Shown here: positions 1 to 64,000 of the stretch, one piece after another
Numbering within the stretch: the first letter of the stretch is position 1
How the letters are laid out: each line of letters starts with the position of its first letter
Source: Syntrophobacterales bacterium
GTDB lineage: Bacteria; Desulfobacterota; Desulfobaccia; Desulfobaccales; 0-14-0-80-60-11
Assembly: GCA_023512475.1 (NCBI GenBank)
Contig: JAILZL010000001.1
Location: forward strand, 11,516 to 75,515
Reading direction: 5' to 3'
DNA: 64,000 nt
Program-made: the position numbers and the translations under genes
Notes under the pieces: generated by a model
What the model was told of the DNA's origin: nothing
The model's database searches: none
Seen by the model: only the letters and a program-made list of their open reading frames with translations

Positions 1-1880
1 GCTTCGCCGCCAGCTCCCCCTTCACCCCGGTGAACACCAGCAAAGACGGCATCTACGTCTGCGGCGTCTTCCAGGCCCCCAAGGACATTCCCCAGTCGGT
101 GATGGAGGCCTCCGCCGCCGCCGCTGCCGCCGGGGAGCTTCTGGCCGCGGCCCGCAACACCGCCATCAAGAAGCCGGAGATCCCCCCGGAGCGGGACGTC
201 AGCGGCGAGGAACCCCGCATCGGCGTCTTTGTCTGCAACTGCGGCATCAACATCGGCGGGGTCATCAACATCCCCAAGCTGGCGGAATACGCCAAGACCC
301 TCCCCCATGTGGTCTTTGTGGATGAAAACCTCTTCACCTGCTCCGCGGACACCCAGGCCAAGATCATCCAGGCCATCCAGGAGCACAACCTTAACCGGGT
401 GATGGTGGCCTCCTGCAGCCCCCGGACCCACGCCCCCATGTTCATGGAGACCATCCAGCAGGCGGGCCTCAACCCCTACCTCTTTGAGATGGCCAACATC
501 CGGGACCAGGATTCCTGGGTGCACATGCACGAGCCCGAGGCCGCCCTGGAGAAGGCCAAGGACCTGGTGCGGGGCGTGGTGGCCCGGCTCCGGAACCTGG
601 AGCCCCTCCACAAGATGGAGTTCCCGGTCACCAAGGCCGCCTTGGTGATCGGCGGCGGCGTGGCCGGCATGACCGCGGCCCGCTCCATCGCCGACATGGG
701 CTTCCAGGCCTACCTGGTGGAGAAGACCGACAAACTGGGGGGCAACGCCTGGAATCTGGTCATCAGCCACCGGGGCTATGATTACCAGGGCTTCCTCACC
801 GACCTCATCGACACGGTGACGAAGCACCCCAACATCGAGATCATGTACAATTCCGAGGTGGTGGAGACCAGCGGCTTCATCGGCAACTACCGCTCCACCG
901 TCAAGACCCCTGCCGGCAACCGGGACCTGGAGCACGGCGTCACCGTCATGGCCACCGGCGGCCAGCCTTACAGCCCGGAGGAGTACCAATACGGCCAGCA
1001 TCCGCACGTCTACACCCTCTTTGAGCTGGACAAGCTCATCGCGGCCAAGGACCCCCGTCTTGCGGAGGCCAAACAGGCGGTCTTCATCCAGTGCGTGGGC
1101 TCCCGGGAGCCCCAGCGGCCCTACTGCAGCCGCCTCTGTTGCACCCATTCCGTGGAGAGCGCCCTGGCCCTGAAGGACCTCACCCCCGAGATGGATGTCT
1201 TCATCCTCTACCGGGATATGCGCACCTACGGCGAAAAGGAGCTCCTCTACAAGGAGGCCCGGGAGAAGGGGGTGATCTTCATCCGCTTTGACCTGGACAG
1301 CAAGCCCAAGGTACGCACCAAACCCGACCGGGGCCTGGAGGTGACGGTGGTGGATCCCATCCTGGGGATGCCGGTGGTGCTGCACCCCGATGTCCTCACC
1401 CTGGCCAGCGCCGTGCTCCCCAACGATGTGGAGGAGCTGGGGGAACTCTTCAAGGTGCCCAGAAACGCCGAAGGCTTCTTCAACGAGGCCCACGCCAAGC
1501 TGCGGCCGGTGGACTTCCCCACCGACGGCATCTTCCTGGCGGGTCTGGCCCACTACCCCAAACCCATCGACGAGTCCATCGCCCAGGCCAAGGCCGCGGC
1601 CGGCCGGGCCGCCACCTTCCTGGCCCTGGACACCGTCAAGGTGGGCGGCATCGTGGCCGTGGTGGATCAGGACAAGTGCGCCGTCTGCCTCACCTGCGTG
1701 CGCACCTGCCCCTTCATGGTGCCGGTCATCGACTACACCGTGGACGCGGCCTACATCGATCCGGCCAAATGCCAGGGCTGCGGCGTCTGCGTCTCCGAAT
1801 GCCCGGCCAAGGCCATTCAGCTGAAACACTACACCGACACCCAGATCATCGCCCAGGAACTGGCCCTGGCCGCCAGCTGA
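1..1880 (+). CDS. hdrA: HdrA-like FAD/Fe-S flavoprotein (heterodisulfide reductase subunit A family, large tandem HdrA/HdrL-like form); 5' end lies outside the window
   Basis: The frame of ORF 30..1880 stays open to the window edge. It has a GGGVAG dinucleotide-binding motif, an HdrA-type Cys region (CSRLCCTHS) and a C-terminal 2x[4Fe-4S] ferredoxin (CAVCLTCVRTCP, CQGCGVCVSECP). mvhD follows immediately. Confidence 0.85.
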   Translation, partial: FAASSPFTPVNTSKDGIYVCGVFQAPKDIPQSVMEASAAAAAAGELLAAARNTAIKKPEIPPERDVSGEEPRIGVFVCNCGINIGGVINIPKLAEYAKTLPHVVFVDENLFTCSADTQAKIIQAIQEHNLNRVMVASCSPRTHAPMFMETIQQAGLNPYLFEMANIRDQDSWVHMHEPEAALEKAKDLVRGVVARLRNLEPLHKMEFPVTKAALVIGGGVAGMTAARSIADMGFQAYLVEKTDKLGGNAWNLVISHRGYDYQGFLTDLIDTVTKHPNIEIMYNSEVVETSGFIGNYRSTVKTPAGNRDLEHGVTVMATGGQPYSPEEYQYGQHPHVYTLFELDKLIAAKDPRLAEAKQAVFIQCVGSREPQRPYCSRLCCTHSVESALALKDLTPEMDVFILYRDMRTYGEKELLYKEAREKGVIFIRFDLDSKPKVRTKPDRGLEVTVVDPILGMPVVLHPDVLTLASAVLPNDVEELGELFKVPRNAEGFFNEAHAKLRPVDFPTDGIFLAGLAHYPKPIDESIAQAKAAAGRAATFLALDTVKVGGIVAVVDQDKCAVCLTCVRTCPFMVPVIDYTVDAAYIDPAKCQGCGVCVSECPAKAIQLKHYTDTQIIAQELALAAS

Positions 1881-1941
1881 ACCATACCCGGGGAGGGCAG
1901 GCCACGCCCTCCCCGGATATCCAGAAAATAAGGGAGGCATC

Positions 1942-2403
1942 ATGACCGCCACCGACTGGACCCCGAAAATCATTGCTTTCTGCTGCCGCTACTGAGCCTA
2001 CAGCGCCGCGGACCTGGCAGGTTCGATGCGGTTGCAATACCCCCCGGAAATCAAGATCATCATGGTTCCCTGCACCGGCCGGGTGGATATCCTCCACCTC
2101 CTCAAGGCCTTCGAAGGCGGGGCGGATGTGGTCTTCGTGGCCGGCTGCCTGGAGGGCGAGTGCCATTACCTCTCCGGCAACATCCGGGCCCGCAAGCGGG
2201 TCACCAAACTGAAGAAGGATCTGGAGGCCATCGGCTTCGAAACCGAGCGCCTGGAGATGTTCAACCTCTCCTCGTCGGAAGGGCCCAAATTCGCCGCCAT
2301 CGCCAAGGAGATGGCGGAGCGGGCCTACCGCCTGGGGCCCAGCCCGGTGAGGAAGGAGGCCCGGGAGGCCTGGCTGGCCAAACAGAAGGCCGCCAGCGCC
2401 TGA
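1942..2403 (+). CDS. mvhD: MvhD/VhuD-type hydrogenase delta subunit-like protein, selenocysteine-containing (in-frame TGA at 1993-1995)
   Basis: AAGGGAGG Shine-Dalgarno at 1929-1936 precedes ATG 1942. Translation is MTATDWTPKIIAFCCRY-U-AYSAADLAGSMRLQYPPEIKIIMVPCTGRVD. The TGA sits where the family has the Cys/Sec of the CCNWC/U motif, and the frame continues into track ORF 2026..2403. A hairpin at 2005-2032 with a GGC apical loop lies about 21 nt after the UGA. Confidence 0.8.
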
Positions 2404-2475
2404 GACCCTTGACGGAGCCGCCTGCCGGCGGAAAAGCCGGGCCGGAACCTGGCTGGGGCAGCACCTGTCATTGAG

Positions 2476-2504
2476 CTGAGGCGGGAGACCCCCTCCCGCC
2501 TCAG
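2476..2504 (+). terminator. GC-rich hairpin downstream of mvhD (12-bp perfect stem CTGAGGCGGGAG/CTCCCGCCTCAG, 5-nt loop)
   Basis: A perfect inverted repeat is visible in the sequence. The following T-tract (GTTTGAC) is weak. Confidence 0.4.
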
Positions 2505-2564
2505 GTTTGACAAAGGGTCATCTGGCCGGGAGGGACGTGGGGCCCTGAATCCCTGCGACGAATG

Positions 2565-2596
2565 AAAAAAGGCCGGCAGCACCCGCTTCCGGCCTT
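2565..2596 (-). terminator. Intrinsic terminator after the tlpA-like gene
   Basis: The minus strand reads AAGGCCGG-12 nt loop-CCGGCCTTTTTT. This is an 8-bp stem followed by a T6 run, about 70 nt after the stop at 2664. Confidence 0.5.
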
Positions 2597-2663
2597 GCTT
2601 TGCCGCCCAGGCAGGAGGAGGAGAGGGGGCCTCCTTGCCGCCTGCCTTTCATTTCCCCCCCGG

Positions 2664-3161
2664 TTAGAGCAGGGGCTGGATCAGTTTGAGGAATTCCTCT
2701 TTTTTGCGGGTCCCCAGCACTTTGTGGGCGACATTGCCCTGTTTGTCCACGATGATGGTGGTGGGCACCACCTCCACCCCGCCATAGGCCTTGGCCACCT
2801 TGTCATCCCCCAGCAGCACCGGATAGGTGACCCCCAGCTGCTTGATGAGGAAGCGGAGCTGGGTCGGGTCCGAGGACAGGCCGATGCCGATGGTCTCGTA
2901 GCCCTTGCCCTTGAGCTCCTGGTTGATCTTCTCCAGATCCGGCATCTCATCCCGGCAGGGACCGCAGAAGAAGGTGAAGAAGTTGATGAGCACCACCTTG
3001 CCCTTGAACTGGCTGAGGCTGTATTCCTTCCCTTCCAGGATATCCTTGAGGGTAAAATCCGGGGCCGCCTTGCCCTGTGCTCCTGCCGCTCCGGCCCCTG
3101 CCACCAGCAGGGCGGTGATGACCAGCAGCACTCCCAGCCGCGCGCCGGTTCTGTTCGCCAT
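2664..3161 (-). CDS. Secreted thioredoxin-fold thiol:disulfide oxidoreductase (TlpA/ResA family)
   Basis: N-terminal signal-like hydrophobic segment, FCGPC (CxxC) active site, TlpA-like length (165 aa). AAGGAG RBS before ATG 3161. Confidence 0.85.
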   Translation of the reverse strand: MANRTGARLGVLLVITALLVAGAGAAGAQGKAAPDFTLKDILEGKEYSLSQFKGKVVLINFFTFFCGPCRDEMPDLEKINQELKGKGYETIGIGLSSDPTQLRFLIKQLGVTYPVLLGDDKVAKAYGGVEVVPTTIIVDKQGNVAHKVLGTRKKEEFLKLIQPLL

Positions 3162-3205
3162 GGGATTCTCCTTCTCACGGCCTAAATGGATTTCGTGCTG
3201 ACCCC

Positions 3206-3234
3206 TTTATAACAAATCCCCCCTGACCCCGCAA
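3206..3234 (-). promoter_or_regulatory. Candidate sigma70-type promoter for the tlpA-like gene (TTGCGG-17 nt-TATAAA)
   Basis: Read on the minus strand: -35 at 3234-3229, -10 at 3211-3206, 17-nt spacer, about 45 nt upstream of the ATG. Confidence 0.4.
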
Positions 3235-3270
3235 TTCACCTTCCGGCCCGGTGCCGGCCCCATCCTCCCC

Positions 3271-3299
3271 TTGACATCCCCCCCGTCCTCTCCCATATT
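3271..3299 (+). promoter_or_regulatory. Candidate sigma70-type promoter for the flavoprotein gene (TTGACA-17 nt-CATATT)
   Basis: -35 TTGACA at 3271-3276, -10 CATATT at 3294-3299, 57 nt upstream of ATG 3356. Confidence 0.4.
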
Positions 3300-3355
3300 G
3301 GGAAGCACAAGGGCTCCCGGGCCGAGGGTCCGGGGGCCGGGGTGAGGAGCGAGAC

Positions 3356-3961
3356 ATGAAAATTCTCGGCATCTGGGGCAGTCCCCGCAAAGGCGGCAAT
3401 TCCGAGATACTCCTGCAGGCCTTCCTGGACGGGGCCGCCGACGCGGGCGGGGAGGTGGAACGCCTGGCCCTCCGGGAGCTGAAGATCACCCCCTGCCTGG
3501 AGATCTACCACTGCTTCAAGGACGGCACCTGCCCCATCAAGGATGACATGCTCCCTTTGTATGACAAACTCCTGGAGGCCGACGTGGTGGCCCTCGCCTC
3601 CCCCATCTTCTTCTATGGCGTCTCCGCCCAGGCCAAGGCCTTCATCGACCGCACCCAGGCCCTGTGGTCCCGGCGCTATGTCCTGAAAAAAGACTTTCCC
3701 GGCCCGGAGCGTCAGGGGGTGCTGCTCTGCACCGGCGCCACTCACGGCCGACTCCTGTTTGTGGGCGCCCGCCTCACCGCCAAATACTTCTTTGACGCCA
3801 TCAACGTCACCTACGCCGCCGAAATCCTGGTGCGGGGGGTGGATGAAAAGGGGGCCATCCTGGAGCTCCCCGACGTCCTGGAAAGCGCCCGCCTCCTGGG
3901 CCGGCGCCTGGCCCGGGGGGAAAAACTCGGGCCCATCAAACTTTCACCTTTGGCGGTGTGA
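3356..3961 (+). CDS. NADPH-dependent FMN reductase / iron-sulfur flavoprotein (Isf-like)
   Basis: N-terminus MKILGIWGSPRKGGNSE and the PIFFYGVSAQAKAFIDR segment are typical of the flavodoxin-like FMN reductase family. GAGGAG RBS. Confidence 0.8.
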   Translation: MKILGIWGSPRKGGNSEILLQAFLDGAADAGGEVERLALRELKITPCLEIYHCFKDGTCPIKDDMLPLYDKLLEADVVALASPIFFYGVSAQAKAFIDRTQALWSRRYVLKKDFPGPERQGVLLCTGATHGRLLFVGARLTAKYFFDAINVTYAAEILVRGVDEKGAILELPDVLESARLLGRRLARGEKLGPIKLSPLAV

Positions 3962-4058
3962 ACCACGATCCGAGGAACAGCGCCTCCCAGCGGGGCGAGG
4001 TCTTGGGCACCCTGGGGCCTGCCGGCCCCCGGGCAATCCGTCACCAGAGGAGGGAACG

Positions 4059-4445
4059 ATGCTGGCAGTGGGCATGAAGCATGAAAAGGAGATCACCACC
4101 GGCCCGGAGCACTCCGCCCGCAATTTCTTCCCGGACCTGCCGGACGTCTTCGGCACGCCTTATCTCGTGGGCCTTTTCGAGGGGGTGAGCGCCGAACTCA
4201 TGGCGCCCCACCTGAGCCCCGGCGAGCAGTCGGTGGGGGCCGGCATGGACCTGAAGCACACCGCCCCCACCCCCCTGGGGATGAAGGTCCGGGCGGTCAC
4301 CGAGCTGGTGGAGGTGGACAAGCGCAAACACGTCTTCAGACTGGAGGCCTTCGACGAAAAGGAAAAGATCGGCGAGGCCACCCACATCCGGTATATAATA
4401 GATGCAGCCAAGTTCATGCAGAAAGTGGAGGCCAAGAAGGGCTGA
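4059..4445 (+). CDS. Hotdog-fold thioesterase (FlK-like thioesterase superfamily)
   Basis: Start trimmed to ATG 4059, preceded by AGAGGAGGG. The size (128 aa) and the pattern GTPYLVGLFE...HxAPTPxG resemble this family. The upstream part of track ORF 3759..4445 is Pro/Arg-rich and looks non-coding. Confidence 0.7.
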   Translation: MLAVGMKHEKEITTGPEHSARNFFPDLPDVFGTPYLVGLFEGVSAELMAPHLSPGEQSVGAGMDLKHTAPTPLGMKVRAVTELVEVDKRKHVFRLEAFDEKEKIGEATHIRYIIDAAKFMQKVEAKKG

Positions 4446-4633
4446 GCGCCGGGACCCTGTCCGGTCTGTTACCCTTAAGGGACTTTGAGGGCGGCTTCGG
4501 CTGGGACGCCCAGCTCCGGCAGTACGTCCGGAAAAAATACCGGACGGACCTGGAGGGGCTGGCGGACCTGGACGCGGCCCTGCTGGCCCGGCTCCTGGGC
4601 GGGGGGCTCCTTGAGGCCACCCCCTACCCCGGG

Positions 4634-5221
4634 GTGCGCTGGGTGCTGCATCTCCGGCCCTTCCGCCCCTTGGAGCTCTTCTTTCTATATATCGCGGAGG
4701 AGGAATTCGGGACGGATCTCCGGGTCTATTTCGGGCCCCGGAGCCGGGCGGTGCCCACCGAGGACGCCTATGTCTTTGCCTGGGATTACCTGGCGGTGCT
4801 GGCCCGCTACGGCCGCCGGGAATATCCCCTCCTACCCGCCGCCCCGGACCCGGACTGGTGGTCGGTGGCGGAGTTCGCCCCGCCCGGCGCCCGCCCGATT
4901 CAGGACACGGCCCTGGGGGCGCGGGAGGAGGTGTTGCCGCACCTGACGGCGCCGCTGGTGGAGGTGGCGGTCCTGCGCCTGGAGAGCGGGCGCTCCCAAC
5001 CCCAGCCCGGAGGCTGGGAGGTCGTGTGGCCCCTCCTGGGGGACGCGGCCTTCCGCCTCACCCTGACCGCCGGTCAGGTGGATCTGGCCTTTGACCGCCA
5101 CGGGGCCCGGAAGTACGCCCCGGAGCTCCTCCTCAGCTTCGCCTGGCTCTACATCAATGCCCTGATCCGGGAGTATCGGCAGGTGGACCCCGCCCTGCCC
5201 CGCCTGTCCCGTTATCTGTGA
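4634..5221 (+). CDS. Hypothetical protein; start uncertain
   Basis: 195-aa ORF with genome-typical codon usage. The same frame stays open and protein-like (..DAQLRQYVRKKYRTDLEGLADLDAALLARLL..) for about 180 nt upstream without any ATG/GTG/TTG. The stop overlaps the next ATG (TGATG). Confidence 0.55.
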   Translation: MRWVLHLRPFRPLELFFLYIAEEEFGTDLRVYFGPRSRAVPTEDAYVFAWDYLAVLARYGRREYPLLPAAPDPDWWSVAEFAPPGARPIQDTALGAREEVLPHLTAPLVEVAVLRLESGRSQPQPGGWEVVWPLLGDAAFRLTLTAGQVDLAFDRHGARKYAPELLLSFAWLYINALIREYRQVDPALPRLSRYL

Positions 5222-5451
5222 TGCTGTGCTGCCCTGACTGCCGCCACCCGGGCCTGCGCCTCCATCCCTCCTGACAGGGCCTGACGGTGGTCTGCACGGC
5301 GTGCGGACGGGAGGTGGCGCCGGAGACCTTCGCCCTGCTCGTGGCCCGGGCCAACGCGCGGCGGCGTCCTGGGGCGCCCCCCGCCCCCGCAGCTGCGGAC
5401 GGCCTGGAGGGAGACCCCCGGTTGCAATCCGGCGGTGAGAATTTATACTAA
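5221..5451 (+). CDS. Small zinc-ribbon protein (CPDC...CTAC) interrupted by an in-frame TGA at 5272-5274: possible selenoprotein/readthrough, or a pseudogene
   Basis: ATG 5221 overlaps the preceding stop. Translation is MLCCPDCRHPGLRLHPS-TGA-QGLTVVCTACGREVAPETFALLVARA..., ending at TAA 5449-5451. The two CxxC knuckles straddle the TGA. Third-position GC is high throughout. An 8-bp hairpin at 5290-5308 has a GGC loop. Confidence 0.3.
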
Positions 5452-5520
5452 ATAACGCATCATCCGGCCGGTGCGGGGCTCACCGCGCCGGCGCCCTGAT
5501 CTGTCAGAGGAGGGAGGTCT

Positions 5521-5757
5521 ATGGCACGCGTCACCATTGAAGACTGCCTGCGCCGGGTCCCCAACCGCTTTGCCCTGGTGCACATGGCGGCCAAGCGGGT
5601 GCGTCAGCTCTACCGCGGCGCCCCGGTCCTGGTGCCGGGCAACAACAAGGAAATCGTCATGGCTCTGAGGGAGATCGCCGCGGGTAAGGTCATCCCCACG
5701 TCGCCCCTGCCCGCCCTCCCGGAAAAGACCCCTTACCGGGACGAGGATGCCGGCTAA
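5521..5757 (+). CDS. rpoZ: DNA-directed RNA polymerase subunit omega
   Basis: [28 protein letters not shown] is the canonical RpoZ N-terminus. GAGGAGGGAGG RBS. Confidence 0.92.
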
Positions 5758-6712
5758 TCTGCCGCCTGCCTATTTCGAAGCCGAAAAACGCTACCGGGAG
5801 GCCCGGTCGGTCAGCGACAAGATCCGCTGCCTGGAAGAGATGCTGGCCATCATGCCCAAGCACAAGGGCACGGACAAGCTCCGGGCCGATCTGCGCCGGC
5901 GTCTCTCCCAGCTCCGGGACCTGGGCACCGCCCGCCACGGCCCCGGACGCCGGACCCCGGTCTATCTCATCGACAAGGAGGGGGTGGGCCAGGTGGCCCT
6001 GATCGGCCCGCCCAACACCGGCAAATCCTCTCTGCTCGCCGCCCTCACCAAGGCCCAGCCCCTCATCGCCCCCTACCCCTTCTCCACCCGCACTCCTCTG
6101 GCCGGCATGATGCGCTTCGAAAACGTCCAGGTGCAACTGGTGGACACCCCGCCTCTGGGAGGCGATTTCCTGGAGCCCTGGTTCCCGGACCTTCTGCGCC
6201 GGGCCGACGCCTGGGCCATCGTGCTGGCCCCGCCCGCCGACCCCATCGCCGAGCTGGACCGCCTGGCCCATATCCTGGCCGGCTGCCAGCTGGCCTTCAC
6301 CCCCACCCCCGGCCTCACCCGTCGCCCGGCCCTCATCATCCTCAACCAGGCGGACCTCATCGACGACCCCGAGGAGGAGGCCTTATACCTGGAGCTGCTC
6401 CGGGAGCGCCTGCCCACCTATCCCGTCTCCGCCGAGACCCGCCGGGGGCTCCCGGAACTCAAGGCCGCCCTCTTCGGCCTTCTGGGCCTCATCCGGGTCT
6501 ACACCCGGGCGCCGGGCAAAGCCGCCAACTACAACGCCCCCTTTGTGCTGCCCCGGGAGACCACCGTCCTGGAGCTGGCCGGCCGCATCCACCATGACCT
6601 GGCCCGCCAGTTCAAGTTCGCCCGGGTCTGGGGCCAAAAGACCTTCCCCGGCCAGCGGGTGCAGCGGGATTACGTCCTCCAGGAGGGCGACGTGGTGGAA
6701 ATCCACACCTGA
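5747..6712 (+). CDS. OBG/DRG-type GTPase with C-terminal TGS domain
   Basis: G1 [10 protein letters not shown]3 DTPP, G4 NQAD. The C-terminus (RVYTR...GDVVEI) is TGS-like. Overlaps the rpoZ end by 11 nt. Confidence 0.8.
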
Positions 6713-6928
6713 GCCCACCCGGACGGCTGGGCCTCCTCCCCCCAAAAACCGACGGTCTCCGGAAAGGCGGATGGAGGTAGGAGAAGGGCGGTAATAGGCC
6801 CCGACCCCGACTGTCCCGGGCCCTGAAAGGGCGGAGCTCCCCGCGCTCCCGCCGCCAAGGCCGGGGAAGGCCCGGGCACTTTCTCTCTCCCTTTTGTCGT
6901 CTGACCGTGGCCCGCCTCTCCCGGAGCC

Positions 6929-7873
6929 TCACGCCCCGGGGAGAATGTCGGCGTTGACGCCCCCCCAGCACAGCACCGGCCCAAAATCCTCCTGCCCCGG
7001 GCTTCGGGCCCAGACCTCCAGATCCCAGCTCACCTGGGGGCCGACCCAGGCGGGCAGCACCTCCTCCGCCAGGAATTCCCGGAAGGTCTCCGCCTGCTCG
7101 GCCAGGGCCTCGTCGCCCTCCGCGGCCGCGGCCAGCAGCTCCTCCAGCTCGGCGTCAAAGTCCGCCTGCCACGGCGGTTCCGCCTGCCGCCGCCACTCCT
7201 CTTCGCTCTTGACCCCCGGCAGGATAAAGGTCTCCCGCACCACCTGGGTCCAGTCGGGCCAGCCCTGCAGGACCCCGAAGATGGCCCGGGAGGTGCGGCT
7301 CAAGAGCACCGGCGCCCACGGTTGCGGGCTGGACCCCACCATCTCCCGCTGCCAGAGGGCAAACCGCAGGCGGGCCAGTCCCGGGTCCACCATCTCCTTC
7401 AGGCCGGGCACGCTGCCGAACTGCGGCTGCGGCTCCCAGGGCTCGGGGGCCAGGATCTCCGCCAGCCAGGCATGGCCCCGGTCCACCAGAGTCATCTGCG
7501 CCTCCTCATCGGCCTGGAGCTTCTCCAGCTGCCAGGCCAGGGTCAGGGCCTGGGCCTCCACCTTGGGAGGTGCGGGCTTCTCCTCCGGCGGCAGCCCCTT
7601 CAGCTCCCGCAGGATCTCCCCCACCTCCTCTTCCTGGGCCGAAAGAAAATCTTCAAATGCCTTCTGCTGGGTGAGTTCTCCGGGCCGGTAGTGGGCCAGC
7701 TCCTTCAGAGGCCGCTGGGCCGCCGGCGGCAACGGCCGGGTCTCATAGGGCATGGCCGCCGGCCAGCCCAGGGCCACCCCCACCTCCAGGTGAGGAAAAT
7801 ACAGGGGCAGGGTCCAGAATTCCTCCCGCCAGGGGAGGATGAGGGGAAAGGCGATAAGCCGCCAGGCGGTCAT
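6929..7873 (-). CDS. Hypothetical protein
   Basis: 314-aa ORF with balanced, acidic, Trp-rich composition. The overlapping plus-strand ORFs are Ser/Arg/Pro-rich shadows. No motif recognised. Confidence 0.55.
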   Translation of the reverse strand: MTAWRLIAFPLILPWREEFWTLPLYFPHLEVGVALGWPAAMPYETRPLPPAAQRPLKELAHYRPGELTQQKAFEDFLSAQEEEVGEILRELKGLPPEEKPAPPKVEAQALTLAWQLEKLQADEEAQMTLVDRGHAWLAEILAPEPWEPQPQFGSVPGLKEMVDPGLARLRFALWQREMVGSSPQPWAPVLLSRTSRAIFGVLQGWPDWTQVVRETFILPGVKSEEEWRRQAEPPWQADFDAELEELLAAAAEGDEALAEQAETFREFLAEEVLPAWVGPQVSWDLEVWARSPGQEDFGPVLCWGGVNADILPGA

Positions 7874-8197
7874 AGGGGCTCCTTATGCGCTCTCAGCCGT
7901 GGAATGGTTGCCTGCCTTTCGGGGAGCGGAAGCAGAAGATTATCCCTCCCCTCCCGCCCGCACCCCACCTTGCAGAATCCGGCGCCCCTCGCGGGCCGCG
8001 CCGTCTGGCTCTCCGCCCCGCTCTCCGGGAAGGAAGCAGGTCCCCGCCGGGAGGAGGCCCCTTATTGCGGTCCGCCCCGCCCAGGACCGCGCCCTCCCGG
8101 CGGCCGGGATGCCCCGGGGCCGGCTGGCCTGGCGGGTGGGTGAAATCGGTTATGCAGGGAAGGGGCCAGGGTCACAGCCCCTCCCCCTCCTCCGAGC

Positions 8198-8288
8198 ATT
8201 GCCCCCCACCCCCGCAGGGGGAGGTGGAACATGGAGCTGGCTGCACAGCTTGTGGGTGATTGCCCCCCACCCCCGCAGGGGGAGGTGG
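8198..8288. repeat. Two identical 30-bp direct repeats (ATTGCCCCCCACCCCCGCAGGGGGAGGTGG) separated by 31 bp
   Basis: Copies at 8198-8227 and 8259-8288 are identical. Each contains a CCCCC-GCA-GGGGG hairpin core. Only two units, in the spacer between two minus-strand genes. Confidence 0.8.
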
Positions 8289-8357
8289 CTTCGGCCTCCC
8301 GGCTAACTTGGCAGCTTCATCCCACAAAGTTCGGGGAGGGCTGTTTACACTAGCCTG

Positions 8358-9718
8358 TTAGCGGCACACCCGGTTTTTTCCTCCCTCCTTGGCCCGGTAC
8401 AGGGCCCGGTCCGCCGCCTCCACCAGCCCGGCGCCGTCTGTGTGCGGCGGCAGCCCGGCCACTCCGATGCTCACCGTCACCGTCAGCTCCCGCTCCGGGA
8501 GGGGGATTCTCAGTCCGGCGATGCCGGCCCGCAGACGCTCCGCCAGAACGGCCGCCTGCTCCGGCGGGGTCTGGGGCAAAAGCATCACGAACTCCTCCCC
8601 CCCATAGCGGCACAGGATGTCGGCCTGACGCACCGAGCGCTTCAGGTAGTCCGCCACGCTTTTCAGCACCACATCCCCCGCCGGGTGCCCCAGGGTGTCA
8701 TTCACCACCTTGAAGTCGTCCAGGTCCAGGAACAAAAGGGACAGGGGCCAGCCATAGCGGCGGCTCTGTCCCACCTGCTGGGTGAGCATCTCATGGAAAT
8801 ACCGGTAATTATAGAGCCCGGTGAGGCCGTCCCGGATGGCCAGGCTTTTTACTTCTTCAAACAGCAGGAGGTTGCGCAGGGCCGCCTCCCCCTGGAGGAG
8901 GAAGATGCGGAAGAGCTCCGCCTCCTCCCGTTCGAAGGGCTCCGGCCGGCCCCCGGCCGCCAGCCCCCGATGCCCATCCGCCGCCATCTCCTCCCGCATC
9001 AGGGCCCAGCCGCAGGGTGCCTCGGAGGGCGGGTCGGCGGGGCAGGCCAGACAGTGGGCCAGCCAGCCCTGCCAGGCGGCCTGGGCCTCCGGGGAGAGCT
9101 CCGGCCTCCGGCGATGCGCCTCTCCCCAGCGTTCGCCCTCCGGCCCGGTGAGCACCAGACTGAGGCAGGCCAGGGGCAGGCTTTCCCAGATGAGGTCCGC
9201 CAGACCCTGGGTAAGGCCCTCCAGGGTCAGGGGCCCTGCCAGCCGCTCCCCGATGCGCCGGATCTGCACCAGTTCCTGGGCCCGGCGTTGGGCCAGGGCC
9301 TCCCGGGCCTGCTTCAGATCCTCCACCAGCTCCCGGTTCGCCCGGGTCAGGTGGCGCCGCTCCAGAGCCCGCTCCACCACCGCCGCCAGCTCCGGCAGCT
9401 TGAGCTCGGATTTCACCAGATAGTCGTAGGCCCCCAGACGCAGGGCCGCCACCGCACTGTCCAACCCCCCCAGGCCGGTGAACAGGATGACCTCGGTGTC
9501 GGGGCGGGTGGCCTTCAGCCGGCGCATCACCTCCAGACCCGACAGGTCCGGCAGGTTGAGGTCCAGGATGGCCACCGCCGGCTCTTGTTGCTCCACCGCC
9601 GCCAAGGCCGTCCCGCCCCGCTGATGGGCCTCCACCGCAAATCCCTGACCCTGCAAAAACCGGGTCAGGACCTGGAGGAGGGCCGGATCGTCATCCACCA
9701 CCAGGATCTGCTCGGGCA

Positions 9719-9719
<1 letters not shown>
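8358..9719 (-). CDS. Response regulator with receiver domain, central GAF-like region and GGDEF diguanylate cyclase domain
   Basis: N-terminal ILVVDDD...DLNLPD receiver motifs. The C-terminus has RDGLTGLYNYRYF and GGEEF. The start ATG shares one nt with the nadB stop. Confidence 0.88.
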
Positions 9720-11392
<1,673 letters not shown>

Positions 11393-11592
11393 GGGCGTGT
11401 CGGCTCCCGGCTCCTGGAGCCCTGGGCTCTCCCCTCCCCGGCTTGGCGCGCACCCGGGGCGGCGGCTTCAATTTCCCCCACCCGGCCGCAAGCCGAAGAA
11501 AGCCCCCGGCCCGGGCTGCCTCCTGACCGCCCCCCCTCCTCCCCCGGGGCAGCCGACGCAGAGCCAGGGAGCGCCGCCCGGAGCCAGCCGCG

Positions 11593-12453
11593 TCACCCCG
11601 CAACCCTCTCCCCGGTCAACACCTCCGCCAGGTTGCGGTACAGGATCATCTCCTGCGTCTCCGGCGGCAGCCCGGCCTCTTCCAGCTCCTTCAGGCAGCG
11701 CGCCGCGGTCAGGAGGGGGTAGTCGGTGCCGAAAAGAATCTTTTCCGCCCCCACCATGTCGATGGCCGCCCGGTAGATGGCCGGCCGGTAGAGATACGGG
11801 GAGGCGGCGGTGTCGAAATAGACCCGGCGGAAGACCTCCGGGGTCTCTTTTTTGCACAAGCCATAAAAAGGGAGACCGCCCCCCCAATGGGCCAGGATCC
11901 AGGTGACCTCCGGGGCCTGTCTCAGGCAGGCGTACAGCTCCTCCAGAGGCACCGCCGCCTTGCCGGGATACCGGTGCCCGATCCCCAGGGGGTCGTTGAC
12001 GTGCACCAGGAGGGGAACCTGGTAATGCTGACAGAGCTCCGCCAGGGGCAGAAGCACCTCGGCCAGGGTGCCCCGGGGATCATCGGTGTACCAGGCCAGC
12101 TCCCCCACCCCCCGGAAGCCCGCCGCCAGGCAGCGCTCCACTTCCCTGACGGCCCCGGGTTCCAGGGGGTTGACGGCGCAAAAGGGGACCACCACCTCCG
12201 GCCAGCGGCGGGCCGCCTCCAGGAGGATCTCATGGTGCCGCCGCCAGAGGCGCTCCTGCCGCCAGGGAAAGCCCATGACCACCGCCCGCTCCACCTGGGC
12301 CTCGGCGAGCGCCGCCACCAGCTCCTCCGGATCCACCAGCCGGGCCGTGGGGCTGCCGTACAGAAGCCGGAAGGCGGGCTCATCGGCGAAAAAATCCTCC
12401 CGCCGGCGGCAGACCTCCGGGGGGAAGGCATGGGTGTGGGCGTCCCACAGCAT
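11593..12453 (-). CDS. Metal-dependent TIM-barrel amidohydrolase (amidohydrolase 2-like)
   Basis: MLWDAHTHAFP N-terminal HxH metal motif and a C-terminal FGTDYP motif. Confidence 0.75.
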   Translation of the reverse strand: MLWDAHTHAFPPEVCRRREDFFADEPAFRLLYGSPTARLVDPEELVAALAEAQVERAVVMGFPWRQERLWRRHHEILLEAARRWPEVVVPFCAVNPLEPGAVREVERCLAAGFRGVGELAWYTDDPRGTLAEVLLPLAELCQHYQVPLLVHVNDPLGIGHRYPGKAAVPLEELYACLRQAPEVTWILAHWGGGLPFYGLCKKETPEVFRRVYFDTAASPYLYRPAIYRAAIDMVGAEKILFGTDYPLLTAARCLKELEEAGLPPETQEMILYRNLAEVLTGERVAG

Positions 12454-12508
12454 GGCGGCGGCTTCCTTTCCCTTCCGCTGCCGCTAGTTTTCATATAAAA
12501 TTCACTGC

Positions 12509-13417
12509 ATGTCAATAATCTTGGCTCTCCTGCCCCGGCTCCTGCTCCTAATGGCGGTCCTCTGCCTGACCGACCCCGCCCGGGCCGCCGGCCCCTTCCC
12601 CTACCGCCCGCCCCGGTATGCGGGGGACCCCGAGGCCGTCACCGTGGTGGGGGAGTTTCAGCGCCACCGGCTGGTGCGCTACGAAAACCTTTACGACATC
12701 GCCCGGCGCTACGACCTGGGCTTCTGGGAGCTGGCCCGCTTCCACCGCCACCTGGACCACTTCTACCTCCCCTGGGATACCGAGATCGTCATCCCCAGCC
12801 GCTGGATCGTGCCGGAGCATCCCTCCCCCCCGGGCTACCTCATCAACGTGGCGGAGCTGCGGGGCTACCACTTCTTCCCCGAGAAGGGGGAGGTGCGCAC
12901 CTATCCCATCGGCGTGGGCGTCCTGGAATACAAGACTCCCATCGGCCGCCGCTTCCGGGTGCAGAGCAAGGCCGAAAACCCCGGCTGGCGCATCCCCCGC
13001 AGCCTGCAGGCCAAATACGGCCGGACCTTCATGCCCCCGGGGGAGGACAACCCGGTGGGCTCCCACTGGCTGGGCCTGGGCACCTACGGCCTGCACGGCA
13101 CCCACGCCCCCATGGGGGTGGGCCGCCTGGTGAGCCACGGCTGCATGCGCCACTATCCCGAGGACATCAAGGAGCTTTTCGATCTCACCCCCGTGGGCAC
13201 CACCGTGGAGATCATCTACGAACCGGTGAAGTTCGGCTATCTCACGGGCCGCATTTTCGTGGAAGTCCATGAGGACATCTATTTCCGCCACCCCGACTTT
13301 TTCCGCTACGCCATCAGAAAGGCGGAGGAGAAGGGTTTGGGGCCGCGCATCAACTGGCACCGCTTCCTGAGAGCCGTGGAGGAGCGAAACGGCGCCCCTC
13401 TGGACATTACCCGCTGA
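12509..13417 (+). CDS. L,D-transpeptidase (YkuD domain), secreted
   Basis: Signal peptide. The catalytic motif SHGCMR is preceded by a GLHGT segment. Confidence 0.85.
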   Translation: MSIILALLPRLLLLMAVLCLTDPARAAGPFPYRPPRYAGDPEAVTVVGEFQRHRLVRYENLYDIARRYDLGFWELARFHRHLDHFYLPWDTEIVIPSRWIVPEHPSPPGYLINVAELRGYHFFPEKGEVRTYPIGVGVLEYKTPIGRRFRVQSKAENPGWRIPRSLQAKYGRTFMPPGEDNPVGSHWLGLGTYGLHGTHAPMGVGRLVSHGCMRHYPEDIKELFDLTPVGTTVEIIYEPVKFGYLTGRIFVEVHEDIYFRHPDFFRYAIRKAEEKGLGPRINWHRFLRAVEERNGAPLDITR

Positions 13418-13431
13418 GGACGGGAAAACCT

Positions 13432-14868
13432 GTGCGGGCACCCGCCTCACACCGGAATTCCTCCGGTGACCCCAAAAGACATCGAACTGCCGCCGTCAAG
13501 AGCCGTAGCGTGCCTCCCCCTTGCGATCTGCTCGTCCATGACGCCCTGATCCTCACCCTGGAGCCGGAGGCCGCACCTCTCTTTCCCGGGTTTGTCGCCG
13601 TCTCCGGCGGCCGCATCCGGGAGGTGGGGGTCAGGGACCCAGACCGGCCCCTGCCGGAGGCCCGGGAATACCTGGACGCCGCCGGTCTCCTGGTGCTCCC
13701 CGGCCTGGTGAACACCCACTGCCACGCCCCCATGGTCTGGTTCCGGGGCCTGGCGGACGATCTCAGTCTTAAGGACTGGCTCACCCGCCTCATCTTCCCG
13801 GCGGAAGGCCGCTGGCTGACCCCGCAGCGGGTCTATCTCGGGGCCCGGCTGGCCGCGGCGGAGCTCATCCGGGCCGGCATCACCACGGTGGCCGACGGCT
13901 ATTTCCATGAGGAGGAGGTACGCCGGGCCCTGGCGGAGGCGGGCCTCCGGGCGGTGGTGGCCCAGGGGGTGGTGGACTTCCCCGCGCCGGGCGTCCCCGA
14001 CCCCAAAGAGAACCTCCGGGTGGCCCGGGAGTTCATGGATGCGGGCGCAGACGAACCGGAAGGCCTCCTCACCTCCACCCTCTTTTGCCACTCGCCCTAC
14101 ACCTGCGGCCCCGAGACCCTCACCGCCGCCAAGGACCTGACCCGGGCGCGGGGACTCCCTTTCTTTATCCACCTGGCGGAGACCCAGGGGGAGGTGGCGG
14201 AGTGCCGCGCCAAGACCGGCCTCACCCCGGCCCGTTACCTGGACCGGCTGGGACTTCTGGATGAGGCCACCGTGGCGGTCCACGCCGTCTGGCTGGAACC
14301 GGAGGAGGTGGAGCTTCTGGCCCTCCGGGGGGTCAAGGTGAGCCACTGCCCCACGAGCAACTGCAAACTGGGGTCCGGGGTGGCCCCGGTGCCGGAACTG
14401 CTGGCCGCCGGGGTGACGGTGGGCCTGGGCACCGACGGCGCCGCCTCCCACAACCGCCTGGACCTGTTCTCAGATATGGCCCTGGCGGCCCGGCTGCACA
14501 AGGTTCACCGCCAGGATCCCACCGTGCTGCCTGCCGCCCAGGCCGTGGCCTTGGCCACCCGGGAGGGCGCCCGGGTCCTGGGGCTGGAGCACCGGGTGGG
14601 CACCCTCACGCCCGGCAAGGCCGCGGACCTCATCTGCCTGGACCTACAGCAGCCGCATCTCGTGCCCCTGTACGACCCGTATTCGCACCTGGTCTATGCC
14701 GCCGGGGCCGCAGATGTCCGCCATGTCCTGGTGAACGGCCGCTGGCTCATGAAAGACCGCCGCCTCCTCACCCTCCCCTGGCCGGAGCTGGCCAGCCGGG
14801 TGCGGGCGGAGGCCCGGGATCTGGCGGCTTTCCTGGCCGGACTTGCATCCGGCCCGGATTACCTTTAA
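13432..14868 (+). CDS. mtaD: Amidohydrolase of the 5-methylthioadenosine/S-adenosylhomocysteine deaminase type
   Basis: VNTHCHAPM metal motif, HLAET, and GTDGAASHN near the C-terminus. The start could be GTG 13510, giving MPPPCDLLVHDA. Confidence 0.8.
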   Translation: MRAPASHRNSSGDPKRHRTAAVKSRSVPPPCDLLVHDALILTLEPEAAPLFPGFVAVSGGRIREVGVRDPDRPLPEAREYLDAAGLLVLPGLVNTHCHAPMVWFRGLADDLSLKDWLTRLIFPAEGRWLTPQRVYLGARLAAAELIRAGITTVADGYFHEEEVRRALAEAGLRAVVAQGVVDFPAPGVPDPKENLRVAREFMDAGADEPEGLLTSTLFCHSPYTCGPETLTAAKDLTRARGLPFFIHLAETQGEVAECRAKTGLTPARYLDRLGLLDEATVAVHAVWLEPEEVELLALRGVKVSHCPTSNCKLGSGVAPVPELLAAGVTVGLGTDGAASHNRLDLFSDMALAARLHKVHRQDPTVLPAAQAVALATREGARVLGLEHRVGTLTPGKAADLICLDLQQPHLVPLYDPYSHLVYAAGAADVRHVLVNGRWLMKDRRLLTLPWPELASRVRAEARDLAAFLAGLASGPDYL

Positions 14869-14918
14869 GTTAAGACAGATACCACCACCGGGCCCGCTCC
14901 CTTTCGGCCCCGCTCCAG

Positions 14919-16508
14919 GTGCGGCCGGCAGGCATCGGGCTCGCCGGAAAGGACGGCATGGAGGCCAGACGCACCTCCCCCAAGGCAACCATCCCGCTCA
15001 AGGATTACCTGCAGACTCTGGTGACCTCCAGTGAGGTGGTGCGCCTCATCCATGACGTCACCTCCTGCTATGTGGAGTGCCACGACACCCCCCACGAAGC
15101 CGTGGCCCCGCAGGCCCAGGGACTGGAGCTCTTCCCCTGTCTGCGCCTCTATTTTCAGCGCCATCTGGTGGAGCTCAGGGCCACCATCTTCCCCAACCTG
15201 GTCTCCCGGGACTGGGAGGGCCTCTCCCACCTCATCCGGCTGCAGTCCCCCCACTTCCACCTGGACTTGAGGCTCTACACGCCCCACACCACCTTTCTCC
15301 TCTCCCCCTTTCACATCCGCTTCCTCAGCGTCCTCTTCGGCCGTCTGGTGCTGCAGCAGCTCTCCCTCACCCCCGGGGCGGAAGGTATCCTGGCCTACAC
15401 CCCCTTCTCCCTGGAGGAGATGGTGGTGGCGGGCTATCTCCAGAGCCTGGAGGCGGTGCCCTGCGCCACCATCAAGCTGGACTCCCAGGACAACCCCTAC
15501 ATCGGCTCCATGCTGCACACCGGCGCCGACCTCCGGCGTTGCGAAATGCCCGGGGGATTGCAGGAGGAAGCCCTGGTCAATGCCTGGCGGCTCTTCAAAC
15601 GCCTGCTCTATTATTCCGTGGAAGGGGAGCGCCTCTTCACCGGCTTCGCCTTCCTCCCCACGGTTCAGCCGCTGGAGATCTACCGCAAGCGCTGGCCCGG
15701 CCTCCTTTTGTATGAGGAGGACGGCCGGGTCTCCCTGAGCGAAGGCCTGGCGGCCCTGAAGCAGTTCCTCCTCAACGCCGACGGCCGCACCACCTTTCTG
15801 GCCCTTTATGGCCAGCAACTGGTAGGCCTGCTGCACCTGAGCCAGGGCGTGTACCGTCAGCTGGCCTCCATCAAGGCCTGGCGCTCCGCCCTGCCTTTGG
15901 CCTCCATCTCCTCCCGGGGCCGCATCTTCCTCTGGGTGCCCCTGCGGGGTCGGCACAGCAGCCGCATTCCCTTGGGGCTGCTGGAGTATCGTCAGGGCCA
16001 TCTGCACATTCCCCTCTTCCAGGACATCTTCTGGCAGCGCCTGGAGCGCCAGCTGGCGGAGGTCTGTCCCGCGCCCCGGGAACCCCGGCCCCTGCCGGTC
16101 CTCAAGCGCCTCCTGGAGATGATCCGCCGCAGCGGCCACGGCGCCATCCTTCTCATCGGGCTGACCCCGGAGCAGCTCGCCGCCCCGGACCTGCCCATGG
16201 AAAATCAGGTGCGCATCACCCCGCCCCCGCCCCTCAGCCCCCTCTGGCTGCCCCACTTCGCCGGCCTGGCCAAATCCGACGGCGCCCTGGTGTTCAATGA
16301 CCGCCTGGAGGCGGTGCAGTTCCGCACCCGCCTCAAGGCCATGGCCCCGCCCCTGCCCCTGGAGCGGGATGACCTGGGAAGCGGCATGCGCCACCAGGTG
16401 ACCCGGGAGTTCACCGCCTGCTGTCCCAATGTCCTGGGGCTGGCCATCTCCCAGGACGGGTTCATCTCCCTCTACCGGCACGGCCGCCTCCTCAGCCGCT
16501 TGTATTAA
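14919..16508 (+). CDS. Uncharacterised protein with a C-terminal DisA_N/DAC (diadenylate cyclase)-like domain
   Basis: The last ~150 aa align by eye to the DAC core: GHGAILLIG (cf. GALIVI), DGALVF (DGA motif), GSGMRHQVT (cf. GTRHRAA), AISQDGFISLYRHG (cf. VSEETGxIS). The N-terminal ~350 aa is unrecognised. An alternative start is ATG 14958. Confidence 0.7.
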   Translation: MRPAGIGLAGKDGMEARRTSPKATIPLKDYLQTLVTSSEVVRLIHDVTSCYVECHDTPHEAVAPQAQGLELFPCLRLYFQRHLVELRATIFPNLVSRDWEGLSHLIRLQSPHFHLDLRLYTPHTTFLLSPFHIRFLSVLFGRLVLQQLSLTPGAEGILAYTPFSLEEMVVAGYLQSLEAVPCATIKLDSQDNPYIGSMLHTGADLRRCEMPGGLQEEALVNAWRLFKRLLYYSVEGERLFTGFAFLPTVQPLEIYRKRWPGLLLYEEDGRVSLSEGLAALKQFLLNADGRTTFLALYGQQLVGLLHLSQGVYRQLASIKAWRSALPLASISSRGRIFLWVPLRGRHSSRIPLGLLEYRQGHLHIPLFQDIFWQRLERQLAEVCPAPREPRPLPVLKRLLEMIRRSGHGAILLIGLTPEQLAAPDLPMENQVRITPPPPLSPLWLPHFAGLAKSDGALVFNDRLEAVQFRTRLKAMAPPLPLERDDLGSGMRHQVTREFTACCPNVLGLAISQDGFISLYRHGRLLSRLY

Positions 16509-16515
16509 AAGGGCT

Positions 16516-16540
16516 CCGCCCCGGTTCCGGGCGGCTTTTC
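16516..16540 (+). terminator. Possible intrinsic terminator after the DAC-like gene
   Basis: Imperfect GC hairpin CCGCCCCGG-tt-CCGGGCGG followed by CTTTTC. Confidence 0.3.
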
Positions 16541-16617
16541 GCCTCTCCCGGAAAAAAGGGCGATTTTTCCGTCTCCCCCTCCGTCGCCAGGGGAGGGTCG
16601 GTCGCCCCGGTCCGGCT

Positions 16618-17742
16618 TCAGGAAGGCCTGCAATCTGAGGCGGGGGTGGTGACTGCCGGCGGCTGTCCCAAGGCCGCGGCGTTAAGACGGCGGGCCAGCC
16701 CCCGGGAGTCCGGCGCCACCCCAAAGACCTGCCGCCACACCCGGGGACTCTCCATGCACAGATACAGGGTGGCGGCGGGAAAGGCCGCTTCCAGCCACTC
16801 CCGCAGGCGGCCATACATCTCCACCCGGCGGGTGTGGAAGTAGCGCAGCTTGCCGTCTGGCGCCAGGATCATCTCCTCTGCGGCAAAGCGGCTGGCGGGG
16901 AAGCGCCTCAGGATCTGGCGCCGCAAAGGTGGGGGGAAGCGCAGGGCCCCCAGACTGATCCACACCGCGGCAGAAGCCGGCACCGCCCGGGCCAGCCGGT
17001 CCACCGTCTCCCGGTAAGCCGCCTCCCAACCCGGGAACCAGATCAGGGGGTCGAAGTGAAAGGCCAGCCGGAAGCCCGCGGCCGCCGCCCGGGCCGCCGC
17101 CTGGAGCCGGGCGCCCAGAGAGGCGGTTTTCGGCTCCAGCTCCCGGATCACCTCCGGCGGATTGAGGGACCAGGCAAAAATCACCCGGGGGGTCGGCCCT
17201 AGGGGCAGGAGAGGGTCCAGAGCCCGGCCCTTGCTCTTGATCTCCAGCACCGCTGCGGCCTGCCGGGCAAAAAGGGGGATCAGGCGGGCATGCAGGCCGG
17301 TGAGCTCCTCCAGGGCCAGGCTGTCCCCGAATTCCCCTGTTCCCAGACGCCACACCCCCCCTGAGGCCAGTTGCTCCTCCAGTTCCCGCAGGCAATCCTC
17401 CAGGTTGACGAACACAGTGAGGGCCGGCAGGTTGAGATACCCCTGCAGGATGCAATACCGGCAGTCAAAGGGGCAGTTGAGCCCCACCTGCAGCACCTGG
17501 TAACCGCAACAGATATATTCCGGGGTGCCGGGACAGGGCCGCCAGAACGGCCCCCGCTGCACCGCCAGCAGCAGGGTCTCCTTGGCCTGCCGGGGCCAAT
17601 CCGCCGCCAGCCCGCCCCGGGGGCGCAGCACCTCCCGATGGGGAATGACGTCCACCGGCACCCCGGGAAGCCGGGCCAGCACCCGCCGGGTGGTCTCATA
17701 GGGCAAGGCCGCCTCCTCCACCCAAATCCGCCGCAGCCGCAT
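16618..17742 (-). CDS. Radical SAM protein, spore photoproduct lyase (SplB)-like
   Basis: CPFDCRYC (CX3CX2C) motif and SplB-like length after trimming. Start set at ATG 17742 (MRLRRIWVEE) behind GGGAGG/GGAGG. The 147 upstream codons of track ORF 16618..18183 are Gly/Pro/Ala-rich. Confidence 0.75.
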   Translation of the reverse strand: MRLRRIWVEEAALPYETTRRVLARLPGVPVDVIPHREVLRPRGGLAADWPRQAKETLLLAVQRGPFWRPCPGTPEYICCGYQVLQVGLNCPFDCRYCILQGYLNLPALTVFVNLEDCLRELEEQLASGGVWRLGTGEFGDSLALEELTGLHARLIPLFARQAAAVLEIKSKGRALDPLLPLGPTPRVIFAWSLNPPEVIRELEPKTASLGARLQAAARAAAAGFRLAFHFDPLIWFPGWEAAYRETVDRLARAVPASAAVWISLGALRFPPPLRRQILRRFPASRFAAEEMILAPDGKLRYFHTRRVEMYGRLREWLEAAFPAATLYLCMESPRVWRQVFGVAPDSRGLARRLNAAALGQPPAVTTPASDCRPS

Positions 17743-17946
17743 CAGCCTCCCCGCCTCCCGACCGGTGGCACCCTTTCTTTCCTGAACATTTCCGGCTATA
17801 TTCTGAGGTGAGGAACTCCCAGGGAGATCCTGGGGGCAGGGGAGGCTCCCTCTCCTGCCCCTCTGGGCCAGGGAGGGCGCGGCAGATGAGCGGGAGGCCA
17901 TACCCGGCCCTCTCTCCCGCACGAATGCCTCCCGGAAAGGAATCGG

Positions 17947-18156
17947 ATGCCCTTCGACCTGCTGAGCCGTCTCTGGCAGGCCTGGCGGCGGCCGGCCCGT
18001 CCCCGCCCCCCGGCCTGGGGGGATCAGCCCCCGGTCATCGTGGGGATTTGTCGTCTCTGCGGCGCCGTGGTCCTGGACGACTGGCAGGTGGCCGACCCGG
18101 AGGGCTGCCTCTGCCGCCGCTGCCATTCCGCCCGCTCCGTCACCCCCGGCGGCTGA
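17947..18156 (+). CDS. Small hypothetical zinc-ribbon-like protein (CRLC...CLCRRC)
   Basis: 69-aa ORF with genome-typical codons and AAGGA 8 nt upstream of the ATG. Lies in the gap between two minus-strand genes. Confidence 0.4.
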   Translation: MPFDLLSRLWQAWRRPARPRPPAWGDQPPVIVGICRLCGAVVLDDWQVADPEGCLCRRCHSARSVTPGG

Positions 18157-18218
18157 GCCTGGCCTGGCGGGCAAAGGCGCCAAGGTCGGCGCCTAGCCTG
18201 CTTTTCCTCTGAAGGCCC

Positions 18219-19211
18219 TTAGGAGCTCAAGCCCAAAAAATCCTTTTCCTCCCCCCATCCCTGGGCCCGGGCCCGGCGGTACACCTCCCACCCCAGGGCC
18301 AGATCCTGGATGATGAGGCCGGTGGAGTCAAACACCGTGATCTCCTCCGGCCGCTCCCGCCCCGGCTTTTTGCCGGCCACCACCTCCCCCAGGCTGCCGT
18401 ACACCTGCTCAGGCCTGAGCTCCCCCCGGCTCAGGGGCACGTTGATCTCCCCGGAGTGGCGGGCCTGGGCCCAATCATCCACCACGATCTTGGCCGCGGC
18501 CAGGACGGCGGGGTCCAGCTCCTGTTTGCCCGGGGCATCGGCCCCGATGGCATTGATATGGGTCCCGGGCCGCACCCACTCCCGGGACACCAGGGGCGCC
18601 ATGCTGGGGGTGGCGGTGACCAGGATATCCGCCGCCTGGGCCGTCTCCTGGGGGGTGGGCGCCAGGGTCACCTTCACCGGATAGGCGGCCGCGGTCTCCT
18701 CCACCAGACTGCGGGCCCGGGCCAGGGCACAGTCGCAAATGATCACCTCCTCGATGGGGCGCACCTTGAGCACCGCCGCGATCTGGGTGCGGGCCTGGGC
18801 GCCGGCGCCGATCACCCCCAGACGCCGGGAGTCGGGCCGGGACAGCACCGCTGCCGCCAGCCCCCCGGCGGCCCCGGTACGGTAGTTGGTGATGTGGGTG
18901 CCGTCCATGTCGGCCCACTCCCGCCCGGTCTCCGGGTCATTGAGGAGAATTTTGGCCATCACCGTGGGCAGGCCCACCTGGGGATTCCCGGGATGCACAT
19001 TCACCCATTTGAGACCGCAGACATGGGCCTCCGGGAGAAAGATCTCCCCGTACATGGCCCGGAAATCCCCCTGGGCCAGACTGAGATAGGCCTTGGGCGG
19101 CATGTTCACCCGGCCCTCGCCGTAGGCCAGGAAGGCCTCCCGGGCCGCCGCCAAAGCCAGGTCCATGTCCAGCACCTTAAGGATCTCCGCCGCCGTCAGA
19201 ATGAGACTCAT
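18219..19211 (-). CDS. Ornithine cyclodeaminase/mu-crystallin family protein (archaeal-type alanine dehydrogenase-like)
   Basis: Start trimmed to ATG 19211 (MSLILTAAEILK) behind a GGAGGGGAGGGG RBS. GVIGAGAQA Rossmann motif and family-typical length (330 aa). Confidence 0.8.
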   Translation of the reverse strand: MSLILTAAEILKVLDMDLALAAAREAFLAYGEGRVNMPPKAYLSLAQGDFRAMYGEIFLPEAHVCGLKWVNVHPGNPQVGLPTVMAKILLNDPETGREWADMDGTHITNYRTGAAGGLAAAVLSRPDSRRLGVIGAGAQARTQIAAVLKVRPIEEVIICDCALARARSLVEETAAAYPVKVTLAPTPQETAQAADILVTATPSMAPLVSREWVRPGTHINAIGADAPGKQELDPAVLAAAKIVVDDWAQARHSGEINVPLSRGELRPEQVYGSLGEVVAGKKPGRERPEEITVFDSTGLIIQDLALGWEVYRRARAQGWGEEKDFLGLSS

Positions 19212-19240
19212 ACCGTTCTCCCCTCCCCCTCCCGGAGGCC

Positions 19241-19774
19241 TCAGGCGGCGGCACCACTGACCGCCAGGAGCCAGGAAAGCAGGCGCGCCGTCGCCGGCGC
19301 CTCCAGATGGAGAATCACGTCGCTCTCCTGGCAGGGCAGCCGCCGGGCCTTGAAGGGACCGCTGACCTCGCACTCCACCTCCCGGGGCCCGCAAATCCGG
19401 CAGCGCAGCACCGCCTCCTCGGAAAAGACAAACATCTTGCCTTCCGCCACATGGCTGGCGGCCAACAGCAGGGGCTCCTCCCAGGTGGCCCCCGGAGGGG
19501 CCGGGGGCGCCAGGGGCAAGGAGTGCAACCCCGCAAAGGCTCGGATGGCCGCCTGGACCTCCCCCTCCGGCGCCAGGCGGAGGCGCAGGCGGATCAGGTC
19601 GCTGCCCGCAGCCCCCGGCCCGGAAGTGACCTCAAGGGGGGCCGCCCGCAAGATAAAGGGGGGGCGGTCGTGGCAGTCCAGGCTGACGGACAAAGGCCCG
19701 GCGCCCCTCAGGGCCGCCGGCGCCCCAGGGAAGAGGGCCTCCAGCACAGTACAGGTGAAATGCATCGGCGCCAT
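19241..19774 (-). CDS. Hypothetical protein
   Basis: 177-aa ORF directly upstream of, and co-oriented with, the OCD-family gene. Codon usage is consistent with coding. No motif recognised. Confidence 0.45.
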   Translation of the reverse strand: MAPMHFTCTVLEALFPGAPAALRGAGPLSVSLDCHDRPPFILRAAPLEVTSGPGAAGSDLIRLRLRLAPEGEVQAAIRAFAGLHSLPLAPPAPPGATWEEPLLLAASHVAEGKMFVFSEEAVLRCRICGPREVECEVSGPFKARRLPCQESDVILHLEAPATARLLSWLLAVSGAAA

Positions 19775-19806
19775 GGGACTTTCCCGGCCCGGGGCCGTCC
19801 CCCTCC

Positions 19807-19835
19807 TTGATTTCCGAGTATGCCGCTATTATAAT
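19807..19835 (+). promoter_or_regulatory. Near-consensus sigma70-type promoter for nifU-nifS (TTGATT-17 nt-TATAAT)
   Basis: -35 at 19807-19812, perfect -10 TATAAT at 19830-19835, 33 nt upstream of ATG 19868, within a local AT-rich patch. Confidence 0.55.
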
Positions 19836-19867
19836 GGAGGCACCGAGAAAAAAGGAAGGATGCACTC

Positions 19868-20392
19868 ATGGCTTATTCGGAAATCGTCATGGATCATTTC
19901 AAGAATCCCCGCAATGTGGGAGAAATCCCGGACGCCGACGGGGTGGGAGAAGTGGGCAACCCCGTGTGCGGGGACATGATGAATGTCTACATCAAGGTGA
20001 AAGACAACGTCATTGAAGACGTGAAGTTCAAGACCTTCGGCTGCGGCGCCGCCATCGCCGTCTCCAGCATGATCACCACCCTGGCCAAGGGCAAGACCCT
20101 GGAAGAGGCCATGAAGATCACCAACAAGGACGTGGCCGAGGCCTTGGGGGGCCTGCCCAAGAACAAGCTGCACTGCTCCAACCTGGGGGCCGACGCTCTG
20201 CACGCCGCCATCAAGAACTATCTGGACCGCAAGGCCGGCAAGGTCCCGGATCTGGCCAAGGACCGGGAGGAACACATCAAAGGGGCCGGCGGGGAGGGCT
20301 GTTACTGCCCCTACTGTCACAAGGAGACCCTGGAGGAAGCGCCCTTCTGCCTCTTCTGCGGGTCTGAAATCCCCCACGAGCACGATCACTGA
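19868..20392 (+). CDS. nifU: NifU/IscU-type Fe-S cluster scaffold with C-terminal Cys-rich (zinc-ribbon-like) extension
   Basis: NPVCGD, FGCGAAIA and LHCS are the three IscU cluster-ligand motifs. The tail carries CYCPYC...CLFCG. Confidence 0.9.
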   Translation: MAYSEIVMDHFKNPRNVGEIPDADGVGEVGNPVCGDMMNVYIKVKDNVIEDVKFKTFGCGAAIAVSSMITTLAKGKTLEEAMKITNKDVAEALGGLPKNKLHCSNLGADALHAAIKNYLDRKAGKVPDLAKDREEHIKGAGGEGCYCPYCHKETLEEAPFCLFCGSEIPHEHDH

Positions 20393-20409
20393 GTCCGGGG
20401 AGGACAGCC

Positions 20410-21576
20410 ATGGCCCTCATTTATCTGGATCACCTCTCCGGCACGCCCCTGCACCCCCGGGTGAAGGAGGCCATGATCGACTGCATCCAAAACGTCTTCG
20501 GCAATCCCGTAAGCGACCACCAGGTGGGCCAGCGGGCCGCCGCCCTGCTGGAGCGGGCCCGGGAACAGGTGGCCGCCCTCATCCACGCCGACCCCGGGGA
20601 GATCGTCTTTGAATCCTGCGGCACCGAATCCATCAACCACGCCATCAAGGGCGTGGCCCTGGGCCTGAGGGAAAAGGGCCGCCGCATCATCACCTCCAAT
20701 ATCGAACACAAAGCCGTCCTCAATTCCCTGCGCACCCTACGGCTCCTGGACTACCAGGTGACCTCCCTGGATGTGGATGCCTACGGGCTGGTGGACCCCG
20801 CCCAGGTGGACAAGGCCATCACCCCGGACACCATCCTGGTGAGCATCATGCTGGCCAACAACGAAATCGGCACCATCGAGCCCATCGCCGACATCGCCAA
20901 AATCTGCAGGAAGCACAAGGTCCTCTTCCACACCGACGCGGTGGACGCGGTGGGGGTCATCCCGGTGGACGTCAAAGACCTGGGGGTGGATCTCCTGTCC
21001 CTGGCCGCCAACCAGTTCTACGGCCCGCCCGGGGTGGGGGCGCTGTACATCAAAAAGGGCACCCCGGTGTGGCCCCTGTTGGACGGCGGCGCCCAGGAGA
21101 ACAAGCGCCGGGCCGGCACCGAAAACCTTTTCGGCATCGTGGGCATGGGAGTGGCGGCGGAAGTGGCCCAAGAGGAGATGGCCGAGCGGGCCCCCCGGAT
21201 GCAGCGCCTGCGGGACAAGCTGCGGGAAGGCCTCCTGGCCCGCATCCCGGAGATCATCATCAACGGCCACCCCACCCAGTGCCTGCCCCATCTCCTGAGC
21301 GTCTCCATCAAGTACATCGAAGGCGAAAGCCTCATGCTCATGCTGGATGAAGAGGGCATCGAGGTGGCCACCCGCAGCGCCTGCGCCTCCGGGTCGCTGC
21401 GGGCCTCCCACGTGCTCATCGCCACCGGCCTGGACTTCGCCACCGCCCAGGGCACCCTGCTCTTCAGCCTGGGCCGGGACACCACCGAGGCGGAGATCGA
21501 CCGGGTCCTGGAGGTCATGCCGCCCATCGTCCAGACCCTGAGGGATATGTCGCCCCTGTACAAGCGGGCCCAATAA
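20410..21576 (+). CDS. nifS: Cysteine desulfurase (NifS/IscS class V aminotransferase)
   Basis: N-terminus IYLDHLSGTP and SNIEHKAV. The active-site loop is ATRSACASG. Adjacent to nifU. Confidence 0.9.
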   Translation: MALIYLDHLSGTPLHPRVKEAMIDCIQNVFGNPVSDHQVGQRAAALLERAREQVAALIHADPGEIVFESCGTESINHAIKGVALGLREKGRRIITSNIEHKAVLNSLRTLRLLDYQVTSLDVDAYGLVDPAQVDKAITPDTILVSIMLANNEIGTIEPIADIAKICRKHKVLFHTDAVDAVGVIPVDVKDLGVDLLSLAANQFYGPPGVGALYIKKGTPVWPLLDGGAQENKRRAGTENLFGIVGMGVAAEVAQEEMAERAPRMQRLRDKLREGLLARIPEIIINGHPTQCLPHLLSVSIKYIEGESLMLMLDEEGIEVATRSACASGSLRASHVLIATGLDFATAQGTLLFSLGRDTTEAEIDRVLEVMPPIVQTLRDMSPLYKRAQ

Positions 21577-21583
21577 AGAGTAA

Positions 21584-21606
21584 GGGGGCCAGGGGTTATG
21601 GCCCCC
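21584..21606. terminator. Hairpin between convergent nifS and apgM-like genes (GGGGGCCA-7 nt-TGGCCCCC)
   Basis: 8-bp perfect stem. T-rich only on the minus-strand side (TTACTCTTTATT). Confidence 0.35.
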
Positions 21607-21705
21607 TGCCCCCATCCCACGACCGGGGTGGAGAGGGAGGTGGACTGAAGGGGGGAGTGCCCCTACTCCCCGGACCTCCCCGCCCCAATTACCTTCCCCC
21701 CGGCC

Positions 21706-22905
21706 TTACCCCCGCTCCACCAGGCGGGGGAGCAGCTCCCAGGCCCGCTCCAGCATCAGCCCCGTGGCGGCGGCCGCGGCCTCGGTGTACGGCCGCTTTA
21801 GGCCGCTCTCCCGGCGGGAATCGTAAAGCACGAAGGGCACCGGTTCAGACGTGTGGGTGCGCACCGCGATGGGGGTGAGGTGGTCACAGAGAACCAGCAA
21901 CCGGAAATCCCCCAGCTGCTTTAGGCCCGCCACCAGCGGCCCCACCACCCGCCGGTCGAAGTCCTCCACCGCCTGGAGCTTGAGGCGCACCTCCCCTTTG
22001 TGGCCCGCCTCATCCGGCGCCTCCACATGCAGAAAGACGAAATCCCCGGTCTGTAGGGCCTCCAGGGCAGCGCTGACCTTGCCCTCGTAGTTGGTGTCCA
22101 GATATCCCGTGGCCCCGGGCACCCGGATGGGGGTGAGACCGGCATAGAGACCGATGCCCCGGATGAGGTCCACGGCGCAGATCACCGCCCCGGTGAGCCC
22201 GAAGCGTTCTTTCAGGGTGGGGAGAGCCGGGGGCCGGCCCTGGCCCCACAGCCAGATGGAGGTGGCGGGGCGCTTGCCTTCCGCCCGGCGGCGCCGGTTG
22301 ACCTCGTGCTCCGCCAGCACCGGCCAGGAGGCCCGGATCAGCTCCCACAGGGGCTCCCGGCCGCCGGCCGCGGTCATCAGGGGGGCGACATCCCGGCCGC
22401 TCCAGTCATGGGGCGGATAGGTCTGCCAGTCCTCCCGGCCCCGGTCCCAGACCAGGAGATGCCGGTAGCTGACCCCGGGGTAGAAATGGCGGCCGTTGTG
22501 CCCCAGGGCCGCCTCCAGGGCCCCGATGAGCTCCCGGGCCTCCTCGCTGGAGATATGACCGGCGGCGTAATCCTCCATGATCAGACGGCTGTCCTCCGGC
22601 CGGAGGGTCACCAGATTGCAGCGGAAGGCCACTTCCTCGGGGCGCAGCTCCACCCCCAGGGCCGCAGCCTCCAGGGGGGCCCGGCCGGTATGATAGCGGG
22701 CCGGATCATAGCCCATCACCGCCAGATTGGCCACATCGCTCCCCGGCTCCATCCCCGGAGGGATGGTGCGGGCCAGGCCCAGCTCCCCCCGGCTGGCCAG
22801 AAAGTCCAGGTTGGGGGTGGCCGCCGCCTCCAGCACCGTGCGGCCGCCCAGTTCCGGAATGGGGTAGTCCCCCATGCCGTCGCCCACCAGAATCACGTAT
22901 TTCAT
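21706..22905 (-). CDS. apgM: Cofactor-independent phosphoglycerate mutase-like protein (ApgM family); possible alternative homoserine kinase
   Basis: MKYVILVGDGMGD N-terminus and PGSDVANL and HVEAPDEAGH metal/phosphotransfer motifs of the alkaline-phosphatase superfamily ApgM group. Last gene of a hom-containing operon. Confidence 0.8.
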   Translation of the reverse strand: MKYVILVGDGMGDYPIPELGGRTVLEAAATPNLDFLASRGELGLARTIPPGMEPGSDVANLAVMGYDPARYHTGRAPLEAAALGVELRPEEVAFRCNLVTLRPEDSRLIMEDYAAGHISSEEARELIGALEAALGHNGRHFYPGVSYRHLLVWDRGREDWQTYPPHDWSGRDVAPLMTAAGGREPLWELIRASWPVLAEHEVNRRRRAEGKRPATSIWLWGQGRPPALPTLKERFGLTGAVICAVDLIRGIGLYAGLTPIRVPGATGYLDTNYEGKVSAALEALQTGDFVFLHVEAPDEAGHKGEVRLKLQAVEDFDRRVVGPLVAGLKQLGDFRLLVLCDHLTPIAVRTHTSEPVPFVLYDSRRESGLKRPYTEAAAAATGLMLERAWELLPRLVERG

Positions 22906-23007
22906 GGATGTGCTCTCATCGCCTCCTGCCGCGCTTCCTTGGCCGCTGAGGAATTTTTATCCTATTTCGGCCGCCGCACCAAGAGGGCCCGCTGCCGGGA
23001 GCCGGAG

Positions 23008-23316
23008 TCAGTCCCCGGGTCCCTCCGCCGGTGCGGCCGCCCTGATCCGCTCCTCCAGCACGTGCCTGATCTCCGTCAGGGTCTCATTGATGCGGAAAAA
23101 GACGATGAAAATTTCGCAGTACAGCCGCACCACCAGCGGCCCCAAGAGGAAGAGGACCAGACCCCAGAAGACATAGGGCCCGCCTCCGTGGGGGGCCGCC
23201 AGCCCCCGGACCACACAGGCCAGTCCCACCACCACCGCCAGCGCCGCCCCCACCCAGAAGACCGCCTGGATGAGGAGAGGCGTGAGCATGGTGCGGAAGG
23301 TGAGAAAATCCCGCAT
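23008..23316 (-). CDS. Small membrane protein (DUF4282-like)
   Basis: Start trimmed to ATG 23316 (MRDFLTFRTMLTP) behind GGAGG. Two hydrophobic helices. Confidence 0.55.
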   Translation of the reverse strand: MRDFLTFRTMLTPLLIQAVFWVGAALAVVVGLACVVRGLAAPHGGGPYVFWGLVLFLLGPLVVRLYCEIFIVFFRINETLTEIRHVLEERIRAAAPAEGPGD

Positions 23317-23345
23317 GCCGCCTCCTTCCCCGCTCCGGGGCACCC

Positions 23346-23528
23346 TTATACCCGGCACTCGCACTTGCCGTCCACCAGGAGGCAATACTCCCTTTTTTTC
23401 TCCTCCGGCAGGGCCTCATACTCCTCTTCGCTGAGAAAACAGTCCAGGGGCAGGCTGGCCATGTCCTCCCGATAGGGGCTGCCCGGCAGGTAGATCTCAC
23501 AATTGCGGTGCACATACATCTTGGCCAT
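23346..23528 (-). CDS. Small hypothetical protein (60 aa, 4 Cys)
   Basis: GGAGGTG lies 7 nt upstream of ATG 23528 (MAKMYVHRNCEIY...). Acidic, with C-terminal CxC. Lies between hom and the membrane protein. Confidence 0.5.
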   Translation of the reverse strand: MAKMYVHRNCEIYLPGSPYREDMASLPLDCFLSEEEYEALPEEKKREYCLLVDGKCECRV

Positions 23529-23649
23529 CTGGCTCACCTCCTGCGGTAAGGCTCAAAATGGGGCGCCCCTCCCATAAGATGGGGCCGCCCTCCCCCCGGG
23601 GCAAGGTGACGCCCCGGGCCGGATCGCGGCGGAGCCGTCCGCCCGGGCC

Positions 23650-24975
23650 TCAGATCCGGGCGCTGTGCAGATGGGGGTCTTCAATGCGATACATCACCGT
23701 GGGGGGGCTGACCACGGGCAGGCGGTCAATCTCGGCCAGGGCCTGCTGCACGTCCGCTTCCCGGGCCTCATGGGTGATCATGACGATGGGCACCGCGCCT
23801 TTGACTTCCCGCCCCTTTTGGATCACCGCGGCGATGCTGATCTGGTATTTGGCCAGCACCCCGGAGATCTGGGACAGCACCCCGGGCCGGTCCAGGGCGG
23901 CGAAGCGGAAGTAATAGTTGGTCACCACCTCCGCCAAGGGCTTGACGGGCCGCCGCCGGGTGAGGGCCGCCTCGGAGCCCAAAGGCGGCAGCCGCCGCCT
24001 GATCCCCAGGCTGAGGTTGCGGGCCACATCCAGAATGTCGCTCAAGACCGCGCTGGCGGTGGGAAGCTGCCCCGCCCCGGCCCCGGAGAGCAACAGCGGC
24101 CCCACCGCATCGCCGATGAGGTGCACCGCGTTCATGGCGCCGCTCACCCCGGCCAGGAGATGGTCCCGGGGGATGAGGGTGGGATGCACCCGGGCCTCCA
24201 GCCTGTCCCCGTCGTTGCGGCTGATGGCCAGAAGTTTCACCGCGTAGCCGAACTCCCGGGCGAACTGCAAATCCAAGGGGTCCAGACCCCGGATACCCGA
24301 AACACTCACCGCCTCAAAATCAATGCGGGTCTCATAGGCCAGGGCCATGAGGATGGCCAGCTTGTGGGCCGCGTCCACCCCGTCCACGTCCAGGGAGGGG
24401 TCGGCCTCAGCATACCCCTGGGCCTGGGCTTCGGCCAGGGCCGTGTCATAGGGGAGATTGTCTTCGGCCATGCGGCTGAGGATGTAGTTGGTGGTGCCGT
24501 TGAGGATCCCCAACAGCTCCTGGAGGCGGTTGGCCGCCAAACCCTGGCGCAGGGCCAGGATAATGGGGATGCCGCCGCACACCGAGGCCTCAAAGGCCAC
24601 CTCCACCCCCGCCTGGGCCGCGGCCTCGAAGATCTCGTTGCCATGCAGGGCCAAGAGCGCCTTGTTGGCGGTGACCACGTGCTTGCCCCGCGCCAGGGCC
24701 GCCAGCACCAGCTCCCGGGCCGTCTCGGTGCCGCCGATGAGCTCCACCACGATGTCCAGGTCGGGATCGTCCAGCAGGTCCTGCGCCCGGGGGGTGAACA
24801 GGGAGGGCGCCAAGCCGGAGGCCGCCGCCCGGGCCGCCTCCACCTCCGCCACCCGGCCCAACACCAAAGGTACCCCCAGGCGGCGTCGGAAGGCCTCGGC
24901 CCGCTCCACCAGGAGCCGGGCCACCCCCTGCCCCACCGTGCCGCAGCCGATGACCCCCACATGGATCGCCGCCAT
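23650..24975 (-). CDS. hom: Homoserine dehydrogenase with C-terminal ACT domain
   Basis: Start trimmed to ATG 24975 (MAAIHVGVIGCGTVGQGV). Also NKALLA and a C-terminal ACT-like region. The 132 upstream codons in track ORF 23650..25371 overlap the aminotransferase. Confidence 0.9.
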   Translation of the reverse strand: MAAIHVGVIGCGTVGQGVARLLVERAEAFRRRLGVPLVLGRVAEVEAARAAASGLAPSLFTPRAQDLLDDPDLDIVVELIGGTETARELVLAALARGKHVVTANKALLALHGNEIFEAAAQAGVEVAFEASVCGGIPIILALRQGLAANRLQELLGILNGTTNYILSRMAEDNLPYDTALAEAQAQGYAEADPSLDVDGVDAAHKLAILMALAYETRIDFEAVSVSGIRGLDPLDLQFAREFGYAVKLLAISRNDGDRLEARVHPTLIPRDHLLAGVSGAMNAVHLIGDAVGPLLLSGAGAGQLPTASAVLSDILDVARNLSLGIRRRLPPLGSEAALTRRRPVKPLAEVVTNYYFRFAALDRPGVLSQISGVLAKYQISIAAVIQKGREVKGAVPIVMITHEAREADVQQALAEIDRLPVVSPPTVMYRIEDPHLHSARI

Positions 24976-24977
24976 GG

Positions 24978-26234
24978 TCAGCGCTCCACCGCAAACAGGG
25001 CCAGTTCCCGGGCGAATTCCCGCTCCATGGCCTCCGCCACCGCCTTGATCTGCTCCTCCGGCATCTTCAGCATCTTCCGGAAGCCCCGCACGGCCTGATT
25101 GGTGCGGTGCACATTCTCCACCAGGGCGAAGCGCACATAATCGTCCCCGAACTCCCCGAAGCCCCGCCCCGGGGAGACCGCCACCTTGGCCTCCCGGAGG
25201 CACAGGATGGAAAAGAGAAACGACTTCATATGGTTGCGGAACTTCCGGGGGATTTTGGCCCAGACGAACATGGTGCCCTTGGGCGGCTCCACCCGCCAGG
25301 GAATGCTGTTCAGCCCCCGGCAGAGGGCATCCCGCCTCTCCTTGTAGGTGGCGACGATCTCCTCCACGCACTCATAGGGGCCGTTTAAGGCGATGATGGA
25401 GGCGATCTGGATGGGCTGGAAGGTGCCATAATCCAGATAGCTCTTGATGCGGGTGAGGGCGTGCACCAGGCGCTTGTTCCCCACCACAAACCCCATCCGC
25501 CAGCCCGGCATGTTGTAGCTCTTGGAGAGGGAGAAGAGCTCCACCCCCACGTCCTTGGCGCCGGGAACCTCCAGGAAGCTGGGGGCCCGGTAACCGTCAA
25601 ACACCAGATCGGCGTAGGCGAAGTCATGGATGACATACATGTCGTGGCGCTTGGCGAAGTCCACAATCTCCCGGAAGAAATCCAGCTCCACGCACATGGT
25701 GGTGGGATTGTGGGGGAAGGAGATGATGAGCATCTTGGGGCGGGGCCGGATGAGCTCGGTGATCTGCACCAAATCCGCCAGGAAGTCCCGTTCGTGGGTC
25801 AGAGGGACGCTCACCAACTGGCCTCCGGCAATCACCACGCTGGCGGCATGGATGGGATAGGTGGGATTGGGGACCAGCACCACATCCCCGGGCATCACCG
25901 TGGCCAGCACCAGATGCGACAGGCCCTCCTTGGCCCCGATGGTGGCGATGGCTTCCGTCTCCGGATCAATGTCCACATTGAAGCGGCGCTTGTACCAGTC
26001 GGAGATGGCCACCCGGAGCTTGGTGATCCCCTTGGAGGCGGAATACCGATGGTTGCTGGGCTTGCCCGCCGCCTCGATGAGTTTGGCCACGATGTGGGCC
26101 GGCGTGCCCATGTCCGGGTTGCCCATACCCAGATCAATGATGTCCTCTCCCCGCCGCCGGGCCTCCATCTTCAGGGCGTTGACCGTGGCGAAGACATACG
26201 GCGGCAGCCGCTTCATACGGGGGAATTCTTCCAT
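24978..26234 (-). CDS. Class I/II pyridoxal-phosphate aminotransferase (alanine/aspartate aminotransferase-like)
   Basis: LPPYVFA, GNPD, NPTYP and a [15 protein letters not shown]-lysine motif. AAGGAGG RBS. Confidence 0.88.
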
Positions 26235-26355
26235 AGACCGGCCTCCTTGCGACCAAGGCGCCCCGCCCGAAAGCTGAGCCTCCTGGTCCGAGACGCCCCT
26301 TTCCGGGGACGGCCTCCTGGGTTCTCCAGGGCTAACCGGGCGGAATCGCCGTTGA

Positions 26356-26384
26356 ATTTTACGCCAAGGCTATCTGTCTGTCAA
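26356..26384 (-). promoter_or_regulatory. Near-consensus sigma70-type promoter for the aminotransferase-hom operon (TTGACA-17 nt-TAAAAT)
   Basis: Minus strand: -35 at 26384-26379, -10 at 26361-26356, exact 17-nt spacer, inside a conspicuous AT-rich island (26340-26460). Confidence 0.55.
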
Positions 26385-26537
26385 ATGCACATATTTTACA
26401 AAAAATGAGCAAAAAGCACAAAAATCTGGATTTTATAATACTTGCTAACCGCCGATGATTCAATAAAAATGATGGCATCTGGGGGAGGGCCCCGCGGCGG
26501 CAGGCGGCGGGGCCCCCCTGGGGCCGGAGGTGCAAAG

Positions 26538-27089
26538 ATGGCAGGCGCCCCGCACGACAGGCTGAGCTGGCGGTTATTTCTGCTGGCGCTGGTGGGGCTC
26601 CTCTGGCTGGGCTGCCCCGCCCGGGACAAGCCTCTCAGTCCCGCCGCCGCCGCCTTCCGCCAGGAGATGCGGGAGACCCTGGGAAAGCTGCTGGCCGTCC
26701 TGGTGGAACCGGTCTGCCGCAATGACACCCGCGCCTGTGAGCAGGCCATCATGACCATCTATCCCGAGGCCCCCCGGGATACCCTGACCTTCCCCTTCCG
26801 CCTGGGGATCATCAACCGGGACGGGGTCCTGATTTACAGCATCCCGCCCCTGAGAAACATCGGCGAGGACTACTCCCACTACCAGGCGGTGCGGGAGGCC
26901 TTGAAGAGCCGCCGCATCATCAACGCCCGGCTGTACGCCCCCGACGGCAAAGAAGTCTATCTCATCCTGGCCCCCATGTTCAAAAACCGGCAACTGGCGG
27001 GCCTGTTGGTGCTGCGCCTGGACCCGGGCCTGGTCATGCAGCGCTGGGGCCTCGGTGAAGAGGAATTCCTCGCCGTTGATCTCAATTAG
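26538..27089 (+). CDS. Putative lipoprotein with a PAS/Cache-like periplasmic fold
   Basis: Start trimmed to ATG 26538 behind GGAGG. Lipobox LWLGC. Upstream of the Mla-like transporter genes. Confidence 0.55.
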   Translation: MAGAPHDRLSWRLFLLALVGLLWLGCPARDKPLSPAAAAFRQEMRETLGKLLAVLVEPVCRNDTRACEQAIMTIYPEAPRDTLTFPFRLGIINRDGVLIYSIPPLRNIGEDYSHYQAVREALKSRRIINARLYAPDGKEVYLILAPMFKNRQLAGLLVLRLDPGLVMQRWGLGEEEFLAVDLN

Positions 27090-27203
27090 GGGTCGCCCCC
27101 GCCCCGGGGGCCGGAGGGCGGCGGGAATAAGGGCCCGTCCAGGCGGTGCCACAGCGGGGGCTAAAACCGTGCCCGCCCCCAAGCCGGTTATCTGAGGTGA
27201 GGC

Positions 27204-28367
27204 ATGGCCGTGTCCGCCCCCAAGGCGCATCACTTTACGCTGGGCGTGGCCCAGGAGCCGGGCGAGGGGATCACCCTGACGGTGCAGGGACGCCTCACCC
27301 TGGATAATCTCACCTCCTTCCTGGCGGCCCTGGAGGCGGAAATTGCCCGTCACCGGCCGCAGCAGCTCCGCCTGGACCTGGAGGGTCTGGAATTCCTCGA
27401 CACCGCCGCCACCCTGATGCTCCACCGGCGGGCCGCCGAACTCCGGCGCGCAGGCCTTCCCTGCGAGTTTGTGCGGCTCAGCCCCGAAGCCCGGCGGATG
27501 TTTGCCCTCCTCTCCTGGGAGGAGTTTCTCGCCGCTCCGATCCCGGCACCCAAGCAGCGGGCCTGGTTCCTGGAGCGCCTGGGGGACTGGACCCTGGCTT
27601 TCATCGCCGACGTCGCCGAACTCATCACCTTCACCGGCGGCCTCATCCTGGAGCTCCTCACCGTGCCCTTCCGGCCCCGGCGGGTGCGCTGGGCCGAGGT
27701 CATCACCGCCATGAAACGGGTCGGGGTGGACGGCCTGCCCATCATCACCCTCCTCAGCTTTCTGCTGGGGCTCATCGTCGCCTTCCTGTCCGCCATGCAG
27801 CTCAAGCAGTTCGGGGCCCACATCTATGTGGCCGACCTCACCGCCATCGCCATGGTGCAGGAGCTGGGCCCCATCATGACCGGGGTCATGGTGGCGGGCC
27901 GCTCCGGTTCCTCTTTCGCCGCCGAAATCGGCACCATGAAGGTCAATGAGGAGGTGGACGCCCTGGCCACCATGGGCTTTGACCCGCTGCGTTTCCTGGC
28001 GGTCCCCAAAGTCCTGGCCTGCCTGGTGGTCCTGCCCCTCCTCACCTATTACGCCGACCTCTTCGGCATCCTGGGGGGCATGGTGGTGGGCTTTGTGAGC
28101 CTGGACCTCACCGCCTACACCTTCCTCAAGCAGGTGCAGGCCAGCATCGCCCTGTTCGATATCCTCTACGGCACCGCCAAGAGCTTGGTCTTTGCGGTGC
28201 TCATCGCCGGCATCGGCTGCCAGCGCGGCTTTCAGGTCCGGGGCGGCGCCGAGGCCGTGGGCGCGGCCACCACCTCCGCGGTGGTGGCCAGCATCTTCAT
28301 GATCATCGTGGTGGATTCCGCCTTTGCGGTGGCGCGCCAGTTTTTGCGCCCCTATACCTTCGTGTGA
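27204..28367 (+). CDS. MlaE-family ABC transporter permease with N-terminal STAS domain
   Basis: The N-terminal ~100 aa is anti-sigma-antagonist/STAS-like (LDLEGLEFLDTAA). The C-terminus is MlaE-like with multiple TM helices. Confidence 0.8.
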   Translation: MAVSAPKAHHFTLGVAQEPGEGITLTVQGRLTLDNLTSFLAALEAEIARHRPQQLRLDLEGLEFLDTAATLMLHRRAAELRRAGLPCEFVRLSPEARRMFALLSWEEFLAAPIPAPKQRAWFLERLGDWTLAFIADVAELITFTGGLILELLTVPFRPRRVRWAEVITAMKRVGVDGLPIITLLSFLLGLIVAFLSAMQLKQFGAHIYVADLTAIAMVQELGPIMTGVMVAGRSGSSFAAEIGTMKVNEEVDALATMGFDPLRFLAVPKVLACLVVLPLLTYYADLFGILGGMVVGFVSLDLTAYTFLKQVQASIALFDILYGTAKSLVFAVLIAGIGCQRGFQVRGGAEAVGAATTSAVVASIFMIIVVDSAFAVARQFLRPYTFV

Positions 28368-29173
28368 TGCCGGCTGCGGTGACCGGGAGCCCTCGAGAGC
28401 CAGACGCCGCCCTCCCGGGACGGGACGCCATCATCGTGGTGGAGAACCTCACCTGCGCCTTCGGGGAGCGGGTCATCCTGGAAAAGGTCTCCTTTGAGGT
28501 CTACCGGGGGGAGATCTTCGTCATCCTGGGAGGCAGTGGCTGCGGCAAATCCACCCTGCTCAAGCACCTCATCGGCCTCTATCCGCCTGCGGCCGGCCGC
28601 ATCGTGGTAAACGGCATCGACATCACCTCCGGCGATGAACGGGCCCTGTCCCAGATGCGCCGGGAGATCGGGGTGCTCTTTCAGTCCAGCGCCCTGTTCG
28701 GCTCCATGACCCTGGGGCAGAATATCGCCCTGCCTTTGGAGGAATACACCGATCTGCCCCCGGAGGCCATCGACCTCATTGTGCGCCTGAAGCTCCGGCT
28801 GGTGAACCTGGCGGGCTTTGAGGACTACCTCCCGGAGGAGCTCTCCGGCGGCATGAAAAAAAGGGCCGGGTTGGCCCGGGCCCTGGCCCTGGACCCGGAC
28901 CTCCTCTTCTTCGATGAGCCCTCCGCCGGTCTGGACCCCATCACCGCCGTGGGCCTGGACCAGCTCATCCTCCGCCTCAACGCCGGCCTGGGGGCCACCA
29001 TGGTGGTGGTCACCCACGAACTGCAGTCCATTCTCACCATCGCCCATCGGGTCATCATGCTGGACAAGGAGGCCAAGGGCATCATTGCCATGGGAGAGCC
29101 CCATGATCTCAAGGAGCACTCCACCGACCCCCGGGTGGTGAACTTCTTCCACCGCCGGGCCCCCGAGGGCTGA
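28364..29173 (+). CDS. ABC transporter ATP-binding protein (MlaF-like)
   Basis: Walker A GGSGCGKST, signature LSGGMKKR, Walker B LLFFDEP. Overlaps the permease stop. Confidence 0.9.
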   Translation: MMPAAVTGSPREPDAALPGRDAIIVVENLTCAFGERVILEKVSFEVYRGEIFVILGGSGCGKSTLLKHLIGLYPPAAGRIVVNGIDITSGDERALSQMRREIGVLFQSSALFGSMTLGQNIALPLEEYTDLPPEAIDLIVRLKLRLVNLAGFEDYLPEELSGGMKKRAGLARALALDPDLLFFDEPSAGLDPITAVGLDQLILRLNAGLGATMVVVTHELQSILTIAHRVIMLDKEAKGIIAMGEPHDLKEHSTDPRVVNFFHRRAPEG

Positions 29174-29186
29174 AAGAGGATAGGGT

Positions 29187-30104
29187 ATGGTGAAACGGCA
29201 GATACCCCGGTTTGTGGTGGGACTTTTCACCCTCCTGGGCTTCCTCCTGGTCCTGGTGGCCATCATCTGGATCGGAGCCAGCCATTATTTCGAAAAGGGC
29301 CGCACCTATCTCACCTTTTTCGATGAGTCGGTCCAGGGCCTGCAGCGGGATTCCAGCGTCAAATACCGGGGCGTGGACGTGGGCCGGGTGGTGGACATCC
29401 GGGTGGCCCCCGACAACCGCCTCATCATGGTGGTGATGCGCATCGACATGAAGGATGACCTCACCAAGCGGCTGGCGGCCCAGCTCCAGTTGGCGGGCAT
29501 CACCGGCATCGTCTTCGTCAATCTGGATCTGCAGCGGCCCGAGGACTTGACCCGCACCCCCAAAATCACCTTCCCCACCGAATACCCGGTCATCCCCTCC
29601 CGGCCGTCGGAGATCAGCCGCCTGATGCAGTCCGTGGATGTGGTGGTGAGCAAATTCGGCGAGATCGACACCCGGGGGGTGCTGGATCAGGTCAAGGCCA
29701 CCGCCGCCCAGATCGAGATCTTTTTCCGGGGAGAGCGCATGGAGAACATCCTCAAAAAGGTGGAGGCCACCATCGGGAATCTGCAGAGCATCACCGCCCG
29801 GGTGGATAAACTCCTGGCGGAGGGCAAGGTGGACCGGGTCTTCGGAGAGGGGGCCGATGCCCTGAAGGAGGTGCGCCTGGTGGCCGCCTCCCTGAAAAAT
29901 GAAGTGGAGGAGCTCAACCTCAGGGATACGGTGGCCCGGGTGAACCGCCTGCTGGCCGACATCAAGTATACCGGTGCCAGCCTCAACCAGTCCCTGGAGA
30001 ACCTGGACCTCCTCCTGGGACGGCTGAAGGACAGGCCCTCGGATGTGCTCTTCGGCGGCAGCCCCCGGCCCCGCTTCAATGAAAAGGTGACGGTGCAGCC
30101 ATGA
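29187..30104 (+). CDS. MCE/MlaD-family substrate-binding protein
   Basis: N-terminal TM anchor followed by an MCE core (SSVKYRGVDVGRV). Confidence 0.8.
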   Translation: MVKRQIPRFVVGLFTLLGFLLVLVAIIWIGASHYFEKGRTYLTFFDESVQGLQRDSSVKYRGVDVGRVVDIRVAPDNRLIMVVMRIDMKDDLTKRLAAQLQLAGITGIVFVNLDLQRPEDLTRTPKITFPTEYPVIPSRPSEISRLMQSVDVVVSKFGEIDTRGVLDQVKATAAQIEIFFRGERMENILKKVEATIGNLQSITARVDKLLAEGKVDRVFGEGADALKEVRLVAASLKNEVEELNLRDTVARVNRLLADIKYTGASLNQSLENLDLLLGRLKDRPSDVLFGGSPRPRFNEKVTVQP

Positions 30105-30754
30105 ATCGCCGGATTCTCCTGACGTGGTGGCCGCTTTCGGTCCTGGCGGGCCTGCTCCTGACCGCCGGCGCCTGCAGCCGCCCCCCCATCCTGGTGCAGC
30201 GCTATGTTCTGGAATATCCCGCCCCTGCCTTCCCGCGCCAGACGCCCCTTCCCGAAGCCGTCAAGGTGCAGCCTTTCGCCGCCGCCGAGGCCATCAACAC
30301 CACCCACATGCTCTACCGCCCGGATGCCTACCAGCGCCAGGCCTACGTCTATCACCAATGGCGCATCACCCCCGGGCCCTTGGTCACCGACAGCCTGGTC
30401 AGGGACCTGCGCCACGCCGGGCTCTTTCAGGCCGTGTTCACGGAAGACTCCCCGGACCGGGCCCGCTTCCGGCTGGAGGGCGGCGTGACGGAGATGCAGG
30501 AGGAAAATCATCCCGCCGGCTGGCAGGCGGTGCTGGGCCTCAGCGTCACCCTCCTGGACACCAACTACCCCATCCGGGAGGTGAGCCGCCGGGTCATGTT
30601 CCAGAAATCCTACCGGGCGGTGGAACCCATGCCCGACCAGACCCCCCGGGGACTGGCCGAAGCCCTCAGCCGGGCCATGGGCCGCCTCTCCCGGGAGATC
30701 ATTGCCGACCTCTACCGGGCCGCCCAGACCCGCCTGGCGGAAAAGGCCCCCTAA
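30101..30754 (+). CDS. ABC-type transport auxiliary lipoprotein (DUF330/PqiC-like)
   Basis: Lipobox LTAGAC. The position after the MCE gene is typical of this family. Confidence 0.65.
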   Translation: MNRRILLTWWPLSVLAGLLLTAGACSRPPILVQRYVLEYPAPAFPRQTPLPEAVKVQPFAAAEAINTTHMLYRPDAYQRQAYVYHQWRITPGPLVTDSLVRDLRHAGLFQAVFTEDSPDRARFRLEGGVTEMQEENHPAGWQAVLGLSVTLLDTNYPIREVSRRVMFQKSYRAVEPMPDQTPRGLAEALSRAMGRLSREIIADLYRAAQTRLAEKAP

Positions 30755-31007
30755 CCGGAAATCTGGTGGGAGGGGCTGACCGATCCTGCCCGTTGTATGG
30801 GGGTAGGGAGGGGGTCAGGGAGGACCAGGGGTCTGTATCCCCTGGCCCCGAATAAGCTTATTCAACGATCTGCCACGGGAAGGCCGGGGACACAGTGGCT
30901 CCCTCGTCCGCCCTCACCTTTCCACCCCCATTAAAAGATTGAGGGGGGAGGGTGAGGCAGGGGACCGCCGCCTGCCGGCCCTCCCTCACAACAGGCGGGA
31001 AGGTGAA

Positions 31008-31445
31008 ATGGATTGGGACAAGCTGCGACAGGAGATCATCACCCTCCGGCCCATCGGCTATGTCTCGGTGGCCGCCGCCACTGTGCCCCGGCACTACACG
31101 GTCTCCGACCTGGAGGGCTATCTGGTGGTGGATCCGGCCTATGAGGCGGGACTCAGGGACATCCGGCCCGGCCAGCGGCTGGTGGTCCTCTTTCATTTTC
31201 ACCAGAGCCCGCCCTTCACCCCGGAGCGCCTCATCCAGAAGCCGCCCCACCGGGAGGAGCGGCTGGGGGTCTTCAGCACCTGTTCCCCACACCGCCCCAA
31301 CCCTCTGGGCCTCTCCATCCTGGAGGTCCTGGAGGTGCAGGGCAACCGCCTCCGGGTGAGGGGCCTGGACATGTATGACGGCACCCCCATCCTGGATCTC
31401 AAGCCCTTCGTGCCCCCCGACGGCACGCCGGAGGCCGGCGCCTGA
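31008..31445 (+). CDS. trmO: tRNA (t6A37) methyltransferase TrmO/TsaA family
   Basis: Start trimmed to ATG 31008. Motifs RPNPLGLS and GTPILDLKP. Confidence 0.8.
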   Translation: MDWDKLRQEIITLRPIGYVSVAAATVPRHYTVSDLEGYLVVDPAYEAGLRDIRPGQRLVVLFHFHQSPPFTPERLIQKPPHREERLGVFSTCSPHRPNPLGLSILEVLEVQGNRLRVRGLDMYDGTPILDLKPFVPPDGTPEAGA

Positions 31446-31480
31446 GGCGTGACCCCCGGCGGTCTCAGGCCGCCCGCCCC

Positions 31481-31987
31481 TTACCTGCTCTCCTGGGGCA
31501 CAAACTTCAGGGCCACCCCGTTGATGCAGTAGCGCTTGCCGGTGGGCGCCGGACCGTCATCAAAGACGTGCCCCAGGTGGCTGTCACAGCGGGCGCAGAG
31601 CACCTCAATGCGCTTCATCCCCAGGCTGGTGTCCTCCTCATAGCGCACGTGTTCCGGGGTCACCGGCGCCCAGAAGCTGGGCCAGCCGGTGCCGGACTCA
31701 AACTTCTGCCCCGAGCTGAAGAGCGGCAGATCACAGGCGGCGCAGTGATACACCCCCGCCCGTTTTTCGGGATACAGCGGGCTGCAGAAGGCCCGCTCGG
31801 TGCCTTTGCGGCGCATGACCTCGTACTGCTCCGGGGTGAGGATCTGACGCCATTCGGCCTCGCTTCGGATGATTTTCTCTATGGCCACTGAACTCTCCTG
31901 AGAAAAGGCGGCCGCCGGCCCCAGCCCCCAGATCAGCAAAAGGGCCAAAAACCGGAGATGCCTGAAACGGGATATTTTATTTTCCAT
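31481..31987 (-). CDS. msrB: Peptide-methionine (R)-S-oxide reductase MsrB, secreted
   Basis: Signal peptide. Two CxxC pairs (CAAC, CARC) and the GWPSF and RYCINGVAL motifs. Confidence 0.9.
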   Translation of the reverse strand: MENKISRFRHLRFLALLLIWGLGPAAAFSQESSVAIEKIIRSEAEWRQILTPEQYEVMRRKGTERAFCSPLYPEKRAGVYHCAACDLPLFSSGQKFESGTGWPSFWAPVTPEHVRYEEDTSLGMKRIEVLCARCDSHLGHVFDDGPAPTGKRYCINGVALKFVPQESR

Positions 31988-32197
31988 ATCTAAACAATAA
32001 TTATTCCAAAGCCAAAGAAAAGGGGGTAAGGCATTGGGGGGAGGAGGTCAGAGGGTGAAGCCGTCACCGTGCCAGCCGCGTCCGCTCCGGCAGCCCCAAG
32101 GGTTCGATTTCCCTCAAATAAGGTGGGAGGAGAGGGCGCAGGAGAGCAGGCAGAGGCCGCAATCCCGGCCCCTTCTCCCTCCTCCCTGGCCGGCCCC

Positions 32198-32911
32198 TCA
32201 TTCCCCCGGCTTGACCAGGGGCACGAAGCGCACCGGCAGGGAGCCTTCCTCCCGGAGCTCTCCCTTCACTTTGCGGTATTTCTTGAGATACTGCAGGCCC
32301 CCGGGGCGGCCCAGGGGGATCACCAGCCGGCCGCCCTCCAGAAGCTGGGCGCTCAGGGCCGGGGGGACCTGGGGGGCGGCCGCGGTCACCAGGATGGCGG
32401 CAAAGGGGGCCTCTTCCGGCCAGCCGGCGTAGCCGTCCCCGGTGCGCACCTGCACCCGGGCGTAGCCCAGCTCCCGCAAGGTGGCCTGGGCCTGCCGGGC
32501 CAGTTCCGGAATCAGCTCGATGGTGAACACCCGATCGGTGAGCTCCGCCAGCACCGCGGCCTGATAGCCCGAGCCGGTGCCCACCTCCAGGACCTTGTCC
32601 CCGGGCCGTACCTCGGCCCACTGGCTCATGAGGGCCACAATATAGGGTTGGGAGATGGTCTGGCCCTGGCCGATGGGCAGCGCCTGGTCGGCATAGGCAA
32701 AGGGGGCCAGCCAGGCGGGCACAAAACGCTCCCGGGGCACCTTCCCCATGGCCGCCAGCACCCGAGGGTCACTGATATCCCGGGCTTGCAGCTGTTCTTT
32801 CACCATGCGGGCCCGGGCCGCGGCCGCGCTGCCCTCCCCCGCCAGCAGCCACCACGCCGCTGCCAGCAGGACCCCGGCCAGCACCACAAACAGGATGAAT
32901 TTCCATTTCAT
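32198..32911 (-). CDS. pcm: Protein-L-isoaspartate O-methyltransferase with N-terminal membrane anchor/signal
   Basis: QTISQPYIVA and VLEVGTGSGYQAAVLA SAM-binding motifs. Confidence 0.9.
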   Translation of the reverse strand: MKWKFILFVVLAGVLLAAAWWLLAGEGSAAAARARMVKEQLQARDISDPRVLAAMGKVPRERFVPAWLAPFAYADQALPIGQGQTISQPYIVALMSQWAEVRPGDKVLEVGTGSGYQAAVLAELTDRVFTIELIPELARQAQATLRELGYARVQVRTGDGYAGWPEEAPFAAILVTAAAPQVPPALSAQLLEGGRLVIPLGRPGGLQYLKKYRKVKGELREEGSLPVRFVPLVKPGE

Positions 32912-32925
32912 GGAGATGTTCCAGT

Positions 32926-33642
32926 TTATCCCGTGCTCTCCGGGGGGAGCCGCCGGGCCTGCACCACCAGCCGCGGCTCTCCCACCAGCGGCAGGCGGTA
33001 GGCCAGGCGTTCCAAAGCCCCGAACCCCAAAGCGGCCGCCGCCTCCTTAGCCGCCTGCCATTCCGCCTCCGGCAGGTGCGGCCCCTTCAGGGCCAGCGCC
33101 CGCCCTCCGGGTATCAGCAGGGGGGCGGCCACCGCCAGGAATGACCTCAGCTTCAGAGTCGCCCGACTCACCACCGCCTCAAACCGGGGCCCCCAGGCCG
33201 CCGCCAGCCGGGGGGTGAGATACACGGGCGCAATCTCCACCCCTTGAAGCCCCCACAGGCTCACCAGGTAGTCCAGAAAGGCCGCCTTCTTCCCCCGGGA
33301 TTCCACCAAAGTCAGGGAGAGGTCCGGGCGCACCAGCTTCAGGACCAGCCCCGGAAAACCCGCCCCGCTGCCGATATCCGCCACGCGGCCCCCCTCCCCC
33401 AGAAAAGGCAGCACCGCCAGGGAGTCCAGAAAATGCCGGAGGAGGATGTCCCGGTCGCCGGTCAGGCCCGTCAGGTTCACCCGGGCGTTCCAGCGCTTCA
33501 GCTCCGTGAGGTACTGGCCGAAGCGCTTGAGGAGCGGTTCCCCCAGGTGCAGCCCCAGCTCGGCCGCGCCCTCCTCCAGGAGCGCCCGCACCTCCCCGGG
33601 CGCCAGATCCGTTTCGGCCCCCCGGCCCCGTCGCCCCCTCAC
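32926..33642 (-). CDS. rsmG: 16S rRNA (guanine527-N7)-methyltransferase
   Basis: WNARVNLTG, HFLDSL and DIGSGAGFPG motifs. Overlaps the radA stop. Confidence 0.88.
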   Translation of the reverse strand: MRGRRGRGAETDLAPGEVRALLEEGAAELGLHLGEPLLKRFGQYLTELKRWNARVNLTGLTGDRDILLRHFLDSLAVLPFLGEGGRVADIGSGAGFPGLVLKLVRPDLSLTLVESRGKKAAFLDYLVSLWGLQGVEIAPVYLTPRLAAAWGPRFEAVVSRATLKLRSFLAVAAPLLIPGGRALALKGPHLPEAEWQAAKEAAAALGFGALERLAYRLPLVGEPRLVVQARRLPPESTG

Positions 33643-35003
33643 GGCCCCAGCGTCCGGATGGCGGCGGTCAGGGTGTCCACCCCCACCAGCTCCAGATCAA
33701 ACCTCTCCCCCAGCCGCTCCACCTGGCGGGAGGCCAAAAGCGCCCGCCGGAAACCCAGCTTGGCCCCCTCCTTGAGGCGCACCTCCGGCTGGCTCACCGC
33801 CCTGACCTCCCCGGTGAGACCGATCTCCCCGAAGATGATGGTGTCCGGCGGCACCGGCCGGTCCAGGAAGGAGGAGGCCAGCGCCAGGGCCACCCCCAGG
33901 TCCGCGGCGGGCTCGCTCAAACGCACGCCCCCGGCCACGTTGACGTAGATGTCCTGTCCCCCCAGAGGCAGCCCCACCCGTTTCTCCAGCACCGCCACCA
34001 ACAGGGACACTCGCCCCGGGTCCACCCCCATGGCCTGGCGCCGGGGCAGGGCCAGAGAAGAAGGCGACACCAGAGCCTGGATCTCCACCAGAATGGGCCG
34101 GGAGCCTTCCAGGGCCGGGATGACCGCCGAGCCGGGCGTCTCCAGGGAGCGTTCCGCCATGAACAGGGCCGACGGGTTGGTCACTTCCACCAGGCCCTGC
34201 TCCTGCATCTCAAACACCCCCAGCTCCTGGGTGGGCCCGAAGCGGTTCTTCACCGTGCGCAGCAACCGGAAGGCGTGGGACCGGTCCCCCTCCAGATACA
34301 GCACCGTGTCCACCAGATGCTCCAGGACCATGGGCCCGGCCAGGGTGCCCTCCTTGGTGACGTGGCCGATGAGAAACACCGTCAGACCGGTGGCCTTGGC
34401 CTGCTGGGTGAGGCGGAAGGCCGTCTCCCGCACCTGGGGGAGCGACCCCGGCGCCGCCGGCAACCCGGTGGTATAGAGCGTCTGGATGGAATCCACCGCC
34501 AGGCAGACCGGCTGCACCTCCTCCAGCAGGCGCAAAAGATTCTCCAGGCAGGTCTCAGTAGCAAACCACAGGTGCGGGGAGGACAGCCCCAGGCGCTCGC
34601 TCCGGAGCTTCACCTGGGCCTCCGATTCCTCCCCCGAAAGATACAGCCCCACCTCCCCGGTAGCGGTGAGGCGGTCCATGGCCTGGAGGATCAGGGTGGA
34701 TTTGCCCACCCCGGGATCACCCCCCACCAGCACCACGGAGCCGGCCACCAGGCTTCCTCCGAGCACCCGGTCGAACTCCGCCAAGCCGGTGCTGCGGCGG
34801 GTCTCCGGCCGGACCGCCAGGCTGCTCAGGGGCTTGGGGGGTGAGGGCCGGGGCCCGGGCACCATATGGGCCGCAGCCTGGGGGTCCGTTTCCTCCGCCA
34901 AGGAGCCCCAGGCCTGGCACTGGGGGCAGCGCCCCAGCCACTTCCCCGTCTGGTGGCCGCATTGCTGACAGACAAAGACGATTTTCCCGGCGCGGCTGTT
35001 CAT
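33639..35003 (-). CDS. radA: DNA repair protein RadA
   Basis: Start trimmed to ATG 35003. N-terminal zinc ribbon CQQCG...CPQC, Walker A GDPGVGKST, KNRFG motif, Lon-like C-terminus. Confidence 0.92.
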   Translation of the reverse strand: MNSRAGKIVFVCQQCGHQTGKWLGRCPQCQAWGSLAEETDPQAAAHMVPGPRPSPPKPLSSLAVRPETRRSTGLAEFDRVLGGSLVAGSVVLVGGDPGVGKSTLILQAMDRLTATGEVGLYLSGEESEAQVKLRSERLGLSSPHLWFATETCLENLLRLLEEVQPVCLAVDSIQTLYTTGLPAAPGSLPQVRETAFRLTQQAKATGLTVFLIGHVTKEGTLAGPMVLEHLVDTVLYLEGDRSHAFRLLRTVKNRFGPTQELGVFEMQEQGLVEVTNPSALFMAERSLETPGSAVIPALEGSRPILVEIQALVSPSSLALPRRQAMGVDPGRVSLLVAVLEKRVGLPLGGQDIYVNVAGGVRLSEPAADLGVALALASSFLDRPVPPDTIIFGEIGLTGEVRAVSQPEVRLKEGAKLGFRRALLASRQVERLGERFDLELVGVDTLTAAIRTLGP

Positions 35004-35181
35004 GGTGCCATCCCCGCGGGGCCGGCAACGTGCCCGTCTCCCTGGCCTCGGCGGCAAATTGGGCGCTTCAGCCTCTCTCTCATTGTAAAGGAACCGGGCC
35101 AGGTTGACCAGCCGCCGCCCCCCGGGAAGGCCCGGTCAGGCAATACTTGCAATCCGACCGCCCCTCGGAAAAAATGTTAAG

Positions 35182-36684
35182 ATGGCCACTTACCCGAACT
35201 CCATGGCACCCGCAGTCCTGGTGCAGCACCTCCAGACCGGGGCCGCCCGGCTGGCCTCGCATCCCTCCCTCAAGGTGGTGTTCCGCCTGGCCCGGGAACG
35301 GGGCCTCAAGGTCTATCTCGTGGGTGGTACGGTGCGGGAACTCCTCCTGGGCCGGGACTCCCCCGACCTGGATCTGGCGGTTTCCGCCCAGACCCTGGCC
35401 CTGGCCCGGGAGCTGGCCCGGGAGCTCGGGGGTACCTTTGTCCTGCTGGACGACAAGGAGCGCACCGCCCGGGTGGTGGCCGGGGCCGACATCCTGGACC
35501 TGGCGGAGTTTCGGGCCCCGGATCTCCCGGGCGACCTGCGGGGGCGGGATTTCACCGTGAACGCCATGGCCCTGGAGCTGCAGGAGCTCCTCCGGGGCGG
35601 CCCCGTCACCCTGGTGGACCCGCTGGGGGGTCTTGAGGATCTCGCCGCCGGACGGCTCCGCCTGGTAGCCCGGGACAACCTCCGGGCCGACCCCTTGCGG
35701 CTGCTTCGGGCCTTCCGCTTTGCCGCCACCCATGGCTTCGCCCTCACCCCGGAGACCCAGGCCGCCGTTCAGGAGCTGGCCCCCCTGATCGAGGGCGTGG
35801 CCGGGGAGCGCCTGCGCCAGGAGCTCTTCCCTCTCCTCGCCGCGCCCCGGGCCGGGCAGGTGCTGCGGCGGATGGACGAGGCCCGCCTTTTCTGCCACCT
35901 CCTGCCGGAGCTCTGCGATGGCAAAGGCGTGGCCCAAAACGGCTTCCACCACCTGGACGTCTTTCACCACTCCCTGGAAGCGGTGGCCTGCCTGGATGAC
36001 ATCCTGGCGGCTCCGGCCCGGTTTTTCCCGGTCCTGGGGCCGGAACTGGCCCGCCAGGCCGCCGACCCCTGGTGGCGGGCGGTGGTCAAGCTGGCGGCCC
36101 TGTTCCACGACGTGGGCAAGCCCAAAGTCCAGGCCTGGCGCACCGACCCGGAACGCTACACCTTCTACCACCACGACCGGGTGGGGGTGGAGCTCTTCAC
36201 CCAGGCGGCCCGGCGCCTGCGCCTCAGCCAGGCGGAAACCCGTCTGGTCAGCCAGATCATCTCCTGGCACATGCGGCCGTTTTTGCTGCTTCCGGCCTTC
36301 CGGCGGGGGGAGCTCACCCCCCGGGCCCTCGGGCGCCTGGTGCGGGCCCTGAAAACCCACCTCCTCGCCGGCTTTGCCGTGGCCATGGCCGACAGCCTGG
36401 CCGCCCGGGGGACGCAGAAACCCCCGGACTCCGAGGCGGCCCTGGCGGCCCTGGCCGAGGAGGCCTGGCGCTTCCTCAAACAACGCCTGGAGCCCCAGGA
36501 ACGGCAGCCCCGCCTGCTCACCGGCCATGACCTGCAGGATATCTTTCACCTCACCCCCGGACCCCGCTTCCGCCACCTCCTCACCGCCGTGGAGGAGGCC
36601 CAATGGGAGGGGCGGGTGCAGACCCGGGCCGAGGCTCTGGCCCTGGTCAGCTCCCTCCTGGAAGCGGAGTCGCCTTCTCGGTAA
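35182..36684 (+). CDS. cca: tRNA nucleotidyltransferase (CCA-adding)/poly(A) polymerase family protein with HD domain
   Basis: Start trimmed to ATG 35182. [16 protein letters not shown] nucleotidyltransferase motif and an HD region (FHDVGK). Confidence 0.8.
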
Positions 36685-36880
36685 AAAATTTTTATTTTGT
36701 TAACTTTAGCAATTTATTTTTTGGGCGAATCATGCTATGAGCGTGGCGTTCCTTTTCCCCCCGGACCTCCCGGGGGCCAAAGGAGCTATCCAGCTGTTTT
36801 TGCAGGTATTATTCCATCATGGCCTGAAGGCGGTGCCCCGGAACGGCACCGGAACATTCCTCACCCCCTGAGGAGACCGG

Positions 36881-37765
36881 ATGGAACGCAAGACCCTCGG
36901 CCCCCTGGTGCCCCGGGAAGTGCAGGCCGGTGCCCTCATCCGCCTCCGGGGCCTCTACCCCTCCCTGAAGGCCGCCTTGCGCAAGGTGGCGGATCTGGTG
37001 CTGGCCAAGCCGGAGGTGGCCATCTACGCCTCGGTGAATGAAGTGGCCGCCGCCGCCGAGGTGAGTGAAGCCACCGTGATGCGCCTCTGCCGCATCCTGG
37101 GCTTCCGGGGCTTCCAGGATTTCAAGATCGCCTTGGCCCGGGAACTGGTCTCCCCCTTGCAGCGCCTCCATGAGGAAGTGGCCGAAGGGGACGACCCCGC
37201 CACCATTGTGCGCAAGGTCTTTCAGGCCAACATCGCCGCCCTGCAGGACACCCTGGAGGTCCTGGATATGGGGGCCATGGCCGAGGCGGCCCGCCGCATG
37301 CTCGCGGCCAAGAGCCTCCTCCTCATCGGGGTGGGCACCTCCGGCCCCATCGTGGAGGACGCGGCCAACAAGTTCTTCCGCCTGGGCCTGACCGTCAAGG
37401 CCATCACCGACGCCCACCTGATGATGATGGCTGCCGCCCTCCTCACCCCCGAGGATGTGCTCCTGGCGGTGTCCCACTCCGGCAGCACCCGGGATCCGGT
37501 GGACACCGCCCGGGTGGCCAAGGAAGCCGGCGCCCTGGTCATCTGCATCACCAACAATTCCCTTTCGCCCCTCACCAAGGCAGCGGACCTGGTGTTGGTC
37601 ACCGCCTCCCGGGAGACCCGCTTCCGCCAGGAGGCCATGGCCTCCCGCCTCTGTCAGACGAGCATCATCGACAGCCTCTATACCCTCATGGCGGTAACCC
37701 GGCCGGAGACGGCCCTGGAGAATCTGCGCAAGATCGAAAACGTCATCGTGACCAAGCAGTTCTAG
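36881..37765 (+). CDS. RpiR-family transcriptional regulator (HTH + SIS domains)
   Basis: The HTH segment is NEVAAAAEVSEATVMRLCRILGF. The SIS domain carries GVGTSG. Preceded by a very AT-rich 60-bp patch (36685-36745). Confidence 0.85.
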   Translation: MERKTLGPLVPREVQAGALIRLRGLYPSLKAALRKVADLVLAKPEVAIYASVNEVAAAAEVSEATVMRLCRILGFRGFQDFKIALARELVSPLQRLHEEVAEGDDPATIVRKVFQANIAALQDTLEVLDMGAMAEAARRMLAAKSLLLIGVGTSGPIVEDAANKFFRLGLTVKAITDAHLMMMAAALLTPEDVLLAVSHSGSTRDPVDTARVAKEAGALVICITNNSLSPLTKAADLVLVTASRETRFRQEAMASRLCQTSIIDSLYTLMAVTRPETALENLRKIENVIVTKQF

Positions 37766-37786
37766 CCGCCCTACGCCGGGGGAAGC

Positions 37787-38434
37787 ATGAACACCGGACA
37801 GAAGCTCAAGCAGAAGGTGGTGCGCATCTGCCGTCTCTTGCATCAGAAAAATCTCATCGCCGCCACCGACGGCAACATCAGCGTCAAATTCGGCGACGGC
37901 CTCCTCACCACCCCCTCGGGGGTCAACAAGGCCTTCCTGGAAGAGGACCAGATCATCACCGTGGATTTCGCCGGCCGGGTCATCGAGGGCCAGGGCCAGC
38001 CCACTTCGGAGCTGGCCATGCACCTGGCGGTCTATCGGCTGCGCCCCGAGGTGGAGGCGGTCATTCACGCCCACCCACCCCTGGCCACCGCCTTTTCCCT
38101 GGCCGGGGCCTCCCTGGAGCAGTTCGTGCTCCCGGAGGTGGTCTTAAGCCTGGGGGTCATCCCCACCGCCGCCTATGCCACCCCCACCACCGCGGAGGTG
38201 CCCCTGGCCATCCGGGAACTCATCAAGCATTACGACGCCCTCATCCTGGAGCGCCACGGCGCCCTCACCGTGGGCCGGGACCTCATCGAGGCCTACAACA
38301 AAATGGAAAAACTGGAGCACACCGCCCTGATCATCTTTGCCGCCTTGCAGCTGGGCGGGGTGAAAAACCTTCCGGCCCACGAAGTGGAAAAACTGCTGCA
38401 GATGCGTTTTTCCCAGAAACTGCAATCCTCCTGA
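37787..38434 (+). CDS. Class II aldolase/adducin family protein
   Basis: ATDGNIS, TPSG and ELAMHLAVY..IHAHP zinc-ligand motifs. Confidence 0.85.
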   Translation: MNTGQKLKQKVVRICRLLHQKNLIAATDGNISVKFGDGLLTTPSGVNKAFLEEDQIITVDFAGRVIEGQGQPTSELAMHLAVYRLRPEVEAVIHAHPPLATAFSLAGASLEQFVLPEVVLSLGVIPTAAYATPTTAEVPLAIRELIKHYDALILERHGALTVGRDLIEAYNKMEKLEHTALIIFAALQLGGVKNLPAHEVEKLLQMRFSQKLQSS

Positions 38435-38443
38435 GGCCCACTG

Positions 38444-39330
38444 ATGGTGAAATTCGCCAGCCTGAAATATGATTTTTGCGGCAATCTGGGGGATGAAATC
38501 CAATCTGTGGCCGCGGAACAGTTCCTCCCCCGGGTGGACAAAAAGTTCGATCGGGATTCCCTGAGGCAGGTTTCAGAACCGGACCGCTATCTGCTCATCC
38601 TGAACGGGTATTTTTCCCGGTTTCCCGAACGCTCCTTTCCCCCTCCCCCTGCATCGTTCCGGTGTTTTTCGGCTTCCATATCCGGACCAATCCACAGAAT
38701 CTCCAGTATTTTTTAAACCCCGAGATTATCGGTTATCTCAAAGATCATGAACCCATTGGCTGTCGTGACCGGCATACCATGAATCTACTGCGGCAGCAGG
38801 GGGTGGAGGCTTTTTTCTCCGCCTGCCTGACCCTGACCTTCCCCAAAAGGGAGCACCCTCCGGAAGAGGGGAAGGTTTTTCTGGTGGATACCGGGGAGAT
38901 CCCCCTCCCCACAGAGATCAGAAAAAACTCAGTCAAGCTGACCCACCTGGTCTCCAGTCTCTATGGAGATGATCTCAAAACCTCCATGGCCAAAAAATTG
39001 CTGGAGATCTATAAAAATCACGCCTCCCTGGTCATCACCACCCGCATTCATTGCGCCCTGCCCTGCCTGGCCATGGGCATCCCGGTCATCTTTTTCGGAG
39101 ACCCCGACGATCCGAGAATCTCTCTGCTGCAGGACCTGAAAGTCCCCATCTATCCCTATAAGCGCAAGCCCCGGGGCCCCTATAAAATGCGGTATTTCCG
39201 GAAACTGCTGGGCTACCTGCGGCTGGGCCGGGTCAATTGGCACCCGGAGGTCCCGGATCTGGAAGCTCTCAAAGCCGAGATGCGGCGGACCATCACCGAT
39301 CTCATCGAAAGGAAGATGCACTCCCTGTAA
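38444..39330 (+). pseudogene. Polysaccharide pyruvyl transferase family gene split by a frameshift near 38632-38652 (C-rich tract)
   Basis: Track ORFs 38444..38716 (N-terminal NLGDEIQSVAAEQFLP) and 38662..39330 (IVPVFFGFHI...TTRIHCALPCLAMGIPVIF) read as one family member in two frames. The switch falls at cctttccccctccccctgc. GC in two 60-nt blocks counted by eye is 40% and 47%, versus ~65% for the window. Confidence 0.65.
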
Positions 39331-39391
39331 CCCAACCCGGGTCCGAAGCGCTTCTGGCTCTCCGGAACCTCTCTTTGTGGCGAGGTCAGCC

Positions 39392-39727
39392 ATGCCCTAT
39401 ATCCCTTCCGCCCACCGGCCCGCTCTGGACGAGCACCTGGATCACCTGGCCGCCGCTCTGGTCCGGGAAGCCGAAAGCCTTCCGGGGGAGGCCGCCATTG
39501 CCGGCCTGCTCAACTACGCCCTCACCCGGCTTATTCTGAAGGTGGTGCAGCTGCGCTTCGGCGCCTGGCGCTACTGGCTCATCGCCCTGGTCACCGGGGT
39601 GCTCCACAATGTGGCCGACGAGCTCTATCGCCGGCTGGCAGCCCCCTACGAGGACCTCCAGCGGCAACGCCACGGGGATGTGCCGGAGTATGCCCACTTT
39701 CTCCGGAAATCTGAGTCCTGGAAATAA
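39392..39727 (+). CDS. Conserved hypothetical protein (resembles a DUF family seen in phage/archaeal contexts)
   Basis: Start trimmed to ATG 39392 (MPYIPSAHRPALDEHL) behind GAGGT. LNYALTRL and APYED segments recalled from an uncharacterised family; the assignment is unverified. Confidence 0.55.
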   Translation: MPYIPSAHRPALDEHLDHLAAALVREAESLPGEAAIAGLLNYALTRLILKVVQLRFGAWRYWLIALVTGVLHNVADELYRRLAAPYEDLQRQRHGDVPEYAHFLRKSESWK

Positions 39728-39859
39728 TTCTTGTCCGGGAAAGCACCTTTGCCTCTGGCCCTCGGGGCCAAGGTGCATTATTGTGTGAGGGGGAAAGGCC
39801 TCCTGGCCCTTCCCGCCCCCGCCCTTCATGAAGGGGGGATTTCCCGTGCGAGGTGCAGC

Positions 39860-40294
39860 ATGAATCTGCCGGAATATGTCACCAAAGCGGAAGTGAAGCG
39901 CGTCTGCGAGGAGTTGGGCTTCCGGGACTGGTCGGCCCTCACCGAGCCGGAGGTCCTGCCGGAGGAAGCCGACAAGCTCCTGAAGCTCGTCAATGTGGAG
40001 AACATGCCCATCCGGCTGGAGGACTTCCGGGTAGGCCTGGAGGTGGAGCTGGAACACGGCACCCGCTTTCCCGATGCCAACGTCACCAACAACCACCCGG
40101 TCCTCACCGCCAAGATCGTCCTGGCGCACCTCAAGGAGACCCTGGATTATTACCAGCGCCTGGAGGTGGCGGAACTGGAGGGGGATCTTCTCAAGTATAT
40201 GCAGGCCGGCAACTTCGCCAAGGCGGCGGAAAAATACCGCGCCCTCCTGCAGGCCAAAAAGGCCCTGGCCGAGGTGGAGGCCCAGCAGCTTTAG
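39860..40294 (+). CDS. Conserved hypothetical protein
   Basis: Start trimmed to ATG 39860 (MNLPEYVTK) behind GAGGTG. VELEHG...KIVLAHLKETLDYY segment. No function recognised. Confidence 0.55.
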   Translation: MNLPEYVTKAEVKRVCEELGFRDWSALTEPEVLPEEADKLLKLVNVENMPIRLEDFRVGLEVELEHGTRFPDANVTNNHPVLTAKIVLAHLKETLDYYQRLEVAELEGDLLKYMQAGNFAKAAEKYRALLQAKKALAEVEAQQL

Positions 40295-40530
40295 CAGGCG
40301 GTTGCAAAGGGGCCGGGAGTCACAGACCCCTGCCCCCTTCCCCCACTCCCATATAGGGGATTGGGCTTCGCCGCACGGGTAAAATCGGCCTGCCTCAACC
40401 CACCAGACTGTGCGAAGGGGTGTTATGCAACCGCCTGCTGGCGTGAGGAGGGAGGCGACGGCATCAGAGGCCGGTCTCCTCAGGAAGGCCGCCTGCCTCC
40501 CTGAGGAGAACCCGGCCGTGCTGGTATGCC

Positions 40531-40872
40531 TCAATGGTGGTGGGCGCCGGGACTGTGGCCGCCGGCCGCCACATACACCGCCCGCTCCGGACCGGGGTTG
40601 GCCAAATGGCAGGTCTCCTCCCCCACCAGGTAGACGGCCTCCCCGGCCCGGAGGCGCTGCTGTCCGCCAGGGCCGCTCAGCACCACCTCCCCGGACACCA
40701 CGCAGATGATCTCTTCGTGGCCCTCCCCTGGCTTCAGGACCCGGCCGCCCTGGCCCGGTTCCAGATAGCCGAAGATCAAATAGCAGGCGTGGGTGCCCAG
40801 CTCGGCGAGGCCCAGAACGGTCTCCCCGCCCTCCTCTTGGGCCCGGTGCCACAGGTCAAAAGTTCTTTTCAT
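40531..40872 (-). CDS. Cupin-domain protein
   Basis: Start trimmed to ATG 40872 behind GGGAGGAGGA. GEGHEE..ICVVSGEV..AGEAVYL matches the two cupin motifs. Overlaps the radical SAM stop by 17 nt. Confidence 0.75.
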   Translation of the reverse strand: MKRTFDLWHRAQEEGGETVLGLAELGTHACYLIFGYLEPGQGGRVLKPGEGHEEIICVVSGEVVLSGPGGQQRLRAGEAVYLVGEETCHLANPGPERAVYVAAGGHSPGAHHH

Positions 40873-42409
40873 TCCTCCTCCCGAAGCGGGCGGGATTGAC
40901 CCCGAAGCGGGCGCACATGATGGGGTCGGGACCCAAACCCTCCCCGGCCCGGAAGCGGCAGCCGCCCCGGCAGTCCGCCACATGCTCGCAGGCCGCGCAC
41001 TCAAGCTCGCTGATGGGAGGGTGCCTGAGGCGCCGCCAGCAGACTTCCAGGCCTTCCCGGAGATGCCCCAGAGGCCGGTGGGCATAGAGGCCGCATTTGG
41101 CCACCCGGCCGTCGGGGAGGACGGCGCAGAGATGGCGGCCGCAGGTCCACCCCGGCGCGGCGCCGTGGGCCGCAGCGCCGAAGGCCAGGTCCAGATAGGG
41201 GGCCGCCAGCTCCGGTGGCACCTTCAGGTCCGGGTGCTCTGCCAGCCGACCCGACACGCAGGGCACATCCAGGCTCCACTCCCGCACCCCCAGCTCCTTG
41301 AGCCACTGACCCATCTCCTCCAGCTCGTGGAGGTTGCCGGTATGCACCATGGTGGCCACGGACACCGCCAGCCCCCGGTCCTGCACCCTCTTCAGGCCCG
41401 CCACCGCCCGCTTCCAGGTGCCGGGCCCCCGCAGGCGGTCATGGCCCTCCGCCAGGCCGTCCAGGCTCACCTGCACCTCCTGCACCCGCAATTCCCGCAC
41501 CCTCTTCGGGCTGAGCAGGGTGCCGTTGGTGAGGAGCACCGCCCGGATCTCATACTCCGGCAAGGCGGCGTTAAGGTCCCGCCACTGGGGGTACAGGAGG
41601 GGCTCCCCGCCGGAAAGGAGCACCCGGAGGCCCTGCATGTCCGTGAATTCCGTAAGCGCCGCCCGGGCCTCCGCCAGGGGCAGATCGCTGGCGCCGGCAT
41701 CCCCCAGATAGCAGTGGGCGCAGCGCAGGTTGCAGCGGTCGGTGAGCATCAGCTCCAGATACCGCAGGGAGGGCACCGGGGCGGGGCGCCAGCGCAATAT
41801 CCGGGGTGCCGGCGCCGCAGCCAGCGCCAGGAGGGATTCCTCCAGGAGATACTCCAGAAACTCCGGCTCCGCCTCCCCGGCCAGCCCCGGATTGGTGCCG
41901 TCGCAGCGCCTCAGGAAGGCGAAGGCCTCTTCATTGACCTCATAGAGCTCATCCGCCAGCCGGTCATACAGGCAGGGCAGCTCCAGGCGCTTGAGGGAGA
42001 CGTGCTCCGCCAGACGCAGGTAGGCCCGGCTGAGGGTTTCCCGGAAGAGCTCCTCCAGGGATGCCTCGGACAGCTCCCCCTGCTCCATCAGCCCGGCCAT
42101 GGCTTTCAGCCCCCCGCAGGGCGGCGCCCCGGCTTCGCCCCGGGCAAAGTCACAGCCGTGGCGGCGAAAGGCGCAGGCCCGGCAGAGAACCGCCCCGGCT
42201 GCGGCCAGCGCCGCCGGCCCCGGGCCGGGAGGAGGGACGGGGGAGGTGAGTCGGGTCCGCCACTCCGGGCGCCGGCGGCCGAGAAAGGTCGCCGCCACCG
42301 CCCCGAGGCATTTTTCCGCCTCCTCCCGGTCCGGATGGTAAAAGGCACAATGCACGGCGCAGAGCTCGGGGGTCATGGCATCAGGGCATGCGCTTTCACT
42401 TCTGGGCAT
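40856..42409 (-). CDS. Radical SAM/SPASM-domain protein with RRE(PqqD)-like segment and Cys-rich N-terminal extension; candidate peptide maturase
   Basis: CNLRCAHC (CX3CX2C) at about residues 226-233. C-terminal SPASM-type CAACEHVADCRGGC plus CGRHLC...KCG. LYEVNEEAFAFLRRCDG lies before the core. Eight Cys in the first 100 aa. The start could also be ATG 42376. Confidence 0.8.
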   Translation of the reverse strand: MPRSESACPDAMTPELCAVHCAFYHPDREEAEKCLGAVAATFLGRRRPEWRTRLTSPVPPPGPGPAALAAAGAVLCRACAFRRHGCDFARGEAGAPPCGGLKAMAGLMEQGELSEASLEELFRETLSRAYLRLAEHVSLKRLELPCLYDRLADELYEVNEEAFAFLRRCDGTNPGLAGEAEPEFLEYLLEESLLALAAAPAPRILRWRPAPVPSLRYLELMLTDRCNLRCAHCYLGDAGASDLPLAEARAALTEFTDMQGLRVLLSGGEPLLYPQWRDLNAALPEYEIRAVLLTNGTLLSPKRVRELRVQEVQVSLDGLAEGHDRLRGPGTWKRAVAGLKRVQDRGLAVSVATMVHTGNLHELEEMGQWLKELGVREWSLDVPCVSGRLAEHPDLKVPPELAAPYLDLAFGAAAHGAAPGWTCGRHLCAVLPDGRVAKCGLYAHRPLGHLREGLEVCWRRLRHPPISELECAACEHVADCRGGCRFRAGEGLGPDPIMCARFGVNPARFGRRNEKNF

Positions 42410-42424
42410 TTCCGCTTCCGCAAT

Positions 42425-42450
42425 AAAAAAGGGGACGCCGTGGCGTCCCC
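42425..42450 (-). terminator. Intrinsic terminator/attenuator between the small peptide gene and the radical SAM gene
   Basis: The minus strand reads GGGGACGC-CACG-GCGTCCCC followed by TTTTTTATT. It lies 20 nt after the peptide stop and about 15 nt before the rSAM start. Confidence 0.75.
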
Positions 42451-42470
42451 TTGGGTCGGTCAGGTGCGAC

Positions 42471-42533
42471 TTAGCAGGATTTGGCGCACTTGCACAGGCC
42501 CTGGGAGGCCTTGGCCACTTTCTTGATCTTCAT
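42471..42533 (-). CDS. 20-aa Cys-rich peptide MKIKKVAKASQGLCKCAKSC (candidate RiPP precursor or Cys-leader peptide)
   Basis: Not in the ORF track (too short). AAGGAG lies 8-9 nt upstream of ATG 42533, with TAA at 42473-42471. It has its own promoter and terminator and is adjacent to the rSAM/SPASM gene. Confidence 0.6.
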   Translation of the reverse strand: MKIKKVAKASQGLCKCAKSC

Positions 42534-42561
42534 GATCCCTCTCCTTCATGGAGTTTTTCTA

Positions 42562-42590
42562 AACATAACCGTGTGGAAGCAGCCTGTCAA
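42562..42590 (-). promoter_or_regulatory. Near-consensus sigma70-type promoter for the small peptide gene (TTGACA-17 nt-TATGTT)
   Basis: Minus strand: -35 at 42590-42585, -10 at 42567-42562, exact 17-nt spacer, about 29 nt upstream of ATG 42533. Confidence 0.55.
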
Positions 42591-42934
42591 GTTGGAATTG
42601 TGTTCAGCCATCCCCAGGGGAGCACCCGTAGGGGATTCCTGATGGGCGGCGGAGACGCTGGAGTGAGCGGCGCTGAAGCCGCCGCTCCGCAGGGAGCCGG
42701 CGGTGCCCTCGCAAAGGAACACCCACCCCACCGCCCCGTCGTCCTCACCGCCCCGGAAAACCCGCCCCCTGACAGGCAGTGGAACAACCCCTTCCCGAAA
42801 TCCGGTGGGGTGAGGCTGGCCGATCTGGTCAGTCTGGCAAAGCCAAACCCTTTTATGGGGTTGGGGAGGGCCTCGGAGGAGGGGGCAGGGGTTGGTGCGG
42901 CCCCCTTCCCCGGACAACTTATTTCAACGCCCTG

Positions 42935-43540
42935 CTAAAGCCGGATAGCAACCTGGGTCTGGGACTGGCGGGCCAGCTCCAGGAACTGGCGCAGCCGCTC
43001 CAGACTGGCCGACACCAGGCCTTTCACCTGCAGGTGGTGCTGTTTCAGATATTCCAGGTGGCGCTGCACCTCGGCCCGGAGATGGCGGACCTCATAGAGA
43101 TTGACGTCGGCCTGGAGACGCACCTGCCGGTGTTGGTCCGCCAGCCGGGTGAGGGTCTGCCATTCCTCGAGGAGGGCCTGGAAATGGATGTAAGCGGTGA
43201 TGATCTCCCGGGCCGAAGCCGGGTCCAGGGCCCCTAACAGGCGGGCGGAGTGACGAAACACGGCAAACTCCCGTCCCGCGGCCGCCCACCGCGCCCCCGG
43301 AAGGTCTTCCGGATCCTCGGCCATTTCCAGATCCTGACCCGCCAATTGCTGGTAGCGCTCCCAGGACTGGCCCAGCTCGGCCTCCAGGGCCTGGAAGAGA
43401 TTGAGGAGGGTGCGGGCCTCCCGGGCGGCCCGTTCCCGGCCCAGAACCCGGGCCGCCGCCGCCGCCACCCCCCGGCCCCCGAGGAGGGCCCCCAGGAGTC
43501 CCCCGCCAGCGGCCGCCAACAGCAGAATCACCCCGTCCAT
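42935..43540 (-). CDS. Hypothetical membrane-anchored, coiled-coil-like protein
   Basis: 201-aa ORF with an N-terminal Gly/Ala/Leu hydrophobic segment followed by a long helical, heptad-like sequence. No motif recognised. Confidence 0.5.
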   Translation of the reverse strand: MDGVILLLAAAGGGLLGALLGGRGVAAAAARVLGRERAAREARTLLNLFQALEAELGQSWERYQQLAGQDLEMAEDPEDLPGARWAAAGREFAVFRHSARLLGALDPASAREIITAYIHFQALLEEWQTLTRLADQHRQVRLQADVNLYEVRHLRAEVQRHLEYLKQHHLQVKGLVSASLERLRQFLELARQSQTQVAIRL

Positions 43541-43691
43541 GCCCTTATCTTCGGCTGCCTCGGAGAAAAGCTTTACGGGGAAGGGTCGCCGGCAGCTATG
43601 CCATGGGGGCCGGGAGGCGCTTCAGGGGGGAGGTGCGGGGGGAAAAGACGGCGCGGCTCTCCCCTTTCCCCACCCCTCCCCGTCTAGGGGA

Positions 43692-44072
43692 TCAGGTGGA
43701 GGCCCCCCGCTCCAGCAGGTCTTCCAGGAGCTTGGAGGAATAACCATAGTGCATGGAAGGAGGTTTGACCGCCGGCTCCTGGCGATTCTGCCGGGGCGGG
43801 GCCGGCTGCCGGGGCAGCTTCACCGGCTCCAGTTGCACCGGCACCGGGGATTTGTTTTTGACAAACCCGGCCCGGTAGCCGAAGATGTCGAAGACGGTGC
43901 CGTCCTGGAACCAACCCAGATGCCTGCCGTTCCAGCCGTAGAGCTTGTCCTGGTAAATATAGGCCACCGGCCGGCCGTCCCAGGTATAGATGGATTCCCC
44001 GTCTTCTGCAATATAGGCCACCGGTTTGCCGTCCCGATTGAAGAGGGTGGTGTCCATAGGGGTCATGACCAT
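43692..44072 (-). CDS. Hypothetical protein with internal beta-strand repeats (GxPVAYIxxDxxIYxWxG)
   Basis: Repeats DGKPVAYIAEDGESIYTWDG / RPVAYIYQDKLYGWNG / RHLGWFQDGTVFDIFG. Pro-rich C-terminal tail. It may belong to the '4-fold beta flower' type; this is from memory and unverified. Confidence 0.55.
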   Translation of the reverse strand: MVMTPMDTTLFNRDGKPVAYIAEDGESIYTWDGRPVAYIYQDKLYGWNGRHLGWFQDGTVFDIFGYRAGFVKNKSPVPVQLEPVKLPRQPAPPRQNRQEPAVKPPSMHYGYSSKLLEDLLERGAST

Positions 44073-44106
44073 GCGCTAAGGGGATGGCCTGGCTCCGGCC
44101 GGGAAG

Positions 44107-44544
44107 TCATTGTTGCTCCGCCAGGCGGCTGTGCTCGATTTTCATGCAGCGGTCCATGACCACCAGCATCCCGGCGTCCCGGGCCTTGGCCCCGGCGATG
44201 GGCTCCGCCAGCCCCAGCTGCATCCACACCGCCTTGGCCCCCACCTGGAGGGCCTCCTCCACCACCCCGGGAATGGCCTCCACGTTGCGGAAGATGTCCA
44301 CCACCTCCACCGGGAAGGGCACGTCCTTCAGGCTGGGATAGCAGCGCTCCCCCAGGATCTCGGAGCAGCCGGGCCTGACCGGCACGATGCGGTAGCCGTG
44401 CTCCTTAAGGTAGCGGGCCACCTGATGGCTGGGCCGGTCCGGCTGGGGGGACAGCCCCACCACCGCCACCACCCGGTAATCCGTCAGGATCCGGCGGATA
44501 ATCTCCGGGGTGCTGTGCCAGGTTTCCTGCGTGTCTGCGGCCAT
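44107..44544 (-). CDS. CoA-binding domain protein (YccU/YneT family)
   Basis: VAVVGLSPQPDRPSHQVARYL and PVRPG motifs. GGAGGAGGG RBS. Confidence 0.8.
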   Translation of the reverse strand: MAADTQETWHSTPEIIRRILTDYRVVAVVGLSPQPDRPSHQVARYLKEHGYRIVPVRPGCSEILGERCYPSLKDVPFPVEVVDIFRNVEAIPGVVEEALQVGAKAVWMQLGLAEPIAGAKARDAGMLVVMDRCMKIEHSRLAEQQ

Positions 44545-44616
44545 CTGCCCTCCTCCTGCGGCCCCGGGAGGGACGCGGGATGCCCGCCCTGGCCGGGATG
44601 GCCTTCCCGCCCCGCC

Positions 44617-45405
44617 TCAGGTGGCCGCCGGGACCGCCTCCTGGGGGGCCAGGGACAGGCTCTTGTCGTCGGAAATCTTGAAGACCATCTTGATATATTT
44701 GTAACCGAAGCGCAACAGCTCCAGATCGTCCTCCCAGATGCGCTGCTGGGTGTCGTCATCCACCTGGAAGATGGTGAGGAAACGGCTCTTGAAAATGAAG
44801 CGCCGGAACTGATCCAGGTCATACATGACCATGTAGAACAGGTCCTGCTCCCGTTCCGTGATGTCCGGCTTGCCGAAGCTGGAGCGCCTCAGCATCATGG
44901 CCTTCCATTCCCGGTTCATCTCGTCATAATAGTCCGCGCCCTGATCCTTGCGCCAGGTCTCCACATTCCACTCGTCCTGTTCCTCAAACCCCTTGCAGTG
45001 GGGCTCTCTTACCAGGAAGTAGAACTCATCCAGGCCCTCCTCGGTGATGAGCACTCCCTGGCCCACCGGGTAGTAGCGGCAGGTGGCAGGGCGGTCGCTG
45101 TACACCAGACAGCCGGTGACCGGCCGCACAAAGGGGCATTTGCCGCCGTAGCGGGGCATGTCCATGATCACCAGGGGCAGGCCGGACTGCTCATGCTCCT
45201 CCCGGCGGGTGTATCGCTCCAGGAAATCCCCGGAGTCGATGCCCAGCCGGCCTTTGAGGCGCAGGATATCGTACGGGGTCAGGATGATAGTGGTCCGGCC
45301 GCAGCATTCGGTGAAGCAGGGCACCCCCGGATGGCACTTGAAGCGGAACCGGCTCTCCGGGGTCATCTTCACCGGGCGGACCACCTTCATATTCAAATCA
45401 ACCAT
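44617..45405 (-). CDS. YkgJ-family Cys-cluster (putative Fe-S/zinc) protein
   Basis: Start trimmed to ATG 45405 (MVDLNMKVV). CHPGVPCFTECCG cluster plus CPF...C downstream. Confidence 0.7.
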   Translation of the reverse strand: MVDLNMKVVRPVKMTPESRFRFKCHPGVPCFTECCGRTTIILTPYDILRLKGRLGIDSGDFLERYTRREEHEQSGLPLVIMDMPRYGGKCPFVRPVTGCLVYSDRPATCRYYPVGQGVLITEEGLDEFYFLVREPHCKGFEEQDEWNVETWRKDQGADYYDEMNREWKAMMLRRSSFGKPDITEREQDLFYMVMYDLDQFRRFIFKSRFLTIFQVDDDTQQRIWEDDLELLRFGYKYIKMVFKISDDKSLSLAPQEAVPAAT

Positions 45406-45551
45406 GGTCGTGTTCCTCAGGTGTGACTTCTGAAGTCCGATGGGGGCAGGGCGGGCGTCCGGCCCGCAATTCCCCCCGCCGGAAAAAACCGGGCGGGTGC
45501 CCCCTGCTTGGGGATGTTTTATTGTACCGCAAAGGGGAGGAAAGCGCCCGC

Positions 45552-45590
45552 AAAAAAGGGGAGGGCACCCGCCGACGGCCGTCCCTCCCC
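45552..45590 (-). terminator. Intrinsic terminator after qmoC
   Basis: The minus strand reads GGGGAGGG-17 nt loop-CCCTCCCC followed by TTTTTTG, about 60 nt after the qmoC stop. Confidence 0.5.
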
Positions 45591-45650
45591 CATCCGTCAC
45601 CTGTCGCCGGGGCCTCACCTCCGGCCCCGGCCAGGAGCGTTATCCCTGCC

Positions 45651-46763
45651 TTAAAACCCGCGGCCCGACATGCGGGCGTACAGCATGGCCACGGTGCGGT
45701 AGACCAGGTGCGCCAGCTTGGTGTAGGGCGCAAAGAAGAACAGAATGAACACGCTGGTCAGGTGCAGGAAATACACCGGATAGGCCAGCGAGGCGATTCC
45801 CAGCAGCCGAAACAGCCAGGAGCCCGCGCCGGTGATCCCCACCGCCGCCACGATGTAGATGAGCTGCCAGTCAAAGTAGGTGCCAAAGCCCGCTTTGTCG
45901 GCGTTGGCCTGCCGGGCCACGATGATCTGGTAGATGCCGTAGATCAAAAGCGCCGTGCCCAACAGGGCCAACATCTTGAAGGGGCTGAAGAAGGGATAGG
46001 GCCCCGGCCAATGGAAGACCCATTCCCGGACAAAGGCCCAGGCCGTCACCAGCCCCAGGGTGATGAAGCCGAACACCACCAGGAGGTGGTTGAGGCTGCG
46101 GGCGTAGGTGGTTTCACATTTCTTGAAGCGGTTGTGCAGCAGGATGTCCTGCAGCACCGGGATCAGGTTGGCCAGGACGCTCCCCTGCAGTTTCACCGCC
46201 CAGGGGCTGGTATTGATGTCCCGCCAGTAGCGCATCACTCCCTGGGCCAGGACCGCCACGGCAAAAGCCGCCGCGCCCATGAAGATGATATCCACCATCC
46301 ACCAGGGGAACATTTTGGAAAACACGATGGTCCCCTCGGGGATGGCCAGGCGGCCGGTGACCTTCAGGGCGGCGAGCAGGAGCAGCACCGGAAAGGCGAT
46401 GAGCAGGGGCAGGAAGCGGAGGTCCCCCACCATGCGGGCCAGCTGCGGCGGGATAGCATAATTCTCGATGCACATCTGCCGCAGTACCCCCAGCACCTCC
46501 CCGGGCTTGGCACCCCGGGGGCAGTGCACCGTGCAGTCACTGCACTGGTGGCACAGCCAGATGTCCGGGCTCTTGATGACCTCTTTCAGACCCCACTGGG
46601 CCTGGAGCATCTCCTTCCGGGGGAAGGGGTGGTTTTCCGGGGTCAGATTGCAGACCACGCAACAGGTGTCGCACTGGTAGCATTTCTTGGCGTCCTGCCC
46701 CCCGGCGGCCATGATCCGCTGGACGAACTTCAGATCCGGTTTGATGAGGATTTCGTCAGCCAT
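45651..46763 (-). CDS. qmoC: Quinone-interacting membrane-bound oxidoreductase subunit C (HdrC-like Fe-S domain fused to HdrE-like membrane domain)
   Basis: N-terminal CYQCDTCCVVC and CHQCSDCTVHCP cluster motifs followed by about 6 TM helices. Located after qmoAB. Confidence 0.9.
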   Translation of the reverse strand: MADEILIKPDLKFVQRIMAAGGQDAKKCYQCDTCCVVCNLTPENHPFPRKEMLQAQWGLKEVIKSPDIWLCHQCSDCTVHCPRGAKPGEVLGVLRQMCIENYAIPPQLARMVGDLRFLPLLIAFPVLLLLAALKVTGRLAIPEGTIVFSKMFPWWMVDIIFMGAAAFAVAVLAQGVMRYWRDINTSPWAVKLQGSVLANLIPVLQDILLHNRFKKCETTYARSLNHLLVVFGFITLGLVTAWAFVREWVFHWPGPYPFFSPFKMLALLGTALLIYGIYQIIVARQANADKAGFGTYFDWQLIYIVAAVGITGAGSWLFRLLGIASLAYPVYFLHLTSVFILFFFAPYTKLAHLVYRTVAMLYARMSGRGF

Positions 46764-46775
46764 GGATCATACCTC

Positions 46776-48941
46776 CTACATTTCCTTGAAGGGGTTGGGG
46801 CCGATTTCTCTCACCCGGTCCACAAACTCCTGCAGGAGGCTGGGCAGGCGATCGAATTCGGAGATGGCGATCTGGAACTGCTGCACCCGGTCGGCCTCCA
46901 GTCCCAGCTTGTCCAGGGTTTCCGAGAGCTTGGTGAGCCGGTAGGCGCACAGCTCGCTGCCCTTGGCAAAGTGGCACTGGTAGTCGTCCCCGTACTTGCA
47001 CCCCAGCAGCACCAGGCCATCCACCCCCCGGGAAAGGGCGTCAGACACCCACACCAGGTTGAAGGAGCCCATGCAGCGCAAGGGGATGAAGCGGATGTTG
47101 GGCGGCAGCTTCAGCCGGTGTTGGGCCAGGGCGTCCAAGGCCGGGTAGGCGTCGTTTTCACACACCAGCCCCACGATCATGAAAGGCGCCTTGGGATCCT
47201 CTTCGTCCTCGATCTCCGGCACCTCCAAGGCCTTGATCATGGAGCCGATGATGTCCACGCTGTAATCCTTGAAATTGACGATGCGCTCCGGACAGGCCCC
47301 CATGCAGGTGGCGCAGCGCCGGCAGCGGTTGATCTTGTAGAAGGGTGTCCCCTTTTCGTCCTCCTCGATGGCGCCGAAGGGGCACTCCTCCGTGCAGCGC
47401 TTGCACTGGGTGCAGCGTTGCATGAAGGGATCCGGGAAGGTGATGTCCCAGGCCCGGGGATGGACCGCCACGCCCGCCTCGATGTGCTGCAGAGCCTGGA
47501 TGGCCTTCATGGCCGCGCCGGCGCCGTCTTCGATGGCCGCCGGCATCCGCATGGCCTGCCGCACCGCGCCCGCGGCGTAGATGGCGGTGCGCCGGGTCTC
47601 ATACTGAAAGCAGATGAAATTGCTGTCGGCAAAGCCGTTGTACAGCTCCAGATCCGGGAGACCCGGCCCCTGGCGGTAGTCCAGGTTGAGGACCGGGTTG
47701 TCCGCGGTGGCCGGCACCATGCCGGTGGCCAGCACCACCAGGTCCGCCTCGAAGGCCACGTTCTGGCCCAGGAGGCTGTCGGTGGCCTTCACCAGGAGCT
47801 TGCCGCCCCTGGGCTCCACCTGCGTGACTTCCGCCTTGGTGAGCATCACCCCGGGGTCGCTTTGGGCCTCTTTATAAAAGAGCTCCGCCACCCCCGGGAC
47901 CCGCATGTCCTTGTAGAGAATCATGGCCACCGCTTCCGGGTTCTGCTGGCGCACATACAGGGCCTGCTTCAGGCTGGTGGCGCAGCAGAAATCGGAGCAA
48001 TACGGCAGATGCTCCGGATCCCGGGACCCGGCGCACTGGATGAAAACCACCTGCTGGGGCGCCTTGCCGTCGGAGGGCCGGGTAATCTTGCCCTTTCTGG
48101 CCATCTCCTCCAGCTCCACGTTGGTGACCACGTCCGGGGAGAGGCCGTAGCCCAGCTTGTCCAGTTTGCTGGCGTCATAGGGGCGCCAGCCCGCGGCCAG
48201 GACGATGGCCCCGGCCCGGAAGGTCTCCTCCTCGCCGCCCCGGCTCACGGTGACATCCAACAGGCCGGGCTGGCCGGCGCACTGCACCAGTTCGGTCCCG
48301 GTCATGACCTTGATCTTGGGCTCGGCCACAACCTCCTTCACCAGGGCGTGTACCGGGGAGTCCACCAGCGCGGAATAGGGGTAGCCGGTGGGGGTGGATT
48401 TATAGAGTTTGGCGCCGTAGCCGCCCAGCTGGGCCTCCTTCTCCACCAGAACCACCGGATACCCCTGCCGGGCGGCGGTGAGGGCGGCGGAGAGACCGGC
48501 GGCGCCGCCGCCGATGACCAGGATGGTCTTGGAGATGGGCTCCGTCTGCCAGGGTTCCGGCAGATCCGCCTTCTTGAGTTTGGCCGCCCCCATGCGGATA
48601 TAGTCTTCCGCCAGCATCTGGGTGGGCTCTTCGTTGGGTTCCTGGGTCCAGGCCACCAGCTCCCGGAGATTGACCCGCTCCACCAGGGTACCGGGGAAGT
48701 CGAACTCCTCGTACTTCACCCGGGGGGAACAGGCGGCGATGAGGAGGCAGTTGAAGCCCTCGGCCATGTCTTTCCTGATCATCTCCAGGCCGTCGGGGCT
48801 GCAGAGGATGTCGTGCTCCTTGACCTCCGGGATCTTACCTTCTTTCTTGGTGATCTTGGCCAGACTCTCGAAGTTCAGGGCGGCCCCGATGCCACAGCCT
48901 TTGCACAGATATGCCGCGTATTTCCGTTCTTCCAGTGCCAT
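46776..48941 (-). CDS. qmoB: Quinone-interacting membrane-bound oxidoreductase subunit B (HdrA-like with MvhD-like C-terminus)
   Basis: VIGGGAAGLSAAL FAD motif, two ferredoxin-type Cys clusters (CTQCKRCTEECP, CRRCATCMGACP) and a C-terminal MvhD-like region (GLVCENDAYPALD...LRCMGS). Confidence 0.9.
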   Translation of the reverse strand: MALEERKYAAYLCKGCGIGAALNFESLAKITKKEGKIPEVKEHDILCSPDGLEMIRKDMAEGFNCLLIAACSPRVKYEEFDFPGTLVERVNLRELVAWTQEPNEEPTQMLAEDYIRMGAAKLKKADLPEPWQTEPISKTILVIGGGAAGLSAALTAARQGYPVVLVEKEAQLGGYGAKLYKSTPTGYPYSALVDSPVHALVKEVVAEPKIKVMTGTELVQCAGQPGLLDVTVSRGGEEETFRAGAIVLAAGWRPYDASKLDKLGYGLSPDVVTNVELEEMARKGKITRPSDGKAPQQVVFIQCAGSRDPEHLPYCSDFCCATSLKQALYVRQQNPEAVAMILYKDMRVPGVAELFYKEAQSDPGVMLTKAEVTQVEPRGGKLLVKATDSLLGQNVAFEADLVVLATGMVPATADNPVLNLDYRQGPGLPDLELYNGFADSNFICFQYETRRTAIYAAGAVRQAMRMPAAIEDGAGAAMKAIQALQHIEAGVAVHPRAWDITFPDPFMQRCTQCKRCTEECPFGAIEEDEKGTPFYKINRCRRCATCMGACPERIVNFKDYSVDIIGSMIKALEVPEIEDEEDPKAPFMIVGLVCENDAYPALDALAQHRLKLPPNIRFIPLRCMGSFNLVWVSDALSRGVDGLVLLGCKYGDDYQCHFAKGSELCAYRLTKLSETLDKLGLEADRVQQFQIAISEFDRLPSLLQEFVDRVREIGPNPFKEM

Positions 48942-48943
48942 GA

Positions 48944-50203
48944 CTACCTCCCGCCCAGACTGATGAGACTCTTCAGAGCGGCCCCGGTGCCTTCCTGCAC
49001 CGACTTGGCCACATCCAAGGGGCTCTTCATGCTGCCCACCGCGGTGATGCCGTCGGGCAGGAGCTCCGGAATGATGAAGCCTTCCGGGGTGTAGGACAGG
49101 GGCAGGGGCAGCGGCGCATTCTTGGTGGACGGCACCATACCCACCGCCAGCACCACCAGGTCATAGGCGGCGGTGAGCTTGCCCTCACCCAGGGTGTTTT
49201 CCGCGGTGACCACCACGTTGTCGCTGCCCACTTCCTGCTCCACCTTGGCGATCTTGCCCCGGATGAGCTTGACCCCCGCCATGTCCCGGACCTTCCAGAG
49301 GAACTGCTCATAGCGGCCGGGGCAGCGCAGGTCGATGTAGTAGATGTGGGCCTCGGCTTCCGGATCCTGTTCCAGGAGGTAGGTGGCCTGCTTCAGGGAG
49401 GCCATGCAGCAGATATAGGAGCAATATGGCAGGTGATTCTCATCCCGGGAGCCGGCACACTGCACGAAGGCCACCTTCTTGGGGGCGGCGCCGTCGGAGG
49501 GCCGCAGGATCTTGCCGCCGGTGGGGCCGTTGCTGGCCGCCAGGCGCTCCATCTGCATGTTGGTGATGACATTTTTCACCCGGCCGAAGCCGAGGTTGTC
49601 GGCCTGGCTGATGTCGTAGAGCTCCCAGCCCCCGGAGAGGACGATGGCCCCCACCTGGAAATTCAGGGTCTGGGGCTGCATGTCCAACTCAATGGCCTCG
49701 TAGGCGCAGGCCTCCTTGCACTTCTGGCCGCAGTCCCCCACGCAGGCCTCGGGGTCGATGACGTATTTGAAGGGGAAGGCCATGTCGTAGGGCAGGTAGG
49801 CCGCCTTGGTCTTGTCCAGGCCGTAATTGAAGGTATTGACCCGCTCCGCCGGGCAGGCCTCGGCGCAGGCATTGCAGGCCACGCAGCGGTCATTGACGTA
49901 GCGGGGTTTCAGGGTCACGGTGACGTCAAAATTGCCCGCACTCCCGGAGATCTGGGTCACTTCCGCCAGGGTGTAGAAGGTGATGTTGGGATTCTCCCGG
50001 ATCCGGCGGAAATTGATCTCCAGACCGCAGGTGGGCGGGCAGAGTTTGGGAAAGTATCGGTGGAGCTGTGCGACCCGGCCGCCCAGATAGGGTTCCTTTT
50101 CCACCAGGATCACCTGGGTGCCGGCTTCCGCAGCTTCCAGAGCCGCGGTCAGGCCGCTCATGCCTCCCCCGATGACCAGAATCTTTTGATCAGCGGCGTT
50201 CAC
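48944..50203 (-). CDS. qmoA: Quinone-interacting membrane-bound oxidoreductase subunit A (HdrA-like flavoprotein)
   Basis: GTG start behind GAAGGAGGA. VIGGGMSGLTAALEAAE FAD motif and the HdrA-like CPPTCG and FVQCAGSRD segments. Confidence 0.9.
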   Translation of the reverse strand: MNAADQKILVIGGGMSGLTAALEAAEAGTQVILVEKEPYLGGRVAQLHRYFPKLCPPTCGLEINFRRIRENPNITFYTLAEVTQISGSAGNFDVTVTLKPRYVNDRCVACNACAEACPAERVNTFNYGLDKTKAAYLPYDMAFPFKYVIDPEACVGDCGQKCKEACAYEAIELDMQPQTLNFQVGAIVLSGGWELYDISQADNLGFGRVKNVITNMQMERLAASNGPTGGKILRPSDGAAPKKVAFVQCAGSRDENHLPYCSYICCMASLKQATYLLEQDPEAEAHIYYIDLRCPGRYEQFLWKVRDMAGVKLIRGKIAKVEQEVGSDNVVVTAENTLGEGKLTAAYDLVVLAVGMVPSTKNAPLPLPLSYTPEGFIIPELLPDGITAVGSMKSPLDVAKSVQEGTGAALKSLISLGGR

Positions 50204-50410
50204 ACCAATCCTCCTTCAGACATTCCGGAAACCCCGATAGGCGTGCGGCGGGTTCCGGGGTCCGTGGCTCAGACCGGATTTGCGGGTTCGGTTGGGGGAA
50301 AGTTGCGGCAGATGTCATGGATTTCCCCAGGGGCGCAGGCGGGGCCGGGTGGCGGCCGGCTGAGCTTTCGCCGGCCCAGGCCCGCGGATGCCGCCCGGGC
50401 TCATCCCTCC

Positions 50411-50455
50411 TGAGAAAAATGGCCGTGGCGGTGCAGACACAAGACCACGGCCATT
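50411..50455 (-). terminator. Terminator-like/attenuator hairpin between aprA and qmoA
   Basis: The minus strand reads AATGGCCGTGG-16 nt-CCACGGCCATTTTTCTC (11-bp stem plus U-run). A 22-bp perfect GC palindrome precedes it at 50467-50488, directly after the aprA stop. Confidence 0.5.
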
Positions 50456-50504
50456 ATCATCCGGGCCCGGGGCCCCGCGGGGCCCCGGGGTGATGGCGCG
50501 GAAG

Positions 50505-52469
50505 TTACTTCACCAGCTGCACGTACGGCTTGGTCTCAAACTTCCACTCGTTGGTCTTGGGATCGTACTGGGAGATGGTGAAGACCTTCCACTTGTTGTC
50601 ATCGATGCTCGGGAAGTCCGCCCGATAGTAGTAACCCGGGTACCGGGTCTCTTCCCGGAACAGGATGTGCCGCAGGTGGGCCTCACCGGCGATGATGCGG
50701 TGATACTGCTCCCAGGCCCGCATCAGCTCATGCAGATCCGCCGCGGCCATGCGCTGGGCGTCTTCCTTGAGGAAGGTGAGCCGGCGCAGACCCTCTTCCA
50801 GCATGGGCTTGTTGGTCATGTACATGGTGGCGATGCCGCCCACATACTCGTCCATGATCTTCTGGAGGCGGCTCTGGATCTGCTTGGGCCGCAGGTAGTT
50901 GGGGTTGATGTCCGGCGCGGTGGTGTAGTCCTTGTACTTCTCGTAGATCTCGAAGGGCAGGTAGATCTCGGCGATGACGTCGTCGATGTTCTGACCCGGC
51001 TCGAGTTTGTCGTCCTTGTGGTCCAGGATGAAGGCGATGGCGGCCTTGGCAGCCATGCGACCCTCGGCATGGGACCCGGAGGAGAACTTGTGCCCGGAGG
51101 CGCCCACGCCGTCACCGGCGGTGAACAGGCCTTCCACGGTGGTCATGCGGTCATAGCCCCAGAACCAGTCATCGGGGGCGCCGAGATAATTCTTGGAGGG
51201 ACCGGAGACCCACAGACCGGCGCAGCCGGCATGGGAACCCAGCAGATAGGGCTCCGAGGGGATGATCTCGGAGGGCACCTTGTCGGGTTCCATGTTCATG
51301 GAGGCCCACAGGCTGGCGGCGGAGATGGACATGTCGAGGAAGTCTTCCCAGGCTTCCGCTTCCAGGTGCTTCAGCTCTTTCTTGGAGAGCACCTTGGCCA
51401 GCTCCTGCATCGCCTTGTCGGTGTGCATCAGGATGGGCCCGCGGCCTTCCCGCATCTCGATCATGGCGGCATGGTTCCGCAGGCAGGTGCCGGGGGAGTC
51501 GGCGTAGCCGGGATATTCCTGCTTCACCCGCTCCCAGTTCTTGGTCATGTAGTCTTCGTTGTAGGCGTTGGTGGCCTGGGCCTTGAAGAACAGGAACCAG
51601 GCGCCCACCGGGCCGTAGCCGTCCTTGAAGCGGGCCGGGACGAACCGGTTCTCCATCAGCACCATTTTGGCGCCGATCTCGGCGGGCATGGCGTAGGTGG
51701 AGCCGGCGTTCCACACCGGATACCAGGCACGGCCCTGACCTTCACCCACGGACCGGGGCCGGAAGACGTTCACCACGCCGCCGCAGGCCACCAGCATGGC
51801 CTTGCACTTGAACACGAAGGTCTTGTGCTCCCGGACGCTGAAGCCCACCGCGCCGCACACCCGGTTGGGGTTGTTCTTGTCGGTGAGGAGCTTGACGATG
51901 AAGACGCGCTCGTAGATGTTTTCCATCCCCAGCGCGTTCTTGGCGGCCTCGGCCACGATGACCTTGTAGGACTCACCGTTGATCATGCACTGCCAGCGGC
52001 CGGACCGGCAGCATTTGCCGCCGTCTTTCAGGAGGGGCAGGCCCTCGTCCCGGGCCACCTGGCCGTCCACGGTATGGCCTTCGGCGTCCTTCTGCCAGAT
52101 GGGGAGACCCCACTCCTGGAAGTCATAGACGCTCTGGTCCACGTGGCAGCCCAGGGAGTGCACCAGGTCTTCCCGGATGATGCCCATGAGGTCGGTGCGC
52201 ACATACTTGACGTAGTCGTCCACCGGGTTTTCCGGGCCGATGTAGGTGTTGATGGCCGACAGCCCCATGGCCACCGCGCCGGACCGGTCCAGAGCCGCCT
52301 TGTCCACCAGGGTGACCTTGAGGCCCAGCTGCTTGGCGTAGGCCATGGCTTCCACCGCCGCACCGCAGGCCGCCATGCCGCCGCCCACGATGAGGAAGTC
52401 GGTCTCAATGGTTTCCACCGGCGGCTTCTGACAATAAGACCATTTGCAGAATTCTCTTTCCAGAGCCAT
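50505..52469 (-). CDS. aprA: Adenylylsulfate (APS) reductase alpha subunit
   Basis: 654-aa flavoprotein, FLIVGGGMAACGAA FAD motif, AprA-typical sequence throughout. Follows aprB. AAGGAGGG RBS. Confidence 0.95.
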   Translation of the reverse strand: MALEREFCKWSYCQKPPVETIETDFLIVGGGMAACGAAVEAMAYAKQLGLKVTLVDKAALDRSGAVAMGLSAINTYIGPENPVDDYVKYVRTDLMGIIREDLVHSLGCHVDQSVYDFQEWGLPIWQKDAEGHTVDGQVARDEGLPLLKDGGKCCRSGRWQCMINGESYKVIVAEAAKNALGMENIYERVFIVKLLTDKNNPNRVCGAVGFSVREHKTFVFKCKAMLVACGGVVNVFRPRSVGEGQGRAWYPVWNAGSTYAMPAEIGAKMVLMENRFVPARFKDGYGPVGAWFLFFKAQATNAYNEDYMTKNWERVKQEYPGYADSPGTCLRNHAAMIEMREGRGPILMHTDKAMQELAKVLSKKELKHLEAEAWEDFLDMSISAASLWASMNMEPDKVPSEIIPSEPYLLGSHAGCAGLWVSGPSKNYLGAPDDWFWGYDRMTTVEGLFTAGDGVGASGHKFSSGSHAEGRMAAKAAIAFILDHKDDKLEPGQNIDDVIAEIYLPFEIYEKYKDYTTAPDINPNYLRPKQIQSRLQKIMDEYVGGIATMYMTNKPMLEEGLRRLTFLKEDAQRMAAADLHELMRAWEQYHRIIAGEAHLRHILFREETRYPGYYYRADFPSIDDNKWKVFTISQYDPKTNEWKFETKPYVQLVK

Positions 52470-52502
52470 TATGTTGTCCCTCCTTGAATTTGGGCAGCGT
52501 GG

Positions 52503-52925
52503 TTACTCGGTCCGGGCCGGGCCGGTGAAGAAGCCGGGTTTCCGCAGGTCATCAACGCTGGGCAGGGTCTTGCCCTTGAAGACGTCAATGGAGCCCTCCG
52601 GGGTGGTCCGGATGGGGAACTTGAACCGCTTCACGGTCTTGCCATCCCGGAACTTGATGGTCCACATGATGGAGTCGGTGCCCCGCAGCGGGAAGGTGCT
52701 GGAGCCCAGGGGCATGATGTCGGCATAGTGCCGCACCTCAATGGCCTGCTGAGGGCAGATCTTCACGCAGTTGAAGCACTCCCAGCACTGCTCCGGTTCC
52801 TGGTTGTAGGCCTTTTTCTTCTCCGGATCCAAGACCATGAGGTCATTGGGGCAGATGTACTGGCATGCGGTCTTGTCCAGGGCCTTGCAGCCGTCACATT
52901 TTTCCACAATCACAAAACTCGGCAT
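52503..52925 (-). CDS. aprB: Adenylylsulfate (APS) reductase beta subunit
   Basis: MPSFVIVEKCDGCK...CQYICP and CWECFNCVKICP [4Fe-4S] motifs. AprB-specific C-terminal tail. Confidence 0.95.
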   Translation of the reverse strand: MPSFVIVEKCDGCKALDKTACQYICPNDLMVLDPEKKKAYNQEPEQCWECFNCVKICPQQAIEVRHYADIMPLGSSTFPLRGTDSIMWTIKFRDGKTVKRFKFPIRTTPEGSIDVFKGKTLPSVDDLRKPGFFTGPARTE

Positions 52926-53035
52926 GGGAAAAACCTCCTGTTTAGGGTTGAATGGTAGTTAGCTGTCCCCAGGAAAGGGGCCCACGCCGCCTTTCCCAAT
53001 ATCTCCCGCCGCCCCGGGGGGCGGCTGGCCATCCC

Positions 53036-53371
53036 TCAGGCGATCTCCTGGTTCCAGAAGGCGTCCCCGGCCCTCTCGAACAGGTGGCAGAATTCGCTCA
53101 TGACGTTCAGCTTCTTGCGCTTCACCACCATCTCGTAGATCTTGTCCTTGACATACTTGGGCAGCAGCTCAATGGACTTGGTGGTGGCGGCATCGAACTT
53201 GGCCATGGGGAAGAGCTTCAGCACCTTGTCCCGCTCCTCGGCGGTGCAGGGCACGGCCAGAACCTTCATGCCGGCCAGCTCTTCCTTCAACAGGTCCGCC
53301 AGGCCCGCGGCCTGCAGCTCTTTGTAGCGCTCTTCGTTGATCCATATATTGATGGGGTATGTCTCTGCCAT
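53036..53371 (-). CDS. Hypothetical 111-aa protein embedded between sat and aprB
   Basis: Clean ORF (MAETYPINIWINEERYKEL...) with the Lys/Glu-rich, AAG/GAG-biased codon use also seen in sat and aprBA. No motif recognised. Confidence 0.7.
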   Translation of the reverse strand: MAETYPINIWINEERYKELQAAGLADLLKEELAGMKVLAVPCTAEERDKVLKLFPMAKFDAATTKSIELLPKYVKDKIYEMVVKRKKLNVMSEFCHLFERAGDAFWNQEIA

Positions 53372-53412
53372 GTCCCTTCCTCCTCAGCGTGATGACCGCC
53401 AACAGCCTGGGT

Positions 53413-54690
53413 TTAGAGAGGCTCGATGCTGAAGGCCGGTTTGGCCTTGGCCAGATATTCCGGGCCCACAAAGGGGGAGCCGAACCCGTATTTCTTGGCC
53501 GCCTCCATGACGATATCGAAGACCTCCGGCCGGAAGATGAGGCGGGTGGGCTTGACCTCGTCAATGAGGATGGAGCGGATCTTGGTGCCGCTGAACTTCT
53601 GGTGCTCATTCCAGTGGCCGCACAGGCCGATGCAGGTGACCTCGCCGCAGTGGGGGCAATAGACCCATTCCAGCACGAAGATGGGGGTGATGAAGAGCTT
53701 CTCCCGGGGGATGCTCATCAGCAACCGGTGGGCCTCGTAGGATTCATAGTAGGTGCCCACGCCGGCGTGGTCCCGGCCGAACATGTGGTGGGTGAGCCCC
53801 AGATTGGCCCGGATGATGGAATGGTGCACCGCCTCCTTGGGACCGGCATAGCGCATATCCCAGAAGGTCATGGTGGTCATGTGGATGTCTTCCCGGAAAT
53901 AGCCGTACTTCTTCAGGCCGTCCTGGGCCAGCACGATGGCCTCGTCGATGTAGTCGCCGGCCCGCTTCTCGCCCACGATGCAGTTCACCAACACACCGGA
54001 GATGGCCTTGCCGATGACCTCCATGGACTCCACCGGCAGTTCCCCATGGGCGGCGATGTAGGCGTGCTTCATCAGCCACTCATGGCCGGAGTGGGGCACG
54101 TTCCGGGTCTGGTGGGCCACAATGCGCTGCCAGCCCAGCTCCTGAAACTTCATCCGGTGCTGCCGGGGGGTGAGGAAGTAGGGCGTGAAGGGCTCCCGGA
54201 TCTTGGGTTCGTTCACCAGGGTGATCTTGCCGCCCAGGAACTTGTCCTTATAGGCATAGGTGCGGGCCACCCCGGGGTGCTTCTCCTCTTTGGTGCCGTA
54301 CACATCAAAGGCCATCTCGTCCTTGGGATAGGTGAAGATCTCCTCGATCTCGAAGATGGCCAGGGGATTGTCGTCGTAGGTGAGGAGGATGCTCTCCCCT
54401 TCCTTGACCCCATACTCGGCGATCTCTTGGTCCGAAATGTCAAAAACGATGGGAATGCTCCACAGGGTGCCGTCCGCCAGCTCCATCTTCTTGCAGACCG
54501 CATCCACATCGGCCCGCTTCATGAAGCCTTCCAGGGGTGAGAAGAAGCCGTAGGCGATGCTGATGCACTCCGTCGCCATCTGCCGGGAGGCGGGCATGGT
54601 CTTCAGGCCGGCAATCTTCTTCTTGGCTTCGGTCTTGTCGGCAATGACCCGTTCTACCAGTGGTTTCCCACCATGGCCGATCATTTCCAT
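53413..54690 (-). CDS. sat: Sulfate adenylyltransferase (ATP sulfurylase)
   Basis: HQTRNVPHSGH (QxRNxxHxGH) motif and FGRDHAG. 425-aa dissimilatory type. Heads the sat-aprBA-qmoABC block. Confidence 0.95.
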   Translation of the reverse strand: MEMIGHGGKPLVERVIADKTEAKKKIAGLKTMPASRQMATECISIAYGFFSPLEGFMKRADVDAVCKKMELADGTLWSIPIVFDISDQEIAEYGVKEGESILLTYDDNPLAIFEIEEIFTYPKDEMAFDVYGTKEEKHPGVARTYAYKDKFLGGKITLVNEPKIREPFTPYFLTPRQHRMKFQELGWQRIVAHQTRNVPHSGHEWLMKHAYIAAHGELPVESMEVIGKAISGVLVNCIVGEKRAGDYIDEAIVLAQDGLKKYGYFREDIHMTTMTFWDMRYAGPKEAVHHSIIRANLGLTHHMFGRDHAGVGTYYESYEAHRLLMSIPREKLFITPIFVLEWVYCPHCGEVTCIGLCGHWNEHQKFSGTKIRSILIDEVKPTRLIFRPEVFDIVMEAAKKYGFGSPFVGPEYLAKAKPAFSIEPL

Positions 54691-54811
54691 GTTGTTCCCC
54701 TTTCTTAAAGTTCTGGCCGAATCTGCTCTCGTGCTGCCGCTGGTCCCAGGTCTCCGGGGTGGGCCGGTGCTACAACCGCCAAGGAGGCCTCTCCCCGGCC
54801 ATTATGCGCCT

Positions 54812-54829
54812 ACGTGAATTTCTTCACAT
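54812..54829 (-). promoter_or_regulatory. Rex-like operator (aTGTGAA-GAAA-TTCACgt) in the sat leader
   Basis: Palindrome GTGAA-N4-TTCAC at 54814-54827 matches the Rex consensus TTGTGAAnnnnTTCACAA in the core. It lies about 25-40 nt downstream of the predicted -10. A second half-site, TTGTGAA, lies at 54897-54891 next to the -35. Confidence 0.5.
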
Positions 54830-54852
54830 TTTCCCTAGGATGCCAAGAACGG

Positions 54853-54881
54853 AAATTAGACTAGATGGCGGGGAATGTCAA
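54853..54881 (-). promoter_or_regulatory. Near-consensus sigma70-type promoter for sat (TTGACA-17 nt-TAATTT)
   Basis: Minus strand: -35 at 54881-54876, -10 at 54858-54853, exact 17-nt spacer, in an AT-rich patch. It predicts a ~155-nt leader. Confidence 0.55.
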
Positions 54882-54929
54882 TAGAAAATTTTCACAAAAT
54901 TTTTCCCGGGCCCCGGGGCCTCCCCTCCC

Positions 54930-55769
54930 TCAGGGCACCGGCACCAGGTAGCTGACGGTGGCCTCCCGGCGGCCCCTCAGCACCACCGCCGGCCCGGGGA
55001 TGGTGTCAAACTGCCCGGCCACCTCCCGCTGGGTGGCCTCACTGATGACGATGCCGGCGTCCAGCTCCCGGGCCACCTCCAGCAGCCGGGCGGCCACATT
55101 CACCATATCCCCGATGATGGTGAAGTCCATGCGCCGGGCATGCCCGATATTGCCCACGATGGCCTCCCCGGTGTTGATGCCGATGCGCATCCCTTGAAGG
55201 GGGGTTTTCCCGACGGCCTGCATCTCCTTCAGCCGCCGGTGCATGGCCACCGCACAGCTTACCGCCTGGCTGGCGGCCCGGGGCACCTCCAGGGGCGCGC
55301 CAAAGAAGGCAAAGAGGCCGTCCCCCAGGAACTTGTCCAGGGTGCCCTCGTGGGCAAAGATGAGGTCCACCATCTCCGTGAAGTAGTCGTTCAACACCTC
55401 CACCACCCGGGCCGGATCCATGGTCTCGGAGAGGGTGGTGAAGCCCTTGATGTCGGCAAAGAGGACCGTCAGGTGGCGGCGTTCGCCCCCCAGGCGCAGG
55501 GCCTCCGGGTTTTTCAGGATCTCCTCCACCACCCGGTCGCTGACGTAGCGGCAGATGGTGTCCCGCAGGAGCTGCTTCTGCTCATAGAGGCGCAGGCGGC
55601 TCCGCAGGCTGGCCTCGTGGCCCGCCTCCTCCTGGGCGATTTCAATGAGCAGCCGCTTTAGCTCCGGGTCCTCGGCCTCTTCGGCCAGGGTGAGGTAACT
55701 GCGCCGGGCCTCCAGCTCATGGGCGATGGCCAGTTCAATGGCCTGCACGATATCCAGCTTCTCGGTCAT
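54930..55769 (-). CDS. Class III adenylate/guanylate cyclase with N-terminal two-helix ferritin/rubrerythrin-like segment
   Basis: Start trimmed to ATG 55769. Cyclase motifs VLFADIKGFT, KFLGDGLFAFFG, GINTGEAIVGNIG and GDMVNVAARL. The N-terminus is AIAHELEARRSY...AQEEAGHEASL (E...ExxH). Confidence 0.8.
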   Translation of the reverse strand: MTEKLDIVQAIELAIAHELEARRSYLTLAEEAEDPELKRLLIEIAQEEAGHEASLRSRLRLYEQKQLLRDTICRYVSDRVVEEILKNPEALRLGGERRHLTVLFADIKGFTTLSETMDPARVVEVLNDYFTEMVDLIFAHEGTLDKFLGDGLFAFFGAPLEVPRAASQAVSCAVAMHRRLKEMQAVGKTPLQGMRIGINTGEAIVGNIGHARRMDFTIIGDMVNVAARLLEVARELDAGIVISEATQREVAGQFDTIPGPAVVLRGRREATVSYLVPVP

Positions 55770-55832
55770 ACGCGCGTCTCTGGCTGTGGGTGGGGGGCAT
55801 CCTCCGGCCGCCCCGCGAGGACGCCCCACAAA

Positions 55833-56753
55833 TTACAGCCCGAACTGGCCGCTGTCCACCCAGGACATGGTGAGCAGGGACCAGAAATCCAGGGCCAGCT
55901 TGCTCAGCACATAGTCATAGGGGAGCCAGCCGTAGCCCTGGTCGCCCCAGGCGGGGCCCCAGGAGTTGCGGATGAGCAGGGCCCCGGTGGTGGTCTTGTT
56001 GCACTTGGTGTTTTTGATCTTCTTGGCGTCATCATAGCCCACCGCCACGATGGCGTGGCCCCATTCCGCCTTCTCCCCGGGGCAGGGAAAGGGGATGCCG
56101 CCCTTGACATCCGTGTGGTCAAAGGAGGGGAAGCCCCAAAAGCCGAACATGGAGGGAATGCCCGCGGCCAGATATTTCTTGACGCTGGCCAACACCTCGC
56201 TCCCGGGCAGATTGGCCCCCTGGGGGTCATGGCAGAAATAGGTCAGGGTCTCGTAGTTGTCGCCAATGGCATAGACAAAGCTGGGCGGTTCCTTGTCAAA
56301 ATCCGGGGTCTTGTCGGTGTAGGGCCAGTAGCGCTCTTCCGGCACCCCGCACAGCACCAGGGCCGCCATGGTGTTCCTCAGCCAGGCGCCGGTGTCCCCC
56401 GTCACCTGCATGAGGTTGCGGGTGGCTTTGTACACGAAAAGCCGGGAGCCCTCCAGATGCTTGCCGAAGGCCCGCCGCTGGAAATACTCCACAATGCCCA
56501 CCGCCGCATGGGCGGTGCAGGACCCCAGGCTTTTCTGATTCTCCACGGGGGAGCACCAGGCCCGGAGGTCCACCGCCGGCGGCAAGGCCTTCAATTCCTT
56601 GGTGCCTTTGGGGACCTTGAGTTTTTTGACCAGGGTAGCCACGTTGGGATTGGCTTCGGTGTAATCCCGCAAATCGGGCAGGGGCGTCAGCCAGCCGGTG
56701 CCCAGTCGCTCGCCGGTTTCGGAAATGACCACAGGCCTGTACATCTGATACAT
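55833..56753 (-). CDS. Papain-family (C1) cysteine peptidase
   Basis: AAAGGAGG RBS before ATG 56753. The catalytic Cys lies in QKSLGSCTAHA, the His in GHAIVAVGYDD, then NSWGPAWGDQGYGW. Confidence 0.85.
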   Translation of the reverse strand: MYQMYRPVVISETGERLGTGWLTPLPDLRDYTEANPNVATLVKKLKVPKGTKELKALPPAVDLRAWCSPVENQKSLGSCTAHAAVGIVEYFQRRAFGKHLEGSRLFVYKATRNLMQVTGDTGAWLRNTMAALVLCGVPEERYWPYTDKTPDFDKEPPSFVYAIGDNYETLTYFCHDPQGANLPGSEVLASVKKYLAAGIPSMFGFWGFPSFDHTDVKGGIPFPCPGEKAEWGHAIVAVGYDDAKKIKNTKCNKTTTGALLIRNSWGPAWGDQGYGWLPYDYVLSKLALDFWSLLTMSWVDSGQFGL

Positions 56754-57069
56754 GGGCGACCTCCTTTTCAGTCCCAAGGTGCACGGCGGCATCACTCCGG
56801 CATTTCCTCATAGGCTTTTCCCTGAGCTCCGGCGGCTCCCACCTCCTTTTCCCCCTGTTCCTTTATACCCTTTTGCCGGGAAAATATCAGCCTTTCAGGG
56901 GCGAAAATTCTTTTGGGCCTCCAAACGCCCGGCGCGACAATAAAAATTAAGGATTCAGAGGGAGGTCAGTCCTCCCGGTTCCCGCTCCGAGCCCCATATT
57001 CCTTGGAAGGGGGTTTTGAGCCTGGTTCATCCGTCCCCGCCGCCGGCGCGGCGGCGCCTGGAGGTGAGT

Positions 57070-57450
57070 ATGACCACCCCGGAAGTGGAAATCGTCGTCT
57101 ATGACGCCCCCGGCCCGGCCTCCGGGGGCTGCGGCTGCGGCTGCGATCACCATCACGGCCCCGGCCACGGGCACAGCCACGGCCTCAATCTGGAATACGA
57201 AACCCGGGCCCTGGCCCTCACCTTGGAGAAGGATTTTCCCGGGCGGGTGCGGGTGAAATACGTCAACGTCCTCAAGGACCCCCAGGCCCTGCAACTGCCC
57301 CAGACCAAGCTGCTCCTGTCGTTGGCTTACCCCTCCCCTTTGGTGTACATCAACGGCCGGGGCAGGTTTGCCGGCGCCCTGCCGGTGGAGCGCCTGCGCC
57401 AGGAGGTGGCGGAACTGCTGGGGACCCCGTCCCCGGGGCTGCCCGGGTGA
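57070..57450 (+). CDS. Thioredoxin-fold YuzD/DUF1462-like protein with a Cys/His-rich insert (GGCGCGCDHHHGPGHGHSHG)
   Basis: Start trimmed to ATG 57070 behind GGAGGTGAG. The beta-alpha layout and the PLVYINGR C-terminal motif resemble YuzD-like proteins (by eye). Confidence 0.6.
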   Translation: MTTPEVEIVVYDAPGPASGGCGCGCDHHHGPGHGHSHGLNLEYETRALALTLEKDFPGRVRVKYVNVLKDPQALQLPQTKLLLSLAYPSPLVYINGRGRFAGALPVERLRQEVAELLGTPSPGLPG

Positions 57451-57600
57451 GCTCCTGGCCGCGCTCCCGGCGCTCCGGTGCTTGTGCCCCATGGGGCTTT
57501 GTGCTAATGTGAGACCGGTGCGGTTCCCTCCCCCCTGAGGGGGAGGGCGGCGGAGGGCTTCGGCTCCCCCGCCCCTCAAAAACGGCCAGGAAGCTGCCCC

Positions 57601-58479
57601 ATGTCCGAGCCTCGCCGGCCCAGGCCCATCATCACCCTCCTCACCGACTTCGGCACCCGGGATCACTATGTGGCCAGCCTCAAAGGGGTCATCCTGGGCC
57701 TCAACCCCGAAGTCACCCTGGTGGATCTGACCCACGAGGTGCCGCCCCAGGACATTATCGCCGGCGCCTTTGTGCTGGCGGAGGCGGCCCCCTACTTTCC
57801 CCCCGGCACCATCCACCTGGCGGTGGTGGATCCCGGAGTGGGCACCCACCGTCGGGGCCTGGCGGCCCGCTGCCGAGGGCAGTTCTGGGTGGGGCCGGAC
57901 AACGGCCTCTTCCATTTCGTCTTCGCCGGCACCACCCCCGCCGCGGCTTCCTGGCCCAGCGCCACCCCGGAATGCACCATCGTCTCCCTGGAGACCCCCA
58001 CCTTCTTCCGGCCGCACATCTCCACCACCTTTCATGGCCGGGATGTCTTCGCGCCGGTGGCGGCCCACCTCTCCCTGGGGGTGGAATTGGGGCAGCTGGG
58101 GCCCGTCCTGCACACTCCCGTGCCCCTGCCTCTGCCGGAAGCCGGCTTCACGCCGGAGGTGGCCCAGGGCCAGGTGATTTACATCGACCGCTTCGGCAAT
58201 CTCATCACCAACCTGCCCGGGGAGAGGCTCCTGGGCTGGCTGGGGGAGACTTCCTCTTTCCGTCTGCATGTCGGCGGGGTGGTGCTGCGGCGCCTCAGCC
58301 CCACCTATGCGGAGGTGGGCCCCGGGGAGCCCCTGGCCCTCCTGGGCAGCCACGGCTACCTGGAAATCGCCGTCAACCGGGGCAACGCCGCCCGCCTGCT
58401 CAAGGCGGCGGTGGGGCAGCCGGTGGTGATCTACCTTAATGCCCCGGGGGAGACACCCGGGACCCGGTCCGCCCCCTGA
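57601..58479 (+). CDS. SAM hydrolase / S-adenosyl-L-methionine hydroxide adenosyltransferase family (DUF62; fluorinase/chlorinase superfamily)
   Basis: ITLLTDFGTRDHYVASLKGV, AVVDPGVGT, GPDNGL and FHGRDVFAPVAA motifs. Confidence 0.88.
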   Translation: MSEPRRPRPIITLLTDFGTRDHYVASLKGVILGLNPEVTLVDLTHEVPPQDIIAGAFVLAEAAPYFPPGTIHLAVVDPGVGTHRRGLAARCRGQFWVGPDNGLFHFVFAGTTPAAASWPSATPECTIVSLETPTFFRPHISTTFHGRDVFAPVAAHLSLGVELGQLGPVLHTPVPLPLPEAGFTPEVAQGQVIYIDRFGNLITNLPGERLLGWLGETSSFRLHVGGVVLRRLSPTYAEVGPGEPLALLGSHGYLEIAVNRGNAARLLKAAVGQPVVIYLNAPGETPGTRSAP

Positions 58480-58544
58480 GGTCCGACCCGTCTGCGGGGG
58501 TGACCGCCTCTCGGGCCCTTCCCACCTCTGCCGTCCGGGGAGTC

Positions 58545-60014
58545 ATGGACGTCACCCTGATCTTCCCGCACCAGCTCTTTGACCCCCACCCGGGCCTGGC
58601 CGTGCGGCGGCCGGTGGTGCTGGCGGAAGAGCCCCGCTTTTTTACCGCCTTCGCTTACCATCGCCGCACCCTGACCTTCCGCCGGGCCGCCCTGCGGCTG
58701 TATCGCCGGCGCCTGAAGGCGAAAGGCCACCAGGTGCATTACCTGGAGTGCCCCTCCACCCCCGACCCCGCCTGGCTGGAGCGGGAACTGCTCCGGCTGG
58801 GCGTCACCGGCCTGGTGACCCTGGACCCCGCCGATACCCCCCTTTTGGCCCGCCTGCGGCAGCTGTGCGCCCGGCGGGGCCTGCGCCTCACCCTCCTGGA
58901 CTCCCCCGGGTTTCTTCTGACCGTAGACGAGGTGCAGGACTACGGCGCCCGCACCCGGCGCCTCTCCCAGACCTCCTTCTATGTGGAGCAGCGCCGGCGC
59001 CGGGGCATTTTGCTGGCGGAGGGAAAGCCCCTGGGCGGCCGCTGGACCTATGACACCTTAAACCGCCGCCCTCTGCCCCGGGGTCTGGCCGTCCCACCGC
59101 TGCCGGAGCTTCCCCCGCACCCGGAGTGGACCGCCGCCCGGGAATGGGTTGCGGCGCGCTTTGCGGACCATCCCGGCGACCCCGGTGGCCCTAGGCTGCC
59201 CCTGACCCACGAAGAGGCCCACGCCTGGCTGCTGGATTTCCTCCACAGGCGGCTTGCCCGTTTCGGGGATTATCAGGACGCCATCTCCCACCAGGAGCCG
59301 GTTCTCTTCCACTCCCTCCTTTCGCCCCTGCTGAACGTGGGGCTGCTCACCCCGGCCCAGGTGCTGGACGCGGCCCTGACCTTCGCCGGGGAGCACCCGG
59401 TGCCCCTCAACTCCCTGGAGGGTTTCGTGCGCCAGGTGCTGGGCTGGCGGGAGTATGTCCGGGCGGCCTATCTGCTCATCGGGGAGGAGCAGCGCCAGGC
59501 CAATTTCTTCGGCCACGAGCGCCCTCTGCCCCCGGCCTTCTATACCGCCGGCACCGGCCTGCCCCCACTGGACACGGTGCTCCGCCGGGTCCTCGCCCTG
59601 GCCTGGTGCCACCACATCGAGCGCCTCATGGTGGTGGGGAATGTCCTCCTTCTGCTGGGGGTGGCGCCCGCCGAGGTCTACCGCTGGTTCATGGAGCTCT
59701 TCATCGACGCCTACGACTGGGTCATGGTGCCCAATGTCTTCGGCATGAGCCAGTTCGCCGACGGCGGCCGCATGATGACCAAGCCCTATTTTGCCGGCAG
59801 CCGCTATCTCCTGCGCATGAGCGACTTTCCACCCGGCCCCTGGTGCGAGGCTCTGGACGGCCTCTTCTGGGAGTTTGTCGCCGCCCACCGGGACTATCTC
59901 GCCCGCCACCCCCGGCTGGCCCCCGTGGCCCGCTCGTTGGACCGCCTGGCGCCGGCCCGGCATGAGACCCTGGCCCGGGCCGCCCGCGCCTGGCGGCACC
60001 GCCTCTGGCCGTGA
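58545..60014 (+). CDS. Cryptochrome/photolyase-related protein (COG3046 / FeS-BCP, bacterial (6-4) photolyase-like)
   Basis: Start trimmed to ATG 58545 (MDVTLIFPHQLF). C-terminal HIERLMVVGN and DAYDWVMVPNVFGMSQFADGG motifs. Confidence 0.8.
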   Translation: MDVTLIFPHQLFDPHPGLAVRRPVVLAEEPRFFTAFAYHRRTLTFRRAALRLYRRRLKAKGHQVHYLECPSTPDPAWLERELLRLGVTGLVTLDPADTPLLARLRQLCARRGLRLTLLDSPGFLLTVDEVQDYGARTRRLSQTSFYVEQRRRRGILLAEGKPLGGRWTYDTLNRRPLPRGLAVPPLPELPPHPEWTAAREWVAARFADHPGDPGGPRLPLTHEEAHAWLLDFLHRRLARFGDYQDAISHQEPVLFHSLLSPLLNVGLLTPAQVLDAALTFAGEHPVPLNSLEGFVRQVLGWREYVRAAYLLIGEEQRQANFFGHERPLPPAFYTAGTGLPPLDTVLRRVLALAWCHHIERLMVVGNVLLLLGVAPAEVYRWFMELFIDAYDWVMVPNVFGMSQFADGGRMMTKPYFAGSRYLLRMSDFPPGPWCEALDGLFWEFVAAHRDYLARHPRLAPVARSLDRLAPARHETLARAARAWRHRLWP

Positions 60015-60255
60015 CCTGACCGGGCAGGGTGCCGTCTTTCCGTTTTCTGCCCCTTGACGGAAAGCCGGGAAAAATCTACAAACATACAGTTTGAGACTGT
60101 TGACCCCTCATAATCGCAACCGGGGACCGGGGTGCGGATTTCTGCCCCCGTCAGGGGTTGGGGGAGGGGGCCCGGGCAAGGGTGGGATAAGAACCCTGTC
60201 CCCGCTTTTACCACCCGGTGGATCCAGTCTCACCATCTTGCGCCTCAGGGACCTT

Positions 60256-61740
60256 ATGCAGCCGGTGGACCGCCTCGTCGCCCAGCGCCTGGAAAAGCTC
60301 CAGCAGTTCCGGGAGATGGGCATTGAGCCCTATTACAACCGCTTCAGGCCCAGCCATACCCTGGCCCAGATCCTGACCGAATTCGGCGGTCTGAGCGGCG
60401 AAGAGCTGGAAGCCCTGCCCCACACCTTCCGCCTGGCCGGCCGCCTCATGCTGATGCGGGAGTTCGGCAAGGCCGCCTTCTGCCACTTCCAGGACGGCTC
60501 CGCCCGTCTTCAGGCCTTTGTCCAGAAGCCCGTGGTGGGGGAGGAGCGCTTCCGCTTCTTCCGCCGCTTGGATTTGGGCGACATCGTGGGTTTTGTGGGG
60601 ACGCTCTTCCGCACCAGGACGGGGGAGCTCACCCTGGCGGTGCAGGACTTTGTGCTCCTTACCAAGTCGCTTCTGCCCCTGCCGGAGAAGTATCACGGCC
60701 TCACTGACGTGGAGCGGCGCTACCGCCAGCGCTACCTGGACCTCATCGTCAACCCGTCCGTCTGGCAGGTCTTCATCCAGCGGGCCCGCATCATCCGTCT
60801 GTTGCGCCAGTTCCTGGATGACCGGGGCTTTCTGGAGGTGGAGACCCCCATGATGCAGCCCATCCCCGGCGGGGCCACCGCCCGGCCCTTTGAGACCTAC
60901 CACCACGCCCTGGACACCAAACTGTATCTGCGCATCGCACCGGAGCTCTACCTCAAACGCCTGCTGGTGGGCGGCTTCGACCGGGTGTATGAGATCAACC
61001 GCAACTTCCGCAATGAAGGCCTCTCCACCCTGCACAACCCGGAGTTCACCATGCTGGAGTTCTATCAGGCCTACGCCACCTATGAGGACCTGATGAAGCT
61101 CACTGAGGAGATGCTCAGCTTTGTGGCCCGGGAGCTCCTGGGGACCTGCCGGCTGGTCTATCAGGGCCAGGCCGTGGACCTGACTCCGCCCTGGCGCCGC
61201 CTGGACCTCCGGCGGGCCCTCACCGAGGTGGGGGGCATCCCGGCGGAGGTGGTGCGCAACCCGGAGGCCCTGGTGGCCCGGGCCCGGGCCGAGGGAGTGG
61301 TGCTGAGGCCCGGGGAGGGCTACGGCCGGGCCCTCACCAAGCTCTTCGACCTGCACGTGGAGGCCAGGCTCGTCCAACCCACTTTCGTCCTGGGCTACCC
61401 CGCCGAGACCTCGCCCCTGGCCCGGCGCAACGACGACGATCCCGAGGTGGTGGACCGCTTCGAGCTCTTCATCGCCGGCCGGGAGATGGCCAATGCCTTC
61501 TCCGAGCTCAACGACCCTCTGGATCAGCGCCGGCGTTTCGAGGCCCAGCTGGCCGCCCATCTGGCCGGGGACGAAGAGAGCCCCCACGCGGTGGATGAGG
61601 ATTTCCTCACCGCCCTAGAGTACGGCATGCCCCCGGCCGCCGGCGAGGGCATCGGCGTGGACCGGCTGGTGATGCTCCTCACCGATTCCCCCTCCATCCG
61701 GGATGTAATCCTCTTTCCGCAATTGCGCCCCGAGAGGTGA
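60256..61740 (+). CDS. lysS: Lysine--tRNA ligase (class II)
   Basis: Start trimmed to ATG 60256. FLEVETPMMQ, YEINRNFRNEG and the class II motif 3 GEGIGVDRLVMLL. Confidence 0.93.
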   Translation: MQPVDRLVAQRLEKLQQFREMGIEPYYNRFRPSHTLAQILTEFGGLSGEELEALPHTFRLAGRLMLMREFGKAAFCHFQDGSARLQAFVQKPVVGEERFRFFRRLDLGDIVGFVGTLFRTRTGELTLAVQDFVLLTKSLLPLPEKYHGLTDVERRYRQRYLDLIVNPSVWQVFIQRARIIRLLRQFLDDRGFLEVETPMMQPIPGGATARPFETYHHALDTKLYLRIAPELYLKRLLVGGFDRVYEINRNFRNEGLSTLHNPEFTMLEFYQAYATYEDLMKLTEEMLSFVARELLGTCRLVYQGQAVDLTPPWRRLDLRRALTEVGGIPAEVVRNPEALVARARAEGVVLRPGEGYGRALTKLFDLHVEARLVQPTFVLGYPAETSPLARRNDDDPEVVDRFELFIAGREMANAFSELNDPLDQRRRFEAQLAAHLAGDEESPHAVDEDFLTALEYGMPPAAGEGIGVDRLVMLLTDSPSIRDVILFPQLRPER

Positions 61741-62981
61741 TGTCTGTGGGCTTTTTCGAAAACTTTGTGGCCGTGCGGCTGCTGCGGGGGGTGCGGCGCC
61801 AGAAAGGCTTCATTTCCCTGTCCACCCTCATCTCCACCCTGGGGGTGGCGGTGGGGGTCATGACCCTGATCATCGTCATCGGGGTGATGACCGGCTTCAC
61901 CCAGGACCTGAAAAAGAAAATCCTCAGCGTCAACGCCCATGTCCTGGTCCTGAAGCACGGCCAGCCGGTGGAGAACTACCAGGAGGTGGCGGCGGCCATC
62001 CGCCGGCTTCCCGGAGTCGTCGCCGCGGAACCCTTCATCTATACCCAGGTGATGTTCTCCGCCCCCGGCAACATCGCCGGCGGGGTGCTTCGGGCGGTGG
62101 ATGTGCCCACCATCAAGGGCGGCGGCCCCAAAGGGATCCAGGTGGTGGAGGGGGACTTCGCCGCCCTGGCGGAGGGAGGCCCCGAGGATCCGCCGCCGGT
62201 GGCCATCGGCAATGAAATGTCCCGCAACCTCAACCTGCACCCCGGCGACTATCTCAACATCATCTCCCCGCTGGGGACGCTCACCCCCATGGGCCGCATG
62301 CCCCGGATGAAGTCCTTCAAGGTGGCCGCGGTCTTCCACACCGGCATGTATGAGTTTGACGCCAGCCTGGTGTATGTCAGCATCCCCCGCCTCCAGGCCT
62401 TCCTGGGCCTGGGGGACAAGGTCACCGGCCTGGAGGTGCAGGTCCAGGACATCTACCAGGCGGACCGCATCGCCCAACGGATTGCCGACCAACTGGGCCC
62501 CCCTTTTTACACCCGGGACTGGATGCGCATGAACGCCACCCTGTTTTCCGCCCTCAAGCTGGAGAAGGTGGCCATGTTCATCATCCTCACCCTCACCATC
62601 CTGGTGGCGGCCTTCGGCATTGCCAGCACCCTGTTCATGATGGTGATGAAAAAGACCAAGGAGATCGCCATCCTGAAATCCATGGGGGCCACAAGGCGGA
62701 GCATCATGCAGATCTTCATCGCCAACGGCCTCATTATCGGCGGCATCGGCACCGTGATGGGGTTGATCCTGGGAGTGGGGGCCTGCGCTTTGCTCAAGCG
62801 CTATGAATTCATCAAGCTCCCGGGCTACGTCTATGGGCTCTCCACCCTGCCGGTGCAGGTGCAGGTGGGGGATGTGGCCATGATTGTGGCCGCGGCCCTG
62901 GGGATCAGCTTTCTGGCCACCCTGTACCCTTCCTGGCAGGCCTCCCGCCTGGACCCGGTGGAGGCCATCCGCTATGAGTGA
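61737..62981 (+). CDS. lolE: Lipoprotein-releasing system transmembrane permease (LolC/LolE family)
   Basis: FtsX-like permease with the MacB-type periplasmic domain. N-terminal FVAVRLLRG..ISLSTLIS. Overlaps the lysS stop. Confidence 0.85.
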   Translation: MMSVGFFENFVAVRLLRGVRRQKGFISLSTLISTLGVAVGVMTLIIVIGVMTGFTQDLKKKILSVNAHVLVLKHGQPVENYQEVAAAIRRLPGVVAAEPFIYTQVMFSAPGNIAGGVLRAVDVPTIKGGGPKGIQVVEGDFAALAEGGPEDPPPVAIGNEMSRNLNLHPGDYLNIISPLGTLTPMGRMPRMKSFKVAAVFHTGMYEFDASLVYVSIPRLQAFLGLGDKVTGLEVQVQDIYQADRIAQRIADQLGPPFYTRDWMRMNATLFSALKLEKVAMFIILTLTILVAAFGIASTLFMMVMKKTKEIAILKSMGATRRSIMQIFIANGLIIGGIGTVMGLILGVGACALLKRYEFIKLPGYVYGLSTLPVQVQVGDVAMIVAAALGISFLATLYPSWQASRLDPVEAIRYE

Positions 62982-63059
62982 CCGACGGGCCCGGGTGCCA
63001 AAAATTTTGACGCCCCCCCAGGAACGTGATAAGGTGGAATACCTGCCGGGCAGGTCACG

Positions 63060-63773
63060 ATGACCACAGTGAGGGAGGACAGCTCCCGGCCGGTGAAGAT
63101 CCAGGTCCGGGGGCTGGTGAAAAATTTCATCAGCAACGGCAATGTGGTGGAGGTCCTCACCGGCCTGGATTTGGACATCTATGCCGGGGAGACTCTGGCC
63201 GTGGTGGGGGCCTCGGGGGTGGGGAAATCCACCCTGCTGCATCTGTTGGGCACCCTGGAGCGGCCCACCGCCGGGAGTATTTTGTGGGACGGGCTGGAGG
63301 TCTTCAAACTGGACGACACCGCCCTGGCCGCCTTCCGCAACCGCAAGGTGGGTTTTGTCTTCCAGTTCCATCATCTGCTGCCGGAATTCAATACCCTGGA
63401 AAACGTCATGATGCCGGCCCTCATCGCCCGGCTGCCCTGGAAACAGGCCCAGGAGCTGGCCGAGGAGATCCTGGTGCAGGTGGGTCTTCAGGACCGTCTG
63501 CGCCACCGGGTCTCCACCCTGTCCGGGGGCGAGCAGCAGCGGGTGGCGGTGGCCCGGGCCCTGGTGCTGAAGCCCGACGCGCTCCTGGCCGACGAACCCA
63601 CCGGCAATCTGGACCCCAAAAACGCCCTCCAGGTCCAGGAGCTGCTCCTGAACCTGAATCGCACCCGAGGCCTGACGTCGGTGATCGTCACCCACAACTT
63701 TGAGCTGGCCCGGGAGCTGGACCGGGAGATCACCCTGAAAGACGGCAAGGCCGAAATCCTGCGGGGAGGCTGA
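63060..63773 (+). CDS. lolD: Lipoprotein-releasing system ATP-binding protein
   Basis: Walker A GASGVGKST, signature LSGGEQQR, Walker B LLADEPTGNLD. Confidence 0.88.
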   Translation: MTTVREDSSRPVKIQVRGLVKNFISNGNVVEVLTGLDLDIYAGETLAVVGASGVGKSTLLHLLGTLERPTAGSILWDGLEVFKLDDTALAAFRNRKVGFVFQFHHLLPEFNTLENVMMPALIARLPWKQAQELAEEILVQVGLQDRLRHRVSTLSGGEQQRVAVARALVLKPDALLADEPTGNLDPKNALQVQELLLNLNRTRGLTSVIVTHNFELARELDREITLKDGKAEILRGG

Positions 63774-63778
63774 CTGCA

Positions 63779-64000
63779 GTGGCGCGACCCCTTTTCCCAC
63801 TGGTGCTGGCGGTCCTGCTGACCGCCGCGGCCCTGGGGTGGGCCCAGGATCAGGACATCGTGATCAAAAAGGTGGCGGTGTTGCCCTTCCCGGTCCTGGC
63901 CAAGGAACCCCAGGAACTCTGGGGCCGCAAGGTGCGGGAGGAATTTCAGGAGCGTCTCAAGGCCGAAGGCCTGACCGTCCTCCCGCCGGAGGAGGTGGAT
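63779..64000 (+). CDS. Secreted hypothetical protein, 3' end outside window
   Basis: GTG 63779 lies 10 nt after GGGGAGG. Signal peptide PLVLAVLLTAAALGWAQD. The frame is open to the window edge. Confidence 0.45.
   Translation, partial: MARPLFPLVLAVLLTAAALGWAQDQDIVIKKVAVLPFPVLAKEPQELWGRKVREEFQERLKAEGLTVLPPEEVD

Follow-up and report, generated by a model that had tools for sequence, protein, structure and literature searches.

A probable selenocysteine-encoding mvhD gene with an invariant SECIS core, truncated in public gene models of Thermodesulfobacteriota

Introduction

In the window, by which we mean the whole 64-kb stretch of DNA analysed here, a short open reading frame (2026..2403) downstream of an HdrA-like gene is preceded in the same frame by a TGA codon. 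The question raised by this locus is whether the TGA ends a short upstream peptide or is read as selenocysteine (Sec) within one longer mvhD gene. The family concerned, PF02662 (FrhD/MvhD/VhuD), is listed among the selenoprotein families with experimental verification and has a CxxU motif; selenoprotein genes of the frhA-frhD-hdrA type occur in clusters in Deltaproteobacteria, and the Thermodesulfobacteriota rank with the lineages that have the most selenoproteins (PMC13188914). In Desulfobacterium autotrophicum HRM2, each hdrL gene is followed by an mvhD gene, four of the MvhD proteins contain Sec (mvhD1, 2, 3 and 5), and the sel machinery is complete (PMC2702500). HdrL is a fusion of an HdrA-like part with a NAD(P)H-binding, glutamate-synthase-like part (Strittmatter et al. 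2009, PMC2702500; PMC5947623), and in MvhD and VhuD electrons from an input module travel over a [2Fe-2S] cluster to the FAD of HdrA at which bifurcation takes place (PMC13518236). The initial annotation of this DNA had stated that MvhD-like selenoproteins are catalogued in Deltaproteobacteria, which agrees with the literature (PMC13188914, PMC2702500), and had proposed such a gene here.

Results

Structure of the mvhD gene and relatives of its product

Translation from ATG 1942 gives 17 sense codons, MTATDWTPKIIAFCCRY, before the TGA is reached, and past the TGA the same frame continues as AYSAADLAGSMRLQYPP... and joins the listed ORF, ending at the stop codon 2401-2403. These coordinates, proposed in the initial annotation together with a strong ribosome-binding site ahead of ATG 1942, were all confirmed on the window sequence, with AAGGGAGG as the binding site (Table 1). 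The public gene calls, which come from six independent assemblies, start at ATG 2026 (Met29) and predict a product of 125 aa, a model that drops the first 28 residues of MvhD.

Table 1 Features of the hdrL-mvhD locus, in window coordinates.
Feature	Coordinates	Strand	Remarks
hdrL-type gene, 3' part (625 codons), HdrA-like FAD/FeS module	3..1880	+	Open from base 3; runs off the window start
Shine-Dalgarno sequence AAGGGAGG	1930..1937	+	4 nt 5' of the ATG; read from sequence
Full mvhD CDS, predicted	1942..2403	+	153 aa with Sec (U) at residue 18, plus stop; from translation and Pfam match
In-frame UGA, predicted selenocysteine (CRYU, last position of the CCxxC motif)	1993..1995	+	Cys column in homologues
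Extended stem-loop of the candidate SECIS	2001..2035	+	Alternative lower stems 2005-2009/2028-2032 or 2001-2006/2029-2035
Apical hairpin of the candidate SECIS, GGACCU-GGC-AGGUUC	2010..2024	+	6-bp stem (5 Watson-Crick pairs and 1 G-U), GGC loop at 2016-2018
12-bp perfect GC-rich hairpin CUGAGGCGGGAG/CUCCCGCCUCAG, then GUUUG	2476..2504	+	Between convergent genes

With Cys in place of the UGA, the product matched the Pfam FlpD profile (PF02662) at 160.8 bits (gathering score 22.3), and its residues 10-132 corresponded to profile positions 1-123 of 123. Since the whole 123-position profile is covered, the region upstream of the UGA belongs to the domain. Alignment of the 153-aa product to MvhD/VhuD sequences, suggested earlier as a check, gave full-length matches, among them end-to-end alignments to solved MvhD chains with E values between 2e-41 and 1e-34 (7bkb_F, E=2e-41; 5odc_D, E=5e-39). 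The earlier claim that the last Cys of the motif is Sec in methanococcal VhuD was borne out by PDB 9SFI chain K, the VhuD of Methanococcus maripaludis, in which a non-standard residue X lies exactly at the UGA column and a second X at the C69 column. In the homologue alignment C44, C69 and C74 were invariant and C15 was present in every full-length row, and the conserved Cys pattern of PF02662 (an N-terminal CxxC and three downstream Cys) was found, position 18 being Cys in the homologues and UGA here. The VhuD equivalog model NCBIfam NF045873 was tried and rejected (154.5 bits, cut-off 215). No hydrogenase large or small subunit was found among the annotated neighbours, either in the window or at the related locus L001, which carries an identical mvhD. 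The MvhD of the window would work like VhuD without being that equivalog.

A second FlpD domain is encoded in the window at the C-terminus of QmoB. Because this domain keeps the Cys equivalents of C15, C44, C69 and C74 and has Asp at position 18, residue 18 of MvhD is likely not a cluster ligand, and the QmoB domain suggests that it may be a redox-active neighbour of the cluster.

Comparison of the UGA position across relatives

To compare the UGA position among relatives, we performed a DNA-level scan with one genome per species, which yielded 80 related loci of Thermodesulfobacteriota (approximately 61-89% protein identity) from MAGs labelled Desulfobaccales, Syntrophobacterales, Desulfobacterales and others. 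The codon at the UGA site was TGA in 67 of the 80 loci and TGC or TGT in the other 13. In a separate protein alignment, 13 full-length Cys homologues read FCCR[YW]C(A/S)Y, with an invariant Cys at the UGA column. Two classes of matches appeared in the protein search: about 44 of the best 120 matches were 124-126 aa long, began at Met29 and were 82-100% identical, and the second class was 150-170 aa long and 65-75% identical. The initial annotation had considered that orthologues might begin at the equivalent of 2026 and lack the CCxxC region; this is not the case, and the full-length Cys homologues carry this region.

In all 68 Sec-type sequences (67 loci and the window), an ATG was located 15-17 codons 5' of the TGA, with a GGAG-type site ahead of it. 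Over the ten codons preceding the TGA, entropy was 0.28, 0.38 and 1.19 bits at codon positions 1, 2 and 3, respectively, as is typical of translated DNA. The identical TGA, flanks and hairpin were present in six independent assemblies from the same species as the window. The suggestion that other TGA-containing genes may be mis-called was not borne out within the window, where a search by frame-specific GC signatures found none. The only same-frame pair, on the minus strand (44617-45618 and 44107-44544), was considered as a UGA-containing gene and rejected, since the two ORFs look like neighbouring genes and the linker between them resembles non-coding DNA.

Conservation of the hairpin downstream of the UGA

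The hairpin proposed at 2005-2032 folds as described, with 5+6 bp, a 3-nt bulge on the 3' side, a GGC loop and -12.4 kcal/mol. Its apical 6-bp part was invariant in the comparison. The lower stem 2005-2009/2028-2032 pairs in the window's clade but was not conserved outside it; roughly half of the Sec-type sequences, those in which AGR encodes Arg30, disrupt it. The alternative lower stem 2001-2006/2029-2035 also pairs in this clade and was likewise not conserved. The 15-nt core GGACCUGGCAGGUUC (2010-2024) was identical in 64 of 64 distinct Sec-type sequences. Within it the wobble sites 2010, 2013, 2016, 2019 and 2022 were frozen in all 64, and every other degenerate third position in the 63-nt stretch compared had 0.88-1.95 bits in the Sec-type sequences. 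In 12 Cys-type homologues the same five wobble sites had entropies of 0.8-1.8 bits; just one to four of the six stem pairs were still Watson-Crick in Cys-type genes, and the Cys-type locus L050 retained 6/6 pairs. As the wobble sites are fixed in Sec-type sequences and drift in Cys-type sequences, a constraint at the RNA level exists only where the UGA exists.

The loop begins 21 nt past the A of the UGA, which leaves a 20-nt spacer, and the extended stem-loop has a minimum free energy (MFE) of -12.4 to -15.4 kcal/mol. The published model of bacterial SECIS elements (PMC13188914) describes a loop of 3-9 nt, an upper stem of 4-16 bp, a G in the first two loop positions, a distance of 16-37 nt from the UGA and an MFE of at most -7.5 kcal/mol. 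The SECIS that had been expected here lies within all these constraints with its GGC loop, 6-bp stem, 20-nt spacer and MFE. When the single sequence was compared with dinucleotide shuffles, its fold was no better (z=+0.76 for 1990-2050 and z=-0.14 for 1993-2035, in DNA of about 65% GC). Because the shuffled controls fold as well, stability of the single sequence was dropped as a criterion and comparative data were used. By the comparison of loci, the combination of the TGA with an invariant hairpin is far beyond chance.

A scan of the whole window at Rfam gathering thresholds gave no match. Among the Sec-type sequences no significant covariation was detected in the apical stem or in either lower stem; five double changes from C-G to G-C were found at 2009/2025, all in one clade. 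Further copies of the element, searched for with the core CCUGG[C/U]AGG in the related loci and the window, were chance or coding occurrences only. The codon register offers a possible explanation for the missing covariation. Four of the six pairs (2010-2024, 2012-2022, 2013-2021 and 2015-2019) link a protein-fixed base to a wobble base, the remaining two link two protein-fixed bases, and the first loop G (2016) is itself a wobble base. Selection for SelB binding in this register would freeze every wobble base of the element, and the stem may lack covariation because pairing dictates each of these bases.

Alternative explanations for the in-frame TGA

The gene callers in six assemblies treated the TGA as a true stop, which would make the gene the 125-aa ORF from ATG 2026 and leave for 1942-1995 no role beyond that of a leader peptide of 17 codons. 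ATG 2026 can serve as a start codon, and the approximately 44 short proteins among the best 120 database matches have exactly this form. However, the 125-aa form is without the first 19 positions of the Pfam domain, two conserved Cys among them, and in the full-length Cys homologues Met29 is conserved at an internal position (MRLQYPP). No ribosome-binding site lies ahead of 2026, whereas the one ahead of 1942 is strong and conserved, and the 17 upstream codons show amino-acid conservation and homology to the N-terminus of Cys-type MvhD. A stop codon, moreover, is not expected to alternate specifically with TGC or TGT between genomes. Termination at this TGA is strongly disfavoured by the comparative data, and we regard it as extremely unlikely. 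A pseudogene, or an assembly or sequencing error in place of TGC or TGT, would need no more than a single base change to give TGA, but identical TGA and flanks recur in six independent assemblies from different samples, by which an assembly error is ruled out; TGA is also present in 67 species-level genomes, and purifying selection acts on both sides of it. This explanation, to which we assign next to no probability, is already refuted by recurrence across independent assemblies.

It was also considered whether the UGA is read through without Sec, by near-cognate suppression with Trp or Cys, by Cys carried on tRNA-Sec under selenium limitation, or by a lineage-wide reassignment. In favour of this, no sel genes were found in the part of the source genome covered by the window. 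Against it, TGA is the commonest ordinary stop in the window, used by 31 of 51 gene models, which shows that the code has not been reassigned, and the UGA alternates solely with Cys codons. The constrained hairpin at the canonical distance fits the model of a SelB-dependent SECIS, and Sec occupies the equivalent position in relatives that have been worked on in experiments, BamF (Sec19) and the VhuD of M. maripaludis. We therefore consider read-through without Sec very unlikely. The reading that we prefer, with a probability of about 0.93, is that 1942-2403 is one Sec-encoding mvhD gene.

Genes for the selenium machinery were looked for in the neighbourhood. Neither the 64-kb window nor the flanks of 43 related loci yielded selA, selB, selD or tRNA-Sec. 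With ARAGORN the window gave no tRNA of any kind, and the 43 related loci gave only ordinary tRNAs and one tmRNA. A six-frame scan of the window and 87 loci with the motifs G[C/U]GCK for SelD, GH[VI]DHGK for SelB and DKxxGGPQ for SelA gave no credible match. About 60 window ORFs were also annotated with Pfam, and none of them was a sel gene.

Gene context of mvhD

The ORF upstream of mvhD matches the NCBIfam HdrA2 and HdrA models as well as Pfam Pyr_redox_2 and Fer4, and it ends 61 nt 5' of mvhD. At locus L001 the upstream gene is complete and encodes 1472 aa, with an N-terminal module of Fer4_20 and Pyr_redox_2/Pyr_redox_3 (NfnB/GltD-like, approximately residues 95-540) and a C-terminal HdrA-like module composed of an FAD-binding domain and a dicluster ferredoxin (approximately 1060-1455). 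From these domain matches, the upstream gene is predicted to encode an HdrL-type flavoprotein (NfnB-like and HdrA-like), the NfnB-like part being taken from L001. An HdrA-like orthologue lies immediately 5' of mvhD in 75 of 79 related loci, and the genes 3' of mvhD are not conserved among the related loci.

Downstream of mvhD, the region 2404-2520 folds at -68.5 kcal/mol (z=-5.2). The GC-rich hairpin in this region has no T-run and was for this reason missed by a consensus terminator scan; the hdrL-mvhD transcript probably ends at this hairpin. The window also encodes sat, aprB, aprA and qmoABC, which indicates a host that reduces sulfate by the dissimilatory route or is metabolically close to organisms that do.

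Discussion

We propose that the UGA at 1993-1995 would be decoded by Sec-tRNA(Sec) delivered by SelB, which would bind the hairpin formed within the Ala-Asp-Leu-Ala-Gly-Ser codons (core 2010-2024), 20 nt 3' of the UGA. The product would be a [2Fe-2S] adaptor of the MvhD/VhuD/FlpD family, with the upstream fusion of NfnB/GltD-like and HdrA-like modules as its probable partner, and its cluster would pass single electrons to or from the bifurcating FAD. Sec18 is predicted to lie beside the cluster, where it would probably undergo selenenylsulfide cycling and thereby link one-electron and two-electron chemistry. An electron flow from NAD(P)H through HdrL-MvhD to the machinery of sulfate reduction has been suggested in the literature (PMC2702500, PMC5947623).

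The closest parallel, compared by description, is the hdrL-mvhD arrangement of D. autotrophicum HRM2, which belongs to the same phylum and likewise has an hdrL fusion followed by a small Sec-encoding mvhD without adjacent mvhA or mvhG. In HRM2, however, HdrL1 and HdrL3 are themselves selenoproteins, whereas the HdrL of the window has no internal UGA, and the window comes from a high-GC, uncultured lineage related to Desulfobaccales/Syntrophobacterales, whose best genome match has 89% identity. A second parallel is BamF, from the class II benzoyl-CoA reductase of Geobacter metallireducens; its Sec19 is close to a [2Fe-2S] cluster, and an intermediate with a selenenylsulfide has been put forward (bioRxiv 10.64898/2026.04.10.717634). 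BamF is also an MvhD-homologous [2Fe-2S] adaptor on an HdrA-type bifurcating subunit, and its N-terminal Sec19 is equivalent to U18. It is more than 100 residues longer, carries a second Rossmann domain and a winged helix, and is part of the BamBCDEFGHI complex, whereas the MvhD of the window is minimal at 153 aa, and no bamB/C/D-like genes were found nearby.

Among the archaeal proteins, VhuD (9SFI chain K, E=2e-36) and the MvhD of Methanothermococcus thermolithotrophicus (5ODC chain D, E=5e-39) belong to the same fold family. At the U18 column the former has its non-standard residue and the latter has Cys, and at the C69 column, where VhuD has its second Sec, the MvhD of the window has Cys. 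The archaeal proteins sit in Mvh/Vhu hydrogenase-HdrABC complexes, and the archaeal SECIS is in the 3' UTR, whereas that of the window would be inside the CDS. The latter placement resembles the bacterial SECIS consensus, to which the hairpin is similar in lying in the ORF just 3' of the UGA, in its 3-nt loop starting with GG and in its 6-bp upper stem. Compared with elements of the E. coli fdhF type, the loop of the window is 3 nt (GGC), or UGGCA when the closing U-A pair is opened. The bulged U of E. coli fdhF has no evident counterpart in the hairpin of the window.

Much of this is already known: MvhD/FrhD is a verified selenoprotein family, Sec-containing MvhD beside hdrL was reported in 2009 (PMC2702500), and nothing here is conceptually new. 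What is modestly new is that the 15-nt SECIS core does not vary at all between orders, that the codon register can explain this, and that public protein collections are mis-annotated on such a scale. The four pairs between fixed and wobble bases, together with the two between fixed bases, would make the ADLAGS motif 'pre-adapted' as a SECIS and would not allow it to covary. It is possible, though we put the odds somewhat against it, that at least two orders of Thermodesulfobacteriota share one frozen SECIS core, GGACCUGGCAGGUUC, which is built from ADLAGS codons 'pre-adapted' in this way and unable to covary.

The reading of 1942-2403 as one gene means that public models of 125-126 aa are systematically wrong, having lost the N-terminal CCxxU and with it one probable cluster ligand and a putative redox-active selenol, and that this mis-annotation touches dozens of clusters in large protein collections. 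It would also mark the source organism as a selenium user and place Sec in the electron-input adaptor of an HdrL-type complex for flavin-based bifurcation. For such adaptors, recent structural work on BamF and VhuD points to a selenenylsulfide relay (BamF: bioRxiv 10.64898/2026.04.10.717634). If the shared core is undescribed, it would serve as an exact-match signature for re-annotating truncated mvhD entries, such as the roughly 44 among the best 120 matches, and the loci would form a natural system for the rate of SECIS decay after conversion of Sec to Cys, with the Cys-type L050 as an example. The locus would then also be a case of a Sec18 selenenylsulfide relay in the NAD(P)H-linked HdrL-MvhD bifurcating module of sulfate reducers.

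Truncated mvhD entries and variation among related loci

When the full-length product of mvhD (1942-2403, 153 aa, with the UGA at 1993-1995 read as selenocysteine at residue 18) was compared with a public protein collection, about 44 of the best 120 matches were entries of 124-126 aa, with residues 29-153 alone represented. Gene calls from JGI, ENA, Logan and NCBI therefore commonly and systematically omit the N-terminus of mvhD genes of the Sec type, in which the selenocysteine codon is TGA.

Related loci from other assemblies differed at the selenocysteine codon or in the upstream gene calls. In a Desulfatirhabdium butyrativorans MAG (L050:4210-4272), mvhD is of the Cys type, with TGT at this codon, and its SECIS hairpin retains the GGC loop and a fully paired stem (six pairs: four Watson-Crick and two wobble). 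The nearest relative of this gene within the set is the Sec-type mvhD of L061 (86% identity). This looks like a recent Sec-to-Cys conversion with a fossil SECIS left behind. In L004:3748-9855 (JGI 3300043543), the C-terminal part of mvhD (125 aa) is identical and the upstream calls differ: three genes, encoding a 310-aa FAD/2Fe-2S-thioredoxin-like, a 636-aa NuoF-like (Complex1_51K) and a 1084-aa HdrA-like protein, replace the single 1472-aa HdrL. The difference may reflect either a genuine exchange of modules between strains or divergent gene calling.

RNA structures and the convergent gene flanking mvhD

hdrL and mvhD are separated by a 61-nt spacer (-28 kcal/mol, z = -3.3) that contains an 11-bp perfect GC-rich hairpin at 1888-1916 on the plus strand, CCGGGGAGGGC...GCCCUCCCCGG, with a 7-nt loop. 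Because this hairpin has no T-run, a role in intercistronic processing or stability is possible. Downstream of the mvhD stop codon, very strong structure was predicted at 2404-2520 on the plus strand (-68.5 kcal/mol, z = -5.2), where mvhD and the redoxin gene converge. A perfectly paired 12-bp hairpin lies within this region at 2476-2504; it was not called by a consensus terminator scan.

The product of the redoxin gene is a secreted, TlpA/ResA-like thiol-disulfide oxidoreductase whose active site, FCGPC, is the Cys form. It gave weak, below-cut-off matches to the selenoprotein-related NCBIfam models WAxxUGC_long, SelL-related and PrxU. A 207-aa plus-strand ORF at 2562-3185 is the antisense shadow of the redoxin gene.

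Other genes of possible selenium relevance

The nifU-like and nifS/iscS-like genes are an Fe-S assembly pair; cysteine desulfurases of the nifS/iscS-like class can also use selenocysteine as a substrate. The CxxCxxCC-domain and CoA_binding_2 genes share one frame, with a single TGA between them at 44619-44621, and were considered as one UGA-containing selenoprotein gene (44107-45618, minus strand). They were judged to be adjacent genes, because the 24-codon linker is non-coding in appearance and the CoA_binding_2 gene starts with its own ATG.

Features of the window outside the hdrL-mvhD unit
Feature	Position	Strand	Basis of name
Redoxin gene	2664-3161	minus	
nifU-like (NifU_N) and adjacent nifS/iscS-like (class V aminotransferase) genes	19868-21576	plus	
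CoA_binding_2 protein gene	44107-44544	minus	
CxxCxxCC-domain protein gene	44617-45618	minus	
370-aa ORF at qmoC position	45651-46763	minus	gene order
qmoB	46776-48941	minus	Pfam domains and gene order
qmoA	48944-50203	minus	Pfam domains and gene order
aprA	50505-52469	minus	Pfam domains and gene order
aprB	52503-52925	minus	Pfam domains and gene order
DUF6955 gene, next after sat	53036-53371	minus	Pfam domains and gene order
sat	53413-54690	minus	Pfam domains and gene order

A second FlpD/MvhD domain and the sulfate-reduction cluster

A second FlpD/MvhD domain of the window lies in QmoB (residues 589-714) and shares 30% identity with the mvhD product described above. The equivalents of C15, C44, C69 and C74 are all retained in this domain, whereas the selenocysteine column is occupied by Asp (CENDAY versus CRYUAY in MvhD). 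The qmoB gene is part of a cluster at 45651-54690 that is complete for dissimilatory sulfate activation and reduction, and in which the ORF at the qmoC position had no match in the Pfam search. This sat-aprBA-qmo cluster indicates that the host is a sulfate reducer.
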